A stretch of 64,000 nucleotides of DNA, from the NCBI GenBank assembly GCA_013336275.1, contig JAAXUA010000003.1, positions 2,698-66,697 of the forward strand, given 5' to 3'. A program made the translations under genes and the position numbers. The notes beneath the pieces are model-generated. The model was not told the origin of the DNA, did not search any database, and saw only the letters and a program-made list of their open reading frames with translations. Of this stretch, positions 1 to 64,000 are shown piece after piece. The stretch comes from Candidatus Falkowbacteria bacterium (GTDB lineage: Bacteria; Patescibacteriota; Patescibacteriia; Patescibacteriales; GWE2-39-37). How positions within the stretch are numbered: the first letter of the stretch is position 1; every line of letters starts with the position of its first letter.

Positions 1-245
1 GCACTATTGATGAAATGGGTGTCCTCCTGACCCTGAAGATCAACCCGGAAGACATGGGCTACATCATTGGCCGCCGCGGTCAGACCGCCCAGGCAATCCG
101 CACCCTGTTGCGCATTGTCGGTGCCAAGAACAATGCACGCGTCAACCTGAAGATTTATGAACCGGAAGGATCTCGCAGACCGGCTCGCAGCCAAGAACCA
201 GAAGAGCTGATCGATACATCAGCTATCGACGACCTCAAAATCTAA
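1..245 (+). CDS. KH-domain RNA-binding protein (YlqC/UPF0109-like), 5' end cut by the window edge
   Basis: The reading frame is open to nt 1. The translation ...DMGYIIGRRGQTAQAIRTLLRIV... carries the KH GxxG loop (GRRG). It lies upstream of trmD, as in the conserved rpsP-KH-rimM-trmD-rplS neighbourhood. Confidence 0.8.
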   Translation, partial: TIDEMGVLLTLKINPEDMGYIIGRRGQTAQAIRTLLRIVGAKNNARVNLKIYEPEGSRRPARSQEPEELIDTSAIDDLKI

Positions 246-264
246 ACGTACTCGTTTCGATATC

Positions 265-296
265 AAAAAAACCGCATCAATACTGCGGTTTTTTTG
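265..296 (+). terminator. rho-independent terminator
   Basis: An ACCGCA / TGCGGT stem is followed by a T-run directly after the stop codon. Confidence 0.7.
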
Positions 297-358
297 TTTT
301 CCAGAGCGTGCTATAATGGGCATAGGTTCTTTCCATCAACCCAAAGGAGGTGAACAGT

Positions 359-715
359 ATGCTGAATCACGAACAAGCGAAAGCAGTCCTGACACTGAAG
401 CACCTCAAAGCCCACTCGCTTTCCGACCTCGGCCCGCTTCATCAGCAGACCTACCACAGCTTCATCAGCTACATACAGAATCGGCACTGCAACAACCCGC
501 TCGCTCTTGTCAGCGTGCCTTTCAGGGATGACCTGGCAGCAAGGTTCGGTGTTGACGGCCTGGTGGTTTTGCTGACTGAGCGTTCCTGGAGCAATCTGCT
601 CTACATGGACCGAGCCATCTTCAAAAGCAGCCCGGCGGTGCATGTCGTCAACTCAATGATTCGCGATTCCTTCAATATCAGCCAATGCAGCATTTCCTGC
701 ATCAAATTCTGTTAA
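359..715 (+). CDS. hypothetical protein (about 118 aa)
   Basis: The ORF track starts at GTG 350. ATG 359 is preferred because AAGGAGG lies at 344-350. An extended -10 (TGCTATAAT, 309-317) lies upstream, and the gene is bracketed by terminators. I recognise no motif. Confidence 0.5.
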   Translation: MLNHEQAKAVLTLKHLKAHSLSDLGPLHQQTYHSFISYIQNRHCNNPLALVSVPFRDDLAARFGVDGLVVLLTERSWSNLLYMDRAIFKSSPAVHVVNSMIRDSFNISQCSISCIKFC

Positions 716-726
716 CCTCTACCTGC

Positions 727-757
727 ATGCGGCTGCTTTGGCGGCCGCATTTTTTTG
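727..757 (+). terminator. rho-independent terminator
   Basis: A 10-bp stem ATGCGGCTGC / GCGGCCGCAT is followed by T7. Confidence 0.75.
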
Positions 758-858
758 GCCAAAGATTTCTGCTTCCCGATTATCCAAAAAGCCTTTAGCC
801 AATTTGACTTGATTAAATCTGATTAATTGGTAAGATAAGACTCTTCAAACAAAAAACC

Positions 859-1527
859 ATGAAATTCAAAATTATCACCATATTCCCGGAAATATTCAGC
901 TCCTACATCAGCGAGAGCATCATTAAGCGCGCCCAAGAAAAAGGCATTGTCAGCATCAAACCCTACAATCTGCGTGACTGGACCGAGGACAACCACAAGA
1001 CCGTCGATGACACCCCCTATGGCGGCGGCGCTGGCATGGTCATGAAAATAGAGCCGATTTACAAGGCCCTGCAGGCGATCGACCCTCAAGGCAAGGGGGT
1101 AAAGAATAAGAAAATAGTTCTTATGTCCGCCAAGGGAAAAACATGGGACCAGCAAATGGCAAAGAAATATGCCAAGCTCGATGAGGTCATCTTTATCTGC
1201 GGCCGCTACGAGGGTGTCGATGAACGCGTGGCCAAACTGATAGACGAGGAAGTGTCTATCGGCGATTACGTCATGACTGGTGGCGAACTGGGCGCTTTGG
1301 TCATGATCGATTCCATCACTCGTCTCCTGCCCGGAGCTCTCGGCAATGCTGAGAGCGCGGTACAGGAATCCCACACGACGCCCGGCATCTTGGAATACCC
1401 GCAATACACCCGCCCTGAAGAATTCGAAATTAACGGCAAAAAATACAAAGTACCGGACGTGCTCTTGTCTGGAAATCATGCTGAAATAGAAAAATGGCGC
1501 AAAGCCGAAAGCCGAAACAAGAAATAA
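859..1527 (+). CDS. trmD: tRNA (guanine37-N1)-methyltransferase
   Basis: Full-length TrmD-like translation (FKIITIFPEIF..., DDTPYGGGAGMVM, CGRYEGVDERV, SIGDYVMTGGE). Confidence 0.95.
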   Translation: MKFKIITIFPEIFSSYISESIIKRAQEKGIVSIKPYNLRDWTEDNHKTVDDTPYGGGAGMVMKIEPIYKALQAIDPQGKGVKNKKIVLMSAKGKTWDQQMAKKYAKLDEVIFICGRYEGVDERVAKLIDEEVSIGDYVMTGGELGALVMIDSITRLLPGALGNAESAVQESHTTPGILEYPQYTRPEEFEINGKKYKVPDVLLSGNHAEIEKWRKAESRNKK

Positions 1528-1542
1528 CTTGATCCTACTCAT

Positions 1543-1577
1543 AAAAAATCATCCCTGAAATTCAGGGATGATTTTTT
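1543..1577. terminator. bidirectional-looking terminator hairpin
   Basis: Perfect palindrome AAAAAATCATCCCTGAA / TTCAGGGATGATTTTTT. Confidence 0.75.
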
Positions 1578-1629
1578 ATTGAACGCCGACACTGCAAATG
1601 TGCTATAATTATATAATTCACATATTGCT

Positions 1630-3768
1630 ATGAACTTCTTCGCGTTAACGGCCCTATGGAACTCGATCGCGCTTCTCGGCCTTGCGGCCTGGATTATCAC
1701 CAAGGGCTTTTCCAAACCAGCATATCGTAACATCGCCTACACAGTGCTCTGTGTCGCCTTGTGGTCTTTTGGCTACTTCTTGTGGCAGACTGCTCCGAAT
1801 ATCTACATGGCCGAGGCCTACCTCAGGCTGATGATGTTCTGGGTGATGTTCATACCGCTTTTCTTCATCAGATACATCCTTTTCTTGGTCGGCCAAATGC
1901 ATCAACGGCGGCTTGGCCTAGCTAGCACATACTTCTTTTCGGTGTTATTTTCCCTGGCTACGCTCGACGGACTTTTGAGCAACGGCGTGAACGCCGGCAC
2001 GGGCTACTTGCGCTACTACCCGATTCCAGGCCCGCTATTCGTTCCTTTCATAATTTATTTCATGGCTTACCTGGTTTATGCGATCGCAATAATGATCAAG
2101 GCCTCCGAAAATGCCAGCCCAATCGACCGCCTAAAAAACAGGTACGTTCTTATCGGCGTAGCGGTGGCCTATACTTTCAATATCACCAACTACATCAGCT
2201 GGTATACCCACGACTTCCCGCCAATAGGCAACCTTTTCATGGCAGCCTCTTTTTTTGTGGTGGTCTACGGTATCATTGCCAGGCACATCTTCGATATCCG
2301 GCTAATCGCTCGCCGCTCGACCATCAGGATCGTCTGGTTCACTTGCGTTCTGGCCATAGCCCTTTACATAAAAATGGCCATCTCCGAACTCTTCGGGAAT
2401 ACGCCTTGGGCCGACATCATAATGCTGCTTTCAGCTTTCGCACTTTATTCGCCTTTCAAAAAATATGCCGAAAAGATTGCCAGCACTTACCTATTCACCT
2501 CACTCTACAACCGAAGCCAACTATTGTCAGCCTTAAGCGACCGGCTTGCCGCCAACCTTGACGCCAGAGCGATTTCTAAGGAAGTCGAAGAATTGCTCGC
2601 ACCAGCTTTCTACCATGACGGCATGATCGTATTGGTCTTTGATTCCAACAGCAATCTATCAGTGGTCTACAACCGCCAACTCAACCCATCATCTGAAGCT
2701 CCGATCAGGCCGGACTCATCTCTTAACAAGATTTTGAAATCGAGCAAGCCGTTCCTGCTTGATGAGATGCTGTCTGACACCAGCAAAAAGCACCCTGCGC
2801 TACGGACGATAAAAAGCATGGGCGCAGAAATCATCATCCCCCTGAATTTGAAAAGCAAGCTGGTCGGCCTGATCGCCCTTGGACCCAAGAAAAGCCGCGA
2901 AGTTTATGACGACGACGATCTCTCCTTGCTGCGCACCGTCGGCGAACAAGTCGCTTTCGCCCTGGAAAACTCACGCCTTCACCAGGAAGTGGCCCAGTTC
3001 AACCAGACGCTGCAGCAACGGGTCAACGAGCAGACCAAAGACATAGTCGCCAAAGCCGAGCATCTCAAAAAATTGATGGAGATGCGAGGCGAATTTCTGG
3101 ATATCGCCTCCCATCAGCTCCGCACCCCCGTTTCGGTAATGAAAGGTGTTTTGAGCATGCTTGAGGAAGGTTCGGTGCCGGCCGCGAAAAGAAAAAGTTT
3201 CATCAGCGGCGCCATGGAAAAGGCCGTCAAACTTGGTGATGTTATCAACGATATTCTCAGGGCCTCTGAAATCGATAGCGACCATTTCACTTTCGACTTG
3301 ATGCCCGTCCAGCTGAACGCCATCATCAATAAGATAAGGCCGGACAAGGAGCGAGCGGCGGAGCTAAAAAAGATCAAACTCATATTCGACTTGCCGGCCA
3401 AACCTTTTCCTCCGGTCCTGGGAGACGAACGCTATCTTGAGCATGCCCTAGTCGATATGATAAACAACGGCATACAATACACGCAGCAAGGTCAGGTTAC
3501 GGTGTCGGCCAGACAAGAGAACGGCTGCATTATCATCCGTGTAATCGATACCGGCATCGGCATACCGGCAGAAGACCTGCCCAAACTATTCAAGAAGTTC
3601 AGCCGGGCCAAAAATGCTGTCGAAGCCCACGCCGATGGTACCGGATTGGGCCTATTTATCATTAAGAAGGTAGTGGATTTCATACCCGGAGCCTCGATCC
3701 TAGTGGAAAAAACCGGAATTAACGAAGGCACTACCGTTGCCTTAAAACTGCCTTTGGCTAAAAAATAA
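1630..3768 (+). CDS. sensor histidine kinase (multi-TM N-terminal sensor, GAF-like middle, HisKA and HATPase_c)
   Basis: About 7 or more hydrophobic helices occupy the first ~290 aa. The H-box is EFLDIASHQLRTPV. N/G boxes are DMINNGIQYT, IDTGIGIP and GTGLGLFI. No response regulator is adjacent. Confidence 0.85.
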   Translation: MNFFALTALWNSIALLGLAAWIITKGFSKPAYRNIAYTVLCVALWSFGYFLWQTAPNIYMAEAYLRLMMFWVMFIPLFFIRYILFLVGQMHQRRLGLASTYFFSVLFSLATLDGLLSNGVNAGTGYLRYYPIPGPLFVPFIIYFMAYLVYAIAIMIKASENASPIDRLKNRYVLIGVAVAYTFNITNYISWYTHDFPPIGNLFMAASFFVVVYGIIARHIFDIRLIARRSTIRIVWFTCVLAIALYIKMAISELFGNTPWADIIMLLSAFALYSPFKKYAEKIASTYLFTSLYNRSQLLSALSDRLAANLDARAISKEVEELLAPAFYHDGMIVLVFDSNSNLSVVYNRQLNPSSEAPIRPDSSLNKILKSSKPFLLDEMLSDTSKKHPALRTIKSMGAEIIIPLNLKSKLVGLIALGPKKSREVYDDDDLSLLRTVGEQVAFALENSRLHQEVAQFNQTLQQRVNEQTKDIVAKAEHLKKLMEMRGEFLDIASHQLRTPVSVMKGVLSMLEEGSVPAAKRKSFISGAMEKAVKLGDVINDILRASEIDSDHFTFDLMPVQLNAIINKIRPDKERAAELKKIKLIFDLPAKPFPPVLGDERYLEHALVDMINNGIQYTQQGQVTVSARQENGCIIIRVIDTGIGIPAEDLPKLFKKFSRAKNAVEAHADGTGLGLFIIKKVVDFIPGASILVEKTGINEGTTVALKLPLAKK

Positions 3769-3854
3769 GACCCTCCGGGGTAAGACGATTTTACACCCCT
3801 ACCGAAAGCAAAAACAAGAAATCCGGCCCGCTTGACCGAAATATCATTTTTTTC

Positions 3855-3889
3855 ATAAATAATGCCTAAATGGCATTATTTATTTTTTG
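3855..3889 (+). terminator. rho-independent terminator
   Basis: An ATAAATAATGCC / GGCATTATTTAT stem is followed by a T-run. Confidence 0.75.
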
Positions 3890-3919
3890 CTAAATTTAAA
3901 CAAAAAGAGCTAAAATATA

Positions 3920-3948
3920 TTGACAATATCCTATTTTTATGCTATATT
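3920..3948 (+). promoter_or_regulatory. sigma70-like promoter
   Basis: TTGACA (3920-3925), a 17-nt spacer, then TATATT (3943-3948). It lies about 150 nt upstream of ATG 4099. Confidence 0.65.
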
Positions 3949-4098
3949 GATACATTAAATTGGCCGTGATGTGCCCACACCACCCTCCCTTGAGGGTTTT
4001 CTGAATATAGCCGTTTTCCAGATCACGGTCCGATTCGGACCTTAAAAATTTAACGAAACCAAAGAAACTACCAGACTCGTCCTAAGGAGGGACACACC

Positions 4099-6036
4099 AT
4101 GGCCAAGATTATCGAATTTACCCAGATTGCAGCGACCAAACAGGGCCGCGAACACGAAGTTAAGGTGACCGTCAAGGTGACTGAAAACGGTAACCCGGTC
4201 GTAAACAAGCCGGTTACCAGATCAATCAACCAAGGGAGCCTCAGAAACCCGAAGATGACTAACGCGTCCGGCTTTCTTGAATTCGTTTTCAAGACAAGCG
4301 ACCGCCAAGTCAAATTCACTGTTGAGTGCGAAGGCGAGCAGTACAGCCAAGACATCGTGGTCAAAAACCACATTGCCAACGCTCCTGCAACTGCCCCAGC
4401 CACCAACCCAGCCCCCGCAACTTCACCCGCTTCATCGGCTGCCCCGACGACAACTCCTGCCCAACCGCAGAACATTCTCGGCGCCAAAGAGCATATCGAT
4501 GCCAAAGGCAACTGCAAAATCGTTGTCCGAGTCATCGATTCGACTGGCAAGGGCGTCAAGACCGACGCCACCATCGAAGCCGAAGGAACGCTTCACCAGA
4601 TCAAGACCGACAAGCAGGGTAATGTCACTTTCGACTACCCGCGCGTCATCAAGATCGGCGAATCGATCAAGGTGAACGTCTACGCTCCCGGCATCGTAGC
4701 AGCGAAGGAGCTCACGCTCGCTCGCGCAGCTGCCGTGCCACAGGCAAAGGCAACTCTCGAGGCCGATGTGTTGAACAACGGCCGAGGCAGGTTCTCCGTC
4801 AAAATCCGCATCACCGATGCGGCTGGCAACGGAGTTCCGACGTCAGCTTGGCTCTCAGCTGAAAACCAGCGCCACGAGGTCAAGACTGACAAGCATGGGG
4901 AAGCGATATTCAACTACCCCAGGCCAATCGCCGCCAACGAAGTCGTCCGCGCCATCGTTTCGGTGTCGGGAATAACTGAGCAAAAGTCTTTGACTCTCTC
5001 ACATGTTCCTCTGCCGAAAACCGATCCGGTAAACCTCGTCCTCCGCCAAAGCCATGACGGCAACGGCAACTTCACGGTCTTCGTCCGAGTTACCGACAGC
5101 ACCGGCAACGGCCTGGCAGAAGTAGTGACTCTCAGTTACTTCGACCGCCTGATTCCGATCAGGACCGATTGCCATGGCCAGGCATCCTGGCAGTGCCCGG
5201 ACAACATCCAGCCTGGCAATGAAGCCGTCGTAAACGCCGCGGTATCGGGAATCACCGACACTGCAACCATCAAGCTCTGCCGCCGCGATTCGCTGCCGCC
5301 GCTGCCTCCGAAATATCACTGGAGATGGTGGCTCTGCACCAACAACGGTCGCGCAGTCATCGGCCTGCTCGTCATGCTCATGCTCTGGGTCAAGTGCTTC
5401 TCAGCTATCTCCGAGGTGCCGATCATCCAAAAACCGACCCAAAAGACGGTAGCTGAACACAACTACGACGAAGTGACCAAGCTTGTCGAAGCTGCACGCA
5501 AGACCAAGCTGACTCCAGAACAAGCCGCGAAAATGGACATCAACCAGTTCGCGAAGGAACCGAACTTCATCAGCCAGCCGCTACCGCCGGACCCGAAGGT
5601 CAAAAAACCTGAAGGGCATGGTAAGCTTTATGTCTTCACTCTTCTCTGGACTTTGATCGCCCTAGCCTACGCCCCTCTTTCGATGAGGGAAGAATTCTGG
5701 GGTACGATCCAGGAAGTAAAAGACGAGCTCAGGCCCGATGAAACCAAGGCCGGAGATGGTCTAATGGACAAGGTGTCCAGCTGGCTCAACCCGCAACAAC
5801 CCAGCCAGCCAGCGCAACCCCCTGCGCCTCCCGCTCCCGCAGCTACGCCTGTAGTCTCCACAGCGCCCGCCCAACCCGCCCAGACGCAATCAGGCAATCA
5901 AGCAGAAGCTGAGGAACGGAAGGACGTAAAGGACATCAAGAAGAAAGTAAGTTTCATGGAGCAATTCAAGGTTGAGATTCTCGCAGAAATCCTTATGGCA
6001 GCAGTCCCCAAAATACTCTCGCGTTGGTTCCGATAG
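4099..6036 (+). CDS. membrane protein with four N-terminal Ig-like/beta-sandwich repeats, two TM helices and Pro/Ala-rich linkers
   Basis: AAGGAGG lies upstream of the ATG. Internal repeats: GNCKIVVRVIDSTGKGV..TDKQGNVTFDYP.., GRFSVKIRITDAAGNGV..TDKHGEAIFNYP.., GNFTVFVRVTDSTGNGL..TDCHGQASWQCP... TM helices are AVIGLLVMLMLWV and LYVFTLLWTLIALAY. There is no N-terminal signal peptide. Confidence 0.7.
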   Translation: MAKIIEFTQIAATKQGREHEVKVTVKVTENGNPVVNKPVTRSINQGSLRNPKMTNASGFLEFVFKTSDRQVKFTVECEGEQYSQDIVVKNHIANAPATAPATNPAPATSPASSAAPTTTPAQPQNILGAKEHIDAKGNCKIVVRVIDSTGKGVKTDATIEAEGTLHQIKTDKQGNVTFDYPRVIKIGESIKVNVYAPGIVAAKELTLARAAAVPQAKATLEADVLNNGRGRFSVKIRITDAAGNGVPTSAWLSAENQRHEVKTDKHGEAIFNYPRPIAANEVVRAIVSVSGITEQKSLTLSHVPLPKTDPVNLVLRQSHDGNGNFTVFVRVTDSTGNGLAEVVTLSYFDRLIPIRTDCHGQASWQCPDNIQPGNEAVVNAAVSGITDTATIKLCRRDSLPPLPPKYHWRWWLCTNNGRAVIGLLVMLMLWVKCFSAISEVPIIQKPTQKTVAEHNYDEVTKLVEAARKTKLTPEQAAKMDINQFAKEPNFISQPLPPDPKVKKPEGHGKLYVFTLLWTLIALAYAPLSMREEFWGTIQEVKDELRPDETKAGDGLMDKVSSWLNPQQPSQPAQPPAPPAPAATPVVSTAPAQPAQTQSGNQAEAEERKDVKDIKKKVSFMEQFKVEILAEILMAAVPKILSRWFR

Positions 6037-6045
6037 GAGGAAACC

Positions 6046-6885
6046 ATGAAGATGTTACCCGAACGCACCAAGCCCAGCGAAATCATCAAGCTTGCATTTC
6101 GCGCCACATTAGTCGGCATCCTGCTGGCAATAATCCTGCGCCTGACATTCGGCGTTCCGATGCTGATGGGCTTAACCGTCGTCATCACACTCGTCTTTCT
6201 CGACGGCTTCGTCGAAAGCTCGAAGTGGAAAGAGCGCCTCATCCGCGCCGGCATCGCGGTCTGTCTCATCGTAATAATGAACATTACAGTCTGGCCAATG
6301 GGAAAATCGCTTTTCGCTTCCTACTTCCCTATCGCCTCGGCAACGCTGGCAAGGGCCAAGATGGGCACCGAAATGTGGTTCGCCAAAAAGATCGACAGCC
6401 CCGCTGTCGAAGCCAAGAGCGAACTCTTCAGACACAACAAGGAATACGAGGAGAAAGATCTCACAAGAGAAGTTGGCATAAGACTCGCGGCCGGCGACAC
6501 CGAAGGCGCTGCGGAACTGATCCGCGCTCATCAAGAAAAACGGGCCAAGATCGAAGCCTCACTCAACCCGCAATCGAGCAGCAGTGCCGGTTCAAGCTTT
6601 ATGAACAAAACCAAAGGCTGGTTCGAAAGCAATAAACCAGCCAACATACCGCCGCTAAGAGGGCAAAATGTGCATCTGAGCCTAAAGGCCGGACAAGAAA
6701 CGAATTCGGCCAGCATACCGCTGGGCATGTTCTATGATTTTTATGCCTGCCCCAACTCCAAATTCATGCTCGTTTTACCTAGCGGGCAAGAACTTCACAT
6801 CGGACAGAAATGGCCCGAATTCCGTACATTCAAAATTATCGCATTGAGCGATGCCGAGATTGATCTCAAGCTTAAGGAAAGTTAA
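6046..6885 (+). CDS. membrane protein (3-4 N-terminal TM helices) with a C-terminal beta-domain shared with the next gene
   Basis: GGAGG precedes the ATG, 9 nt after the upstream stop. The C-terminus ...FKIIALSDAEIDLKLKES aligns with the C-terminus of 7071..8057. Confidence 0.65.
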   Translation: MKMLPERTKPSEIIKLAFRATLVGILLAIILRLTFGVPMLMGLTVVITLVFLDGFVESSKWKERLIRAGIAVCLIVIMNITVWPMGKSLFASYFPIASATLARAKMGTEMWFAKKIDSPAVEAKSELFRHNKEYEEKDLTREVGIRLAAGDTEGAAELIRAHQEKRAKIEASLNPQSSSSAGSSFMNKTKGWFESNKPANIPPLRGQNVHLSLKAGQETNSASIPLGMFYDFYACPNSKFMLVLPSGQELHIGQKWPEFRTFKIIALSDAEIDLKLKES

Positions 6886-6897
6886 AACACTTGAGCC

Positions 6898-6927
6898 GAG
6901 GGCGACACCCAGTCGCCCTCTTTTTTT
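6898..6927 (+). terminator. rho-independent terminator
   Basis: A GAGGGCGAC / GTCGCCCTC stem is followed by T7. Confidence 0.8.
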
Positions 6928-7070
6928 ATATTTCTTCAAAAAGCAAAACAAAGATAAACATTGACTTTTTTATATAAATATGTTTTATTTAAGATAATTT
7001 GCTCTATCTAAACCTCATAAACGGTTCATTAATCCAAAAAAAATAAAAAAACGAGAGGGAGGGTCTAGTC

Positions 7071-8057
7071 ATGAAAACGAGGTCGATTATCGTATCGGGA
7101 GTTTTCTTTTTTTTCGCCATTTTCTTTGGCACAACCGCTTCGGCAGCATCAATTAAGGATGCCGAGGGCTTCATGAAAGCCGGACAGTATCCCCAGGCCA
7201 TCGCCGTACTTGAAGGCATCACCGAAAAGAGTCCCACCAATGCCCTGGCCCAATATGAGCTTGGCAACTGCTACGCCATGACGAGAGACCTGAGGCGGGC
7301 TGAGGAGCGCTACAAGGCGGCCATCAAGCTTGATGCCAAATACGGTCAAAAAATCGCCAGCGTTTTCAAGCTGGCTGGCCGCGAGGCCTTAAATAATAAT
7401 CTTGCGCCAGAGGCCCAGGTTCTCTATTTTAAGGCAGTCGAATACCAGCCCTCTCTACGCCAGCCGCTGGCTGACGAACTTTACAAAGAAGGCGAGCGCC
7501 TAGTCATGAGTGGCCTGATCGGACTCGAAGACAGCAAATTTGCTGTTGCTGGATCACTCAGCCCCAAAACGGCAGACCAAATCTGCAAGCTTTATACGGG
7601 GATCGGGGACAAGGCTGACGATGACTCGTGTCCGCTCTTTTATCTTAAGGGGAGGAACTTCTGTCAGGGCTACAACGAAAAGACTGGTCAACGGTTAGTT
7701 GAAATCGCCAAAAGACTAGCCAAGCAGCCCGGACGAGAGGCGCAGACCAAGGTCTACAAGGATGTGGCCTCGATTTTTCTCGGCGACCGATATGTCGAAA
7801 AACAAGTGCCATCCATCTTAACGCTTGACCAAGACGGCTACCTCGGTTTTGAGCTAAAAGGAAATGAGCAATCTCCTTGGGTTAAGATCGGTTACGGTTC
7901 GTTCGAATTCAGCCATTCTCAGAACGCCGCTTACAAAATTGTTCTTGAAAATGGAAGTGAATATTCAATGAATGCTCCACTCCCCAAGATTGAGTGCAAC
8001 CTTAAGATCATAGCCCTTAAGGAAAGTGAGATATTCATCTCCTTCAAAAAAAAATAG
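7071..8057 (+). CDS. secreted TPR-repeat protein
   Basis: Signal peptide MKTRSIIVSGVFFFFAIFFGTTASAAS. TPR-like AGQYPQAIAVLEGI...ALAQYELGNCY...AEERYKAAIKLD. GAGGGAGGG lies upstream of the ATG. Confidence 0.7.
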   Translation: MKTRSIIVSGVFFFFAIFFGTTASAASIKDAEGFMKAGQYPQAIAVLEGITEKSPTNALAQYELGNCYAMTRDLRRAEERYKAAIKLDAKYGQKIASVFKLAGREALNNNLAPEAQVLYFKAVEYQPSLRQPLADELYKEGERLVMSGLIGLEDSKFAVAGSLSPKTADQICKLYTGIGDKADDDSCPLFYLKGRNFCQGYNEKTGQRLVEIAKRLAKQPGREAQTKVYKDVASIFLGDRYVEKQVPSILTLDQDGYLGFELKGNEQSPWVKIGYGSFEFSHSQNAAYKIVLENGSEYSMNAPLPKIECNLKIIALKESEIFISFKKK

Positions 8058-8082
8058 CCTCAACCTTTTTCAGAATGCATTT

Positions 8083-8115
8083 GCGCCCCGAGACATCGGG
8101 GCGCTTCTTTTTTTT
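8083..8115 (+). terminator. rho-independent terminator
   Basis: A GCGCCCCG / CGGGGCGC stem is followed by a long T-run. Confidence 0.85.
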
Positions 8116-8168
8116 AAAAAACTATGCTTTAATAATAAATAGGATACCTAAATTAAACGATAATCATT

Positions 8169-8597
8169 ATGGCGGAAAAAAAGTTTCTAAAAACCGCATT
8201 CGTCTTTATATCTTTTTTCTTTTTCGCCTTGGTTAGTACTGCCTCTGCTGCTACTTGCGCACCAGGCGTTCCGGTCGGCACCGGTGGTTGTACAGCCGCA
8301 GTAGTCGGCACAGGCGGGCAAGGAACAGGAGGAGCGGTATCCCTTACTCCCGCCGTCAATGTCGGAACGCCCCAACAGTTTATCGGCAAAATTATCAACA
8401 CTGCCTTGGGGGTTGTCGGCTCGCTGGCCTTGCTAATGTTCATCTATGGCGGCTTCACTTGGCTGACTAGCGCCGGCAGCGCTGACAAGGTCACTAAGGG
8501 CAAAAATATCCTAGTCTGGGCCGTTATCGGCTTAGTCGTCATCTTCATGTCCTACGGCGCAACCAAGTTCGTCTTGGACAAAATCACTGCAACCTAG
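8169..8597 (+). CDS. TrbC/VirB2-type pilin-like protein (paralog 1 of 8)
   Basis: Signal peptide, then a two-helix hairpin: ALGVVGSLALLMFIYGGFTWLTSAGSADKVTKGKNILVWAVIGLVVIF. The same core is present in seven other ORFs of the window. Confidence 0.75.
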   Translation: MAEKKFLKTAFVFISFFFFALVSTASAATCAPGVPVGTGGCTAAVVGTGGQGTGGAVSLTPAVNVGTPQQFIGKIINTALGVVGSLALLMFIYGGFTWLTSAGSADKVTKGKNILVWAVIGLVVIFMSYGATKFVLDKITAT

Positions 8598-8636
8598 TTT
8601 GCTTATATATATTCACTCTAGGCTTGGAATCCCGCA

Positions 8637-8678
8637 ACAAACAAAACGACCCATCTTTAAGTGGGTCGTTTTGTTTGT
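8637..8678. terminator. bidirectional terminator between convergent genes
   Basis: 17-bp perfect stem ACAAACAAAACGACCCA / TGGGTCGTTTTGTTTGT. Confidence 0.8.
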
Positions 8679-8689
8679 ATCGAGAATAC

Positions 8690-9559
8690 TTATTCTATCA
8701 GCAAGGCCGCTCCGATGGCTCCTGCCAGCTTGCCTAATTTGCTTTTGACCAGCTTGGCCTCTTTGGCCTGGGGACTTAATACTAACTCCCTGTAAACCTT
8801 CTTGGCCTTGGGCAGGAAAAGGTCGGCTGATTGGACAGCGCCACCGCCCACTACGATTATCTCAGGCTCGATCAAGTTGATGATATTGGTCAGTGCCGTG
8901 CCAAGAATCAAGCCGAATTCGCCGAATACTTCTTCGGCCAAGCGGTCGCCGCGATAGGCCTCCTCGGCCAGAATCGCTGGGTTGTTCTGGGTCAGTTTGT
9001 GATAAGCCGCTTCGAGCCTAATCCCGGTACGATAGTCAATTATCATACTTCCTGGCTCATTGGCAGAACCGAAAGCGCCAGTATACACATCGCCATTCAC
9101 CCACCAGCCGCCGCCGATACCCGTGCCGATAATCATGCCATAAATATTTTCATATTTTCTGCCAGCACCCAACTTCGCTTCAGCACGAACGAAACAGTTG
9201 GCATCATTGTCAATCTTAACGTTCAATTCGGAGTCAATTTTTTCCTTAATTAGCTCGACGATTTTCAAATTAACCAAAACAGGCGTGTTCGGTGCCGCCA
9301 GCACCTTCCCCTCCTTGAGATCAAGAGCGCCCGGCAAACCGATACCGATGCCCTTGATCCTGACCTTGTCTTTCTTTGCCCGATCGAACAACGGCTCCAC
9401 CAAAGCTTTGAGCATAGCTGTGAATTTAGCCAGATCATCCTTGGGCGTGGCCAGGGTATAATCAGCAATCACCCTGGTCCCATTCAACAAAATGGCACTC
9501 ATCTTGGTACCGCCGATGTCTATGCCGATGACATATTCGATTTTACTTTCCTTAAGCAT
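8690..9559 (-). CDS. ROK-family sugar kinase (glucokinase-like)
   Basis: IGIDIGGTKMSA N-terminal ATP motif, GIGLPGALD and IIGTGIGGG. The length is typical of the ROK family. Confidence 0.8.
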   Translation of the reverse strand: MLKESKIEYVIGIDIGGTKMSAILLNGTRVIADYTLATPKDDLAKFTAMLKALVEPLFDRAKKDKVRIKGIGIGLPGALDLKEGKVLAAPNTPVLVNLKIVELIKEKIDSELNVKIDNDANCFVRAEAKLGAGRKYENIYGMIIGTGIGGGWWVNGDVYTGAFGSANEPGSMIIDYRTGIRLEAAYHKLTQNNPAILAEEAYRGDRLAEEVFGEFGLILGTALTNIINLIEPEIIVVGGGAVQSADLFLPKAKKVYRELVLSPQAKEAKLVKSKLGKLAGAIGAALLIE

Positions 9560-9568
9560 AACCTTATC

Positions 9569-10603
9569 TTATTGTTTTGAAATCATATTGCGCCCATATA
9601 ACGCCTTGGCCTCTTGCCAGAAGTCCGGACGATTATTAGTCGTCTTTTCCCAATACCACCACTCAACTCCCCAGAGATAGAATTCCCTGAACCCAGCCTG
9701 CTGGGCGAAATCAAGAATTTCCGTGAATTTCTGGGGACTCATCGTTTTGTCACGCTCCGCTTGGCTGACGTTCTGATATGGCACTGGTGCCCAAGGCTCG
9801 GCCTGAAGTTCAATCACGATCCAATTCTTGGGTTTGGCAAACAGGCTAGCTAGATTGCGCTTGGCACGGAAGAAGCCCGGGGTGATGGGGTAATGCACGT
9901 AGCTATTTAAAAAGCTGGAATAGGTATCGCGATACATCGTGGTCCCGAAGATATCAGCCCGTCTAGCAGCCGGAATCCAGAACGACAACTCCCCCGAATC
10001 AGTCACCACAATAGGCTTGCCTGGCACCATGTGACGCACCAAGGCGATTTCTTGGTCCAGAAAATCAGGATCCAATTCGGGGCACTCGCCGAAGTGGGAC
10101 AAGAATGGTTCGTTCTCCACCTGCCAGGCCACGATCGACGGGTTGTCCTTATAGCGATTGACCACCTGAGCGATATAATTCAATATCTTCTCCTCCCGTT
10201 CGCTTTTTGTCAAACCCTTAGTCCAATCCGGGAGATGGCATTCCGGCCAACGAGGCAGCCTCGCCCCAACTGCCAATATTACATTATTGCTGCGCGACCC
10301 GCTTTGATCCAAAAGCCAATCCAGCTCTTCCCATGAAGACTGCCCGTTGGCCGGCTCGACTTCATCCCAATAAGCCGAAAGCCGCCAATTCTTGATTTTA
10401 AGATCGTCATTGGCGGCTAAAAATGTCTTTTGCCAGTCGAGTCCTAGCGCCCTAGCGTGTTTCGGCGAAAAGGTGGCGCCATAAGACAATTCATCGTGTC
10501 GATAGATCTTTCCGAAACTAAAAATCAACAAAACGACCAAGACTCCAAAAACTACTAGTCCGATATTCTTAAAAACCAAAAATCTATGCCACCATTTCAA
10601 CAT
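9569..10603 (-). CDS. membrane-anchored TIM-barrel glycoside hydrolase (clan GH-A, GH5-like)
   Basis: An N-terminal TM helix plus the catalytic-acid-type motif AWQVENEPF. Confidence 0.55.
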   Translation of the reverse strand: MLKWWHRFLVFKNIGLVVFGVLVVLLIFSFGKIYRHDELSYGATFSPKHARALGLDWQKTFLAANDDLKIKNWRLSAYWDEVEPANGQSSWEELDWLLDQSGSRSNNVILAVGARLPRWPECHLPDWTKGLTKSEREEKILNYIAQVVNRYKDNPSIVAWQVENEPFLSHFGECPELDPDFLDQEIALVRHMVPGKPIVVTDSGELSFWIPAARRADIFGTTMYRDTYSSFLNSYVHYPITPGFFRAKRNLASLFAKPKNWIVIELQAEPWAPVPYQNVSQAERDKTMSPQKFTEILDFAQQAGFREFYLWGVEWWYWEKTTNNRPDFWQEAKALYGRNMISKQ

Positions 10604-10604
10604 T

Positions 10605-11027
10605 TTAATGTCCAGGGCAGATCCAATTACCGGTATCTGACGTCACTTGCCAGACACAGCCAGTAACATAGGTGGACACGCCCCATGAGGCTAATATTAT
10701 TATCAAACCTATTACTCCGGCCGTAACTCGCTTCTTGGCTTCGCCGATTTTCGACGAATCTCCGCCCGAGGTCATCCATTGATAACCGGCATAAACCACT
10801 AAGACCGTAAAGATAATTCCCAGGAATCCGAGCAAGATATTGATCATCCTAGCTACGATTACCCTGATGTCCGTGGGGTCACCGCTTTGATTGTAAGCAT
10901 CATCACCGATCGTATCCAAACCGCCCTCCTTGACCGTATCAAGCAGGCCTCCGGCCTGGACTTGGTAGGCCAAAGAAAAACATAGCAAGATTAATAAAAA
11001 ACTGAGGGCGAATTTAGTTTTCCTCAT
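10605..11027 (-). CDS. TrbC/VirB2-type pilin-like protein (paralog 2 of 8)
   Basis: Signal peptide, then LLGFLGIIFTVLVVYAGYQWMTSGGDSSKIGEAKKRVTAGVIGLIIILASWG. It is closest to the 30247..30642 paralog. Confidence 0.75.
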   Translation of the reverse strand: MRKTKFALSFLLILLCFSLAYQVQAGGLLDTVKEGGLDTIGDDAYNQSGDPTDIRVIVARMINILLGFLGIIFTVLVVYAGYQWMTSGGDSSKIGEAKKRVTAGVIGLIIILASWGVSTYVTGCVWQVTSDTGNWICPGH

Positions 11028-11161
11028 ATCAGGAAGGTTATTAATAAGTATATTAATTATACCATAATCACCTTATTAAAAAAATGCTACAATAACCTCA
11101 GGTGGGTTGACCGCTAGCCCATAAATGCCTAAACTTAACATACTAATTCCACAGCCAATAC

Positions 11162-12577
11162 ATGAATTTAGCCTCTAAAGTTGCACTAAATACCATAATC
11201 CAGCTAATCAGCAAGATTATCTCGATCGCCCTCGGTTTGGCCACTATTGCCATTATGACCCGCTACCTGGGGCAAGAAGGCTTCGGACAGTACACCACAA
11301 TCATCACATTCCTCTCATTTTTCGCCGTGGCGGCAGACTTGGGCTTAACCTTGGTTACCGTCCAGATGATTAGCCAGCCAGATGCCGACCAAAACACGAT
11401 CCTGAGCAATCTTTTTAGTCTCCGGCTCTTTTCCGCCCTGGCCCTCCTGATTATCGCCCCACTTAGCATCTGGTTCCTGCCTTATGCTGATACCGTTAAA
11501 ATAGGCGTCGCTATTGCCACTGCGTCATTTCTTTTTCCAGCGCTCAACCAGATCCTAGTTGGACTGTTCCAAAAATCCTTGAGGCTCGACAAGGTCTCCT
11601 TGGCCGAAATCCTGAGCCGAGTCGTGCTGTTTGGCGGCACGATCATGTCGGCCCGGCTCGATTGGGGATTATACGGCATACTGTGGGCGAGCGTCGCCTC
11701 GGCTGCGGTCAGTTTCTTGCTTCACTACATCTTCTCCTTGAAGCTAGCCAAAATTACTATCAATTTCAATTGGGAAATCTGGCGAGACATTATCCGCCAC
11801 TCCTGGCCGATCGGCTTGACCATTGTCTTCAACCTTGTCTATCTGCGAGCCGACACTCTGATCCTATCGCTCTTCCGCAGCTCGAACGAAGTCGGCATCT
11901 ATGGCGCGACTTATAAAGTGATCGATGTCCTTATTACAATTCCCTTCATCTTTGCCGGGATAGTCTTGCCGATCATGACTTCCGGCTGGCGCAACGACAA
12001 ACGCCAATTTGAGCGGGTGCTGCAAAAATCATTCGACCTGATGGTTATCTTGGCTATACCGCTCTTCTTCGGCGCCCAATTCCTAGCCGATCGACTAATG
12101 ACCTTGGTGGCCGGCAATGATTTCTCGGCCTCCGGACCGGTTTTGCGCATCCTGATCCTGGCAGCCAGCATCATCTTCGTTGGAACCATGTTTTCACATG
12201 CCGTCATTGCCGTGGACAAACAGCGCAAAATCATCGGCGCCTACTTCTTCGTTGCCGTTACTGCCCTCATCGGCTACCTGATTCTGATCCCGAAGTATTC
12301 CTACTTCGGCGCTGCCTGGATGACGATTTACAGTGAGCTAAGCATCGCCTTGGCTTCAGGCTGGCTGGTCTGGAAGACAAGCTCTTTCCTGCCCGATCTG
12401 AAAATCGCCGGAAAAGTTTTTCTGGCCTGCCTGCCGATGAGCGCCTGGCTCTTTTACTCGACCGGGCTGAATCTATGGCTGACTATCCTTGTCGCCTGCG
12501 TAGTTTATACGATTTCGCTTTACCTTATAAAAGGCATCACCCGCCAAGACCTAATGACATTATTGGCCAGAGAATAA
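11162..12577 (+). CDS. polysaccharide/oligosaccharide flippase (MOP/Wzx-like)
   Basis: About 12-14 TM helices across 471 aa with typical Wzx-type organisation. It is followed by a glycosyltransferase. Confidence 0.7.
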   Translation: MNLASKVALNTIIQLISKIISIALGLATIAIMTRYLGQEGFGQYTTIITFLSFFAVAADLGLTLVTVQMISQPDADQNTILSNLFSLRLFSALALLIIAPLSIWFLPYADTVKIGVAIATASFLFPALNQILVGLFQKSLRLDKVSLAEILSRVVLFGGTIMSARLDWGLYGILWASVASAAVSFLLHYIFSLKLAKITINFNWEIWRDIIRHSWPIGLTIVFNLVYLRADTLILSLFRSSNEVGIYGATYKVIDVLITIPFIFAGIVLPIMTSGWRNDKRQFERVLQKSFDLMVILAIPLFFGAQFLADRLMTLVAGNDFSASGPVLRILILAASIIFVGTMFSHAVIAVDKQRKIIGAYFFVAVTALIGYLILIPKYSYFGAAWMTIYSELSIALASGWLVWKTSSFLPDLKIAGKVFLACLPMSAWLFYSTGLNLWLTILVACVVYTISLYLIKGITRQDLMTLLARE

Positions 12578-12581
12578 CCCT

Positions 12582-13706
12582 ATGTTCAAAAAAATAACCC
12601 TATATTCTTCCGTTAACAGCTCGTTGCAGCCCTTCAGCTATCTCTTGGAGGAGCTTAGCCAGCGCGACTTCGCTTTTGAGCTGCGCACCAATCAACCGGC
12701 TTGCGATCTTCTGAATACTTTCAATGAAAAGCACTGGCAAAGAAAGATCTCCTGGCTCGGTCCGAGGCCGGGCAGCAAGATTAGCGACCGCCTTTTCCGA
12801 TATCTGCTGCCCTTTGTGCGCCTGGGCGTCTACGCCAACTGGCAATGGAACAAAAGCAATCTGCCAGCAACGATTATCTGCTTCGGCTGGCCGGAGAAGC
12901 TATTGTTTACGGGCGTAGCGAAACGCTTCGGAGTCAAGACCATCTGGCTGGAGCTGCCCGACAATCAGATTCCGCGCGCCGGTTGGAAAAGCTATAAGAA
13001 ACTAAGCCGCCTTGCCACCATACTCACCCTGAACCACCACACCAAAGCCAAACTGGAAAAATCCGGCATCGACCCCGAAATCATCAAAGTCATGCAGCCT
13101 GGCATCAAACTTCAGCAATACACTCATCAGGATGACCTCTACCATAACTTGGCCGACCGCACGCGACCGGGCAAAAAATACTTTACCATCGGCACCGTGA
13201 CCGATCTCGACGAGCAGCAGAAGATCGAATCGCTCTTCCAGGCAGTTAAGAAATGTTTGACCATCATTCCCAATCTTCAGTTAATCGTCGTCGGCGAGGG
13301 CAAAGAGAAGAAGAATCTCCTCTGGCTGGCCAAAAAGATGGAAATCGATAACCTGGTCTGGCTAGTCGGCGGGCAGGCACATCTGCGGAAATGGATCGAA
13401 AGCTTCGATCTTTACATTGCGACTAATGAAAAGCTGGACCTGCAGGAACTGATAACCACGCTTTGCGTGATGTCCGCCGAGAGACCGGTCATCGGCCAGG
13501 CTGATTCCGGCCTCGAAGACCTGATTTTCGATGCCAAGACCGGTTATTTGATGAATCTGAGCGATAGCGAGTCGCTGGCAGAGAAAATAATGGTCCTGCA
13601 CCAGGACAAGGAAATCCGACGCCAGCTAGGCAAGCAAGCATTGGAAAGGGTTGAAAAATATTTCACTTCCGCTAAGATGCTTGAGCAGTTCGAAAAACTA
13701 TTATAA
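12582..13706 (+). CDS. GT-B glycosyltransferase (family 1/4-like)
   Basis: The C-terminal half shows the GT4-like pattern (VGEGKEKKNL...LYIATNEKLDLQELITTLCVMSAERPVIG...GYL). Confidence 0.65.
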   Translation: MFKKITLYSSVNSSLQPFSYLLEELSQRDFAFELRTNQPACDLLNTFNEKHWQRKISWLGPRPGSKISDRLFRYLLPFVRLGVYANWQWNKSNLPATIICFGWPEKLLFTGVAKRFGVKTIWLELPDNQIPRAGWKSYKKLSRLATILTLNHHTKAKLEKSGIDPEIIKVMQPGIKLQQYTHQDDLYHNLADRTRPGKKYFTIGTVTDLDEQQKIESLFQAVKKCLTIIPNLQLIVVGEGKEKKNLLWLAKKMEIDNLVWLVGGQAHLRKWIESFDLYIATNEKLDLQELITTLCVMSAERPVIGQADSGLEDLIFDAKTGYLMNLSDSESLAEKIMVLHQDKEIRRQLGKQALERVEKYFTSAKMLEQFEKLL

Positions 13707-13711
13707 AAACA

Positions 13712-14644
13712 ATGGAATACACAATCAGCCAAAACCAAGCCGGCAACCGCCTCGACAAATTCCTGACCGAAGCCGTCGGCGGAACCACGCGCAGCCAGCT
13801 GCAGAAATCGATCAAAGACGGCAGCGTCTTGGTCAATGGACAGCCCACCACTCCGCATCAGTTCTTGAAGACAGGTGATGTCGTGACGTTCGGCCGCACC
13901 AAAGAGAAAAAAACCAAAGAAAAACCAGCCGCTACAAAGACAAAGATGCCAGAAGTCGAAATAATCGGAGAAAGCGATGATTATATCGTTGTCAACAAAC
14001 CGAGCGGACTTCTGGTCCATGGTGATGAACACACGACCGAACCGACCTTGGCCACCTGGCTCTTGTCCAAATATCCGGATGTCGCCTCGGTCGGAGATGA
14101 TCCGTTCCGTCCAGGCATCGTTCACCGCCTGGACAAGGACGTCAGCGGCTTGATGGTGATCGCCAAGAACCAGAAATTCTTCAACAAGATCAAGAAGCAA
14201 TTCCAGAACCGTACCATCTTCAAACGCTACACCGCCCTGGCCTATGGCAAGGTCGCCCGAGACGAATTCACCATCAATTTCAACATCGAACGCGCTACCA
14301 GCGGTCACAAGATGGCCGCCAAACCGACCAACCAAGAAGGCAAAGAGGCCGAAAGCGAAGTGGCCGTAATCAAGCGCTATATCAATTACACCCTAGCCAA
14401 GGTCCGCATCAAGACTGGACGGACCCATCAGATTCGCGCCCATCTGGCGGCCTACGGCAACCCGATCGTCGGCGACCAGGTCTACGGCACCAGCACGGCC
14501 AAAAAAATGAATGCCAAGCTGAAAACCGACAGGATTTACCTAGTCTCCGACGAACTGACTTTCAAAGACGCCGCAAACAAGAAACAAAGCTTTACGATCG
14601 AGCTGCCCGAGGCTTTCGCCAAAATGCTTACAATCATCAAATAA
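13712..14644 (+). CDS. rluD: RluA-family pseudouridine synthase (RluD-like) with S4 domain
   Basis: S4-like N-terminus (RLDKFL...GSVLVNGQ) and catalytic motif HRLDKDVSGLMVIAKN. Confidence 0.85.
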   Translation: MEYTISQNQAGNRLDKFLTEAVGGTTRSQLQKSIKDGSVLVNGQPTTPHQFLKTGDVVTFGRTKEKKTKEKPAATKTKMPEVEIIGESDDYIVVNKPSGLLVHGDEHTTEPTLATWLLSKYPDVASVGDDPFRPGIVHRLDKDVSGLMVIAKNQKFFNKIKKQFQNRTIFKRYTALAYGKVARDEFTINFNIERATSGHKMAAKPTNQEGKEAESEVAVIKRYINYTLAKVRIKTGRTHQIRAHLAAYGNPIVGDQVYGTSTAKKMNAKLKTDRIYLVSDELTFKDAANKKQSFTIELPEAFAKMLTIIK

Positions 14645-14659
14645 ACACACCCATCGAAT

Positions 14660-15244
14660 ATGATCATCTCTTTCGGCGGCAACGCCGGCTCCGGAAAATC
14701 CACCATCGCCCAGATGCTTGCCGACAAATTAGGTTGGCCTCGCTATTATATCGGCGGCCTGCGCCGGGAAAAGGCGCGAGAACGCGGCCTGACCTTGGCT
14801 GAGTACAACAAGCTGGGTGAGACTGACCCGGCGACCGATTTCGAGGTTGATGAATACCAGAAGGAGCTGGCCGGCAAAGAAGACAACTTCGTCATCGAGG
14901 GCCGGACTTCTTGGTATTTTATCCCCCAGTCGCTCAAGATTTTCCTGACCGTCGATGAAAAGGTGGGGGCTGAGCGCATCCTGGCTGAGCTCAAACAGGC
15001 CAATAGCCGCAACGAAGCCGTAGTTGAGACCGTTGAGGAGATGATTGCCATCAACCGCGACCGCAAGGAGAGCGATGAGCGGCGCTACCGCAAATTCTAC
15101 CAAGATATTGAAGTTTATAATCCCAAAAACTTCAATTTCGTGGTTGATACGACAGATTTGACACCAGAGCAAGTTTTCAGCATAGTATATAACCATGTAC
15201 AGGACCAGCTATCCCAGGTTGACAAAACCCAGAGAATGTTATAA
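14660..15244 (+). CDS. cmk: cytidylate kinase-like P-loop kinase
   Basis: P-loop GNAGSGKSTIA followed by an archaeal-type CMP kinase-like sequence. Confidence 0.65.
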   Translation: MIISFGGNAGSGKSTIAQMLADKLGWPRYYIGGLRREKARERGLTLAEYNKLGETDPATDFEVDEYQKELAGKEDNFVIEGRTSWYFIPQSLKIFLTVDEKVGAERILAELKQANSRNEAVVETVEEMIAINRDRKESDERRYRKFYQDIEVYNPKNFNFVVDTTDLTPEQVFSIVYNHVQDQLSQVDKTQRML

Positions 15245-15281
15245 TATCTGGTAAGTAATATCCAAGCTAAAAATAGCCAAC

Positions 15282-15306
15282 AAATAGAACCTCGGTTCTA
15301 TTTTTA
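15282..15306 (+). terminator. rho-independent terminator
   Basis: An AAATAGAAC / GTTCTATTT stem is followed by a T-run. Confidence 0.65.
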
Positions 15307-15323
15307 TAATCTTAAGAATCCAT

Positions 15324-15719
15324 ATGGCCGAAAAGAAAAAGGTCCAAAAGAAGCCACGCGTTGAGAAGGTAATCACCACCGACCTTGAAGCGTTGAACGA
15401 GGCCCGAGCACAGTTGAAGCCGGGAATGACCGTCCGCATCCACCAAAAAATCAAAGAATTGAACATGAAGAACGAGGAAAAGGAACGTGTTCAATATTTT
15501 GAGGGCATCATCATCGCCAAGAAGAACAACAAGCTGACTGGCGGCACGATCACTGTCCGCAAGGTGACCGATGGCGTCGGCGTAGAGAAGATCTTCCCGA
15601 TCAACTTGCCAACCATCACCAAGATCGAGCTCAAAAAGCAGGCTGAAGTCCGCCGCGCCAAGCTCTATTTCTTGAAGCGCGACTACAAGAAGAAGCTCAA
15701 AGAGAAGAAGATTGCGTAA
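15324..15719 (+). CDS. rplS: 50S ribosomal protein L19
   Basis: The translation matches the L19 pattern (GMTVRIHQKIKE...ERVQYFEGIIIAKK...ITVRKV..GVGVEKIFPI..P). Confidence 0.95.
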   Translation: MAEKKKVQKKPRVEKVITTDLEALNEARAQLKPGMTVRIHQKIKELNMKNEEKERVQYFEGIIIAKKNNKLTGGTITVRKVTDGVGVEKIFPINLPTITKIELKKQAEVRRAKLYFLKRDYKKKLKEKKIA

Positions 15720-15743
15720 TAATATACGCGGCTCTGCCCTTTA

Positions 15744-15830
15744 GGGCAAGTGGTGAAACTGGTAGACACGCAAGCTTGAGGGGCTTGTGGCAGCAATGCC
15801 GTGGAGGTTCAAGTCCTCTCTTGCCCACCA
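15744..15830 (+). tRNA. tRNA-Leu (anticodon GAG), CCA encoded
   Basis: I folded the cloverleaf by hand: acceptor GGGCAAG/CTTGCCC, anticodon loop TTGAGGG, long variable arm, T-arm GGAGG-TTCAAGT-CCTCT. Confidence 0.85.
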
Positions 15831-15855
15831 GACGTTTGACGCAGGCAGAGTCCTT

Positions 15856-15929
15856 GGGCGCATAGCTCAGCTGGTTAGAGCACTTCGTTTACACCGAAGG
15901 GGTCCAGGGTTCGAATCCTTGTGCGCCCA
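15856..15929 (+). tRNA. tRNA-Val (anticodon TAC)
   Basis: Acceptor GGGCGCA/TGCGCCC, anticodon stem CTTCG/CGAAG with loop TTTACAC, T-loop TTCGAAT. Confidence 0.85.
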
Positions 15930-15933
15930 CATA

Positions 15934-15966
15934 AAAATAACGCCTAAATGGCGTTATTTTTTTATT
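15934..15966 (+). terminator. rho-independent terminator
   Basis: An AAATAACGCC / GGCGTTATTT stem is followed by a T-run. Confidence 0.8.
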
Positions 15967-16053
15967 TCTACGGCCATCTCGCTCGATTGACGGCTAGCCA
16001 GATAAATGATAATTTAAGCCTAGTTTGCACATTTCTTAAACCAGGAGGACACC

Positions 16054-16815
16054 ATGACCGAACTTTTCAGTTGTGACACTACCAGACAGCTTGTCCCTTT
16101 CCCAGACCAGGTCGGCAGTCTCGGAGTCGCCTTCGCGCTCTACGACCGGGCTCCTTCGATCTGGCAGGACACCAAGCTCCAGATGCCTTTCGCCACCAAC
16201 GCCGTTCACCAGCTGCTGGGCGGCACGCAGGTGCTGATCCAGGTCGGGCCGATCTACCCCGGAAGAGCTCCACACTTCGATAACACCGGGCCGGAACGTT
16301 ATTACTTGGCTGGCATCGATGACGGACCCTTCGTCACTCCAATAAGCAGCAAGAAGTTTGTTGCATTCCAAAAAGATGGGGAAGCCGCTTTCTACGACTC
16401 GCTCAAACCAGCGGAAATCAAACTGATAGAATCCGCCACTGCCAATCCTGCGCGGCGCCAAGGCGACATCTGGGCTATCAAGATCGGGGAAAGCTGGGAC
16501 AATCCTGGCAGTGAAATCCCCTACGCGATCCAAGCGGTGAAGAGCGCCAAGATGTTCGAATCTACCGGCCAATGGCTGTTCGAGTCGCGCCACTCGCTGC
16601 ACGGCAATCTGAACCGTCGGGTAATAATCGTCTACTCCTCGGAACCCAAAAAATCAAAAACCTCCCGTCCGAAGTTCAAGGTCAAAAGCATGGCCGCGAC
16701 GCTCGGCAGCGGTCTCATCAAAGCGCCTGATCACCCGCCGCTCGACATCTCCGATGGCGTTTACGTGCTAGCACGCACTAGCCGCCCGCGCAACTTCAGC
16801 CCCGGGATGGACTGA
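16054..16815 (+). CDS. hypothetical protein (253 aa), visibly GC-richer than its neighbours
   Basis: AGGAGG lies 6 nt upstream of the ATG. Motifs RQGDIWAIKIGE, ESRHSLHGNL and APDHPPLDISDGVYVLARTS. The long antisense ORF 16036..16602 is a by-product of the high GC. Confidence 0.6.
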   Translation: MTELFSCDTTRQLVPFPDQVGSLGVAFALYDRAPSIWQDTKLQMPFATNAVHQLLGGTQVLIQVGPIYPGRAPHFDNTGPERYYLAGIDDGPFVTPISSKKFVAFQKDGEAAFYDSLKPAEIKLIESATANPARRQGDIWAIKIGESWDNPGSEIPYAIQAVKSAKMFESTGQWLFESRHSLHGNLNRRVIIVYSSEPKKSKTSRPKFKVKSMAATLGSGLIKAPDHPPLDISDGVYVLARTSRPRNFSPGMD

Positions 16816-16951
16816 ATCTGATCGAACCGATTAATCGCACAAAAACGGCAGCCGACTCCAGGCTGCCTATTTTTATTCCTAACTCACCGGATATTTTATT
16901 ATGTTATTTTTCTCTGTGGTATAATAGGTACGCTAACCCTGAATCAAACCT

Positions 16952-17197
16952 ATGTGGCATGTATATATAATCCGTTGCGCCGATGGCACCCTGTACACCG
17001 GCATCACCAACGATCTTGAACGCCGAATTAAGGAGCACAACACCTCCGTTGTCGGCTCTAAGTACGTTAAGGCGCGGCGTCCGGTCAGCTTGGTTTACAG
17101 CCGGGAAGCGGCTGACCGGTCGGAAGCCTCCAAAGAAGAAAGCCGCATCAAGAAACTTTCCCGCCAAGAAAAACTATCACTCATCCAAAATGGCTAA
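16952..17197 (+). CDS. GIY-YIG nuclease-domain protein (YhbQ/UPF0213-like)
   Basis: WHVYIIRCADGTLYTGITNDLERRIKEHN... is the GIY-YIG core (Y..Y.G...R...H). Confidence 0.85.
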   Translation: MWHVYIIRCADGTLYTGITNDLERRIKEHNTSVVGSKYVKARRPVSLVYSREAADRSEASKEESRIKKLSRQEKLSLIQNG

Positions 17198-17549
17198 TCA
17201 GATAATCGACCCAATCTATTCGTCTTTTCTCAATCAAGTCGTGACCGTAACCATAGATCGGCCGCTCGGTTCGAAGCACCCCAAGCACGACTTAGTTTAT
17301 GGCCTCAATTACGGCTTCGTTCCCAATACTCTGGCTCCGGACGGAGAAGAAATCGACGCCTACGTCCTGGGCGTCGATCAGCCAGTCGAAAATTTTACCG
17401 GCAGGTGCATCGCCATCATCCACCGCTTGGACGATAACGATGACAAGCTGGTACTCGCATCCGATGGCGCGACCTTCACCGACGAGGAAATCCTCGCGTC
17501 GGCAAGCTTCCAGGAACGATTTTTCAACTCCATTGTCCTCAGAAAATAA
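17190..17549 (+). CDS. small inorganic pyrophosphatase-like protein
   Basis: Internal ATG of ORF 16983..17549, overlapping the GIY-YIG stop by 8 nt. DRPLGSKHPKH...YGFVPNTLAPDGEEIDAYVLG resembles short PPase-fold proteins. Confidence 0.55.
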   Translation: MANQIIDPIYSSFLNQVVTVTIDRPLGSKHPKHDLVYGLNYGFVPNTLAPDGEEIDAYVLGVDQPVENFTGRCIAIIHRLDDNDDKLVLASDGATFTDEEILASASFQERFFNSIVLRK

Positions 17550-17576
17550 AAAAAACAGCCAGGCGTTACCTGGCTG
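17548..17576 (-). terminator. rho-independent terminator (minus strand)
   Basis: A CAGCCAGG / CCTGGCTG stem. The T-run is on the minus strand (A8 on plus, 17548-17555). Confidence 0.7.
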
Positions 17577-17582
17577 GCTGGA

Positions 17583-18218
17583 TCAGTGTGCGCTGATCAA
17601 TTTGAAATAAACCGATTCGATGGCGAAGAGCTGGCGATCCATCTGGTCGTCGCCGCGATCGATCGTTTCGAGATAATTGCTCAGAAGCGCTTCGACCATC
17701 GGCTGATAGCCGAAAGGTACGTATTGGATCAGTTTGTACCTCGCGACGTTGATAGCTCCGGTAACCAGCTGGAACGCTTCGGCTTCGAATTCCAGGACTC
17801 CGTTCACCGCTTCTAGAGCGGCGGTAAAAAGGCAGTGGACCGATTCGTGGGGCGAAACCGCATTGTTGCTCATCATGATCATGATGTAGGCCAAGGCAAG
17901 GTTGCGCTCCGACGATGACAGGCAGCATTCATACCAGAAGCCGAAAGGATAGGAAAGATCGCTCTTCTCTCGCAGGAAGTCATAGATGGCTGCCAACGTA
18001 TCCTCAGGACTTCCGACCCCTCCGACCATCTCCTGATACTGTGCCAAGGCCTCCAAGTGCTCTTGCTCCAAAGGTTCGGTAAAATCGAAGCTCTCCTCTT
18101 CTTCTGCTTCGCCCTCTGATGGCGCCGGCACATCCTCAGTGAAGTAACGTTTAATCTCCTGTTCGGCGGGCAATAAATGACTGATGTAGCTGATAGCTTC
18201 GCTTGCAAAATTGGCCAT
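17583..18218 (-). CDS. hypothetical acidic protein (about 211 aa)
   Basis: The start is moved to MANFASE... because GAGGAGG lies upstream. It has its own promoter (TTTGCA-17-TAAGAT, 18257-18285, minus strand). I recognise no motif. Confidence 0.55.
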   Translation of the reverse strand: MANFASEAISYISHLLPAEQEIKRYFTEDVPAPSEGEAEEEESFDFTEPLEQEHLEALAQYQEMVGGVGSPEDTLAAIYDFLREKSDLSYPFGFWYECCLSSSERNLALAYIMIMMSNNAVSPHESVHCLFTAALEAVNGVLEFEAEAFQLVTGAINVARYKLIQYVPFGYQPMVEALLSNYLETIDRGDDQMDRQLFAIESVYFKLISAH

Positions 18219-18290
18219 GGCTCGCCTCCTCAAATAAGATAAAGACCATTTTTCATATCTTAGCAGACGCCGGCTAAAATGCAAACCAAG

Positions 18291-18316
18291 AAAAAAAGGC
18301 ATCTTTCGATGCCTTT
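18291..18316 (-). terminator. rho-independent terminator (minus strand)
   Basis: An AAAGGCATC / GATGCCTTT stem with the T-run on the minus strand. Confidence 0.7.
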
Positions 18317-18326
18317 TAGCTTGCTT

Positions 18327-18743
18327 TCAGAAGAACAAGCACATAAATATCCAGAGCAAGAGGAGGTGGAGCGTGTTATCTACAACCGTATAGACCACGC
18401 AGCCGAAGCTCAGACCGATGATCGTCGACGGCTCCACTTCGGCATACTTTTCGCCTGAGTAATAGATGGCGTACAGGTCGCGCCCGCCGATCATCCGCAG
18501 CCACTTGTCCCCGAGGCAGAAACGATCGATCGGCCAGTGGCTCAAGAATACCAGCAAGGCTACCGAAGGCCGGAAGTCCCACATCATCAGACAGACGCTG
18601 CCGGTGTAAAGCAGGCAGTGCCACAGCGACCAGGCCAATCCGATCAATCCGGGCTCGGTCTTGTTGATCGCCTGCTTTTTGCTCTGCAAAAGATAATCGC
18701 CGATCAGATGCCCTAGTATGATCCTGATGAATAAGTCTGCCAT
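18327..18743 (-). CDS. DUF3307-like membrane protein
   Basis: N-terminal ILGHLIGDYLLQS motif and 4 hydrophobic helices. It overlaps the upstream gene's end by 31 nt. Confidence 0.6.
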   Translation of the reverse strand: MADLFIRIILGHLIGDYLLQSKKQAINKTEPGLIGLAWSLWHCLLYTGSVCLMMWDFRPSVALLVFLSHWPIDRFCLGDKWLRMIGGRDLYAIYYSGEKYAEVEPSTIIGLSFGCVVYTVVDNTLHLLLLWIFMCLFF

Positions 18744-19786
18744 GACAATTCTCCTTTCATTATCGAATAGTTTAACTGCTCAGCGACCGCCGGCAGTTCC
18801 GGCAACCCGCAATCGGTCGAGATACGCGTCAGCTGCAGCCTGTTGGCAGCGGCGATCCGGATCGTTTCCCTCAAGTCGGGTATCCTCTCGATGAAGGCCG
18901 CCAACTCCGGCGTACCTCGTTTAAGGACTCGCTCGTGGTTGGTCTCGGCTCGCCCGCAACCGATATGAATGACTTTGCCGCCAACCAGACGGAACAAGGA
19001 TTTATCCGGCTGCAGTCCGTAGGGGATTTCCAGAAAAAGATTAGCGCCTTGGGGGGCGCGCTTGAGCGAATCCTTCAGAAGCTCGGTCCAGGGGCGACCG
19101 ACGGCTTCACGCAGCTCGTCCGGCTTTTCCAAGGCGACTCCGACCAAGTCTTCGGTTCCGAAATGCTCCCGTAGAAACGGTTTCAGCTCCTGGTTGAAAT
19201 CATCCGTATTGACGTGGACATTTCTTGCATCGACTGCCGACAACGACTTAAGGAAAGTCGACTTGCCGGAACCCGGACGCCCCACCACCATGAAGACGTT
19301 TTTGAGCCCGAGCGCTTTTTCCAGCAAAGCCGATATGACCAGAGGCGAAACGTGCTTCGCCAGCTCATGAAGCTCCAGAGCTGCGGCTGATCGGCGCACC
19401 AGGCTGGAAGAAGTCCCGGCCAAGCCGTCGTCGCTAAACAGATAGAAATACTTGTCGATCCCGAATTTGTCACGGTTCAGGCAAGCAACCTCCTGTTCGT
19501 GCGCCAAGTCGCTCTGGCCGCGAATGCCGCGTATCATCACGATCCGGGAAGTATCCGTGCGCAGATTCCTAAACTCCTCGATCGTCATCACGGTTACGTT
19601 TTTCGGCAGGGCGTAGGCGCTCCACAACTTTTTGGATTCTTCGGTGGTGAACCACGGATCTTTAGCGGCGTTGACCGAGCAGATTACCGTAACCTGCGGA
19701 AAGAGAGCGGCCGCCTTTCTGACGACGCCCAAGTGCCCATAGGTCGGTGGCGAAAAGGTACCGGGGTAACAATATGTCGTTTTCAT
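18713..19786 (-). CDS. coaD: phosphopantetheine adenylyltransferase (CoaD) fused to a CoaE-like P-loop kinase domain
   Basis: The start is set at MKTTYCYPGTF... because GGAGG lies 8 nt upstream. PPAT motifs are YPGTFSPPTYGHLGV, IRGIRGQSDLAHEQ and TSSSLVRR. The C-terminal half carries VVGRPGSGKSTFL, HVNTDDF, LFLEIPYGL and NHERVLKRG. Confidence 0.7.
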   Translation of the reverse strand: MKTTYCYPGTFSPPTYGHLGVVRKAAALFPQVTVICSVNAAKDPWFTTEESKKLWSAYALPKNVTVMTIEEFRNLRTDTSRIVMIRGIRGQSDLAHEQEVACLNRDKFGIDKYFYLFSDDGLAGTSSSLVRRSAAALELHELAKHVSPLVISALLEKALGLKNVFMVVGRPGSGKSTFLKSLSAVDARNVHVNTDDFNQELKPFLREHFGTEDLVGVALEKPDELREAVGRPWTELLKDSLKRAPQGANLFLEIPYGLQPDKSLFRLVGGKVIHIGCGRAETNHERVLKRGTPELAAFIERIPDLRETIRIAAANRLQLTRISTDCGLPELPAVAEQLNYSIMKGELSWQTYSSGSY

Positions 19787-19922
19787 ATCCATTTCCTCCC
19801 TCTTGATTGTAATGAGCTTTTCTTCATTATTATCCGAAACCGCAACACCCGCTTTGATTTGATGGATAAAATAATTATACCCTTGTTTTTTGACTAATTT
19901 TTGATAAAATAAACCTATAATC

Positions 19923-19940
19923 TGTCGAAATTTTTCGACA
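19923..19940. promoter_or_regulatory. perfect 18-bp palindrome (candidate operator)
   Basis: TGTCGAAA-TT-TTTCGACA lies between a TATAAT box (19916-19921) and the TrmB-like gene's ATG (19952). Confidence 0.5.
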
Positions 19941-19951
19941 ACAATAATCAT

Positions 19952-20710
19952 ATGCTATCAGAAATCAAAAAAAGCCTGGCCGAGCTAGGCTTCAATCACA
20001 ATGAAATCAAAGTCTACGTAGCGCTTACCCAGTTGGGCGAAGCACCGGCAGCACAGATCGCCAAAAAGGCCGGTCTGCCACGAACGACCGCCATCAGCAT
20101 CCTTGCGAAGCTAGCCGAAGAAAATTATCTGACCCAGCATCGCTACCGCGGCGTCACCTACTACTGGGTCGAGTCGCCCCAGGCCATTGCCAGCGCCTTC
20201 GAGACGAAAATAAAAGTCGCCAATGACCTGAACTCTCTTTTGACCGACCTTTACCGCAGCGAGACGCATTTCCCCTACGCCCAGGTCTACGACACCAAAA
20301 ACTCCATCCGCAACTTTATCGAGAAATTCATCGCCGCCCAGCCCAAGAAATCAACGATATATACTATCGATACGCCCAGTGCCGGCAACTACAGCAAGAT
20401 CTATTCGGAGCAGATCGGCTCCTCGATGCTTAGCAAAAAACAGGTGCGCGGCATATCGACCCGCACCCTGGTGCCGCACGGCAGCATAGGCACGATTAAC
20501 CCGGCCAAACTGGCGGCTCAAAAAATAGAATTGCGCGAATTGCCCAAAGAAATCGATTTCAAGGCTTCATTCTGGCTAGCGCAAAACCAGTTGGTCCACT
20601 TTTCAGGCAACCCGCCTTTTGCTGTGGTCATCAAACACCCCCTGATTGTTAAAAGCTTCGAGTCTATTTATGACTTTTTGTGGAAAACCTCTCGCCAGTC
20701 AACCCAGTGA
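19952..20710 (+). CDS. TrmB-family HTH transcriptional regulator
   Basis: The N-terminus LGFNHNEIKVYVALTQLGEAPAAQIAKKAGLPRTTAISILAKL is the TrmB-type winged helix. Confidence 0.75.
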   Translation: MLSEIKKSLAELGFNHNEIKVYVALTQLGEAPAAQIAKKAGLPRTTAISILAKLAEENYLTQHRYRGVTYYWVESPQAIASAFETKIKVANDLNSLLTDLYRSETHFPYAQVYDTKNSIRNFIEKFIAAQPKKSTIYTIDTPSAGNYSKIYSEQIGSSMLSKKQVRGISTRTLVPHGSIGTINPAKLAAQKIELRELPKEIDFKASFWLAQNQLVHFSGNPPFAVVIKHPLIVKSFESIYDFLWKTSRQSTQ

Positions 20711-20840
20711 TTTGGAGTTGACAAAAATCGTATTTTATGGAAGAATAAACTGATTTGCTCATTAAAAATCGCTATTCATAGCGAATTATTCGCATAAAGC
20801 ACTATACCATTTGAGTCAACTACCCCAAGGAGGTGGCAAA

Positions 20841-23249
20841 ATGCCCAAAAAGAAGAAAAACAGAGGCAAAAAGCAGAAAAAACAGGTCTCGCACGGCCAA
20901 TCCATGGCCCAGGCACTGGAGGAATTCCAACGCAAGCTGACGATTCCTGAGCTCTGGGAGGAGAGAAAGGAAAATTACAGGGAATCAGTCGAAGACAAGC
21001 TTTCCTTTAACTACAGGACCAAGGAACAGCTCATCATCAAAGAGGCGATGCTGCCGGCACTGACATTCTGGAAATTCATCAAGTCCCACGTCAGTGAGTA
21101 CGAACATTTCTGCTACGCTGACAACATCAACGAACGCCGAAGCTTCCTGCAGTCCTTTTTGTCCTCGGAAAACCGCTATGTCAGGCTCGTCGCCATGATC
21201 GAGCTGATGCCGATCGCCATCTGGCGCCGCATCCTGTGGCGCTCCAACATCGACTTCGTTTCCTACGAAAGCTTCTTGCGTCGCCTGCAGCCGGAACACT
21301 GGCTGGCAATCGAGTCTAACTTCGTCGATCTGTATAACGGACAGACACCCCGGATCCTCACCTCCAAGGAGGCGAGACTCCCGGAGTTCCAAGCCGAAAG
21401 CCTGTCCTCGGGCGAAGAGCGCGAACGCTGGCAGCGCCACATTTCCAAACCGGCCTGGACCAAGAACATGTTCAGCTTCGACTTCGGTTTCAACCGGTAC
21501 CCCGGAGGAGTCGACAACGACTCACCCGTCTTAAGCACGGTCGATCGACGCCGCCTGCACTCCAGCGACAACACCAAAGACTTCGTCGTCGACACCGAAT
21601 TCGGACGCTACATGAGGCTTTACCGCTCGGCACGATCGAACTACGTCGTCTTCCCGAACAAGACTGTCGAACTCAAGACGCACATCTGCCCCGGCTACTG
21701 GGCCACCATCCTGATCCATCTTATGTTCTGGATCGTCTCCCCGGCCATGACCGCCGGCCTGCTCGCCACCGCCTCGTCCAACCGTCTGCCGTGGTGGGCC
21801 AATGTCTTGCTGGCGATTCCTGCCGTCATCACGCCGCTGTGGCTATTCTGCGCTGGAGTCAAGTTTTCCTGGATCCGGTTCAATCGCTGGATCGACAACC
21901 GCGCCATCAAGTGGATCAAGTCGACAAGCATCAGCATCGAAACCTTCTGTAAGAAACACCCTCGCGGAACCGAATTGGCGGCGGGCACATTTTTCTCGCT
22001 CGCAATCGGCATTGCCGTCTTCGCCCTCTCCCAGCTTTGTCTGGGCGTCTACAATGGCGTCCTAGCAGGCGCAGCCGCCTCGGCCTACGTCGGCTACAAG
22101 ATCAGCCGTATCGGCGAAGAAAAAACGCCGATGCCGATGCACCTATTCATCCCGCTCTACACAGCTTGCCTCTACTTGGGCGGCTTGCTGGCGATCAAGT
22201 GGTCACCGTATCTGGTCAAAGGCTTGGCTTGGGTCGCAAAATACGCGGTCAAACTGTTCACCGAATGGATACCGTACGCCTGCGTCCAGATTTATGAATT
22301 CCTCTCCTGGTTGTGCATGCTAGCTGCCGGCGCCTTCATGAACTATGTCGTTCCGGCGCTCAAGTATCTCCTGATCGGCATGCTTTCCGTCGGTCTCTTC
22401 TGGCTCGTAGCACTGGTCCCGCTGGCGCTCATGGGCATACTTTATTTCGCCTATTGCCGGCTGCCGAAAGAAACGCAGACCAACCTCGACTATCTGATCG
22501 AAAAAGTCTGCTTCTACAGCATCTTCGTAATTTTCGGAGCAATGGCCCTGGGCTGTATCGTAATCTCTTTCCTGGAGGGCGGGTCGTTCTTGTCTGGCCA
22601 GACGCTGGCCGGCATCATGGTCATCGGCATCATTTCAGCTACCGCAGCTTTCTGGACCCGGATGATGGCCCAGGAAATGAATCCCGAAATCAAGCAGCTC
22701 AAAGAAGAGACCTACGCCATCCGCGGCAACATGCGGCTGAGCGGCCTCTTCAACTACCGCTACCTGGTCGAGAACCGCTGGTTCAGCCCGTTGACGCTTG
22801 AGCAGAAAACCGAGCTGGCCACCAAGATCGACCGCTTCGTCGTCAATGTCGTCCCGTCGCACCAAGAAGCTGCAGCCATCGCTTTGATCATGAGGAGTAT
22901 CAATAGCTTCGAGGCTCTGGACAAACTTGTCGCCGCCGAAGATTCCTTCCACAACCTCTACGAAGAGCACCGGTTACCGATCATCGAGATTATGCTCAAG
23001 AAATCGGTCGGCGTAAGAGAGGCTCAGGTCCTTTACCATAAGCAGCGGGAAAAATCGAAGAAGAATGCGGAACTTGGCATCATCATCGCCAAAACAGTAT
23101 TCTCTCCCATCTACTTCCCCTGCATGTTCCTGTGGTGGCTCGGCAGCAAGATCTGCACCGGCTTGCAGCACCTGCTCGACTTCCGTCGCATGGCCAAAGC
23201 TATCAGGGATTTCTGTCCCTACATCATCAAACCGGAGTATCTCGAATAA
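20841..23249 (+). CDS. large orphan polytopic membrane protein (about 802 aa)
   Basis: AAGGAGGT precedes ATG 20841. A Lys-rich N-terminus is followed by a ~290-aa soluble region, ~10 TM helices, a ~150-aa soluble region and a terminal TM helix. I recognise no motif. Confidence 0.65.
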   Translation: MPKKKKNRGKKQKKQVSHGQSMAQALEEFQRKLTIPELWEERKENYRESVEDKLSFNYRTKEQLIIKEAMLPALTFWKFIKSHVSEYEHFCYADNINERRSFLQSFLSSENRYVRLVAMIELMPIAIWRRILWRSNIDFVSYESFLRRLQPEHWLAIESNFVDLYNGQTPRILTSKEARLPEFQAESLSSGEERERWQRHISKPAWTKNMFSFDFGFNRYPGGVDNDSPVLSTVDRRRLHSSDNTKDFVVDTEFGRYMRLYRSARSNYVVFPNKTVELKTHICPGYWATILIHLMFWIVSPAMTAGLLATASSNRLPWWANVLLAIPAVITPLWLFCAGVKFSWIRFNRWIDNRAIKWIKSTSISIETFCKKHPRGTELAAGTFFSLAIGIAVFALSQLCLGVYNGVLAGAAASAYVGYKISRIGEEKTPMPMHLFIPLYTACLYLGGLLAIKWSPYLVKGLAWVAKYAVKLFTEWIPYACVQIYEFLSWLCMLAAGAFMNYVVPALKYLLIGMLSVGLFWLVALVPLALMGILYFAYCRLPKETQTNLDYLIEKVCFYSIFVIFGAMALGCIVISFLEGGSFLSGQTLAGIMVIGIISATAAFWTRMMAQEMNPEIKQLKEETYAIRGNMRLSGLFNYRYLVENRWFSPLTLEQKTELATKIDRFVVNVVPSHQEAAAIALIMRSINSFEALDKLVAAEDSFHNLYEEHRLPIIEIMLKKSVGVREAQVLYHKQREKSKKNAELGIIIAKTVFSPIYFPCMFLWWLGSKICTGLQHLLDFRRMAKAIRDFCPYIIKPEYLE

Positions 23250-23270
23250 CTGCTTTATGCGGACACCCTT

Positions 23271-23305
23271 AAAGCCCGCCGATCCTAATCGGCGGGCTTT
23301 TTTCA
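23271..23305 (+). terminator. rho-independent terminator
   Basis: An AAAGCCCGCC / GGCGGGCTTT stem is followed by a T-run. Confidence 0.85.
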
Positions 23306-23391
23306 TGGTCAAGGAATTTGATTTCCCAACCATACAAAAGACTTTTTCTTTTTTATATTGCCATAACATATTTTCCTGTTAAAATGAATTC

Positions 23392-23814
23392 ATGAAATAT
23401 ATTACTAACGACAACGAGGAGACCTTTGCTTTGGCAAAAAAAATGTCAGCTGAATTGAAGGGCGGAGACATAATCGGGCTAGTCGGAGATCTTGGCGCCG
23501 GTAAAACGGTATTCAGCCAAGGCGTGGCTGCCGGCCTCGGAGTCGAAGCACAGGTAACCAGCCCGACATTCGTAATTATGAAGATCTACGACTGTCATAA
23601 CCACCCCACTATCCGGCAGCTTTGCCATGTCGACGCCTACCGCCTTAAGGGAGCCGCCGACTTGTCCGCCCTGGGAATCGAAGATTACCTGGGGGAGAAG
23701 GCTACCCTGACGATAATCGAGTGGTCTGACCGGATTTCCGATATTTTACCCGAAGAAAGCCAGATTGTCAGGATTGAGATATTAGATGGACAAAGAAGCA
23801 TTGAAATTGGCTAG
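23392..23814 (+). CDS. tsaE: tRNA t6A37 biosynthesis ATPase TsaE
   Basis: LVGDLGAGKTVFSQG Walker A, SPTFVIM and HVDAYRL are typical of TsaE/YjeE. Confidence 0.85.
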   Translation: MKYITNDNEETFALAKKMSAELKGGDIIGLVGDLGAGKTVFSQGVAAGLGVEAQVTSPTFVIMKIYDCHNHPTIRQLCHVDAYRLKGAADLSALGIEDYLGEKATLTIIEWSDRISDILPEESQIVRIEILDGQRSIEIG

Positions 23815-23858
23815 ATATTGACAAATTATACAAAATATGCTATTGTATTAATCTACAC

Positions 23859-24791
23859 ATGAATATAGAAAAATCTTTAAGGCACCCCCTTGCCGCTGAA
23901 AACCTCCCAGAAATTGACGTCGAAGACCAGGCTGATAAGCTGCTGGCGACTTTTCCATCTGAATTACAGAGACAGTGGCGGACTTTTTTTGAAGAGAGCG
24001 AAGACCAGCAGGCCGCCTATGTGCGCATCTTGGAAATTGCGGGAAAAAGACAAAATGCCATTCAGCCAAAGAGCGAAGGCAAAACCTTCGACCTGAAACT
24101 AAGCAAGGAGGCTGCCAAAAGAAATGAAGAATGGCAAAAAGCCCTGATTGAGGATGTCGGCACCATAATTGAAAGGAATCCCGAACCTATCGGTGTCGGG
24201 CGAACCGCCAAGGTGCACAAAAGGGCGCTCAAGGACGGGTCAACCGCCAGCTACTGTCTGAAGATCATTATCAATACGAAAAAATCGGAATACTTGCGCG
24301 ACAACGATATTGGAACCGAATTCTCATTCCTTGAGAAGTTGGAATCACTAAATGTTGACGGCGCCAGGATTTCCCTGCCGTACGCCTGTATCCAAAACCA
24401 GGACAAGCATGTCTTGGTCATGGAAAACATCGACGGCGTCAGCATCCAGGACGTCTTGGATGACAAAGAAAAGTTACCAGATGGATTCGATCCTGATGTA
24501 TTTTTCACTAAGTTAGAGAACTTCATACGAAAAATGCATGAACGCAGCATCCATCATCGCGATCTACATGCCGGCAACGTCATGATTGACCGCAATACCC
24601 TCGATCCGCGCGTGATTGATTTCGGCATGGCCATAAAAATTATGGGCGATGAGGATCCCTATATCAGGCGCGATGAACGCAAGGAAAAGCTATGGGTATA
24701 TATAAACGATTTGGTGGGCCTGAAAGAGAATAAAAAATTATTGTTTGAACATTTGCATAATAAAAACCAGAAAGGAGGGCAGCCGACATGA
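23859..24791 (+). CDS. eukaryotic-like protein kinase fold protein
   Basis: G-loop IGVGRTAKVHK, Lys in YCLKII, catalytic loop HHRDLHAGNVMI and the DFG motif VIDFGMA. Confidence 0.75.
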   Translation: MNIEKSLRHPLAAENLPEIDVEDQADKLLATFPSELQRQWRTFFEESEDQQAAYVRILEIAGKRQNAIQPKSEGKTFDLKLSKEAAKRNEEWQKALIEDVGTIIERNPEPIGVGRTAKVHKRALKDGSTASYCLKIIINTKKSEYLRDNDIGTEFSFLEKLESLNVDGARISLPYACIQNQDKHVLVMENIDGVSIQDVLDDKEKLPDGFDPDVFFTKLENFIRKMHERSIHHRDLHAGNVMIDRNTLDPRVIDFGMAIKIMGDEDPYIRRDERKEKLWVYINDLVGLKENKKLLFEHLHNKNQKGGQPT

Positions 24792-24982
24792 AGACATCAG
24801 AACTGCTCAGAAACAAAGCTGCCCGCGCAGCCGGAGACATGATTGTTGAGGGGTTAACCCTCAAAAAAATCGACACCACGGATTTCTTCGTGGCTACTTC
24901 GGTGCCCGATGGGTACAGCTGCTGGGATCAATTCCAGCACAAAGACCAGACGGTTTTCATCGTCTGGGAAAAAGAGGAGTAG
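24788..24982 (+). CDS. small hypothetical protein (64 aa), translationally coupled to the kinase
   Basis: An ATGA start/stop overlap with the kinase gene. GGAGGG lies upstream. Confidence 0.45.
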   Translation: MKTSELLRNKAARAAGDMIVEGLTLKKIDTTDFFVATSVPDGYSCWDQFQHKDQTVFIVWEKEE

Positions 24983-25000
24983 CCTCCTCACAAGCCAAAA

Positions 25001-25029
25001 GCCGATCACCCAGTGGTCGGCCTTTTTTT
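25001..25029 (+). terminator. rho-independent terminator overlapping the 3' end of lspA
   Basis: A GCCGATCAC / GTGGTCGGC stem is followed by T7. Confidence 0.7.
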
Positions 25030-25458
25030 ATGGAAAAGTATTAATAGCCAGAGGACGCCGCAAAAGATCATCATATCTGCGACATTAAGGATACTGAAAT
25101 ATGCGACCTCCAGATAGTCGACGACAAAACCGTAACGCAGGCGATCGAACAAGTTGCTTATCGACCCGCCGATAATCAAAACATACGCGCTTACGAGAAA
25201 AAAATCTTGCTGCAAATAAGCCAGCCGAGCGAAGTGCGTCAGGATCAATATTATGCTTCCGACCAAAATCGGAAGCAGGTGCCCCGGGAAAGGCAAAGAA
25301 AAGGCGATGCCGAAATTCTTGCTGAAATCGAACACCAGGAGATATCCGATGATTTCCCTGCTAAAGCCAGCCATAGCTAACGACTTAAGCCAGCGGTCTG
25401 CCATAAATAAAAAGACAACAGCCAAAAATACTGCTGTTGTCTTGTATCTGATCTGCAT
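25006..25458 (-). CDS. lspA: lipoprotein signal peptidase II
   Basis: NFGIAFSL and ISNLFDRLRYGFVVDYL motifs. The start is moved to MQIRYK... to remove the overlap with the upstream gene. Confidence 0.85.
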   Translation of the reverse strand: MQIRYKTTAVFLAVVFLFMADRWLKSLAMAGFSREIIGYLLVFDFSKNFGIAFSLPFPGHLLPILVGSIILILTHFARLAYLQQDFFLVSAYVLIIGGSISNLFDRLRYGFVVDYLEVAYFSILNVADMMIFCGVLWLLILFHKKRPTTG

Positions 25459-25466
25459 AATTGTTT

Positions 25467-25820
25467 TTAGGCTCCGTTCTGCAGCTTGCTCTTGCAATCA
25501 ACGCAAGCGCTAGCCACCGGTCTGGCGATCAACCGTTTGGGATTGATGGGATTGCCGCAATACTTGCAAGTGCCATAGCTTCCGTCCTCGATCCTTTTCA
25601 GGGCATTGTCGATATCACGAAGGTTGTCGATCAAGATGCGCTCAGTTGCCAGATTGGTGGTGTAGCTATCGATTTCTTGGGCATTTTCATCAGGCTTATC
25701 GCCATATTCAGGAAAGACAGTTCCAGCCTCATCCCCGCCCAATTTGGCGAGTTCGGCCCTGATCTGTTCGCGTTCTTTCAATAAATCTTCCTTGATTGTG
25801 TTCAGTATATCTTTTTCCAT
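25467..25820 (-). CDS. DksA/TraR-family C4 zinc-finger protein
   Basis: CKYCGNPINPKRL...ACVDCK four-Cys finger preceded by a coiled-coil region. Confidence 0.8.
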   Translation of the reverse strand: MEKDILNTIKEDLLKEREQIRAELAKLGGDEAGTVFPEYGDKPDENAQEIDSYTTNLATERILIDNLRDIDNALKRIEDGSYGTCKYCGNPINPKRLIARPVASACVDCKSKLQNGA

Positions 25821-25841
25821 ATGATTGTTTTAATCACTCTT

Positions 25842-25870
25842 ATCTTACTTGATTAGTCTCAATTTGACAA
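25842..25870 (-). promoter_or_regulatory. sigma70-like promoter for the DksA/TraR-lspA unit
   Basis: Minus strand TTGTCA (25865-25870), 17 nt, TAAGAT (25842-25847). It is flanked by the 9-bp inverted repeat CTTGATTAG / CTAATCAAG (25848-25856 and 25880-25888). Confidence 0.55.
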
Positions 25871-25892
25871 GCATCTTGCCTAATCAAGCAAA

Positions 25893-25925
25893 AAAAAGAG
25901 GGGCCCAGTCGGGCCCCTCTTTGTA
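25893..25925 (-). terminator. strong rho-independent terminator (minus strand)
   Basis: An AGAGGGGCCC / GGGCCCCTCT stem is followed by T8 on the minus strand. No annotated gene ends here. Confidence 0.8.
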
Positions 25926-26238
25926 TATAACATACATTGAAATATAATAGGCCACTGAGCCCCATCCCTAAGAGATAAACGCCATTTCATCTTTCGATGA
26001 TTTAGAGTATTTCCGCTCTCAGGGCGAGCATTTCGCTTGCTTGTCAACTTCTGGCAAGCCGTGTTTTTTACCGATCTGCGGTAATAGTAATTTTATATAG
26101 TAATTATTACTACCTTTTTTCTTTTGTTTTTGTTTTGGTGCAATGTTGACTCTTGCGATAGATCAGTAGAAAACAAAGTTCTCTCTAAAATGTTTTTCAG
26201 AGAAAGCTTTCGGTGTTAAAGAACGATCATCTATAAAT

Positions 26239-26267
26239 AGTATAGCATAAATTTGACAACATGGCAA
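26239..26267 (-). promoter_or_regulatory. candidate promoter inside the ORF-free interval
   Basis: Minus strand TTGCCA (26262-26267), 17 nt, TATACT (26239-26244). Confidence 0.45.
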
Positions 26268-26436
26268 AGGGTTGGTCAAGTATATATTTCATACCTAGTC
26301 CTGACTTAATATTAGCAAAAAAATATATTTGAGTGGCAGGCTTAGTTATTTTTGTCCACAGTATCTTGGACATAAATATCATCTCCAAGAATATTTACCA
26401 ACAACTTATCCACAGATAAGTCCACGATTTAATGGA

Positions 26437-26466
26437 CAAAAAAACCAAGACTAAGCTTGGGGTTTT
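26437..26466 (-). terminator. terminator after tRNA-Cys
   Basis: A CCAAG / CTTGG stem flanked by A- and T-runs. Confidence 0.55.
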
Positions 26467-26540
26467 TGGAGGTCACGGTGGGAATCGAACCCACGATAAG
26501 AGTTTTGCAGACTCATGCCTTACCACTTGGCCACGTGACC
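26467..26540 (-). tRNA. tRNA-Cys (anticodon GCA), CCA encoded
   Basis: Reverse complement: GGTCACG acceptor, anticodon loop CTGCAAA, T-arm GTGGG-TTCGATT-CCCAC, discriminator U73 as expected for Cys. Confidence 0.85.
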
Positions 26541-26634
26541 TTGATCTTAAAAAAATAGATAGGACCGAATTAGCCCTAATCATCTTATTACAATATAGCA
26601 GATGTGTAAATCCCAAGCAACTCCGCCCAGTATC

Positions 26635-26664
26635 AAAAACGCCCCGGTTACCCGGGGCGTTTTC
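26635..26664 (-). terminator. rho-independent terminator
   Basis: An AAAACGCCCCGG / CCGGGGCGTTTT stem. Confidence 0.8.
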
Positions 26665-26669
26665 ATATG

Positions 26670-27287
26670 TTAGATCTCTTCAACTATCTCAATCTTAGCC
26701 TTTCTGACGCCAAATTTAAGGGCGTCTTGGCGATCTTTAAACCAGACATCAACCCGTTCCTGGTACCTTGAGTTCATCCTATCCCTTACTACAAAAACCC
26801 TATCACCAAACAGCTCTGGAATCCTCACCTTGGTGCCGAACTTCAAAAAATTAGCAGCAACGGTGTCTTCTTGGTTGTGTTTGCAGAGGTTAAAGCCGTT
26901 AGCCGTGGTGCAGGGGTCGCTATCTGTTTGCCCAACCTCCGAATTATAGGCAGTCATCGAATGATAGCCGTGATCCTTTACCTTTAACACTGTCTTGGCT
27001 ACGACGGGCTTTACCTCTTCTTTCTTGCTAATATTAGATAAAGTAACCGGGGTACTCTCTGAAACGGATGAATATCCGCTGGCCTGCCCCGCAACGGCCG
27101 TAACCGGCTGCAACTGTTTAGCTGATACCGCTTCCTTGGCTAATATTGGCAAAGGAAACATCAAATAGTCATAAACGACGATCGCAACCAGCAAATTGAC
27201 ATAAATTTTGTGTTTCCGGTTTTTTAACCGGTGACAACTACCACTTAAATCCATAGTAAACTTTAACAAATTAAAAAATCCCATCAT
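26670..27287 (-). CDS. 3D-domain (MltA/RlpA-like double-psi beta-barrel) cell-wall protein
   Basis: The C-terminus MTAYNSEVGQTDSDPCTTANG...VAANFLKFGTKVRIPE..GDRVFVVRDRM...VDVWF is the 3D-domain signature. An N-terminal TM helix is present. Confidence 0.8.
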   Translation of the reverse strand: MMGFFNLLKFTMDLSGSCHRLKNRKHKIYVNLLVAIVVYDYLMFPLPILAKEAVSAKQLQPVTAVAGQASGYSSVSESTPVTLSNISKKEEVKPVVAKTVLKVKDHGYHSMTAYNSEVGQTDSDPCTTANGFNLCKHNQEDTVAANFLKFGTKVRIPELFGDRVFVVRDRMNSRYQERVDVWFKDRQDALKFGVRKAKIEIVEEI

Positions 27288-27392
27288 ACGACAGGACCTC
27301 GCTTTGTTTTTCGTTTTGTTGTTGATTGACTATCGTAGCATATTTTTCGTAAAATGTCAATACCCATCCCCCGTGAACAGCAAACAAATAGC

Positions 27393-27421
27393 TTGACAAT
27401 TATCCAATAATATACTATATT
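27393..27421 (+). promoter_or_regulatory. sigma70-like promoter
   Basis: TTGACA, 17 nt, TATATT. Confidence 0.65.
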
Positions 27422-27469
27422 AACTAATCACCTTTTCAACAAAAAATATCCCACGAGGAGGATTATCTC

Positions 27470-27976
27470 ATGAAAACGGTACAGCTCTTTCTATTAACCC
27501 TTGCCCTGGCGGCACTCAACGGTTGTGCTCTCGTTACTCCGCCACCCTTCGTCAACTCAACCACGGAAATAACCCGTGACGCCAACGGCAACATCGTTTC
27601 TTCCCGCTACCACCGTGGCATCACCGGTTTCTCCTACTCAGGAGACAAAGAGTCGGTAGGCGACTGGGCCTATGCCGAGCAGATTGCCCGCAACGGTAAA
27701 TCAGGCTCTCTATCCGAGCACACCGGGGAATTCAAAGGCATCATTGCCTCAACCGACCGCGACGTTAACGTCGTAATAACCGGAAACGGCCTCAAGCGGA
27801 GTTTTTACGTCAAGGCCGGACAAGAAATTTCCGGCACCCTTCCCTCGGGCAAATACACTGCCACCACCTATTACCGAGGCAAAAGCCGCGGCTCCTGGGA
27901 CTTTGAAGTAAGGCCCCAGAACCTGCACAGTTATGCCGGGAAAGAAGTGCATTGGTACACCGTTTACAATCGGTAG
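27470..27976 (+). CDS. lipoprotein, function unknown
   Basis: Lipobox LAALNGC after a hydrophobic signal. GAGGAGG lies upstream. Confidence 0.7.
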   Translation: MKTVQLFLLTLALAALNGCALVTPPPFVNSTTEITRDANGNIVSSRYHRGITGFSYSGDKESVGDWAYAEQIARNGKSGSLSEHTGEFKGIIASTDRDVNVVITGNGLKRSFYVKAGQEISGTLPSGKYTATTYYRGKSRGSWDFEVRPQNLHSYAGKEVHWYTVYNR

Positions 27977-27993
27977 CGCACCAAAAAGCGCAA

Positions 27994-28037
27994 CAAAAAA
28001 AGAGGCCATACGATCGTATGGCCTCGCTTTATTTTTT
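27994..28037. terminator. bidirectional terminator
   Basis: 24-nt perfect palindrome GAGGCCATACGATCGTATGGCCTC flanked by A7 and a T-run. Confidence 0.85.
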
Positions 28038-28051
28038 ACGAAAACTGACTA

Positions 28052-28492
28052 CTACGGCGAACCGGTCATACCGCCACCTCCGCTATCAACAACTGAATCC
28101 AGGTTAGAGAAAACGAAATAGGTGATCGAATAGGCCGCCAAGACTATGATCAGGCCGATCACTGCTCGCGAAATGGTATTTTTGGCTTTGGTAATCTTAG
28201 TCTCATCACCACCGGCTGTCATCCAACTATAACCTGAATAAACGATCAATACGACAAAAATTATACCCAGAAGACCGATGAAGGCCTTGATGGCTGTGGC
28301 TACGATTGTCGCTACGCCATCCTTGGTTGTTGATTCATAGCCAGCCGTCTCGCGCAGGGCCTTCTGCTGGTTGAACATACCGCTCTTGGCTTGGTCGGAA
28401 ATAAGACTAAGAGCATTGGCGCTGGCAGAGTTGAATAATATGCAGCCCCAGATAAGCAAAAAAACGATTTTTTTGTTAAGAATATTTTTCAT
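28052..28492 (-). CDS. TrbC/VirB2-type pilin-like protein (array gene 6)
   Basis: The start is set at MKNILNKK... Core: FIGLLGIIFVVLIVYSGYSWMTAGGDETKITKAKNTISRAVIGLIIVLAAYSI. Confidence 0.75.
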   Translation of the reverse strand: MKNILNKKIVFLLIWGCILFNSASANALSLISDQAKSGMFNQQKALRETAGYESTTKDGVATIVATAIKAFIGLLGIIFVVLIVYSGYSWMTAGGDETKITKAKNTISRAVIGLIIVLAAYSITYFVFSNLDSVVDSGGGGMTGSP

Positions 28493-28494
28493 AA

Positions 28495-28875
28495 TCAGAT
28501 CATAGCGGCTGAAATCCAGACCCAGATCGCATATGCACCGACCGTGATAATCAAGCCGATAACTGCCCGCCACAGAGTCTCTTTCGCCTTATCGACTTTG
28601 CCGCTGTCGCCAGCAGCGGTCATCCAATTGTAGCCTGAATAGACGATCAAAACGATAAAGATGATGCCTAATAGGCTCAAAAATGCGCTTATAACTTGCC
28701 CAATAAACCTGGCCATGGTGAACTTGTCAGCAACTTCATAACCACCCGACAATGCGACATTGTCCATCCTGCCGAACAGGGATCTTGTTTCAGCTGCTAT
28801 AGCCTTGCTGGCGACAGAAAAACTTAACAATATTGCGGCCAAAGAAAATCCTAGTTTTTTTATGGAATTGGTCAT
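28495..28875 (-). CDS. TrbC/VirB2-type pilin-like protein (array gene 5)
   Basis: Core: LSLLGIIFIVLIVYSGYNWMTAAGDSGKVDKAKETLWRAVIGLIITVGAYAI. Confidence 0.75.
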   Translation of the reverse strand: MTNSIKKLGFSLAAILLSFSVASKAIAAETRSLFGRMDNVALSGGYEVADKFTMARFIGQVISAFLSLLGIIFIVLIVYSGYNWMTAAGDSGKVDKAKETLWRAVIGLIITVGAYAIWVWISAAMI

Positions 28876-28876
28876 T

Positions 28877-29320
28877 TTATTGAATGTCTCCTTTTAACGT
28901 TTTTTCGGCCAGAGTCCTGACGACAAAGTAGCTGATGGCATAAGCAGCGAGCACCACGATCAGCCCGATCGTGGCCCGTGTTATGGTATTTTTGGCCGTA
29001 TCCACCTTGCCACTATCGCCAGCGGCAGTCATCCAATTATAACCGCCGTAGATGATCAGAAGCAAAAAGATGACTCCGATAAATTCGAGCGCCGTCTGGA
29101 TTATCGTAGCGATAATCGGATCAAGGCTTTCGTTCTCTGTTTCAATATTATACCCCGATTTGTCCGCCACTTCATCAAGGGGGGTTCTGCCGTCTCCGCT
29201 AGTGCTGTCTGTCGTACCGAAAGCATCTTTCAGATTAGCGCCCAGAACCAAGCTAGGAGCAAATGCCAAAAAAGACAAGAATAAAAACGCGATTACATTG
29301 TTTATCAGCCGTCTTTTCAT
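28877..29320 (-). CDS. TrbC/VirB2-type pilin-like protein (array gene 4)
   Basis: The start is set at MKRRLINN... Core: LEFIGVIFLLLIIYGGYNWMTAAGDSGKVDTAKNTITRATIGLIVVLAAYAI. Confidence 0.75.
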   Translation of the reverse strand: MKRRLINNVIAFLFLSFLAFAPSLVLGANLKDAFGTTDSTSGDGRTPLDEVADKSGYNIETENESLDPIIATIIQTALEFIGVIFLLLIIYGGYNWMTAAGDSGKVDTAKNTITRATIGLIVVLAAYAISYFVVRTLAEKTLKGDIQ

Positions 29321-29324
29321 ATAT

Positions 29325-29714
29325 TTATTGGACCAAGTTACCTTTAAGATTATTTGCAACGAAAGCAGTAATGGAGTAAGCCGCCAACACCACAACCAAC
29401 CCGACAAGGGCGCGAGTTATGATTTTCTTGGCCAGCACGACTTCTGAGTCGTTGCCGTTGGCCATCATCCAGCGATAACCGCCGTATATCATTAGCCCTA
29501 AAAACAATACGCCGACAAAGCTGATTATAATGCTGATGACCTGTGCGACCCTTTGAGACAGGGTTTCTTCCGGGTTGGCCGCTGTCGTATCATAACCGCT
29601 AGGAGTGGCTGTCTTGTTCAACCCAGTACTTTCAGCGAAACTGTAAGCCAATACGCTATTGCCGACTGTTAGCATCGCTAGTCCTACAAGAAAAAAAGCT
29701 AAAAACTTTTTCAT
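29325..29714 (-). CDS. TrbC/VirB2-type pilin-like protein (array gene 3)
   Basis: Core: ISFVGVLFLGLMIYGGYRWMMANGNDSEVVLAKKIITRALVGLVVVLAAYSI. Confidence 0.75.
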   Translation of the reverse strand: MKKFLAFFLVGLAMLTVGNSVLAYSFAESTGLNKTATPSGYDTTAANPEETLSQRVAQVISIIISFVGVLFLGLMIYGGYRWMMANGNDSEVVLAKKIITRALVGLVVVLAAYSITAFVANNLKGNLVQ

Positions 29715-29718
29715 AGCG

Positions 29719-30138
29719 TTATTCCGGCGTAGCGGTTAGCGATCCACCCACAAAAGAAGTGATGGCATAAGCGCTTAAAACAATGATTAAGCCGATAGTA
29801 GCGTTGATTATCAGCTCTTTGGCCTTGGCCACTTTCTGATCATTGCCCTGGGCCGTCATCCACATCAAGCCGCCGTAAACGATCAATACAAAAAATATGA
29901 CGCCGACGTAGGATAAGACTATGCCTATTACGCTACCCACCCTGGTGGAAATGTCCTCTTTATTTTGTTGTGACTGCGGGTTAAAAGAATCTCCCCCGTT
30001 TGGTATGGCCGTAGCAGTCTCGTTCAGCCCACCATCGAACGCCAAGGCAGGCAATACAGCGAAAAACAAGGAATAAGCCAACAAAAATAAAACGGCCAAC
30101 TTATTCGCATGCCTCGATATTGAAGTCGCAAAAATCAT
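29719..30138 (-). CDS. TrbC/VirB2-type pilin-like protein (array gene 2)
   Basis: Core: LSYVGVIFFVLIVYGGLMWMTAQGNDQKVAKAKELIINATIGLIIVLSAYAI. Confidence 0.75.
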   Translation of the reverse strand: MIFATSISRHANKLAVLFLLAYSLFFAVLPALAFDGGLNETATAIPNGGDSFNPQSQQNKEDISTRVGSVIGIVLSYVGVIFFVLIVYGGLMWMTAQGNDQKVAKAKELIINATIGLIIVLSAYAITSFVGGSLTATPE

Positions 30139-30167
30139 AAATGAGTGAAGGAATTAGTTCGATTATC

Positions 30168-30210
30168 CTGCATTGGTGCGGCCGCAAATCTTGCGGGCGC
30201 GCCAATGCAG
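30168..30210 (-). other. GC-rich intercistronic stem-loop
   Basis: CTGCATTGGTGCGGCCGC-AAATCTT-GCGGGCGCGCCAATGCAG forms about 17 bp with one mismatch. It lies in the only sizeable gap (108 nt) of the pilin array. No T-run follows on the minus strand. Confidence 0.7.
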
Positions 30211-30246
30211 AGTAAAAACTCTGCATTGAACGTATATTCCAAAAAA

Positions 30247-30642
30247 CTATGTGGACATAGTTGCGTTAGAAATAGACGAGATGACGAAGCGGGAGATACC
30301 CCAGCTTGCCAAAATGATGATCAGACCGATAACGCCGGCTGCCATCAACTTCTTGGCTTCGCCAATCTTATCTTCGCTGCCACCAGAGGTCATCCATTTG
30401 AAACCACCGGCTACGATGATAACAACAGCAATGATACCCAAGAAACCGAGGGTAACGTTGATGATGCGAGCAACAATCACCTGAGGAGAATTGTTGGTCA
30501 AACCAATGCCGGCATTAACTGCTGCCTGCTGACCGCCCCACAAATCTGTGGTTGGGGCAAAGGCGCCTGCGTTGGCGGCTACTGCTGGCAGTAATACTAC
30601 TGCCCAAGCAGCCACGATAGCTAATTTTCGCAATGTTTTCAT
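30247..30642 (-). CDS. TrbC/VirB2-type pilin-like protein (array gene 1, promoter-proximal)
   Basis: Signal peptide ending AANAGA. Core: LGFLGIIAVVIIVAGGFKWMTSGGSEDKIGEAKKLMAAGVIGLIIILASWGI. SD GGGGGTG is present. Confidence 0.8.
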   Translation of the reverse strand: MKTLRKLAIVAAWAVVLLPAVAANAGAFAPTTDLWGGQQAAVNAGIGLTNNSPQVIVARIINVTLGFLGIIAVVIIVAGGFKWMTSGGSEDKIGEAKKLMAAGVIGLIIILASWGISRFVISSISNATMST

Positions 30643-30783
30643 AATTCACCCCCTCTCTGGTGGCGCAGAGCGGCAAAGCCGTCGGCACGCTTATTTCTCA
30701 TGTTGTTTGAACAATTCAGTCCACTAGGCCTAGCGGACTAAACTGCTTACGCTCCACGGAAAGTGTTTATTAACATTAGTAAT

Positions 30784-30813
30784 ATTTTAGCATATTTTGG
30801 CCAGAAGGAACAA
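30784..30813 (-). promoter_or_regulatory. candidate promoter of the pilin array
   Basis: Minus strand TTGTTC, 18 nt, TGCTAAAAT (extended -10). It gives a leader of about 135 nt containing the hairpin 30718-30739 (AGTCCACTAGG/CCTAGCGGACT). Confidence 0.5.
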
Positions 30814-30824
30814 CAGGGCCGAAA

Positions 30825-31553
30825 TTATTTACCTGAATCCAGTCTCCGACGCAGTTTCAGGAAGTTGCGCATGAATCTCGTGGCATCGCGAAAAACCCTG
30901 ACTTTGCTCTTGCGACGGTCATAGCGCTCTTCTGACCAATCGACCGGCAATTCCCGCACTCTCAGTCCAGCCAGCCCGGCGAAGACCGCGAGTTCGGTGT
31001 CAAAAAACCAACCGGCGTCAATCACCTTTGGGGCGATTAAAAGGAATGAAGAGCGCCTGATCGCCTTAAACCCGCACTGAAGATCAGAAAACTTGTGACC
31101 TAAGATCAAGCGGGAGAGCAGGTGGCAGCTTTGCGAAGTGAATTCCCTGACGAAGGATCGCTCTATTTTCGAGCCGACCAAAAGACGTGATCCAACTACT
31201 AGGTCGCACTCGTTTGCAATGATCGGTCCAACCAAGGCTGGAATATCATCTAGCGAAACTGCCAAGTCGAGGTCCATATAGGCCAAAATATCCGCATCGC
31301 TCTGCAGCCAATAGTTTTTCAAAGCGCGGCCGCGGCCGGGCTGAGCGCTCTCGATAGCCGCAAATTCACCAGGGTTTTCCGAAACTAACTCCTGGGCAAT
31401 GGCAAAAGACCGGTCAATCGACCCGTTTACGACCAAGACTATCTGCCAATCGAAGCCGAAATTGGCCTGGCGGCAATAATTCAAAAGTCTCAAGGCATTT
31501 TCCCTGAGCATCTGTTCTTCGTTGTAGATCGGCAGACAAAAATCAACCTTCAT
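30825..31553 (-). CDS. GT2-family glycosyltransferase (polyprenol-phosphate sugar synthase-like)
   Basis: The N-terminus CLPIYNEE..., then DADILAYMDLDL (DxD) and the typical GT-A layout. Confidence 0.75.
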   Translation of the reverse strand: MKVDFCLPIYNEEQMLRENALRLLNYCRQANFGFDWQIVLVVNGSIDRSFAIAQELVSENPGEFAAIESAQPGRGRALKNYWLQSDADILAYMDLDLAVSLDDIPALVGPIIANECDLVVGSRLLVGSKIERSFVREFTSQSCHLLSRLILGHKFSDLQCGFKAIRRSSFLLIAPKVIDAGWFFDTELAVFAGLAGLRVRELPVDWSEERYDRRKSKVRVFRDATRFMRNFLKLRRRLDSGK

Positions 31554-32292
31554 ATTTTTGAGCTGCGCCGTATATGGTCAAGCCGAACGGCAAACCCTTC
31601 CTATTAAACAAATACTTTTCACTATTCAATATCAACAGCAGCAAGGCGTTAAGCGGCCGAGGCAGGTTGATTGCCTCCGTCGAAAGTTCGTTTCGGCCTT
31701 TGCCTCGGTTAAACAACTTCTTAGTCAGCCGCATTACAGCTACGGGCAAAAATACCCAGACATTCCAATATCCCAGGCGCGCGTTTCCGTAACCGGCGCG
31801 TGATAATTGCTCGGCAATGCCGCTTCTTTCATAACGGCGGAAATGTCCCATGGCCCGGTCATGCTGGCTGAAGATGGCACCGAAGGCTGGCACGGTAAAC
31901 ACTAGCCAGCCGCCTGGCTTTAGGCTCTTAAAAATCTTATCAAGTGTCGTTTGATCATTTTCCAAGTGTTCTAAAACGTCGAAAGCGCATACCACGTCAT
32001 ACAGCCCTTCGCCCAAGCTTTCATTATCCATATCGACCAGCAATGTCTTGAAACCTTTGCCCGCCACCATTTTCAAAGCTTCTGCGTTATTATCCAGCCC
32101 CACGACATCTCCGAACTCAGCCAAAACCGGCAGCTCCGTACCCGTACCGCACCCGATATCCAAAATTACCCGGGAGCGGTCCTTGTCTTCGCAAATAGAA
32201 GCAAGCAGCCTCTGGATCAAGCCTTTTCTTGCAATGTACCAAAAGTGATCGGTTTCGATTTTTTGCTGGGTCAGATAATCCTTATAATCCAT
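31543..32292 (-). CDS. class I SAM-dependent methyltransferase
   Basis: ILDIGCGTGTE motif I and DVVCAFDVLEHL. Confidence 0.75.
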   Translation of the reverse strand: MDYKDYLTQQKIETDHFWYIARKGLIQRLLASICEDKDRSRVILDIGCGTGTELPVLAEFGDVVGLDNNAEALKMVAGKGFKTLLVDMDNESLGEGLYDVVCAFDVLEHLENDQTTLDKIFKSLKPGGWLVFTVPAFGAIFSQHDRAMGHFRRYERSGIAEQLSRAGYGNARLGYWNVWVFLPVAVMRLTKKLFNRGKGRNELSTEAINLPRPLNALLLLILNSEKYLFNRKGLPFGLTIYGAAQKYEG

Positions 32293-32307
32293 GAGTTTTC
32301 TTTGACC

Positions 32308-34014
32308 CTATTTTACCAGATTAAAAAACAAATTAATACTGTCATTCAAAGTGCCCGCCACGATCTGTTCTGCCTTCGGAGAAGTCCCGTCTTGAGCGGT
32401 CTTGGTGATTTTTCCCTGTTTCAAATTGAACGAATACCTATCAGTCTGATCCATCCATACGAGAAACCGGTCCGAGTACGGCTGAATCAACAAGATGCTT
32501 TTCCCCTTTTCTGCTGGATTCTGCCCTTCCAGCACGGAAGCATACGAGCGCCTGAAACGGGTAGTGGGCAACGGCTGGCCTACGAGCTCCATTATCGTCG
32601 GCAAAGTGTCCATATGGCTATAGCTCCCTGAGTCTATCGTCCTGCCCACTTTGCGCCCGCCTACGAAAACCGCCAGCGAGGTCAGAAAATTCTCATCCAG
32701 GGCACCGCGTTGGTTGAAATAATTGTCTGACTGGATGGCAGCCGGCCAGCTATGGTCGCCGAAGACGAACAAAACATAATCCTTCTCCGGATAGACACTG
32801 TCTAAACCGCTGATCAGCTCACCCAAATACTCATCCTGTTTCGCCATACTGCCAGAAAGCCGGTCACTGAATTTGAGCTCGGCGGAGTTAGTTGCGGATG
32901 CATTATTGAACGGCCAGTGATTCGTGGCCTCAAAGGTGATGTAGGCCAAGCTCTTGCTTTCATCGCCATCCCTTTTCATCGACTCGAAAGTTCTCTCCAA
33001 AAAAACGCCTTCTTGCCGCCCCCACATGAATTGCGGGTCGCCCGGCTTCATCGTGTCATAACCATGGACCTGGTCAAAACCGATCTCTGACATGAACTTG
33101 CCCGTCTGCTCGAATTCCAAGCGGCTGCTCGCGTAAAAGCTGCTCTTATAGCCCAGCGGCTTCAACAGTTTTGGCAAACACCGGACCTCGATGCTGCGGC
33201 CGTCAGAAACCAAGTCTTTCGCGAATGAGCTTGGTAAAGAGCACAGGATATTCTCTTGGGCCAAAATCGTCTGGACGCTGTTGCTATAAAACCCGGGGAA
33301 ATAAAATCCTTGGCTGGCGATTTTCAAAAAATTTGGAGTCGTGCTCGGGCTGGCCAAGCGGGCGTTGAAGCTCTCCATCTGAAGCATGACGATATGTTTC
33401 AGATTGCTCTCTATGCTCTGCCCGTCCAAAGGCTTGGCTGACAGCGGCTTCAGCCTGACTGACTCCTCTACCAAGGGATCATAAATCCGCTCCTGATAAA
33501 AATCGACGCCCTTGTTGCCGTTCGCCACTTGCTTAACGAAAGCGAACAGCTCGTTGTCTGCTATCCGCAAACTGGCGATCACGACAACAAACAAGATAAC
33601 CGATGTTCTTATGCTGGCTTTCTTGAACCTTGAAAATATAAGTGCATTTAAACTGGCTGTGACCAAAAGCAGCAAAACCAACCACATGTAGCTTCGCCCC
33701 AAGTAGACGAACTCCTGCCAGCGGCGAGCAGCTAACAGCATGTCGAGCGGCGCGCCAACCACGGCCGAGTAGGAAACCAAGAAATAATAAGCGAAAAGCA
33801 CCGTAGCCGAGGTGATTGAACCAAGCGCTGCTGGACGAAGAGAAGCTGCCAGATACCAAAACAGAAAAAATTGAGCTGCCCCGAAGATGGCCTTGAAGTG
33901 GCCTGCCCCGACTTCAAATGACAACGCAAAAAAAATCCCGTTGGATAGCAAAAACAAGGCCACACCATAATAGGCAGCGTATTCTTTAATATGATTTGCT
34001 AATTTATTTTTCAT
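32308..34014 (-). CDS. LTA-synthase/sulfatase-family transferase (membrane N-terminus plus alkaline-phosphatase-fold domain)
   Basis: Five N-terminal TM helices, then MLQMESFNARL... and GDHSWP, typical of LtaS or phosphoglycerol/phosphoethanolamine transferases. Confidence 0.7.
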   Translation of the reverse strand: MKNKLANHIKEYAAYYGVALFLLSNGIFFALSFEVGAGHFKAIFGAAQFFLFWYLAASLRPAALGSITSATVLFAYYFLVSYSAVVGAPLDMLLAARRWQEFVYLGRSYMWLVLLLLVTASLNALIFSRFKKASIRTSVILFVVVIASLRIADNELFAFVKQVANGNKGVDFYQERIYDPLVEESVRLKPLSAKPLDGQSIESNLKHIVMLQMESFNARLASPSTTPNFLKIASQGFYFPGFYSNSVQTILAQENILCSLPSSFAKDLVSDGRSIEVRCLPKLLKPLGYKSSFYASSRLEFEQTGKFMSEIGFDQVHGYDTMKPGDPQFMWGRQEGVFLERTFESMKRDGDESKSLAYITFEATNHWPFNNASATNSAELKFSDRLSGSMAKQDEYLGELISGLDSVYPEKDYVLFVFGDHSWPAAIQSDNYFNQRGALDENFLTSLAVFVGGRKVGRTIDSGSYSHMDTLPTIMELVGQPLPTTRFRRSYASVLEGQNPAEKGKSILLIQPYSDRFLVWMDQTDRYSFNLKQGKITKTAQDGTSPKAEQIVAGTLNDSINLFFNLVK

Positions 34015-34032
34015 TATTGCCCGCCGGAGAGC

Positions 34033-35649
34033 TTAATTTTTACAGAAGGCGATTGCCAAGCCATCTTCAAAACAGTTGCGCCATTCTTTGGCCGACTTCA
34101 AATAATCGATCAGATGACTATCGGCCCTAAGGTCGCTCTCTGTTATTCCGAAAAGCAGCCTGTTAAACCAAGTAATCTCTGGGTCACGCGGTTTGCTCAG
34201 CATGACCATATCGATCCGATGCTTCTTAAGATATTTGTCTGCCTCGCCCTCTTTGAAAAAACGATGATACTCTTCAAGAATCGTGTGGTCTTCGTATCCG
34301 TGTTGCGGCTGTCGTCCGTCAACGAACAAGGGAAGACCGGGCCACTGCCACAACAGGTAACCGCCCCAGTTGAAATCATTAAGCACCCTGGCCGGCGCAG
34401 GAACAGACGATTTCAACTCGGCCACAGCGGCGCAAGGGAAATAGCCGCAATAATAATCGAATGGGCTGTTCGTAAAACTAACCTTCGTAAAACAGAATGC
34501 GGCGAGGCTGAAAAATACTGCGGAGCCCGTGCCGATAATGATTCTAGCCCTCTTTGAAACGAGCCATTGGCGGACATTGGCAACGACAAATTCTTTTGAA
34601 AATATATCAACCAGCCAAGGAAGACTGACAACGGCCAAAAGAGGCGTGTGTCGGCGCGACTTGAGCGACATCACCCAAAAAAGGAGCACTAAGCTCAGCC
34701 ACCACAAATCAATTTTGAATCCACGGCTCCTGTTGATTACTTTGACCAAGACCAAAATCAAGGCAGTCGCGACCAAGCAAAGATAGAGGACGACTAACGG
34801 TTGCTGCGGGAAAAAGTAAAATGGCATCCACTCGCTAATCGCAGTCAAATAATAGGTGTTTCCGAAAGAAAAAAAGAAATCATACATTTTCCAGCCATAA
34901 GGATTGACCAGCGTAGAAGCGGCCGCTAAGACAGCCCATAGCCCGAAGACTCTCACCCTCTCGAGTGGCAAGGTTTGAGAAAAATCGATAAATTTAAGCC
35001 TGTCTTGCCATCTCCTGCCAAAATCAAGAAGCGCCATCAGGACGAAATAGCCCAAGAGCAGAGCCAGACCGACCAAAAAACCTGCGTGGAGGTTGGCCCA
35101 GATCAGAAAAAGCGGCACCAGCCAATACAAGTCCTTGCTTCTGCGGCTTTTCTGAAAATTATCAATCACAGAGAGCTCAAGCAAAAGTCCTAATAAAGTC
35201 ACTTCCTGCATTCTGACTCCTAGGCTATGTCTGGCCGCAAAATACGCCAAGAAGCCGAGCGCGAAAAACCAAAATACGCTTTTTTCCAATCTTGCAAACT
35301 GGCGACGATAAAGAATGATAAAAACCGCCAAAATGATAGCGGCAAAAAATATAGATACAGTGATATACCCGAGCCTATCATACAAAAAATAAGTCACAGC
35401 ATCGATCAACCACTCGTGGTCGACCCAGGCTGCTCCAGGCAAAGTGTGGCTGTAATCGGCGACTTGAGGGACCTGGCCATTTTTCAGAATCTCTTTGCCA
35501 GCCAACAAATGCCAGCCAAAATCATTATCAAGATAGCTGAATGAATTGCCAAGCAGTAAAACAACAAATAAGCTGACTAGGCTAAGTGACAGGATTTTAA
35601 GATGTATATTCTTGATTGATTCCATAACAACCCCATTATAACACATCAA
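34033..35649 (-). CDS. large polytopic membrane protein, possibly a GT-C-type glycosyltransferase
   Basis: About 12 TM helices with an early loop motif DNDFGWHLLAG...VDHEWL and a ~130-aa C-terminal soluble domain. The true start may be MESIKN (35625). Confidence 0.4.
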   Translation of the reverse strand: MMCYNGVVMESIKNIHLKILSLSLVSLFVVLLLGNSFSYLDNDFGWHLLAGKEILKNGQVPQVADYSHTLPGAAWVDHEWLIDAVTYFLYDRLGYITVSIFFAAIILAVFIILYRRQFARLEKSVFWFFALGFLAYFAARHSLGVRMQEVTLLGLLLELSVIDNFQKSRRSKDLYWLVPLFLIWANLHAGFLVGLALLLGYFVLMALLDFGRRWQDRLKFIDFSQTLPLERVRVFGLWAVLAAASTLVNPYGWKMYDFFFSFGNTYYLTAISEWMPFYFFPQQPLVVLYLCLVATALILVLVKVINRSRGFKIDLWWLSLVLLFWVMSLKSRRHTPLLAVVSLPWLVDIFSKEFVVANVRQWLVSKRARIIIGTGSAVFFSLAAFCFTKVSFTNSPFDYYCGYFPCAAVAELKSSVPAPARVLNDFNWGGYLLWQWPGLPLFVDGRQPQHGYEDHTILEEYHRFFKEGEADKYLKKHRIDMVMLSKPRDPEITWFNRLLFGITESDLRADSHLIDYLKSAKEWRNCFEDGLAIAFCKN

Positions 35650-35712
35650 GCGCCCGCGTGGACAACCGGCTGCGGTTGGCTTGATGGAATATTTTTATGC
35701 TATATTAAAGAA

Positions 35713-36888
35713 ATGAGCAATCAAAACTCGACCCTCAATCAAGCCATCAGCAGCGCATCCCCCTTCTTGAAAGGCCTGGCCATAATCGGCATCATCCTTC
35801 ATCACTACTACCGCGGCCTTTACGGCATCACCCAGAATGTCCAGTGGATTTATTCGCAAAATTTTCTTGAAACTTTTTTGAAGAGCTTCTTCTCTGGCCT
35901 ATCCGAGGCATTCATCGCCTCTTTCTACTACCTCGGCTACATGGGGGTGAGCATTTTCTTCGTTTTGAGCGGCTGGGGACTGGCCATGTCCGCCCTGAAA
36001 AGAGGGCCTGAAAAATTCGCCTTATCCGGATATTTTAAAAGCCGGGCCCAAAAGATTTTCCCTCTTTTCCTGGCTAGCTTGTTTTTTTTCGGACTTCTGT
36101 TTTACGGCCAAGGGGGCAAAGGGCTTGCTGACGAGCTTCTTGGTTCCCTGGCAAAGCTTCTACTCCTGACAAACTACTCCCCCTCGGCGATATTTACAAT
36201 CAATCCTTCTTATTGGTTCCTGGGGACAATTGCAATATTGTACATACTTTTCCCGATCATTTTTTTGGCGACCCTTAAAAGCCCTAAAATCACCCTGCTC
36301 ACAACCATATCAATCGCTTACCTGGCAACCATTGCCATCCAACTATCCCCCTTGCAGCAATGGCACCCCTTTTTCGCCATGGGAGGTTTTCCCTTGGCTA
36401 AAATAGGCGAGTTCTCCCTCGGAGTGTTCGCTGCCATAATCATCAATGAACAAAAAACTGATTCAGCTTCATTTTTTAAGGACTACAAATACACCGTCAT
36501 CGCCATTCTTCTGCTACTTCTGGGGCTGTATTCTTTCAGCAATCCATTTGCCTATCCGTTGCATCCGATCTTGATGGTTATCCCAATCATCTTCTTCTCC
36601 ATAAAAACCTTTCGTTTTGCCAATTTCTGGCCAAAATTACTGAAACCGATAACTTATGCCGGGCTTTACAGCTACTCTGCTTTCCTGTTGCACCGCCCGT
36701 TTGTCGATGCCTGGGTCAATATCAACGATCAAAACTCAGCCCCTATTTTTTACGGCCTGCTTTTTCTGCTTGCATCGGTAGTTTTGCCCTCATTATTCGA
36801 AATAACTTGCAACAAAACCACAACTCCGCTTTTGAGCTCCGGAATCGGCAAAGCTTTTGATCATTTTTCCCATAAAAATCATTTCTAG
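35713..36888 (+). CDS. acyltransferase family 3 (OafA/YrhL-like) membrane protein
   Basis: About 10 TM helices, with a conserved early His (IILHHYY) typical of acyltransferase_3. Confidence 0.65.
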   Translation: MSNQNSTLNQAISSASPFLKGLAIIGIILHHYYRGLYGITQNVQWIYSQNFLETFLKSFFSGLSEAFIASFYYLGYMGVSIFFVLSGWGLAMSALKRGPEKFALSGYFKSRAQKIFPLFLASLFFFGLLFYGQGGKGLADELLGSLAKLLLLTNYSPSAIFTINPSYWFLGTIAILYILFPIIFLATLKSPKITLLTTISIAYLATIAIQLSPLQQWHPFFAMGGFPLAKIGEFSLGVFAAIIINEQKTDSASFFKDYKYTVIAILLLLLGLYSFSNPFAYPLHPILMVIPIIFFSIKTFRFANFWPKLLKPITYAGLYSYSAFLLHRPFVDAWVNINDQNSAPIFYGLLFLLASVVLPSLFEITCNKTTTPLLSSGIGKAFDHFSHKNHF

Positions 36889-36996
36889 GCTTGGCGAGTT
36901 TACCATGCACCAAGCCCGTTTCACCTTGACTTTTGGCCATTTTTATTGTAAATTTAAATAAATTTACGGCGCATTGTCGTTTTTATTATTTACACT

Positions 36997-38964
36997 ATGA
37001 ATGTCAGCGAACTAGCCCGCATACTAAAACTAACCCCTCAAGAATTGCGCGACAAATTGCCGCAACTCGGTTTTCATATTGGCCAAAAAGCCATCAAAAT
37101 CGACCACCGCATCGCCAATAAAATCATTAACCAATGGCCAACTTTAAGCAAAAAGTTGGCAACTCCACAATCTTTCAAAGATAGGCAATCTGCCAGGGAA
37201 AACCAAGTGCCTACGGTCAAAAAGGTAGTTTCTCTTCCAAGCTTCATAACGGTCAGGGATTTTGCAGCCCTGGCCAACTTACCGGTCAATAAAGTCCTTG
37301 GCGAGCTGATGAAAAACGGCATTTTCGCTTCTTTGAACGAAAGGATCGATTTTGAAACAGCAGCCGTTGTCGGAACCGACCTCGGACTTGAAATCAAGGC
37401 CGATGCCGACACTTCGGAAACGACTGAACAGGAAGTCAGCAAGCTGACAACCATCATCCAAAAAGAAAAAAGCGAGGACATGCTAGAACGGGCTCCGGTC
37501 ATCGTTGTTATGGGCCATGTCGACCACGGCAAGACCAAGCTTCTGGATGCCATCCGCTCGACGGATGTAGTGGCCGGTGAGGCTGGCGGCATCACACAGC
37601 ATATCGGTGCCTACCAAGTCACTCGCAAAAATCAGCGCTTAACCTTTATCGATACCCCCGGACACGAAGCCTTTACGGCCATGCGTAGCCGTGGCGCCAA
37701 AATCGCCGATATCGCCATCTTGGTCGTAGCGGCCGACGACGGCGTCAAGCCGCAAACGATCGAAGCTTTCCGCATCATCGAAGCGGCCAAACTGCCCTTC
37801 ATCGTGGCGATCAACAAGATTGATAAGCCCGAGGCCAATCTGGACAAGACCAAGCAAGAGCTTTCCGGACAGCTCGGCATCGTCCCTGAAGACTGGGGCG
37901 GCAAAACCGTTTGCGTCCCTATCTCCGCACGCGAAGGCACGGGCATCGAAGACCTTTTAGACATGATTCTTCTTACTGCTGAAGTCGAGCAATCAAATAT
38001 CAAAGCCAACCCTCAGGCTCCGGCCGTCGGCACCATCATTGACTCACGCATCGACAAAGGCGAAGGCCCGGTCGCGACAGTCCTGATACAGAACGGCACC
38101 CTGAAAATCGCCGACCAACTCCTGTTTGACGGAAAAGTTTTCGGCAAAGTCCGAGCCCTGAAGAACTACCGCGGCGAAAGCATCGATGAGGCCGGACCCT
38201 CTACTCCGGTCAAAATCATCGGTCTGAAAGTTGCCCCCCTAGTCGGAGACATCCTGGAAACCGGAGAGGGCGAAAAGGTCAAATTTAAGAACATCAAAAC
38301 CGGCCTGAATAAGCCCGAAAGCGCTGTTGCCTCCCAAGCCGACGATTCAGGCGCCAAAAAGATAAACCTCATCATCAAAAGCGATGTGCTTGGATCAGCA
38401 GAAGCTATCGAAGAATCCCTAGAAAAAATCGGCAACCAGGACATCAAGGTAAAAATAATCAATAAGGGTCTAGGCAATATCGGCGAAGGCGATGTCGTCA
38501 GGGCCGATGCGGCGAAGGCCCAGATCGTCGGCTTCCACGTCAAAGCTGCTCCGCAAGCCGAGGACTTGGCACGCGAAAAAGGCGTATCGATCAAGCTTTA
38601 CCAGATCATTTACGATTTGATCGATGACGTTAAACAGCAGATGCAAGACCTGCTTGAGCCGGAAATCCGTCGCGTCGAGCTAGGCAAGCTCCACGTGAAA
38701 GCCATTTTCCGCTCGGACGCCAACGAACAGATTTTCGGAGGCAAAGTCGTAGCTGGCAAGATAGAGAAGGACAGCTTGATTGAAATCGAACGTGGCGGAT
38801 TGATTATCGGGCAAGGCAAGATTACCGAACTCCAATCCGGCAAGCAGACAGTGAGCTCGGTCGAAGTGGGCGAGGAGTGCGGCATCAAATACCAGGGCGA
38901 CTCGGTCAAGGAAAATGATATACTCTACTTCTACAAAGAAGAAAAGATTGCCAAAAAATTATAG
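36997..38964 (+). CDS. infB: translation initiation factor IF-2
   Basis: G-domain VMGHVDHGKTKLLD, DTPGHEAF and NKID, with a conserved C-terminal half. Confidence 0.95.
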   Translation: MNVSELARILKLTPQELRDKLPQLGFHIGQKAIKIDHRIANKIINQWPTLSKKLATPQSFKDRQSARENQVPTVKKVVSLPSFITVRDFAALANLPVNKVLGELMKNGIFASLNERIDFETAAVVGTDLGLEIKADADTSETTEQEVSKLTTIIQKEKSEDMLERAPVIVVMGHVDHGKTKLLDAIRSTDVVAGEAGGITQHIGAYQVTRKNQRLTFIDTPGHEAFTAMRSRGAKIADIAILVVAADDGVKPQTIEAFRIIEAAKLPFIVAINKIDKPEANLDKTKQELSGQLGIVPEDWGGKTVCVPISAREGTGIEDLLDMILLTAEVEQSNIKANPQAPAVGTIIDSRIDKGEGPVATVLIQNGTLKIADQLLFDGKVFGKVRALKNYRGESIDEAGPSTPVKIIGLKVAPLVGDILETGEGEKVKFKNIKTGLNKPESAVASQADDSGAKKINLIIKSDVLGSAEAIEESLEKIGNQDIKVKIINKGLGNIGEGDVVRADAAKAQIVGFHVKAAPQAEDLAREKGVSIKLYQIIYDLIDDVKQQMQDLLEPEIRRVELGKLHVKAIFRSDANEQIFGGKVVAGKIEKDSLIEIERGGLIIGQGKITELQSGKQTVSSVEVGEECGIKYQGDSVKENDILYFYKEEKIAKKL

Positions 38965-38970
38965 CCGATT

Positions 38971-39309
38971 ATGCATAAGACTGAACAAATAAACGACCTG
39001 CTTCGTTTCGAGCTTGCCAAGCTGATCGAAGAGCATGTCAATCTCGACGGCGCTTTGATAACCATTTCTTTCGTAGACTGCTCGCCCGACTTACGCTACG
39101 CCCGCATATCCGTATCTGTCCTACCGGAAAAGTTCTTCGGCTCAGCCATAGCGGAACTCCGAAAGCACAGCGGCTCATTCAGCAAATATCTGCGCAAGCA
39201 TACCCGGCTGCGCCAGATCCCGAAGCTGGTCTGGGCCGTAGACGACACCGAAGTCAAGGCAGCTGAAATCGATGAGATTCTCAAAACGATAAACCAGCAA
39301 CAACAATAA
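38971..39309 (+). CDS. rbfA: ribosome-binding factor A
   Basis: Its position after infB, plus the RbfA-like sequence (ITISFVDCSPDLRYARISVS..., IPKLVWAVDD). Confidence 0.85.
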   Translation: MHKTEQINDLLRFELAKLIEEHVNLDGALITISFVDCSPDLRYARISVSVLPEKFFGSAIAELRKHSGSFSKYLRKHTRLRQIPKLVWAVDDTEVKAAEIDEILKTINQQQQ

Positions 39310-39310
39310 T

Positions 39311-39341
39311 GAAAACCGCCTTAGGGCGGTTTTCTTTTTTT
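39311..39341 (+). terminator. rho-independent terminator
   Basis: A GAAAACCGCC / GGCGGTTTTC stem is followed by a T-run. Confidence 0.85.
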
Positions 39342-39411
39342 AAGGGCAGGCTTGTAATCTGGCTCCGGTTATGATAATTTTCTTAATTACCATTAAAAAA
39401 ACCTTCAATCG

Positions 39412-40395
39412 ATGCAAAACCAAGAAATAGCAAAATACCAATCCATTCTAGAATCAATCGATTCAGCTCAAAACATTCTACTGATAACGCATTTCAATCC
39501 TGATGGTGATGGAATCTCGAGCCTCTGTTCAATGATGAATTGGCTGCTCTCAATCGGAAAAATGGCAGAAGGTTATTGCCTGCACCAGCCGCCAGCCATG
39601 CTGGGCTATCTTCCCGGAATCGAAAAAATCAAGTTCGGCTCCATCGAGACGCTTGGCCTTGATTTTGAAAAATATGACATTTTCATAGTGCTCGACTGCG
39701 GCAGCCTCAGCCGGACCGGAATAGCGGACATGCTTAAGGCCAAGCAGCCGAGACAAAAAATTATAGAAATCGATCATCATCCCAAAATTGACGACTACGC
39801 CGACATTGAATTGCGCAGCACCGAGGCGGCCGCTACGGCCGAATTGGTTTACCAATTTTACAAGATCAACCATATCAAAATTACGAAAGATATGGCTATG
39901 TGCCTGCTTACGGGCATACTCACCGACACGGCCAATTTTTTCTACCCTTCAACCTCTATCGCAACAGTTTCGATCGCTGCTGACCTGATCCTGCGAGGAG
40001 CTCGGCTGCCGCAGATTACCGAAAACACCCTCAGAAACAAAAGTCTCAACGGATTGAAACTCTGGGGGCAGATCATGGCCAATATCCGCATCAATCCTAA
40101 ATATGACTTCGCCGTAACCATCCTGCCGCAAGAAGAGCGGGAAAAAAGCACCGTCCCCAAAGAAGAATTGGATGGGATTTCCGGTTTTTTAAGCAACCTT
40201 TACGGAGTCAAAGGCATCCTCTTCCTGCAGGAAGAGGCGGACGGCTCAATACGCGGCAATTTGCGGACAGCCTCTCCGCTGATCGACATTTCCAAACTGG
40301 CCCGCCTTCTGGGAGGAGGAGGGCACCCTAAGGCAGCGGGTTTTTCTATCAAGGGCCGCCTTGTCGATCGTGGCGGCGAATGGCAGATAGCCTGA
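39412..40395 (+). CDS. nrnA: DHH/DHHA1 phosphoesterase (NrnA-like)
   Basis: HFNPDGDGISS, IDHHP and GGGGHPKAAG motifs. Confidence 0.8.
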   Translation: MQNQEIAKYQSILESIDSAQNILLITHFNPDGDGISSLCSMMNWLLSIGKMAEGYCLHQPPAMLGYLPGIEKIKFGSIETLGLDFEKYDIFIVLDCGSLSRTGIADMLKAKQPRQKIIEIDHHPKIDDYADIELRSTEAAATAELVYQFYKINHIKITKDMAMCLLTGILTDTANFFYPSTSIATVSIAADLILRGARLPQITENTLRNKSLNGLKLWGQIMANIRINPKYDFAVTILPQEEREKSTVPKEELDGISGFLSNLYGVKGILFLQEEADGSIRGNLRTASPLIDISKLARLLGGGGHPKAAGFSIKGRLVDRGGEWQIA

Positions 40396-40465
40396 TTTGC
40401 TTTTTGCCCGATTTACTCTTAAAATACATGCATAATTCACTAACCATAATTATTAAAATAAACAC

Positions 40466-41047
40466 ATGCCTTTAATACCTACTGTCATTGAGAAGTCGAC
40501 TTACGGCGAAAGGGCCTATGACATATATTCACGCTTGCTCAAGGACCGGATCATCTTTCTCGGTGAACCGATCAATGATCACGTGGCCAACATCGTCATT
40601 GCCCAATTCCTTTTCCTTGATGCCGAAAACAAGGATAAGGATATAAAATTCTATATCAACAGCCCGGGCGGATCGGTCAGCGCCGGTTTGGCCATCTATG
40701 ACACGATGCAATACATCAAAGCTGATGTCTCGACCATCTGCGTCGGCATGGCAGCCAGCATGGCAGCCGTTCTGCTGGCATCAGGAGCTAAGGGCAAGCG
40801 CCTAGCCCTGCCGAACAGCGAAATAATGATTCATCAGGTCATGGGCGGCGCCGAGGGACAGGCAACCGATATCAAAATCATGGCGGAACACATACTCAAA
40901 ACCAAGGATAAGCTCAATCAGATCCTATCGCTTCATACCGGTCAAAAAGTCCAGAACATTGAAAAGGATACCGACCGCGACAACTTCATGAATCCCGAAG
41001 AGGCCAAGAAATACGGCCTGATCGACAAGATTATCAGACAGCAATAA
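40466..41047 (+). CDS. clpP: ATP-dependent Clp protease proteolytic subunit
   Basis: Full-length ClpP ([31 protein letters not shown]). Confidence 0.95.
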
Positions 41048-41051
41048 TAAG

Positions 41052-41082
41052 AAAAGCCCCGCTAAAAACGGGGCTTTTGCTT
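41052..41082 (+). terminator. rho-independent terminator
   Basis: An AAAAGCCCCG / CGGGGCTTTT stem. Confidence 0.8.
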
Positions 41083-41355
41083 GGCACGATAACGGAACAC
41101 AATCTTGTCAAAAACAGATAATAATGGTAAGGTAATTTTGGATTTAATAATTAAACACCAACCACCTGTTGCCTTGTAGTTACGAAAGTTGCGGTAGTCG
41201 CGAAAAAGACTAACATTAAACAAACTAATCGTTCACTCGTGATTCTTTGCCCCCTCTCTTCCAACACGCACTCATCCGTGATCGCCTCCGCCTAAACGCG
41301 GGCCGGTTTGTTTTATAACGCATTACTCTCCAACGCAACAGGCGGATATCTGCCT

Positions 41356-42870
41356 ATGAATTTTGCAATTTATGTCCTCCTCCTGGCAGTGGGTCTATTT
41401 TTAGGTTTTTTGGTCAGCAAACTGCAAGCCGACCGCAAAACTAAAAATGCCGAAGCCAAAGCGGAGAAGATCATCAGCGAGGCCAAAACCAAACAATCCG
41501 ACCTTCTACTGGAGACCCAGAACAAAGCCTTAAGAATCATCGACGAAGCCAAGCGGGAAGAATCTCGCCGGCGCAAGGAAATCAATGAGCTCCAATCACG
41601 CCTTGAAAAGCGCGAGACGGTCTTTTCGCAGAAGTTGCTGGAACTCCAAGACAAACAGCAGCAGCTCTATGACAAGGTCAACAAAATTGAGGAAATCAAG
41701 GAAAAGATCAAGCAGATAAAAGAAGAGCAGCTGGCCAAACTCGAGACTGTCGCCCAAATGTCAAAAGAAGAGGCCAAGCAGGTCCTTCTGAACAATGTCG
41801 AGACAGAAATCAAGGAAGATCTGCTATCAAGAATCAACAAGCTGGAAAAACAGTCAGTAGACGAACTTGAAGAAAAATCCCGTGACCTGCTCGCCAGCAC
41901 CATGCAGCGACTAGTTTCGAACTACACAGCCGAAATCACGACGACTGCCGTTGAGTTGCCAAGCGACGAGATGAAGGGACGTATCATCGGCCGCGAAGGC
42001 AGGAATATCAAAGTAATAGAGCAGCTGACCGGTACGGAAATCATCGTCGATGACACCCCGAACGTCATCACCATTTCCGGCTTTTCTCCGATCCGCCGGC
42101 ACATTGCTAAACGCGCTCTCGACCGCTTGATCCTGGATGGACGGATCCATCCGACCAAGATCGAAGACGCCATCGAGCAAGCCAAAAAAGAACTGGCTGT
42201 CGACATCAAGAAAGCTGGCGAAGAATCGATGTATGAACTGGGCATTGCCGGTTTCGACACCAAGCTAGTCCAGATTATCGGCCGCTTGAAATACCGCACC
42301 AGCTATGGCCAGAACGCCTTGCGCCACTCTGTGGAGGTTGCCCATCTTTCCGGACTTCTGGCCGAAGAGCTTGGTGCTGACGTCACTTTGGCTAAAAAGG
42401 CCGGATTACTCCACGATATCGGCAAGGCCGTAGACCACGAAGTGCAAGGCACTCACCCGGAAATCGGCGCTAATATCGCTAAAAAATTCAATCTTTCCGA
42501 AGACATAATCGCCCCGATCGAAACCCATCATGATGACCGCCCACGAGGTTTGATCTCTGTCATCGTCAAGGTCGCTGATGCCATCTCGGCAGCCAGGCCC
42601 GGTGCTCGCCACGATTCATTCGAGCAGTACATCTACCGCCTAGAGGAGCTTGAAAAAATTGCCACCTCCTTCGATGGAGTAGAGAAGGCCTATGCCATCC
42701 AGGCCGGTCGCGAAGTCCGCGTCTTCGCCGAAGCTGACAAGCTCGATGATCTCGCTGCCCATCAGCTGGCCCGCGATGTCGCCAAGAAAATTGAACAAGA
42801 ACTCAAATACCCAGGAGAAATCAAGGTTAACGTTATCCGTGAGATGCGCGTAACCGAATACGCTCGCTAG
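41356..42870 (+). CDS. rny: ribonuclease Y
   Basis: The start is set at MNFAIYVLLL (N-terminal TM helix). A coiled coil follows, then KH (RIIGREGRNIKVIE) and HD (LLHDIGKA...HH) domains. Confidence 0.9.
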   Translation: MNFAIYVLLLAVGLFLGFLVSKLQADRKTKNAEAKAEKIISEAKTKQSDLLLETQNKALRIIDEAKREESRRRKEINELQSRLEKRETVFSQKLLELQDKQQQLYDKVNKIEEIKEKIKQIKEEQLAKLETVAQMSKEEAKQVLLNNVETEIKEDLLSRINKLEKQSVDELEEKSRDLLASTMQRLVSNYTAEITTTAVELPSDEMKGRIIGREGRNIKVIEQLTGTEIIVDDTPNVITISGFSPIRRHIAKRALDRLILDGRIHPTKIEDAIEQAKKELAVDIKKAGEESMYELGIAGFDTKLVQIIGRLKYRTSYGQNALRHSVEVAHLSGLLAEELGADVTLAKKAGLLHDIGKAVDHEVQGTHPEIGANIAKKFNLSEDIIAPIETHHDDRPRGLISVIVKVADAISAARPGARHDSFEQYIYRLEELEKIATSFDGVEKAYAIQAGREVRVFAEADKLDDLAAHQLARDVAKKIEQELKYPGEIKVNVIREMRVTEYAR

Positions 42871-42891
42871 CTACAGATTTTTTCAACACCT

Positions 42892-42931
42892 AAAGACGCT
42901 CGACCTCGGCAAGAGGCGAGCGTCTTTGCTT
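42892..42931 (+). terminator. long terminator hairpin
   Basis: An AAAGACGCTCG...CGAGCGTCTTT stem of about 15 bp. Confidence 0.7.
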
Positions 42932-43059
42932 ATAGGCCGAGTTACTATATTTTATTGATTATTGGCTAAAATATTAAAATTTGATATAATTTATTCAGGT
43001 ATTGCCAAGAAGCTAGTAATCAAATATACTAATATTAAATAATAACTAAGCGTACTCCT

Positions 43060-43344
43060 ATGAATAAAGCTGCCTTAATCGACCGGATTGCTGCCGAGGC
43101 CAAAGTTTCCAAGAAGCAAGCGACTGACATGCTGGAAAAATTGGTCGACATCATTATCGGCGAGCTCAAAAGCGGTAATGAGGTAACTATTACCGGTTTT
43201 GGCACCTTTATGGCCAAGTCACGACACGCTCGCGGCGGTGTTAATCCTCAGAAGCCGACCGAGCGCATCCAGATTCCTCAAGTAACGGTCGCCAAATTCA
43301 AAACCGGCAAGACTCTCAAAGACGCCCTCAAAGGCAAAGAATAA
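43060..43344 (+). CDS. hup: HU-family DNA-binding protein
   Basis: MNKAALIDRIA...ITGFGTF...R.ARGGVNPQ. A TTGGCT-17-TATAAT promoter lies at 42962-42990. Confidence 0.9.
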   Translation: MNKAALIDRIAAEAKVSKKQATDMLEKLVDIIIGELKSGNEVTITGFGTFMAKSRHARGGVNPQKPTERIQIPQVTVAKFKTGKTLKDALKGKE

Positions 43345-43348
43345 TCTT

Positions 43349-43376
43349 AAAAACCCTCTTTTTTGAGGGTTTTTTG
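43349..43376 (+). terminator. rho-independent terminator
   Basis: An AACCCTC / GAGGGTT stem is followed by a T-run. Confidence 0.75.
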
Positions 43377-43497
43377 ATATTCCGGCCAAAGTCTTGCCTT
43401 TTTCGTGCTTTTGTGTTAACCTATTAAAAGCTCTCGAGAGGGAGTTTTTTGTATCAAGATCAGCATCCTAGCCCTAAAGGACTCTCCTGCCTAAAGT

Positions 43498-43571
43498 GTG
43501 CCCATAGCTCAACCGGATAGAGCGTCTGGCTTCGGACCAGAAGGTTGTGGGTTCAAGTCCTGCTGGGCACA
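43498..43571 (+). tRNA. tRNA-Arg (anticodon TCG)
   Basis: Acceptor GTGCCCA/TGGGCAC and anticodon stem TCTGG/CCAGA with loop CTTCGGA. The T-stem has two G-U pairs. Confidence 0.75.
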
Positions 43572-43622
43572 CTTTGAGCAGGATATCCTGCCGCCTGTCT
43601 GCAGGCAAGGGTGCGCTGGCGA

Positions 43623-43696
43623 GGCTGGGTAGCTCAGTTGGTTAGAGCGCGGCACTCATAACGCCGAGGTCGAGAGTTCGAGCCTCTCTCCAGCCA
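43623..43696 (+). tRNA. tRNA with CAU anticodon (elongator Met or lysidine-modified Ile2)
   Basis: Acceptor GGCTGGG/TCCAGCC, loop CTCATAA, T-arm GAGAG-TTCGAGC-CTCTC. It lacks initiator features. Confidence 0.8.
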
Positions 43697-43707
43697 CTTT
43701 ACAATAT

Positions 43708-43780
43708 GCGCTGTTAGCTCAGCTGGTAGAGCAGTTGCCTCTTAAGCAAACGGTCGCAGGTTCGAATCCTGCACGGCGCA
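43708..43780 (+). tRNA. tRNA-Lys (anticodon CTT)
   Basis: Acceptor GCGCTGT/ACGGCGC, loop CTCTTAA, T-arm GCAGG-TTCGAAT-CCTGC. Confidence 0.85.
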
Positions 43781-43894
43781 CAAATTTAAGGCCACCCAAC
43801 AAGGGTGGTTTTAAATTTGTTTGCATACGTGCAGGATGAGAAGTTTATGCTCCGGAGCGACAGCGTAGGGGTAAATCCTGCACGGCGCACAAAT
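43765..43894 (+). repeat. 21-bp direct repeat of the tRNA-Lys 3' end (att-like)
   Basis: AATCCTGCACGGCGCACAAAT occurs at 43765-43785 (T-loop to 5 nt past the tRNA end) and again at 43874-43894. Confidence 0.85.
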
Positions 43895-43937
43895 AATAAA
43901 ACCACTCTTTACGGAGTGGTTTTATTATTATATCTAT

Positions 43938-46900
43938 CTATTTTTCCAGATCGACTAACAACTGTCTTATAACCGAGAAGTGCTTGATACAAATCTTACT
44001 GCCGACAGTTAGATTTTGGCACTCTGCTGGCAATGGCTGCCCCTTCTCGTCTTTGTTCCAAAATGCCGGCCAGTCAGTGACCCTATACTTCAAGTTAGTC
44101 GGGTCAGAGGCAAATGACTTATACATCTCCATAATCGCTTCTCGCAACTCCAGGACATGGGTAGCCCTGATTCTAGTATTAGGAGTCATGGGATTGAGGC
44201 CTTGGCCGACGATTTGCGTGTCGGTATCACCGCTGGCATTTGAGTTGTGGAAGGAAAAATAACCGACGCTTGAACCCATGTTTGCACGACAAACATTGAT
44301 GCGCTGTCTTATCTCGTTGACCATGGACGCACTAAGAGCCTGGCCGGGGGTGGAGGTCGGATTGGCAAAACTGATATTCAGGCAAGCGGCACGCCAGATA
44401 ACCGTATCATTCTTGTACATCCAGATAGTGGTACCCTTAGGACGGACCCTGATGAATCTTTGGTACTTACCATCAACGCTAGTCAAGCCGGTCAGGTGTA
44501 TGGAGCAGTTGCCGCTTGTGCAGACCGCCTCAGCTGGACTCGAGTCGACCCAACCGCTGGTTGGCGCCGGACTGTCGCTTTGCTGGATTTCATATAATGT
44601 CGGCCCAGACTTCGTATAGTTATATTCAATTGTCAGGTAAGCCTCCCACTCATTGAAGTTACCGTCAGAATCGCCATAGTCGACTTTCAGGGTTACCATC
44701 GAAGGAAAGTCTTTGAGACCGGTGATTTTATTTGACTCAACGTAAGTTGTTGAAGCGATGGTCAGGGGCGATGTTCCGGAGTTGTTCCAATCTACCCAAT
44801 TATCAACCCAGTCGATGGTCTGATATTTTGGCGGAGGGGCAACGGTAAGATACTGGTTGACCACATTAGCCCTCAAATAAGTATCAGCTCCGCCCGATCT
44901 GTCGATAAAATAATAATCCAAGCTGTTTGGGTATTCTAATTCCCCATTGTTGTCTCCCAGCGATAAATTGCTCGGAGTGATATATTTATCATCAGCAATC
45001 AGGATACCTGTTGGTTGCCAATTACTCTGGTCATGGCTCATTTGGATCTGGTTCCAGTGGACTCTTGGTATCGGATTTGTCCAGCCATCATCGTCGGTGT
45101 ATAACCAATGATCCCAACGGCGATCGGTGACCTGATAACCATTGGGCAAAGTATCATATGAATTAATCATACGGTAAAGCGGGGGCAATGACGCTTGGTA
45201 AGTGTAATCCATTTTTAGCTTAACTAAGTTACTGCCGATGTCATCGCTCAAGACATCAACCGCATCTGGCGGGTTTATCTCCCCCGACAATGACGGCAGT
45301 GTCGTAACTTGGCCCATGGGGTAAATTTCATCGACAAGCATGGAATAGGGAGTATATCCTTCGCCATAAACGCTTAATGCCACATCATATGTTTCATTTG
45401 GCGCCAAATTTTCGGTTGGGATACTGTAGCATTCACGACTCTTAGTGCACTTGCCAGAGGCATACAACGAAGAGTCCTCATAGCGATGATCCCAGGATGT
45501 AGCAAACCAGCCACCCCACTCCCAGGTTGAATCTGCTGGTTTTTTATACCTTACATCAAAATATAATACTGGGTAATTAATGCTATACGAAGCTTCCGAC
45601 TTATAGCGGTTAATCCAAGCGATTAGGTCTGGCGCAAAGCGGACATGCAAGTCGAAGCAGCCGGAACCGAAACAGGCACGCGGCACGATAATCGGTTCGG
45701 TCGGCATGCCGGCTACCCTATATTTTAAAGCTTCAATTGGGGAGGATGTCGCCCAGTTGCTATTGATCGCTGGGGTGGCGGCATAAACCCGAACCCGATA
45801 AGCATAAGTCGATGAGGGGGTCAGGTTGCTGTATGACTGGACATAGCATGTGTTGGGGGTCGCGCATCCGGGGGGCGAGGTCGTTGCGCCGCTCGTGCTT
45901 GTGTAGGTATTTTCAAGGGTCCAAGCCCCTCCATTAACTTGTCTTTCGATACGATATCCGTATAACCCGTCCCATCCGCCGGTGTATTTGAAGGCTACAT
46001 TTACCTTGCTCTTGGTATATGTCGATGTTGCCGTCAATATTGGAGTTGTCGGATCCGGTGTCGGCACCAGCGCCGGGGCCATGATCGGAGTCGAGGTTAC
46101 CCAGGCCGGGTCAGAACTACAAAAATTACCGTTACTCGTGCAAAGCCTGACTAAATAACGATAAGTACTGGAAGGAATTATGGGGTTTGTTGAGGTATTG
46201 GCATGGCCCACCTGATAACATCTGTTAGCAATATTGCAAGTAGCGCCATTAAACGGCGGGCTAGTACTTTCAACCTCGCTATTATTGAGTGACGTGTTCT
46301 GGGTGCTTGTTCCATTATAGGCCCAGCCGGAATTGGCCCAATTCCAGCCGCTGCCGTTCCAGGTTCCACGTTGCTCCACTATTTCATAGCGATTAAAGCC
46401 GTTCCAATTGTTCGGCTGATTGAAGTTGATCTTCACCTGTGAAATCGAGTGATTGGACGAGGTACTGAAGACTATCGGACTTGCAATATTAGGGATAGAG
46501 CCGGAGCCTGCCTTAATATAGCCATCCCACTGATTATTAAGCTTGCCTATCGGTATTACGCGGAAATACCAGTCAAAACCAGGGTCCAGTCCATAAACAT
46601 AGAGGTGGCAAGCCAGAGGCGTGGTACACTGGACATCGTCCTGTCTGACCGTGCTCCAGCCCGGGTCTGATGCGTCTTGGACGGTGTTCCACTGGACGTA
46701 AAACGCTGTCGGCCCGGAGTTGGCAAAGTCAAAAAGGAAACTGACATCGTAATTAGTGACATCATAGCGGTTGACCTGGACGTTGTTGGCGTCAGGCAAG
46801 GGATTCATATTTATCTGATTGCTCTGAGTGTACGCACTGTCTTGGCCGACCACATATTTGTTTACGGATTTTGCCTGGAAAAAATAGGAGTGATTCGGAT

Positions 46901-48908
46901 CGACATAAAAATAAGTCAGAGGCGTCGAAGTCGGAGAAATTTCGGCCGGTTGATCGCCGATTGTCTGGTTGGCATTGCTTATATACGTGCCGCTAGCCGC
47001 CTGGACGTAGCTTGCACCCGACATAAACGGGCTCCAGATCGGCGTCGAGGTTGTACGATACTGTATCTGATCGATACTGGAAAAACGGTTAATCTCATAG
47101 CCGGTCAAGGTGCTATAACCGGGAATGGTCTTAACCAACGCCAAGAATGTCGGGTCATAAACATAATCCAAGGCCAAGGCGATAAGATTAGAGCCAAGCA
47201 CCTGCGGCCTCACCGCCAATGGCGCATTCAGGGTAATCGGCAGTAAAGCAGCTGCAGTCACTTGAGCAGATTCTATCCACTCGCTGTAAGCGTTGTTGTA
47301 AGGCGATGAACCGAGATAGGCCAAACGGACGCGGAAGACGTAGTTATTGCCTGGGGTTATCCTGTAATTAATACTTGAAGCATTGGCACTGAAAGTTGTC
47401 GGGATAAAACAGCGATAATTGCCTGTGCAGTTGCCAGCCCCGAAGAAAGTATCTCCCGCTGCGTTGCCTGTTGTCGAGGCAATGACAGGTATCTCAGTTC
47501 TCGGAGTGCCGTTCTCCACCACCTGAAGCTGGTAGTGGGTTACTGGCAGGCTCGTGAGCGCTACGTCGCTACGAAAATGGACCCTGATCGTACTATCAGC
47601 AGGCGTAGACGTCGGCGCTTCAGTGCCGATGGCCGTGGCTTTCGGGACGGCAAGATAATTTGCGGCCATCAACGCCGATGAAGTGGCCCAGGCGTCAGCG
47701 CAGCGGGACTGTCCGTCATCCACAACACAGGGTCGGACAAGATATTGATAGGTGACTCCTGGTACGACCAGGTCGTCAATGCTATAGCACTGGTAAAGGC
47801 TAGGACAAGAGAAGAACGGAGAAGAAAAAGTGTCGTATTCATCGATGCCGAAAGACTGGACTCCCAAAGACACGCCATCCACGATTTTTTCGCCTTCATA
47901 ATAATCGAAGCCGGGATTGCCATCATTGGAATACGAATCTAACGGTGCGGGAGCATGGAAATAAAGCCTCATCGAAGAAGAGGCATGGGTCGACGTTGCG
48001 ACCATATTGAAGGCATCGAAGGTGGGTATATCAACCAAGCTTGCGGAAGTGCTAGACGCCTTGCCACCGTCCTGAGGAGCGATTACCGGGTCTGATGGCG
48101 ATGCCCGATAAGCTAGCCTGATCCGATATTGATAAACGACATTCGGCTCGACAGCACTAGGATCATCCAAGGAAAAACACACTCGTCCTGACTGGCACTC
48201 ACCGTCAGGAAACATTATTTGATTAGGGTGGCCCAACGTCACCCGGTTGTCATCGTAGGTATAAAAAGTTGCGCCCTCAACCCAGGTCGGCTCGCCTAAT
48301 ATTTTTCTGTCTATAATATAACCGTTAACGCCCGTCCAAGCATCTAAAAACTTGAAACTGACATTATTATAAGCATGGACCATATTCGCCGACGAGGCGA
48401 TGTATATATTATCGTCATCGACTGTCGGCTTAGTTGATTGGGGCGGAAAACCCGATCCAGGAACGATCGCATTTTCCAGGGTCGGAGCCGTAGTAGTTAC
48501 GCCGCTATCATTGACCACCCAAGCGGTATACCTATATTTCCTGATCGGATCAAGCTTGACCGGCAAAGTGCTGGTGCCGAACTCATGCGGAATATTCGAA
48601 TCGATAGAATCGACCCAGCTGCCGAAACCTCCGTTATCCAATGCCACGGGCGTCGAAGACGCATCGTCGATCACTTGCAGATACATCCTGACTTGATTGC
48701 CCGCGCCAGGCTCATTCGCATAAACAGAGAAGTTTACCGTAACCGTGCCGTCGCCGTTGGACACGAAATAATCCCCCTCCATCGGGCTCAGCCACTCTGG
48801 CGCATCATACAATGCCAAACCGGACTTGATATTAAAAAATATCAAGAAACCAGCGGCAATCAATAAGGCTGTTGCCAAATACGATAGGGGTGCTTTTGGC
48901 CTTCGCAT
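43938..48908 (-). CDS. giant membrane-anchored surface protein (about 1656 aa) built of Cys-bridged FN3/Ig-like modules
   Basis: The start is set at MRRPKAP (ATG 48908, 7 nt after the upstream stop). TM anchor LSYLATALLIAAGFLIFF. Eight repeats of the motif C-x5-7-C-[YFH]...Y-x-[YF]-x-[VI]-R. Confidence 0.8.
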   Translation of the reverse strand: MRRPKAPLSYLATALLIAAGFLIFFNIKSGLALYDAPEWLSPMEGDYFVSNGDGTVTVNFSVYANEPGAGNQVRMYLQVIDDASSTPVALDNGGFGSWVDSIDSNIPHEFGTSTLPVKLDPIRKYRYTAWVVNDSGVTTTAPTLENAIVPGSGFPPQSTKPTVDDDNIYIASSANMVHAYNNVSFKFLDAWTGVNGYIIDRKILGEPTWVEGATFYTYDDNRVTLGHPNQIMFPDGECQSGRVCFSLDDPSAVEPNVVYQYRIRLAYRASPSDPVIAPQDGGKASSTSASLVDIPTFDAFNMVATSTHASSSMRLYFHAPAPLDSYSNDGNPGFDYYEGEKIVDGVSLGVQSFGIDEYDTFSSPFFSCPSLYQCYSIDDLVVPGVTYQYLVRPCVVDDGQSRCADAWATSSALMAANYLAVPKATAIGTEAPTSTPADSTIRVHFRSDVALTSLPVTHYQLQVVENGTPRTEIPVIASTTGNAAGDTFFGAGNCTGNYRCFIPTTFSANASSINYRITPGNNYVFRVRLAYLGSSPYNNAYSEWIESAQVTAAALLPITLNAPLAVRPQVLGSNLIALALDYVYDPTFLALVKTIPGYSTLTGYEINRFSSIDQIQYRTTSTPIWSPFMSGASYVQAASGTYISNANQTIGDQPAEISPTSTPLTYFYVDPNHSYFFQAKSVNKYVVGQDSAYTQSNQINMNPLPDANNVQVNRYDVTNYDVSFLFDFANSGPTAFYVQWNTVQDASDPGWSTVRQDDVQCTTPLACHLYVYGLDPGFDWYFRVIPIGKLNNQWDGYIKAGSGSIPNIASPIVFSTSSNHSISQVKINFNQPNNWNGFNRYEIVEQRGTWNGSGWNWANSGWAYNGTSTQNTSLNNSEVESTSPPFNGATCNIANRCYQVGHANTSTNPIIPSSTYRYLVRLCTSNGNFCSSDPAWVTSTPIMAPALVPTPDPTTPILTATSTYTKSKVNVAFKYTGGWDGLYGYRIERQVNGGAWTLENTYTSTSGATTSPPGCATPNTCYVQSYSNLTPSSTYAYRVRVYAATPAINSNWATSSPIEALKYRVAGMPTEPIIVPRACFGSGCFDLHVRFAPDLIAWINRYKSEASYSINYPVLYFDVRYKKPADSTWEWGGWFATSWDHRYEDSSLYASGKCTKSRECYSIPTENLAPNETYDVALSVYGEGYTPYSMLVDEIYPMGQVTTLPSLSGEINPPDAVDVLSDDIGSNLVKLKMDYTYQASLPPLYRMINSYDTLPNGYQVTDRRWDHWLYTDDDGWTNPIPRVHWNQIQMSHDQSNWQPTGILIADDKYITPSNLSLGDNNGELEYPNSLDYYFIDRSGGADTYLRANVVNQYLTVAPPPKYQTIDWVDNWVDWNNSGTSPLTIASTTYVESNKITGLKDFPSMVTLKVDYGDSDGNFNEWEAYLTIEYNYTKSGPTLYEIQQSDSPAPTSGWVDSSPAEAVCTSGNCSIHLTGLTSVDGKYQRFIRVRPKGTTIWMYKNDTVIWRAACLNISFANPTSTPGQALSASMVNEIRQRINVCRANMGSSVGYFSFHNSNASGDTDTQIVGQGLNPMTPNTRIRATHVLELREAIMEMYKSFASDPTNLKYRVTDWPAFWNKDEKGQPLPAECQNLTVGSKICIKHFSVIRQLLVDLEK

Positions 48909-48915
48909 ATCCGAA

Positions 48916-49503
48916 TTATTTCGAAAAATCCTTAATACACTTGAGACTGAATGGGCGATCCTTAATCCTGCCGCAATACGTCTTAGCGTTTGCTGGATCG
49001 TTTTTAGCCTTATAATAGTAAATTTCCGAGGTGCAAGAAATGGCCGATTGCGCACTAGACAGCTGGAAGCAATAATTTTCATCGACGTTTTCTATCGCCA
49101 GCCGGCGCAGGATGCCGTCAATGCAAATCTGCTGTTTTCGCATATCGTCTATGAGGGTGCAGACCCTGACATCCTTGTCTGACATCGCCCTATTCATATA
49201 ATAAGCCAAGCTGCCGCCTGTACAAATCTGCTGCTCTTCCTTGGTGAGTTCGCTCTTTTCGCAGGTAGTTTTCTCATCGGCCCTGACCTTGTCTGCCTCT
49301 TCTTTGCTCAAAGTCGTTATTTCATACTTGGTCGTAGTAGCCTGTTCTGATGCAACCGGCTTAGAACCCGCCTTGTTTTCAGGAAGTTTGACCTGTTTGA
49401 TGGCAAGATCCTTAGACAGGAGGACAAAAATAATAGCAACGCAAATAATCAAGCCTAACGCCAATGCGGCAATAATAAGCTTGGTGGAGTTTTTTTCTTC
49501 CAT
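48916..49503 (-). CDS. membrane-anchored Cys-repeat protein
   Basis: N-terminal TM helix LIIAALALGLIICVAIIFVLL, then paired-Cys units (VCTLIDDMRKQQIC, YCFQLSSAQSAISC, YCGRIKDRPFSLKC). Confidence 0.6.
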   Translation of the reverse strand: MEEKNSTKLIIAALALGLIICVAIIFVLLSKDLAIKQVKLPENKAGSKPVASEQATTTKYEITTLSKEEADKVRADEKTTCEKSELTKEEQQICTGGSLAYYMNRAMSDKDVRVCTLIDDMRKQQICIDGILRRLAIENVDENYCFQLSSAQSAISCTSEIYYYKAKNDPANAKTYCGRIKDRPFSLKCIKDFSK

Positions 49504-49521
49504 ATTGATTTGTTATTTATA

Positions 49522-50001
49522 TTATGGACCGTAGGTTAAGCCATTTGAGCAGCCGACTCCTGTTGGCGAGGTGCTGGAAGCGATAAGAATCTCGTCCGGA
49601 TTGCAATTTATCAGCTTGGTGCCGTTGGAGTAGATGATTCCGCTCTCATCAACGGCAAAGACCTGGCTATTGCTGCCATTATTCACTTGAAAAGTCGCGT
49701 TATCCGGGTTAACCGCCTGGTCGCTATCGATCCTCACCTGCGCACCCTTTGACGTATCGACATAAAAATGATTTTGGGCGGTATCAGAATATAGTCTGTC
49801 CAAACCAAGACCGCCAGCGACTCCGGGCTTATACTGGGCGTTTACGCTGGTGTTAACTGGAGCTTCGACATTATTGCCTGGCGGATTGGCCGTTGGCGCA
49901 TCCCAGGCGGCCAAAATAGATTGCCAAGATAAAAACAAGCTTAGCGAGAGCACTACGCCCATAACTAAGCCCAAAGGAAATAACATTTTTTTTGAGTCCA
50001 T
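49522..50001 (-). CDS. small secreted/anchored protein with AWDAPTANPPGNNVEAPVN motif
   Basis: N-terminal hydrophobic segment LFPLGLVMGVVLSLSLFL. First gene of the three-gene minus-strand unit. Confidence 0.6.
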   Translation of the reverse strand: MDSKKMLFPLGLVMGVVLSLSLFLSWQSILAAWDAPTANPPGNNVEAPVNTSVNAQYKPGVAGGLGLDRLYSDTAQNHFYVDTSKGAQVRIDSDQAVNPDNATFQVNNGSNSQVFAVDESGIIYSNGTKLINCNPDEILIASSTSPTGVGCSNGLTYGP

Positions 50002-50004
50002 ACT

Positions 50005-50065
50005 ATTTGTTTGGCAAACTTATTAACTTTGTTTATTATAACATTTTTCACTGTGCCAAACAAAT
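50005..50065. promoter_or_regulatory. 12-bp perfect inverted repeat bracketing the operon promoter
   Basis: ATTTGTTTGGCA (50005-50016) and TGCCAAACAAAT (50054-50065). The minus-strand promoter TTGTTT-17-TGTTATAAT lies between and overlaps the distal arm. Confidence 0.55.
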
Positions 50066-50073
50066 AACCGCCC

Positions 50074-50772
50074 CTATTTTTTTCTCAGAACCGCGTAGTA
50101 ATTCTTTTTATCAGAAATAAATTCCTCTATTTCCGCATTTTCGATAATCATAGCCTTCCTGAAGCCCCGTTCGGTATATGCGTGATAATAGCGTGGACAT
50201 TTTTGGTTAAAACCGTTGAAAACGACATCACCGAAATCTAATCCATTCAGACCCAGCAGCTTCAATAGGAAATTTTTTACAACAAGTTTCCTAAACAATG
50301 GTGCCTGCCACATTGACCAAGCCGAAATGACAACTCTGCCGCCTGGCTTGACCTGCTCAAGCAATAACCTTAACGCTTGGCGTCGCATATCCTTTCCGGG
50401 CAGATGGTGTATTACCGCTATGCAGAACACTTCATCGAACAGCCCCAGGTCAAGTCGATTCAAATCAATAATATCACCAGAAAGCAGCTTCTGCCCTGGG
50501 AGCTGCCAGGAAGCATTATTTTTGGCTAAAAAAAGCAAATTATTACTTGGCTCGATGCCTACATATTCTACATTTCTACCCAGCCAAGCCTGGCGCAAGC
50601 GCCCGTTACCGCAACCGACATCCAGAACTTTGGCGCCAGTAGGGGTTTTTGATGCGATAGCTGCTAATGTCGGCCAAAGCTTCCGTTGGCGCGTCTGATC
50701 AAAGTCATCAGCGATATTTTCATAATTCTGTCTTACCAGGTCTAGTAATTCAGACTCTTTCTGCTTGTTCAT
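50074..50772 (-). CDS. class I SAM-dependent methyltransferase
   Basis: VLDVGCGNGRL motif I. 4-nt overlap with recQ. Confidence 0.75.
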   Translation of the reverse strand: MNKQKESELLDLVRQNYENIADDFDQTRQRKLWPTLAAIASKTPTGAKVLDVGCGNGRLRQAWLGRNVEYVGIEPSNNLLFLAKNNASWQLPGQKLLSGDIIDLNRLDLGLFDEVFCIAVIHHLPGKDMRRQALRLLLEQVKPGGRVVISAWSMWQAPLFRKLVVKNFLLKLLGLNGLDFGDVVFNGFNQKCPRYYHAYTERGFRKAMIIENAEIEEFISDKKNYYAVLRKK

Positions 50773-52862
50773 TTTTTTGACTTGAGTGACGATAAAACCA
50801 GCTTGATATCATTCCAGCTGAAGTTCTCTCCCAGTTTTTCTTTTATCAACCCCAACTTCGAACCTCCGACAGATTCCACCGCTTCCATGATGAGGCGGCG
50901 GCTATCTTCCGAAACGAAATCACCGACATTTACCTTCATGCCTTTTTCCAACAAAAAACAGAAATGATCAACAATCGTCGCCGGTTTCAAATTTCTTGTT
51001 TGAGCGATTTCATCTAAGCCCAGACCCTTCTGATAAAGCTCCAGCGTTTCGAGCTGGGTCAGTTTAGTGCCCAAACTGGGGCTCGATGCCTCATGCTTGT
51101 CCGTAGCATCGCTGAAAGGCTGGAAGTCCGGCTCTTCGGGCAATTCATCACTTTGGCTGTTGACGCAATTGTCACACTTACCGCAGCGTAAAGTCCCCTG
51201 GCTGCCGAAATAGTCCAAAATATAATGTTGGCGGCAGCCCAGGTGATAGACATAATCTTCCATCTGATCAAGCTTCTCATAGGCGTGACTTAGTTTCACC
51301 TTGAGGGCGGTAACGTCGATATTCAAATGCTGCCGATCAAGGCGTTTCAATATGTGGATTTCCGTACCCTTGAAGGGCGGCTGATAATCCAAGCAGCCTT
51401 CGTCCTGAATCTTTTTGATCACACGCCGAAGTGACTCTTTTTTTACCCCCAACACGCCGGCCAACTCTTCCAGGTTGAAGTTGAAACCGGCATCTAGCTC
51501 ATGGCCGTGCTTGGCCAAAAGCTGATCCAAGATGACCTGGCTATTTTTTGAGCGAGGGCCAAAAACTTTTCTAGCCTCACTGGCAGGTTTGAGCAATTTC
51601 AAATAGGCGTTGGCCGACTTCTCTTGACTGCGCCTGATCAGACCCTCTCGTTCTAATATCTTAATGGCCGTACCGATCGCCATATCCGGGGCATTATCCG
51701 ACATAAGACCCATCAATTCGCTATAGGTTACCAAGACGCTATCCGAATCATAGGACAATAACACCTCATAAAGTTCGAAAATCATTTCAGGCGATGGGTT
51801 GTCGCCTTTTATAAAGAATTCCTGCAACGCTCGGTCGCGTGAATTATAAAGCATCAGGCAGAAGCTGGGCTGCCCATCGCGTCCAGCACGTCCAGCTTCC
51901 TGGTAATACGCTTCGATCGTGCCAGGCATATCATAATGAACCACAAACCTGATATCAGGCTTGTCTATGCCTAAACCGAAAGCGTTTGTCGCAACGATAA
52001 CCCTTGCCTTATTCTTCATAAAGCTTTCCTGGACCCACTTGCGCTCATTCGGTTCCATTCCGCCGTGATACATAATGGCTTCAACGCCGCTATCCAGCAA
52101 AGCTTGCATCAGCTGTTCGGCACGTGAACGGGTGCCGACATAAATTATGCCTGCTCCATCCGGGGCATTCTGCACGGCCTCCAGCACGATGCCGGGTTTT
52201 TGGCCTTCATTAGCTCGAACCACGGCGAAAGTCAGATTAGGCCGGGCAAAACCGGTAACGACTTGGCGCGGATTACTGAGAGCGAGCTGTTTTACGATGT
52301 CGTCCCGCACCTGAGGGGTGGCCGTAGCGGTCAAAGCAACGACTGGCGGGTTGCCTAAAAATTCTACCGCTTGGCGCAACCTCAAATAGCTCGGACGGAA
52401 GTCATGCCCCCAAGAACTGATACAGTGGGCCTCATCCACGGCGAACAGGCTAACCTTGATCTGCGACAAGGCGTCGATGAACTCCTTGCTATAGAAACGC
52501 TCAGGCGCGATGTATAATAGCTTGAAGCGGCCTTCTTTGATTTCAGCCAATCTGTTCGAAGTCTCATTCGCCGAGATGGATGAATTGATGAAAGTCGCGG
52601 GTATGCCGATGCGGTTAAGGTTATCGACTTGATCTTTCATCAAGGCAATAAGCGGGGAGACTACGATCGTTACCCCCTCCCAAATCAAGGCTGGCAGCTG
52701 ATAGCACAAAGATTTGCCGCCGCCAGTGGGCATGATGACCAAAGTGGATTCGCCGTCGAGCAGATTGTCTATCACCTGTTCTTGGCCGGCTCGAAAATCA
52801 TCGTAACCGTAATGGATTTTCAACAATTCGCGCAAAGCTTGTTTTTGTTCCTGTATAGTCAC
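50769..52862 (-). CDS. recQ: ATP-dependent DNA helicase RecQ
   Basis: MPTGGGKSLCYQLPA, VDEAHCISSWGHDFRPSY, the Zn-binding Cys cluster CGKCDNC and a C-terminal HTH-type extension. Confidence 0.9.
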   Translation of the reverse strand: MTIQEQKQALRELLKIHYGYDDFRAGQEQVIDNLLDGESTLVIMPTGGGKSLCYQLPALIWEGVTIVVSPLIALMKDQVDNLNRIGIPATFINSSISANETSNRLAEIKEGRFKLLYIAPERFYSKEFIDALSQIKVSLFAVDEAHCISSWGHDFRPSYLRLRQAVEFLGNPPVVALTATATPQVRDDIVKQLALSNPRQVVTGFARPNLTFAVVRANEGQKPGIVLEAVQNAPDGAGIIYVGTRSRAEQLMQALLDSGVEAIMYHGGMEPNERKWVQESFMKNKARVIVATNAFGLGIDKPDIRFVVHYDMPGTIEAYYQEAGRAGRDGQPSFCLMLYNSRDRALQEFFIKGDNPSPEMIFELYEVLLSYDSDSVLVTYSELMGLMSDNAPDMAIGTAIKILEREGLIRRSQEKSANAYLKLLKPASEARKVFGPRSKNSQVILDQLLAKHGHELDAGFNFNLEELAGVLGVKKESLRRVIKKIQDEGCLDYQPPFKGTEIHILKRLDRQHLNIDVTALKVKLSHAYEKLDQMEDYVYHLGCRQHYILDYFGSQGTLRCGKCDNCVNSQSDELPEEPDFQPFSDATDKHEASSPSLGTKLTQLETLELYQKGLGLDEIAQTRNLKPATIVDHFCFLLEKGMKVNVGDFVSEDSRRLIMEAVESVGGSKLGLIKEKLGENFSWNDIKLVLSSLKSKK

Positions 52863-52870
52863 TGATATAG

Positions 52871-53716
52871 CTAATTGCCAAGATGTCTCTTTTTATAGAG
52901 TTCTAGAGTATTTTTAAAAGCCAATGCGATGGTCATCGGACCGACGCCACCTGGCACTGGGGTGACGTACCCTGTTTTTTCTGACATCGCTTTATAGTCG
53001 ATGTCGCCGCAAACCGATCCATCTGCCGTGGGGGTGATGCCGACATCTATCAATACGGCCCCATCCTTAACCATGCCTGCAGTCACCAACTTGGGGCGCC
53101 CTATGGCGGAAATCAATAGGTCTGCCTCAATCGTGCTTTCTTTCAGATTCGTCTCAGCACCAGTAAGCAGCCTCACCTTCGCTCCACGGCACTCCAGCAC
53201 GTGCTTGATTGAGGCACCCAAAATTGGCGAGTTGACCAAGGCTAGGGCATTTTTGCCAGAAAGATTCATCTTGATGCTCTCCAAAATAGACAAAACCACC
53301 CCGATCAAAGGCGGCTCAATCTCAAGCTCGCAACTAGAAAGCAGTTTTTGCAGGCTCTTAGGATGGAAGCCATCAACATCTTTCTCCGGGTTCATCCTGG
53401 CAATAATCTTATCGGTATCAAGCCCTTCGGGCAGGGGTAGCTGGATCAAGATTCCGTCAATCGATTCATCATTATTCAGAAAATCGATTGTCGCCAGGAG
53501 GTCTCCTTCGGTGATGTTGGCGTCACACCTATATAGGTGCGTATCGATGCCGACAGATTTCGCCTGCTTTTCCTTCAACGACACGTACAATTTCGAATCT
53601 TCGCGTTCACCGACCAATATGATGGCCAGATTGGGATGCACACCCAGGGCAAGTATTTCTTTGACTAACTGGTCCTTTATCGACTCTGCCAAGGCTTTGC
53701 CGTCAATATTTTCCAT
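52871..53716 (-). CDS. folD: bifunctional methylenetetrahydrofolate dehydrogenase/cyclohydrolase
   Basis: The start is set at MENIDGKALA. The FolD pattern is present (ILVGEREDSKLYV, DGILIQLPLP, VTPVPGGVGPMT). Confidence 0.9.
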   Translation of the reverse strand: MENIDGKALAESIKDQLVKEILALGVHPNLAIILVGEREDSKLYVSLKEKQAKSVGIDTHLYRCDANITEGDLLATIDFLNNDESIDGILIQLPLPEGLDTDKIIARMNPEKDVDGFHPKSLQKLLSSCELEIEPPLIGVVLSILESIKMNLSGKNALALVNSPILGASIKHVLECRGAKVRLLTGAETNLKESTIEADLLISAIGRPKLVTAGMVKDGAVLIDVGITPTADGSVCGDIDYKAMSEKTGYVTPVPGGVGPMTIALAFKNTLELYKKRHLGN

Positions 53717-53797
53717 AAAATAACTTAAGAATAACGGAGTTATTCTGCCACAAAAAGAGCAAAAAAGCAACCGTTTGGGCGATTGCTTTCGTGATGG

Positions 53798-55744
53798 CTA
53801 ACTTGCCCCTCCACCACCTCCACCACCTCCACCACCGGCCCCTCCACCGCCTGCGCCGCCACTGGCGCCAGAAGAAGCGAAGGCGCTGGAAAACGAAGCG
53901 CCAAAACTCGAGCTGAATGAAGAAGGGGAAAAGTTGGTAGCCGAAGAGCTGTTGTGATAGTGACTGCCGACATACCAGGCCGGGGCAGCGACTGTTATTC
54001 CCGCAAAAGCCTTGGCCCACTGTTTTTCGACTTTAAAAACGATTGCGTAGGGTAGGTACTTTTCGAAGATGTCCGGAGTCAGGTTCTGCATCCGATATCT
54101 CTCTGCTACCTCTAGGTACATCTTGAAGCCTAGCCAATCTTCTCGCAGAATCCTGCCTTTTTCATTCAGTCTGGCTTCGTACTTTACGAAAGCGAACAAG
54201 CAAGCGGCCGAAATAACTAAAGCCCCCAAAAGGTCGAAGGTCTGATTGGCAAACAGATTGATTTCGGCCTTGTCAGAAAAATACAAGGCGACGAATAACG
54301 CGATAAAAACTCCCTTGAATATATTACGGCCTTTCTTTTCCAAAGAAACTCCGCGCTCATAAGCTCCCGTATCCATTTCAGTTTCCCTGTACAGTGATTG
54401 TTTGAAGCCGTCAAGGAGTTCTTTGAAATCTTTTTTGGTCTGATTGCCGCTATTTCTCAATTTTTTGGTCGAAAACTTGCCATCAAAAATAAGCAGCAAA
54501 CGAAGATATTTTTTCTCATATTTTTCCAGGTCCTCTGCCTGCTCATAATCCTTGATCGGCGTAACTATATAATCGGTGGTCCCTACCAAGGCCAAGACCA
54601 GCAAAAAAGCGAAGCATGCGGGCAGCAGTAGCATAAACCAGACTTGGTCTAATTGGACGGCCAAGACTGCTGCGGCAACAAGAAATAGAAAGGTCAAGGG
54701 CACCGCCGACTTGAGCGATGCTTTGGAGGCAATTTTTTTCAACCACCAGATTCTCGATGGTTCCTCCTCGATTTTTAGATACCCCCTGACCGCCAAATCG
54801 ATAATAGTCGCAGCTAACCCCTTATCAGTCACCTCCTCTTTGACAAGCACCTCGGCCATAGCCGGTCGAATATTTTCAGGTGGGGCATATTGAGGAACAA
54901 TGGTTCCGCGTCCTTTTTTTGACCCTTCGGTGGAGTACCAATATGCTAACCCCGCTATCAAGCTGATAAGCAAGATTAGTCCGGAACCGACATATCCATA
55001 ATTTAGCCCCAACCAGCTTATCCAGAAATCAAATTTGCTGACATGGCCTGCCGGGAACCCAGCGTCGATAGTAAAGGCCTCTTTGGGCGCGAAATCCTTA
55101 GCGATAAATTGGGCTGTCCAAAAATTCATGTCCTTGGACACCTCGACGTTCTTGCCCGCCGCTCCTCTGTAGGCGAAAAGACGCTCTTTTCCGGCGTCGC
55201 CCCCAGTAGGCAGGCTCAATCTGACGACAACCTCTTTGATCGGAACGACATACTTATCAGTAAAAACGTTCCAATAAAGGCGGTCTTCTTTCTGACCGAA
55301 ACTTACAGCGCCTATTATCCTGTATTTGATAATCCAGCCATGAGTCGTGTCCGTTTCATTATAATACCAGATAATATTAGTCGCATTGTCTGTATCTTCA
55401 TATGTAAACTTTCCCCAGCTCGATGGAGCCAATTTGTCCAATTTGCCATTTACATATTGGAGCGGGCGCTTCGTTTCGCCGTCAAAAACCTGCACATCGG
55501 TAATTCCTGAAATCTTTTCGTGAGGAATAGTGCGCCAAGCTTCATGGTATGAACCGACAAAATTAAAGGTCTGTGTTTCAGTGACCTCCAGGGACGAGTC
55601 TTGCTTAGCCACTATATCGGCTTCAATCCTATCATAACTATAAGACCGGGCATCTTGCGCTGAAGCTGTCTTGTTGTAAAAAATAAAAAGCACTACCAAA
55701 AACAGGCGTGCACACGAACGCATGAGCGATTTTTTGTTGAGCAT
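53798..55744 (-). CDS. DUF2207-like membrane protein with C-terminal poly-Gly tail
   Basis: The start is set at MLNKKSL (signal peptide). A large N-terminal ectodomain is followed by several TM helices, ending GGAGGGGAGGGGGGGGGGAS, encoded partly by (CCTCCACCA)x3 at 53808-53834. Confidence 0.6.
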   Translation of the reverse strand: MLNKKSLMRSCARLFLVVLFIFYNKTASAQDARSYSYDRIEADIVAKQDSSLEVTETQTFNFVGSYHEAWRTIPHEKISGITDVQVFDGETKRPLQYVNGKLDKLAPSSWGKFTYEDTDNATNIIWYYNETDTTHGWIIKYRIIGAVSFGQKEDRLYWNVFTDKYVVPIKEVVVRLSLPTGGDAGKERLFAYRGAAGKNVEVSKDMNFWTAQFIAKDFAPKEAFTIDAGFPAGHVSKFDFWISWLGLNYGYVGSGLILLISLIAGLAYWYSTEGSKKGRGTIVPQYAPPENIRPAMAEVLVKEEVTDKGLAATIIDLAVRGYLKIEEEPSRIWWLKKIASKASLKSAVPLTFLFLVAAAVLAVQLDQVWFMLLLPACFAFLLVLALVGTTDYIVTPIKDYEQAEDLEKYEKKYLRLLLIFDGKFSTKKLRNSGNQTKKDFKELLDGFKQSLYRETEMDTGAYERGVSLEKKGRNIFKGVFIALFVALYFSDKAEINLFANQTFDLLGALVISAACLFAFVKYEARLNEKGRILREDWLGFKMYLEVAERYRMQNLTPDIFEKYLPYAIVFKVEKQWAKAFAGITVAAPAWYVGSHYHNSSSATNFSPSSFSSSFGASFSSAFASSGASGGAGGGGAGGGGGGGGGGAS

Positions 55745-55758
55745 ATTTCGAAGCTTAA

Positions 55759-57003
55759 TCAAAAGCTGGGATTGGGAAAACGCGAGCAGAGCGCCTTGAC
55801 CTCTTCTCTCAGTGACTCGAGCTTTGATTCGTCGTTGCGTGCCGCTAGGGCAGCAACGATCCATCCTGCGATCCTGCGAGCCTCATCTTCCTTCATTCCG
55901 CGCGTGGTTATGGCAGGTGTGCCTAGGCGGATACCAGAGGGATTCATCGGCGGATTCGGGTCAAAAGGAACTGTGGAGCGAGAGGTTGAGACGCCGATTT
56001 TATCAAGAATAATTTCGGCTTCTTTGCCGGCCAGGCCCTGGTTCGTCAGATTAACCACCATCAGGTGATTATCTGTGCCGCCTGACACTATTTCAAGTCC
56101 ACGAGTCATCAGCTCATCAGCCATCGCACGGGCATTGGCGATCACTTGTTTGGAATATTGTTCGAACTCGGGCTGCAATGCCTCAGCAAATGCCACTGCC
56201 TTAGCCGCCGTATTATTGTCATGCGGACCGCCTTGCATTCCCGGAAAAACTGCCCGGTCGATCTGCTTGGCGAATTGCTCTTTGCACATGATCATGGCCC
56301 CGCGCGGACCGCGCAAGGTTTTGTGCGTCGTGGTCGAGACGACATCGAAAATCGGCACGGGGTTTTCCAGCTGCTTACCGGCAATCAGTCCGGCAATGTG
56401 AGCGATGTCAGCAAAGGTGTAGGCGCCGACCTCGTCGGCTATTTCCTTGAATCTCTTCCAATCGAGGTTGCGAGAATAAGCGGAAAAGCCCGCTAAAATC
56501 ATTTTCGGTTTCTCTCGCAAAGCGATTTCCCGAACCATGTCCATATCGATGCGCCCCGACTCCTTATCGACCTCATACTGCACGAAATTATATAGCATGC
56601 CGGAAAAATTTACCGGGTGACCGTGAGACAAGTGTCCGCCGTGGTCAAGCTTCAGGCCCAATACCGTATCGCCTGGCTTAAGCAAGGCAAAATATACTGC
56701 CGCATTGGCTGGCGAACCGGATAACGGTTGCACGTTGACATGTTCGGCGCCGAACAACTCTTTGGCTCGAGCAATGGCCAGTTCTTCGATCGTATCGACA
56801 TTTTCGTTGCCTGAATAATAGCGCTTTCCCGAATAGCCCTCGCTGTATTTGTTGGTGAATATGGAGCCCAAAGCTTCTTGTACGGCCACCGAAACGTAAT
56901 TTTCACTAGCGATCAGTTCGACTCCGTTCGTTTGCCGCTCGACTTCTTTGGCTAGAGCCCCATAGACGGCCGGGTCCTGTTCGGCCAAGATTTTATACTC
57001 CAT
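55759..57003 (-). CDS. glyA: serine hydroxymethyltransferase
   Basis: Full-length SHMT (ELIASENY, TTTHKTLRGPRG). Confidence 0.95.
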   Translation of the reverse strand: MEYKILAEQDPAVYGALAKEVERQTNGVELIASENYVSVAVQEALGSIFTNKYSEGYSGKRYYSGNENVDTIEELAIARAKELFGAEHVNVQPLSGSPANAAVYFALLKPGDTVLGLKLDHGGHLSHGHPVNFSGMLYNFVQYEVDKESGRIDMDMVREIALREKPKMILAGFSAYSRNLDWKRFKEIADEVGAYTFADIAHIAGLIAGKQLENPVPIFDVVSTTTHKTLRGPRGAMIMCKEQFAKQIDRAVFPGMQGGPHDNNTAAKAVAFAEALQPEFEQYSKQVIANARAMADELMTRGLEIVSGGTDNHLMVVNLTNQGLAGKEAEIILDKIGVSTSRSTVPFDPNPPMNPSGIRLGTPAITTRGMKEDEARRIAGWIVAALAARNDESKLESLREEVKALCSRFPNPSF

Positions 57004-57123
57004 ATTTTGGCTAAAATTAATATAATTATCTATATGGTATCGCGATTCGTCGCCTTTGTCAAAAAGAAAGGAGCAGTGGTGTTCTGCTCCTGTTAAGAGA
57101 AATCATTTAAGCTGTTCCTGGAT

Positions 57124-58641
57124 TTACAGCGCGTTTTCCATTTCATTGGCCGCCAAAATGACGGCGTCCCCGATATACTCGGTCGGGTTTTCCATGATGC
57201 GCAGGATGTTTTCCGGCAGGTTTGCTGAAATCCCCGGCTTGAAAAGTTCTGCCGCTGTTCCGAGCGAGCTGTTGTCCAGCAAGGCCCGCGGCACGACTTG
57301 TTCGTTGACGAATTTGTGCGCATCGGGCAGGCCGTTGCGCTGCAACGCCAGGTGCAGCAGTTCGGCCGGCATTACCTTGGCATCTTCCAGGAGGTTTCTG
57401 AGGCAGCGGTCGGGGTCGACCCTGAGATTCTTGAACCACCTCTCAGTGTTTTGCAGCTGCTGATACAGATAAACGATCATTGCGGAGTAACCTCGCATGA
57501 CGCAGCTGCCGCTGATGTCTCGGCCGAAGTCGCTGATGCCATTCATCAGCAGCTTGGTGTACTCGCCCACCATTATGCGGTGCATGCCGTACATGTTTTC
57601 GGCAGTAACCGGATTCGACCGTTTGTGCGACATGGTCGAGGACTTCGAGCCGACGCTTTCCAGCTCCCGGTAAGCCGAGCTCTGCAGCTGCCGCGCATCG
57701 TCACCCAGGTTGCCCAGGGAAATAGAGGTGTACACCAGCTCGTGATATGCCCGCCCGAGACTTTCCGGCTGGACGATCTGCGTACTGATCGGACACTTGA
57801 CCAACCCGAGCCGGGAGAGGACCATATCCTCGCCTTCGGTCGTGCTGAGCAATTCAAGTTGAGCTGCCCTGGTTCCGACGGCACCGGAAAACTTTCCTTC
57901 AACCAGAAAGGCCATGTCCTGAGCTCTGCCGCAGTTGCTAGCGAAACGGTTATGCCGCTCGGCCAGCCAGAAACCGAATGTGATCGGCAGCGCGTTCATC
58001 AAGTGGGTTCGTCCGGTTTGCGGCGTATCCGTGTGCTCGCCGATAGCCATGCGCCAATGATAACTGACTTGCTGCATCTTCGGATAGACGACATCCAGGA
58101 AGCACGCTTGGTACTGCAATGCATAGGCGCAACAGATCTTGTCGTACGAGGTGGCGGCGAAATGGCGCCAGCGCCGCAAAGGCTCGGGCAGCAGCTGATC
58201 CATCAGGAAGAGTAGTGCGTTGATATCGTGCCCTGTTCCTTCGCCCTGATACGCCCCGATGCCTTTTTCCTTGTCATCCATCATCTTGGTGGTGATGCTC
58301 TTCAACAGCAAATGGAGCAGCTCGGGTGTGAGGAGGGCGATAGTGCTGTCCGGCATGCGATCTTGCGGCCGGTCATACATACCCTCCAAGGACATCTGGG
58401 CCAGCGTCTCAAGCCAAGCCCACTCAACCAGAATGAGCCACCCGGCCCACTGGTCATACCCCAGATACGGCTTGAGCTCTTTCGGCTGATAACGCCCGCC
58501 TTCGCCTGGCATCGTCAGATTCCGCCCCTTCAAATCCATGGTTGTCAGAAATTTAATGCCATCGTTGATTGATGCGCCTCTTTTCGCCGTCATGACTTTT
58601 TGCGGGTTGATTTCCGGCACCTTGACCAATTCCTGTTTCAT
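57124..58641 (-). CDS. fumarate-lyase superfamily protein, adenylosuccinate lyase-like (divergent)
   Basis: The start is set at MKQELVKV (AGGAGG upstream). GRTHLMNALPITFG, GKFSGAVGT, ISTQIV and the signature-loop region GSKSSTMSHKRSNPVTAEN. Confidence 0.65.
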   Translation of the reverse strand: MKQELVKVPEINPQKVMTAKRGASINDGIKFLTTMDLKGRNLTMPGEGGRYQPKELKPYLGYDQWAGWLILVEWAWLETLAQMSLEGMYDRPQDRMPDSTIALLTPELLHLLLKSITTKMMDDKEKGIGAYQGEGTGHDINALLFLMDQLLPEPLRRWRHFAATSYDKICCAYALQYQACFLDVVYPKMQQVSYHWRMAIGEHTDTPQTGRTHLMNALPITFGFWLAERHNRFASNCGRAQDMAFLVEGKFSGAVGTRAAQLELLSTTEGEDMVLSRLGLVKCPISTQIVQPESLGRAYHELVYTSISLGNLGDDARQLQSSAYRELESVGSKSSTMSHKRSNPVTAENMYGMHRIMVGEYTKLLMNGISDFGRDISGSCVMRGYSAMIVYLYQQLQNTERWFKNLRVDPDRCLRNLLEDAKVMPAELLHLALQRNGLPDAHKFVNEQVVPRALLDNSSLGTAAELFKPGISANLPENILRIMENPTEYIGDAVILAANEMENAL

Positions 58642-58710
58642 CGATTGATTCCTCCTGTTTGGATAATGTGCAAAATTACCCAAACCTTACGGTAAAAACG
58701 CCTTTTTGTC

Positions 58711-58746
58711 AAAAAAGAAAAAGAGGAGTTTGCATCCTCTTTTTTT
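58711..58746 (-). terminator. rho-independent terminator
   Basis: An AGAGGA / TCCTCT stem flanked by long A- and T-runs. It is followed on the minus strand by a TTGACA-17-TAAGGT promoter (58684-58712). Confidence 0.65.
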
Positions 58747-58782
58747 ATATTGCCGACCTAAAATTTCTACCACTTCCCTGAA

Positions 58783-59379
58783 TCAACGAGGGCTTTTAAG
58801 CTTGCTGTATGTCATCCGCTTCAACCCGGCCCACCAATCATAAAAATTAGTCTTTTTCATCTGTCTTACCAGCAATTTGGCCGATTTAGTTTCGACGGCT
58901 CGTTCGACGTTCTTGATCCAGTCAACCGCTGAAACATGGCCGGTATCACAATACTCTTTGGCCTGGAATGCCGTCTCAAGCCAGTCGGCGTCTTTGGCAA
59001 CGACACCTTCCTTGGTCGTTCTCTCTTCAAATTCTTCAAAATATTCTAACCATTTTTTCTCGATTTCTTTACCCAGCCCCTCAAGCTGATCCTTAAAAGC
59101 TTTGAACTCACCCTCTTTTTTAGAAAAATATCTAGCTGACACTTTATTTTGGTCCCCAGTTCTGGCCTCCGCGTTATCATGTATCAAAAGCATGCAAGCC
59201 ACCTTCTCCGGGTCAGCACCCTCTAATACTGCCAGGATATACCCAATCTGGGCAGCGCGCAGCTGATGTTCAGCAACTGACGGCGGCTGAGCAATACCGG
59301 CCAAAAACCAGCCAGAATGCCGCTGGCGCTTCAGTTGATTCAACTCGAAAATGAAATTCACGACCTTCTTTTCATTCAT
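58783..59379 (-). CDS. HD-domain phosphohydrolase (YfbR-like 5'-nucleotidase)
   Basis: SVAEHQLRAA and LIHDNAEARTGD (H...HD...D). Confidence 0.75.
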   Translation of the reverse strand: MNEKKVVNFIFELNQLKRQRHSGWFLAGIAQPPSVAEHQLRAAQIGYILAVLEGADPEKVACMLLIHDNAEARTGDQNKVSARYFSKKEGEFKAFKDQLEGLGKEIEKKWLEYFEEFEERTTKEGVVAKDADWLETAFQAKEYCDTGHVSAVDWIKNVERAVETKSAKLLVRQMKKTNFYDWWAGLKRMTYSKLKSPR

Positions 59380-59444
59380 ATTTTTAGCTTATTTGATTTC
59401 TTATCTCCTTTTTGCAGTATAGCACACCGTAAACCCCTGAAAAA

Positions 59445-61034
59445 TCAAGCCGGCAACCTTTTCACCATATAACTTCTTCTCAAGCGATAACCGGTTTTGC
59501 GATAGTAACCGCGGACGCCGACTCCAGCAATCACGGCCATGTTCTTGAAACCGCCAGCCGACGCGTCGGCCTCAGCCTTTTCAAGGAGCCTGCGACCCAA
59601 TCCGCTGTGTTGCGTTTTTTGCTTGCCCCCGATCGGCACGAGCTCTCCATATACGTGCAGCTCGCGAACAATGGCAGTGTCCGGTAAAAAACCGCCGCCG
59701 GTGCCTTCTTTTGCTGGTAAAAACAGTCGGCAAAAGCCGTGCAGCGTCTTGCGGTCCTGGCTTGCGAATTCAATAAACTCTTCCTTGCCTCCGGTAACAT
59801 CATATGACTCCATGCTGAGATTCACGGGGCCATCCGACTGGTCACGGACCTCTCGGCAGCGGATGCAATTGCATGCTACGCCGCGTTGCTGCATCACCTG
59901 TCTCAAATTAGTCACAGTATTACCTGCGATTATCGACTCTCCAGGAATGTCCCGAACAAGCCGGATAATCCTGACATAGTGAGGAATAGCCGCCTTGCAG
60001 TCGACAATCAATCTCTGTAAAACCTTATCGCTGTACGGCTTATACTTCCCTTGGCGCCACCAATCATAAAGCAAGCTTCCCTTTGTCACGACCGTCGGAT
60101 AGAACTTGATCTGATCAGGCTGAAAGCGTTCATCAGAAAAAAGCTGCTTGAACATTTTCAGGTCTTTAGCCGGAGTAGATCCTGGCAGTCCAGGCATCAA
60201 ATGATAAGTTATCTTGAAGCCGAAGCGCCGCAGCAAGGCTGTCGCTGCCGTGACGGCAGCCAAGTCATGTCCTCGCTTGTTCATCTCCAGTATCTTGTCG
60301 TCGATAGCCTGCACGCCCAGCTCGACTCGCGTGCAGCCGAACTCCCGCATTTCTTGAAGCTCGCGCTCATCGATATAGTCCGGCCGCGTTTCTAGAGTCA
60401 GTCCGATGATCCTGTGTTTGGCCGTTTCGTTGCGCCGCTGCTCCACGACAAGCCGTTCCTTCATCCGCCCCAGAGATAATTTCGCCCCACATCTCGCATG
60501 TTGCGTTTTCCGACCGGCCAGACTGAAATTATTAGCCGCCGCATAGCAGTTGAGAATATACCAGTATTTGTACTCGACCGGCAAAACGCTCCAGGTGCCT
60601 CCGATAACTATCAATTCTATCTTGTCCGGCTCATGCCCGTTGGCCATCAAGGCCCTCAGGCGATATTGCACCTGTTTATACGGATCATAGCCGCAATGGA
60701 TGGCGCGCATGACCGCCGGTTCATTGGATAGATAGCTCTGAGGAACGTCCTTTTCCGTCGGGCAATAGGCGCATTTGCCTGGGCAGGCGAAGGGCTTGGT
60801 CAGGACAGCCACCGGCGCGATGCCGGACATAGTCCTGATTGACCGTCGCCGCAACAAGCGCTGTAACTGCTGCGTGTCGGCGTTTCTGGGCAACTCAGCT
60901 AACAGCTCGGTGTTAGTTGGCAGCTCCTTTCCGAATTTCTTGGCCAACCGCCGCTTGAGCGCCATCAACTCTTCTCTGGTCTTTATCTCAGAAGCAAGCA
61001 ATTCATTAACTATCTTTTTATTCAAATTTTCCAT
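59445..61034 (-). CDS. elp3: Elp3-like radical-SAM plus GNAT acetyltransferase
   Basis: The FACPGKCAYCP radical-SAM cluster motif, ELIVIGGTW, and a C-terminal GNAT (HSGLGRRLLEKAE). Length 529 aa, colinear with Elongator subunit 3. Confidence 0.8.
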   Translation of the reverse strand: MENLNKKIVNELLASEIKTREELMALKRRLAKKFGKELPTNTELLAELPRNADTQQLQRLLRRRSIRTMSGIAPVAVLTKPFACPGKCAYCPTEKDVPQSYLSNEPAVMRAIHCGYDPYKQVQYRLRALMANGHEPDKIELIVIGGTWSVLPVEYKYWYILNCYAAANNFSLAGRKTQHARCGAKLSLGRMKERLVVEQRRNETAKHRIIGLTLETRPDYIDERELQEMREFGCTRVELGVQAIDDKILEMNKRGHDLAAVTAATALLRRFGFKITYHLMPGLPGSTPAKDLKMFKQLFSDERFQPDQIKFYPTVVTKGSLLYDWWRQGKYKPYSDKVLQRLIVDCKAAIPHYVRIIRLVRDIPGESIIAGNTVTNLRQVMQQRGVACNCIRCREVRDQSDGPVNLSMESYDVTGGKEEFIEFASQDRKTLHGFCRLFLPAKEGTGGGFLPDTAIVRELHVYGELVPIGGKQKTQHSGLGRRLLEKAEADASAGGFKNMAVIAGVGVRGYYRKTGYRLRRSYMVKRLPA

Positions 61035-61102
61035 GTTTGACTTTTAGCTTTGCTATGATAGGCTTATATTAAGCAAATACTAACCTATTTAACCATAAAA
61101 GC

Positions 61103-62245
61103 ATGACAAAAACAAGCAAAATCATACTGTTTTTGCTCCTAGGACTCTTGGCCTGGCCGGTAACCGCCCTGGCTTTCACCGCCAAGGCGGGCGACTCGGT
61201 CAACCTAGCCAAGGGAGAGGTCATCGACGGCAATCTCTATCTGGCTGGAGCCAACCTGAACATCGAAGGCAAGGTTACCGGCGATGTCATCTGCGCTGGA
61301 CAGACCATCAACATCACCGGCACCGTCCTGGGCGATGTCATCTGCGCTGGACAGACCATCAACATCGGCGGCCAGGTTGCCGGTAACCTGCGCGTCCTAG
61401 CAAGCTCAATCAATCTTACTGGGCAGATCAACAAGAACGCGAATATGGCGGCTGCCTCGATCAACACCAGCGCCAGTTCTTCGATCGGCTGGGAAATGCT
61501 TTTCGCAGCCAGCGTGGCTGAACTGAAAGGGAGTGTTGCTTACGACCTGACCGGTGCAGCCAATTCTGTTACGATTTCTGGGCGAGTAGGCAAAGATGTC
61601 AAACTCAAAATAGACACCCAGCACAACAATAATCCTGGCCTTAAAATAGCAAGCGGAGCGATCATCGACGGCAAAGTATCATACACCGACAAGCAGGATG
61701 CCGTCATAGAGCAGGGCTCAAAAATATCTGGGGAAGTCACCAGAAATCCTGCAAAAATCAGGCAGATCGATCGAAAAAGCATTTTCTTGGCTTGGCTTTG
61801 GGAAAGGTCCATCAGCCTATTCACAGCCATCGCTCTCGGCCTTCTCTTGATCGGACTCTGGCCCAAAGGAATCAACGGCGTAAAAGAACAGCTCATGAAA
61901 TACTACGGCAAGTCATTCGGCTGGGGTTTTGTCGCCCTCTTCCTGACTCCGGTCGCTATCCTCATTCTCCTTGTGTCGATGGTCGGACTCTGGCTAGCGC
62001 TATTGCTGTTCATGGCCTGGTTCATCTCATTGTCCCTAGCAAAAATTCTGGTCATGATCGGCGTCGGCCAATACCTAGTTGAACGCTACGCCAAAAAATA
62101 CGCGCATCGCCCGATGATTACTATGCTTTCGGGCATAGTCGTCTGTTGGCTCATCTTCAGCATTCCGATATTGGGCGGCTTCCTTGCTTTCCTGACCACT
62201 ATTTTCGGCCTTGGCGCAGCTGTCATGCACCTGAAAAATGCTTAA
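61103..62245 (+). CDS. secreted beta-helix (bactofilin/polymer-forming-like repeats) fused to a 4-TM C-terminal domain
   Basis: Signal peptide ...WPVTALAF. Repeats GKVTGDVICAGQTINITGTVLGDVICAGQTINIGGQVAGNL. C-terminal TM helices. Confidence 0.6.
   Translation: MTKTSKIILFLLLGLLAWPVTALAFTAKAGDSVNLAKGEVIDGNLYLAGANLNIEGKVTGDVICAGQTINITGTVLGDVICAGQTINIGGQVAGNLRVLASSINLTGQINKNANMAAASINTSASSSIGWEMLFAASVAELKGSVAYDLTGAANSVTISGRVGKDVKLKIDTQHNNNPGLKIASGAIIDGKVSYTDKQDAVIEQGSKISGEVTRNPAKIRQIDRKSIFLAWLWERSISLFTAIALGLLLIGLWPKGINGVKEQLMKYYGKSFGWGFVALFLTPVAILILLVSMVGLWLALLLFMAWFISLSLAKILVMIGVGQYLVERYAKKYAHRPMITMLSGIVVCWLIFSIPILGGFLAFLTTIFGLGAAVMHLKNA
61280..61366 (+). repeat. exact 36-bp direct duplication, 51-bp period, in frame
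   Basis: GGCGATGTCATCTGCGCTGGACAGACCATCAACATC occurs at 61280-61315 and 61331-61366. Confidence 0.9.
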
Positions 62246-62270
62246 CAAATAACATCTTGCTGCTATAATT

Positions 62271-62296
62271 AAAAGAGGGCGGCTCGCCCTCTTTTA
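62271..62296 (+). terminator. rho-independent terminator
   Basis: An AGAGGGCG / CGCCCTCT stem is followed by a short T-run. Confidence 0.65.
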
Positions 62297-62307
62297 TAAT
62301 TGAACAT

Positions 62308-63669
62308 ATGAACATCAACCCAGGAATCTTCAAGGCCTACGACATCCGCGGCATCTATGGCAAGGACTTCGATGAAAAACATGCCTACCAGATAGCTCAA
62401 GCCTATATCAAGGTCATTAAACCCAAGGGCACCGTCGCCGTCGGCATGGACGTCCGCCTCTCGTCTTCTAAAATAAAAAGGTCCGTTATCAAAGGCCTGA
62501 CAGATGCGGGCATAAATGTACTGGATATCGGCTTAAGCTCGACCGAGATGTATTACTTCGCTGTCGGCTACTACAAGCTCGCCGGCGGCATCCAAGTCAC
62601 TGCCTCCCATAACCCCAAAGAATATAACGGGTTCAAAATGGTCAAGCGCGATGTCGAGCCGATCCATAAGGACAACGGCATCCATCAGATCCGCGATCTA
62701 GTCGCGGCCAAGCCCCAGCCAGTCATCAGGTCTCGAAAAGGTTCAGTCAAGAAAATCAATGTTCTCGATGATTTCTGCCGCTTCGCTATCGCCTTTCTCG
62801 ATCAAGACAAAACCCAGCCAAAAACAATCGTTATCAATCCGAACTTCGGCTACGAGGGCGAAGTCGTCAAGCGCTTCGTTAAATTGCACAAGCTGCCCTG
62901 GAAGCTGATCGGTCTGAACGACAAGCCAGATGGAACCTTCCCCAAGGGTCGGCCTGACCCATTCGTACCGGAAAACCGACCTGAATTCGAAGCCTTGACC
63001 AAATCATCCGGAGCCGATCTGGGCGTAGCCTGGGACGCCGACGCCGACCGCGTTTTTTTCTGCGATGACAAGGGGCGCTTTATTGAGTCGTATTACACCA
63101 ACCACCTCCTGATCCGCTCGCTCCTTGAAAAGCGCAAAGGCGAAAAAATCGTTTACGATCCTCGCTACACCTGGGCATTGACCGATGCCGCCAAAGAGAT
63201 GAAAGGCAAGGCTGTCCTTGAGCGGGTCGGTCACTCATACATCAAGGAGCGCATGCGCAAAGAAAATGCCATATTCTCCGGTGAATCAAGCGGACACACC
63301 TATTTCCGAGATTTCTGGTTTGCTGACACGGGTCTGTTGCCGGTGCTCGTGCTGATGAATCTGCTCAACCACACAGGCAAGAAGATGTCCCAGCTGATCG
63401 AACCGGTCATGAAAAAATATCCGATGTCCGGAGAGATAAATTCAATTGTCGAAGACCCTAAAAAGGTTACATTAAACATCGAGAAACTTTACAAGAAAGG
63501 CGGAAAAATCAACAAACTCGACGGCCTGTCCATCGAATTCAAGGATTGGCGCTTCAATCTGCGAGAATCCAACACCGAACCGCTTTTACGGCTTAACGTC
63601 GAAGGCAAGAACAAAGCAATTGTAAGCCAAAAAACCAAGGAACTGCTGAAGATTATCCGCTCAAAATAG
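62308..63669 (+). CDS. phosphomannomutase/phosphoglucomutase family protein
   Basis: Active-site loop GIQVTASHNPKEYNGFK, metal site DADADR and GESSGH. Confidence 0.9.
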   Translation: MNINPGIFKAYDIRGIYGKDFDEKHAYQIAQAYIKVIKPKGTVAVGMDVRLSSSKIKRSVIKGLTDAGINVLDIGLSSTEMYYFAVGYYKLAGGIQVTASHNPKEYNGFKMVKRDVEPIHKDNGIHQIRDLVAAKPQPVIRSRKGSVKKINVLDDFCRFAIAFLDQDKTQPKTIVINPNFGYEGEVVKRFVKLHKLPWKLIGLNDKPDGTFPKGRPDPFVPENRPEFEALTKSSGADLGVAWDADADRVFFCDDKGRFIESYYTNHLLIRSLLEKRKGEKIVYDPRYTWALTDAAKEMKGKAVLERVGHSYIKERMRKENAIFSGESSGHTYFRDFWFADTGLLPVLVLMNLLNHTGKKMSQLIEPVMKKYPMSGEINSIVEDPKKVTLNIEKLYKKGGKINKLDGLSIEFKDWRFNLRESNTEPLLRLNVEGKNKAIVSQKTKELLKIIRSK

Positions 63670-63674
63670 CTCTC

Positions 63675-63703
63675 TTGACCTGCTGATAACATTCTGTTAT
63701 GAT
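63675..63703 (+). promoter_or_regulatory. sigma70-like promoter
   Basis: TTGACC, 17 nt, TATGAT. An 11-bp hairpin at 63714-63740 follows almost immediately. Confidence 0.5.
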
Positions 63704-63805
63704 ACAGTCAAATAAAAATAGTCGTTTTTCGGCTATTTTTGTTTGACACTGTCCGTCCTCAGACGGCCCCTCGGGTGCCCCGGGTCAAGATCGGGCACAT
63801 TTATT

Positions 63806-63879
63806 GGAGCGGTAGTTCAGTTGGTTAGAACGCTGCCCTGTCACGGCAGAGGTCGCGAGTTCGAGTCTCGTCCGCTCCG
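63806..63879 (+). tRNA. tRNA-Asp (anticodon GTC)
   Basis: Acceptor GGAGCGG/CCGCTCC, anticodon stem CTGCC/GGCAG with loop CTGTCAC, discriminator G. Confidence 0.85.
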
Positions 63880-63882
63880 CAC

Positions 63883-63916
63883 AAAAAAACACCCGCTAAT
63901 TTAGCGGGTGTTTTTA
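63883..63916 (+). terminator. rho-independent terminator
   Basis: An ACACCCGCTAA / TTAGCGGGTGT stem is followed by a T-run. Confidence 0.8.
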
Positions 63917-64000
63917 GCTATCAAGCTTATTTTATTTAAATGTTAAAAAGTATATAATAACCGCAGACCGATAAACATCAATTATGACTTATAAAAACCA

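What the first reader, a model, noticed from the sequence alone, without database searches (positions are those of the whole stretch)
43938..50065. Three-gene surface operon with a ~1656-aa protein organised as an internal (A-A-A-B)x2 super-repeat
Three co-oriented minus-strand genes are separated by only 7 and 18 nt, and each starts with a hydrophobic anchor or signal.

The last gene is a giant protein. The motif C-x5-7-C-[YFH] followed 15-25 aa later by Y-x-[YF]-x-[VI]-R recurs eight times. In ORF-track numbering the first Cys falls at about 296, 426, 552, 819, 949, 1073, 1212 and 1521. Examples are CQSGRVCF..YQYRIRLAY, CPSLYQCY..YQYLVRPCV, CTGNYRCF..YVFRVRLAY, CNIANRCY..YRYLVRLCT and CATPNTCY..YAYRVRVYA.

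The offsets 296->949, 426->1073, 552->1212 and 819->1521 are all about 650-700 aa. Non-Cys landmarks repeat at the same offset: SNLIALALDYVYD at 631 versus SNLVKLKMDYTYQ at 1284, and ANSGPTAFYVQW at 787 versus TKSGPTLYEIQQ at 1490. So a unit of about 650 aa, made of three short modules plus one long module, has been duplicated. The two copies are at approximately nt 46503-48395 and 44403-46445.

The C-terminal ~150 aa (43938-44400) is non-repetitive. It carries three helix-like I-R/K-x-x-[HI]-x-x-[EV]-[LI]-R motifs (NEIRQRIN, IRATHVLELREAI, IKHFSVIRQLL).

Giant modular surface proteins are plausible host- or partner-attachment organelles in small-genome episymbionts. I do not recognise this particular module or the two accessory proteins.
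Basis: partly seen in the sequence, partly recalled or inferred. Interest (0 to 1): 0.65.

Follow-up and report, generated by a model that had tools for sequence, protein, structure and literature searches.

The report
Candidate-phylum bacterium's fibronectin-domain surface fibre
A Falkowbacteria (candidate phyla radiation, CPR) genome encodes a conserved three-gene cassette whose 1656-residue product is probably an exported chain of about eleven fibronectin-III-like domains, ending in an unnamed three-repeat domain that also caps phage tail proteins and many secreted enzymes of soil bacteria.

Summary
Three minus-strand genes lie 18 and 7 nt apart: g1 49522-50001, g2 48916-49503, g3 43938-48908. 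The g3 protein has an internal super-repeat (Smith-Waterman z=23, colinear over about 570 columns).

The anatomy needs correcting.
- The short modules are divergent fibronectin type III (FN3) domains carrying a C-x5-C loop.
- Each unit therefore has five domains.
- The first two FN3s are in swapped order between the units (a-b-c-X-Y, then b-a-c-X-Y).

Cysteines are gained and lost in pairs across orthologues and their counts are always even. This argues for disulfides and an extracellular location.

The cassette recurs in three diverged lineages, one of them with a single-unit 673-aa g3. The A, X and Y modules, g1 and g2 were found nowhere else.

The C-terminal 154 aa are not "non-repetitive". 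They are a diverged member (hhalign 98.6%, E 6e-16) of a widespread three-repeat domain, FTD..IKAVHIxELRxAI. No Pfam or NCBIfam model hit it, and no solved structure matched by sequence. The domain also ends secreted proteases and beta-helix, FG-GAP and NHL proteins, as well as phage tail-module proteins.

Best reading: an exported fibrillar, adhesin-like fibre. An attachment function is plausible but untested.

The parts
49522..50001 (-). g1: 159-aa protein. It has an N-terminal hydrophobic segment, then ILA|AWDAPTANPPGNNVEAPVN..QYKPG, then a beta-rich C-terminal part ending with a conserved Cys pair (C133, C151).
   Evidence: ORF. No Pfam, NCBIfam or PHROG hit. Eight homologues, all Falkowbacteria-like. 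The N-terminal 70 aa are homologous to two small proteins flanking the single-unit g3 in L009 (hhalign 96.9% and 95.8%).
48916..49503 (-). g2: 195-aa protein. It has one N-terminal transmembrane helix with no AXA-type cleavage site, a polar linker, then four C-x11-12-C repeats (8 invariant Cys).
   Evidence: No family hit. Full-length homologue next to the single-unit g3 in L009 (hhalign 98.9%, E 4e-17). Found only beside CPR g3 genes among all fetched loci.
43938..48908 (-). g3: 1656-aa protein (NCBI HGA34_03080, hypothetical). Architecture: export signal, N-terminal domain, [a-b-c-X-Y], [b-a-c-X-Y], C-terminal domain.
   Evidence: dN is 0.18-0.23 against close orthologues with synonymous sites saturated, which indicates purifying selection.
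48813..48908 (-). g3 residues 1-32: positively charged N-terminus, an 18-residue hydrophobic core, then GLA|LYDAPEW. This is either a Sec signal peptide or a signal anchor; which one is unresolved.
   Evidence: Sequence. A small residue sits at -1/-3 in three diverged lineages (GLA, GHA, ALA). In P0015 the only unpaired Cys lies in this segment.
48432..48812 (-). g3 residues 33-159: N-terminal beta-sandwich domain with an FN3-like LDPIRKYRYTAWVVNDSG motif. It is the most conserved part of the protein (dN 0.07-0.10).
   Evidence: Beta strands in model m07333188ba99. dN. The weak matches of the P0015 counterpart are to FN3/Ig models (PF25059 E 0.0026, PF25788 E 0.07).
47223..48431 (-). Unit 1, three A-type FN3-like modules: A1 residues 160-293, A2 294-420, A3 421-562. 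Each has a C-x5-C loop between strands C' and E. A2 has a second Cys pair (C394/C403).
   Evidence: Iterative HMM E 6e-31, 3e-34 and 6e-31. Top PDB matches of the module profile are almost all FN3. Foldseek returns tandem FN3 arrays.
46782..47222 (-). Unit 1, X domain (residues 563-709): GSNLIALALDYVYD..GYEINR..W..YFYVDPNHSYFFQAKSVNKY. Fold unresolved.
   Evidence: AX-BX hhalign score 101, E 2e-16. No PDB hit. Not significantly similar to A modules. pLDDT below 50.
46497..46781 (-). Unit 1, Y domain (residues 710-804): FN3-like, with C761-x5-C767.
   Evidence: AY-BY hhalign E 3e-9. The homologous module of P0015 reaches Pfam fn3 at 25.4 bits against a cut-off of 25.
45267..46496 (-). Unit 2, three A-type FN3-like modules: B1 residues 805-948 (b-type, second Cys pair C923/C930), B2 949-1075 (a-type), B3 1076-1214.
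   Evidence: HMM E 5e-34, 2e-36 and 2e-19. A2-B1 scores 93 and A1-B2 scores 85. Foldseek returns tandem FN3 arrays with E down to 1.6e-10.
44712..45266 (-). Unit 2, X domain (residues 1215-1399), with insertions relative to AX.
44403..44711 (-). Unit 2, Y domain (residues 1400-1502): FN3-like, with C1463-x4-C1468. Highly conserved (dN 0.08-0.15).
43941..44402 (-). C-terminal domain (residues 1503-1656). It has three helix repeats: SASMVNEIRQRINV, RIRATHVLELREAI and KICIKHFSVIRQLLV. A conserved pair C1509/C1540 is present. It is a diverged member of a widespread, unnamed three-repeat C-terminal domain.
   Evidence: hhalign against 33 canonical metagenome domains: 98.6%, E 6.4e-16, 110 columns, all three repeats in register. 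No Pfam, NCBIfam or PDB sequence match. Three helices in a low-confidence model.
50035..50059 (-). Possible promoter upstream of g1: TTGGCA, a 13-nt spacer, then an extended -10 (TGtTATAAT). It lies between the methyltransferase stop codon and g1.
   Evidence: Read directly from the sequence. This is a consensus match only, and the consensus scan found no more sites than in shuffles.
43792..43808 (-). Terminator-like hairpin (CCACCC..GGGTGG plus a T-rich tail), about 130 nt downstream of the g3 stop codon.
   Evidence: This is a consensus match only.

Best explanation
The locus is a conserved, chromosomal three-gene cassette found in a narrow group of CPR bacteria. It encodes an exported fibrillar surface protein and two small partner proteins.

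**g3.** After Sec export, g3 forms an extended chain of about eleven beta-sandwich domains: an N-terminal domain followed by two five-domain units. Most of these are divergent FN3 domains stiffened by a disulfide across a C-x5-C loop. At the usual 3.5-4 nm per domain, the fibre would be about 40 nm long (inferred, not measured). Its C-terminal three-repeat helical domain is the functional end. That domain belongs to a family that also terminates phage tail-module proteins and many secreted enzymes. It most likely binds a cell-envelope ligand, such as a wall glycopolymer or surface protein. For an episymbiont, that ligand would sit on the partner cell.

**g2.** This is a single-pass membrane protein with four disulfide-bonded helical hairpins outside the cell.

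**g1.** This is a small exported protein with a signal-proximal AW-x-x-P-x-x-x-P-P motif shared by its homologues in the related loci.

Both small proteins probably act at the base of the fibre, as anchor, docking or assembly partners.

**Shown:** the anatomy, the homologies, the paired cysteines, the conservation of the cassette, and purifying selection.

**Inferred:** export, fibre geometry, polarity, binding function, and the roles of g1 and g2.
For: **FN3 nature of the modules.**
- Top PDB sequence matches of the module profile are almost all FN3 (FN3con E 0.002, titin, NCAM2, contactin).
- The homologue P0015 reaches Pfam fn3 at its cut-off, and P0016 matches the FN3-like PhoD_N and Pur_ac_phosph_N just under theirs.
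- Foldseek on both half-models returns tandem FN3 arrays with E down to 1.6e-10.

**Extracytoplasmic location.**
- Cysteine counts are 26, 28, 26, 28, 26 and 30 in six orthologues.
- Cysteines are gained and lost in pairs: 1015/1021, 1079/1084 and 1630/1640 are lost together in L005, and lineage-specific gains come in twos.
- All three products have N-terminal hydrophobic segments.

**A functional gene.** dN is 0.18-0.23 with synonymous sites saturated. The two ends (N-terminal domain, and Y plus the C-terminal domain; dN 0.07-0.15) are two to four times more constrained than the middle (0.22-0.33).

**Cassette conservation.**
- The same g1-g2-g3 order occurs in four close relatives, in L005 (g3 32% identical) and in L009 with a single-unit g3.
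- g1 and g2 homologues occur only beside g3.

**C-terminal domain family.**
- hhalign 98.6%, E 6e-16 over all three repeats.
- It lies at the extreme C-terminus of M36 and S8 proteases and of beta-helix, FG-GAP/DUF11, NHL, CHRD and GSDH proteins.
- In viral contigs it ends 460-924-aa proteins.
- In L133 the gene order is tape measure, tail, baseplate, tail fibre, the domain-bearing protein, holin, endolysin. In L012 the domain-bearing protein sits just before holin and endolysin.
- A phage tail protein has no use for a secretion tag, so a binding or structural role is the common denominator (inference).

**Literature.** Fibrillar adhesins are defined as stalk plus adhesive domain plus anchor (PMC8286594). 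Patescibacterial proteins of more than 1500 aa with FN3 domains are already proposed as host-interaction candidates (PMC13059738).
Against: - No binding, localisation or expression data exist.
- Both AlphaFold2 models are of low confidence (mean pLDDT 52 and 53, six-sequence alignments). The X domains and the C-terminal domain are below pLDDT 50, so the fold of the C-terminal domain is unknown.
- No known adhesive domain or known anchor was detected.
- Polarity is unresolved. A conserved small-residue site (GLA|, GHA|, ALA|) suggests the N-terminal segment may be cleaved, which would remove the only obvious anchor.
- The two ends are the most conserved parts. Rapidly evolving host-recognition tips usually behave differently.
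- Co-transcription is inferred from 7- and 18-nt spacing only.
- The viral and metagenome members of the C-terminal domain family were collected with a motif pattern taken from this family, so the census is biased towards canonical members.
Confidence: 0.5

Rival explanations
1. The same exported FN3 fibre, but with reversed polarity. The C-terminal three-repeat domain is a non-covalent anchor to the producer's own cell wall, functionally like the three-motif SLH domain or CWB2 repeats. The conserved N-terminal domain, freed by signal-peptide cleavage, is then the distal working end.
For: - The C-terminal domain sits at the extreme C-terminus of very different exoenzymes (M36, S8, beta-helix, GSDH). 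This is the distribution expected of a retention module.
- P0018 is the domain alone behind an RR-containing N-terminal signal.
- AXA-like sites follow the hydrophobic segment in three lineages, and the lone odd Cys of P0015 lies inside it.
- Nearly half of fibrillar-adhesin-like proteins have no recognised anchor (PMC8286594).
Against: - No sequence similarity to SLH or other wall-binding families (Pfam scans at E up to 10).
- In phage tail-module proteins the C-terminus is normally the distal, receptor-binding end, though a wall-binding domain would fit there too.
- Nothing ties the domain to a particular wall polymer.
Confidence: 0.28
2. A non-adhesive envelope scaffold, such as a spacer, an S-layer-associated strut or a periplasm-like ruler, whose job is structural rather than attachment.
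For: - Both ends are strongly conserved and the middle is merely tolerated.
- The fixed domain number (two units) is kept between lineages only 32% identical.
- The cassette lies among housekeeping genes with conserved synteny.
Against: - Twenty-six cysteines are atypical for S-layer proteins (general knowledge).
- A single-unit version exists (P0015, 673 aa), so length is not fixed across the family.
- The C-terminal domain is shared with phage tail proteins and soluble exoenzymes.
Confidence: 0.15
3. A domesticated or resident phage tail-fibre gene, with its chaperones, sitting in the chromosome.
For: FN3 arrays ending in the same C-terminal domain occur in phage tail modules.
Against: - There are no phage genes around it. 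The flanks are FolD, RecQ and a methyltransferase on one side, and tRNAs, HU, RNase Y and ClpP on the other. Synteny is conserved across species.
- GC content is like that of the neighbourhood.
- All three products have export signals, which virion proteins lack.
- A, X, Y, g1 and g2 are absent from all viral loci fetched.
- tblastn of the window's and the canonical C-terminal domain against isolate phages gave nothing.
Confidence: 0.03

Closest known systems
Bacterial fibrillar adhesins (a stalk of tandem Ig/FN3-type domains plus a terminal functional domain; Monzon et al. 2021, PMC8286594)
   Same: A long exported single polypeptide. It has a tandem beta-sandwich stalk, a distinct terminal domain, and more variable middle repeats.
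   Different: - No recognised adhesive domain and no recognised anchor (LPXTG, SLH, etc.).
- The hydrophobic segment is N-terminal and the special domain is C-terminal, the reverse of the Gram-positive norm.
- Stalk domains are so diverged that Pfam fn3 does not hit the window protein.
- Two dedicated small partner genes accompany it.
Large FN3-containing surface proteins of Patescibacteria proposed as host-interaction candidates (PMC13059738)
   Same: CPR origin, more than 1500 aa, signal or transmembrane segment, FN3-type domains.
   Different: Those carry Pfam-recognisable domains in a different lineage (Absconditicoccaceae). No sequence relationship was found: the exhaustive profile search returned only 6 proteins.
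Titin A-band FN3/Ig super-repeats
   Same: A higher-order repeat of several non-identical FN3-type domains, duplicated en bloc. Titin FN3s are among the best sequence and fold matches.
   Different: Titin is eukaryotic and intracellular, has no disulfides and has many more copies. The resemblance is analogy of architecture only.
SLH domain (three S-layer-homology motifs forming a pseudo-threefold wall-binding module on S-layer proteins and exoenzymes)
   Same: Three tandem helix-containing repeats. It sits at a terminus of unrelated secreted enzymes and surface proteins.
   Different: Repeats here are about 37 aa (up to 58 in g3) rather than about 55. There is no TRAE motif, no Pfam SLH match, and the ligand is unknown. 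This is functional analogy only, recalled from general knowledge.
Phage tail-fibre and receptor-binding proteins with FN3 arrays
   Same: The same FN3-array-plus-three-repeat-C-terminal-domain layout appears in viral contigs L012, L133, L135, L140, L141 and L145. In L012 and L133 the gene lies between tail genes and the lysis cassette.
   Different: The window gene has an export signal, chromosomal housekeeping context, different FN3 subtypes (A, X and Y are absent from viral loci) and partner genes g1 and g2.

Membership tests
Fibronectin type III domain (Pfam PF00041, E-set clan) | The sequence matches the family HMM at or above the gathering score. | tested here: inconclusive
   The window protein gives no fn3 hit even at E<=1. 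The homologous Y module of P0015 scores 25.4 bits against a cut-off of 25. The A-module profile's top PDB matches are almost all FN3, the best at E 0.002.
Fibronectin type III domain (Pfam PF00041, E-set clan) | A seven-strand beta-sandwich fold of about 90-130 residues. | tested here: met
   Foldseek of both AF2 half-models returns tandem FN3 arrays (fibronectin 7-B-8-9 at E 1.6e-10, titin FnIII tandems, cytokine receptors). Caveat: mean pLDDT is only 52-53. The A modules score about 60-85, while X and the C-terminal domain are below 50.
Fibronectin type III domain (Pfam PF00041, E-set clan) | Signature residues: Trp in strand B, aromatic residues in strand C, and L-x-P-x-x-x-Y-x-[YF]-x-V in strands E-F. 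| tested here: met
   Module alignment A6 shows F/W..GY.I.R..W and P-x3-Y-x-Y-R-V-R. P82 and Y86 are nearly invariant.
Fibrillar adhesin (sensu PMC8286594) | A long exported protein with tandem stalk domains. | tested here: met
   N-terminal signal or anchor, about 11 beta-sandwich modules, paired cysteines.
Fibrillar adhesin (sensu PMC8286594) | A recognised adhesive domain at the end distal from the anchor. | tested here: not met
   No known adhesive domain in Pfam or NCBIfam. The terminal domain belongs to an uncharacterised family.
Fibrillar adhesin (sensu PMC8286594) | A known cell-surface anchor (LPXTG, SLH, LysM, etc.). | tested here: not met
   No anchor domain was hit. The C-terminus is ...LLVDLEK, with no sortase motif. 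Only an N-terminal hydrophobic segment is present, and it may be cleaved.
Fibrillar adhesin (sensu PMC8286594) | Demonstrated adhesion. | not testable with these tools
   This needs binding assays or genetics in an uncultured organism.
Unnamed three-repeat C-terminal domain (FTD..[IV][KR]AxH[IV]xELRxA[IV], three times) | Three repeats in register with the canonical, roughly 107-aa domain, at the extreme C-terminus. | tested here: met
   hhalign of the CPR domain profile against 33 canonical sequences: 98.6%, E 6.4e-16, template columns 4-115 of 116. The domain ends at the stop codon. Divergences: repeat 1 lacks the His, and the spacers are longer (52-58 aa against about 37).
SLH domain (PF00395) | An HMM match, and the TRAE motif in repeats of about 55 aa. 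| tested here: not met
   No SLH hit in Pfam scans at E<=10 of either the CPR or the canonical C-terminal domains. No TRAE motif in the alignments.
C-terminal secretion or sorting tags (T9SS CTD/Por_Secre_tail, PEP-CTERM and similar) | An HMM match, or a C-terminal transmembrane helix with a basic tail. Occurrence should be restricted to secreted proteins of cells that have the cognate sorting system. | tested here: not met
   No such Pfam or NCBIfam hits. There is no terminal hydrophobic helix. The domain also occurs on phage tail-module proteins.
Phage tail fibre or prophage element | Location within a phage structural module. | tested here: not met
   Flanked by the methyltransferase, RecQ and FolD genes on one side, and tRNAs, HU, RNase Y and ClpP on the other. 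Synteny is conserved. No PHROG structural hit for g1-g3.

The most novel reading that the evidence does not exclude
The C-terminal three-repeat helix domain (FTD..IKAVHIxELRxAI, three times) is a new, widespread cell-envelope-binding module. Three groups would use it: phages as the receptor-binding tip of tail proteins, soil bacteria to hold exoenzymes on a surface, and this CPR lineage as the business end of a dedicated three-gene attachment fibre (g1-g2-g3). That fibre would tether the episymbiont to its partner. If so, the ligand of one domain family would explain host recognition in three very different systems, and would give a handle for predicting CPR partners.
Probability: 0.25. Interest if true: 0.7.

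Novelty: new variant of a known kind. Interest (0 to 1): 0.45.

Why it matters
How CPR episymbionts recognise and hold on to partner cells is largely unknown beyond type IV pili. This locus offers a concrete candidate that is conserved and under purifying selection. It is an exported FN3 fibre with two dedicated partner proteins, and it is restricted to a narrow Falkowbacteria-related group.

The by-product has the wider reach. The fibre's terminal domain belongs to a large family that no Pfam or NCBIfam model hit and that matched no solved structure by sequence. That family caps phage tail-module proteins and many secreted enzymes of uncultured soil bacteria. Defining its fold and ligand would:
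- annotate many unannotated C-termini;
- possibly reveal a new surface-retention or receptor-binding principle;
- fill part of the "no known anchor" gap noted for fibrillar adhesins (PMC8286594).

The super-repeat with swapped module order is also a tidy case of how long stalks grow from a single-unit ancestor of the P0015 type.

Tried and rejected
- **blastp self-comparison of g3** found only the identity hit. Smith-Waterman with shuffles and HMM/hhalign were needed.
- **Pfam, NCBIfam and PHROGs** on g1, g2 and g3 gave nothing significant. PADLOC was not run.
- **PDB sequence searches** with half-protein profiles, the X domain, and the CPR and canonical C-terminal domains gave only chance-level hits.
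- **The word-indexed homologue search** found only 4 relatives of g3, 7 of g1, and none for the L005 g3.
- **The GTDB scan** found just two species representatives.
- **The exhaustive HMMER search** of 1.84 billion representatives, using the unit-2-plus-C-terminal-domain profile, found 6 proteins.
- **AlphaFold2** on both halves gave low confidence with six-row alignments. I therefore used the models only for module-level fold class, not for the X domain or the C-terminal domain. The third fold-search slot was left unused because no confident model of the C-terminal domain existed.
I replaced it with degenerate DNA patterns.
- **tblastn** of the domain-only protein P0018 and of the window's and a canonical C-terminal domain against isolate phages, and of the canonical domain against plasmids, gave no matches.
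- **Literature search** for the motif strings found nothing relevant.
- **The X domain as a diverged FN3** is not significant (hhalign 8.6%) and is left open.
- **Rejected readings:** prophage origin (context), S-layer protein (cysteine-rich), a secretion-tag role for the C-terminal domain (it is present on phage tail proteins), and an artefact or pseudogene (purifying selection; intact in seven lineages).


Full report
**Observation**

The region holds three co-directional minus-strand ORFs: g1 49522-50001 (159 aa), g2 48916-49503 (195 aa) and a 1714-aa ORF at 43938-49082. Starting g3 at M59 (nt 48908) gives the 1656-aa protein that NCBI annotates as hypothetical protein HGA34_03080 of a Candidatus Falkowbacteria bacterium.

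The C-x5-C-[YFH] motif is at ORF residues 296, 426, 552, 819, 949, 1073 and 1212. The eighth site (1521) is C-x4-C-S, and a further C-x4-C-F lies at 1137. Five of the eight sites carry the strict downstream Y-x-[YF]-x-[VI]-R; the other three carry variants. All quoted landmark peptides are at the stated positions.

The super-repeat is real. Local alignment of ORF 230-860 against 880-1560 scores 212, against 48 +/- 7 for 200 shuffles (z=23). The alignment is colinear over 566 columns at 26.5% identity. blastp self-comparison did not see it.

**Anatomy of g3**

An iterative HMM seeded with one module finds six A-type modules at protein residues 160-287, 294-425, 421-562, 805-954, 949-1070 and 1091-1214.
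- an X domain (563-709 and 1215-1399; AX-BX hhalign E 2e-16);
- a Y domain (710-804 and 1400-1502; E 3e-9).

With the N-terminal domain (33-159), this makes about eleven beta-rich modules plus a C-terminal domain (1503-1656).

The A modules are divergent FN3 domains:
- The window protein itself misses Pfam fn3.
- A 21-sequence module profile retrieves almost only FN3 chains from the PDB (FN3con E 0.002, titin, NCAM2, contactin).
- The Y module of the homologue P0015 reaches fn3 at its gathering score, and the P0016 modules match the FN3-like PhoD_N and Pur_ac_phosph_N just under theirs.
- Foldseek of both AlphaFold2 half-models returns tandem FN3 arrays with E down to 1.6e-10.

The models are of low confidence overall (mean pLDDT 52-53). 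I use them for module fold class only. The folds of X and of the C-terminal domain are unresolved. The C-x5-C pair sits in an insertion between strands C' and E (alignment).

**The super-repeat is not a clean tandem copy**

Profile-profile scores pair A2 with B1 (93) and A1 with B2 (85), well above the colinear pairs A1-B1 (59) and A2-B2 (49). A3-B3 is weak (36) (the single-sequence z-scores agree). A2 and B1 share a second Cys pair just after strand F. A1 and B2 share the FK[FY]..W.G..GY.I.R signature.

The order is therefore a-b-c-X-Y followed by b-a-c-X-Y. Outgroup modules (P0015, P0016) are a-type. P0015 is a 673-aa single-unit version: signal, N-terminal domain, a, X, Y, C-terminal domain. 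The simplest history is growth from a single-unit ancestor by duplication plus at least one further module rearrangement. This predates the split from L005, whose g3 is only 32% identical yet has the same architecture.

**Evidence for an extracytoplasmic, functional protein**

Across six orthologues the cysteine counts are 26, 28, 26, 28, 26 and 30.
- In L005, pairs are lost together (1015/1021, 1079/1084, 1630/1640).
- Lineage-specific cysteines appear in twos.
- Shifted cysteines keep their partner.

This is what disulfides predict.

Against close orthologues, dN is 0.18-0.23 with synonymous sites saturated, so the gene is under purifying selection. The N-terminal domain (dN 0.07-0.10) and Y plus the C-terminal domain (0.08-0.15) are two to four times more constrained than the middle modules (0.22-0.33).

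The N-terminal segment has a charged start, an 18-residue hydrophobic core, then GLA|LYDAPEW. It has a small-residue -3/-1 site in three diverged lineages (GLA, GHA, ALA). In P0015 the only unpaired cysteine lies inside this segment. Cleavage is therefore plausible but not established.

**The partner genes**

g2 has an uncleaved-looking transmembrane helix, a polar linker and four C-x11-12-C repeats with eight invariant cysteines. g1 has a hydrophobic segment followed by ILA|AW-x-x-P-T-A-N-P-P...P-[IV]-N...QYKPG and a small beta-rich C-terminal part. Neither matches any Pfam, NCBIfam or PHROG family.

The order g1-g2-g3 is kept in all four close relatives, which share the same housekeeping flanks. 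It is also kept in L005 (g1 55%, g2 27%, g3 32% identical) and in L009, where the g3 is the single-unit P0015:
- g2-like: hhalign 98.9%, full length;
- g1-like: 96.9% over the N-terminal 70 aa;
- a second g1-like gene follows g3.

Among all loci fetched, g1 and g2 homologues occur only next to CPR g3 genes.

A single transcription unit is inferred from spacing. It is consistent with a possible extended -10 promoter upstream of g1 and a hairpin downstream of g3. It has not been shown.

**How rare the family is**

- The word-indexed search found four g3 relatives.
- The GTDB species scan found two.
- An exhaustive HMMER search of 1.84 billion cluster representatives, using the unit-2-plus-C-terminal-domain profile, found six proteins.
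- The A, X and Y profiles hit nothing outside the CPR loci among about 140 fetched loci.

**The C-terminal domain is the unexpected part**

These are the three repeats of a domain.

P0018, a hit, is that domain alone behind an RR-containing N-terminal signal. Its repeats read ..IRAVHISELRAAI....IRAIHIAEMRTAI.. and ..IRAVHINDLRSAV...

In 115 distinct ORFs, the last motif lies 14-21 residues from the stop codon in about two thirds of the ORFs that reach their stop codon. Typically there are three repeats spaced about 37 aa apart.

hhalign of the CPR domain profile against 33 canonical domains gives 98.6% probability, E 6.4e-16, over 110 columns, with all three repeats in register end to end. Only repeat 2 of the window matches the search pattern, so repeats 1 and 3 are independent evidence.

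The canonical domain is appended to unrelated secreted proteins:
- M36 fungalysin with Calx-beta;
- S8 subtilases;
- a right-handed beta-helix protein;
- FG-GAP with DUF11 and an FN3-like module directly before the C-terminal domain (that module read by eye, not a Pfam hit);
- NHL with InlB-B-repeats;
- CHRD;
- GSDH.

No Pfam-A or NCBIfam model hit the domain, and no PDB chain matched it by sequence.

In IMG/VR contigs, proteins of 460-924 aa end in the same domain (E 1e-15 to 1e-28 against the canonical profile); several have visible FN3-type repeats. In L133 the order is tape measure, tail, baseplate wedge, baseplate, tail fibre, the domain-bearing protein, holin, endolysin. In L012 the domain-bearing FN3 protein directly precedes holin and endolysin.

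A domain shared by virion tail proteins and exoenzymes cannot be a secretion tag. A binding role, or at least a structural one, is the common denominator (inference).

**Mechanism**

I think g3 is most likely exported and forms a disulfide-stiffened FN3 fibre about 40 nm long. Its conserved C-terminal domain binds a cell-envelope ligand. g2 (membrane-anchored) and g1 act at the base. Overall confidence is about 0.5.

The main rival keeps the fibre but reverses polarity. In that reading the C-terminal domain is a wall anchor, analogous to SLH, and the N-terminal domain is the tip (0.28). A purely structural envelope role (0.15) and a phage origin (0.03) are less likely. The phage reading is contradicted by the housekeeping context and conserved synteny, by the export signals, and by the absence of the A, X, Y, g1 and g2 modules from viral loci.

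**Comparison with the known**

In kind, this is a fibrillar-adhesin-like protein (PMC8286594). It resembles the large FN3-bearing surface proteins already proposed as host-interaction candidates in Patescibacteria (PMC13059738). It fails two membership criteria for fibrillar adhesins: it has no recognised adhesive domain and no recognised anchor. Its FN3 modules are at or below Pfam's detection limit.

I therefore rate it a new variant of a known kind. Interest in the CPR protein itself is moderate. The unnamed C-terminal domain family is the more widely useful lead.

Noticed in passing
window 43941-44402 (-); loci L012-L146: The C-terminal domain of g3 belongs to a large three-repeat domain family (FTD..IKAVHIxELRxAI, three times; about 107 aa). 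The family sits at the extreme C-terminus of many unrelated secreted proteins in (mostly soil) metagenomes and of phage tail-module proteins. No Pfam-A or NCBIfam model hit it, and no PDB chain matched by sequence.
   Followed up: partly
window 45684-48431 (-): The first two FN3 modules are in swapped order between the two super-repeat units: A1 pairs with B2, and A2 with B1. B1 and B2 are also unusually similar to each other (hhalign 72), which hints at later conversion or duplication.
   Followed up: yes
window 43498-43781 (+): Three tRNA genes fill most of the roughly 590-nt gap between HU and the end of g3: Arg-TCG, Met-CAT and Lys-CTT. A terminator-like hairpin at 43792-43808 lies between them and g3.
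   Followed up: yes
L009 7553-8002 and 8022-8810: In the single-unit locus, a second g1-like gene (149 aa, same N-terminal AW..P..NPP module) and a 262-aa signal-bearing protein follow the g3-like gene. The cassette may be larger or more variable in other lineages.
   Followed up: partly
L001 / L007 (GCA_964443495.1, CAYUCS010000003.1): The record is titled "uncultured Gammaproteobacteria bacterium". However, the contig is syntenic with the Falkowbacteria window over at least 17 kb, with g3 74% identical. The label looks like a mis-assignment of the MAG.
   Followed up: no
window 50074-50772 (-) and L009 3348-4049: A class I SAM methyltransferase gene lies directly upstream of the cassette in the window, in L001, L002 and L006, and also in the distant L009 locus. 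It may belong functionally to the cassette, or this may just be conserved synteny.
   Followed up: no
L011 402-989 (P0018): A 195-aa protein consists only of an RR-containing N-terminal signal, a Cys/Tyr/Ser/Asn-rich linker and the three-repeat domain. The domain is therefore an autonomous exported unit.
   Followed up: partly
window 48916-49503 (-): The ectodomain of g2 is four C-x11-12-C units with a periodicity of about 30 residues (C81/94, C115/127, C145/157, C177/189). It matches no family, and its fold was not predicted.
   Followed up: no
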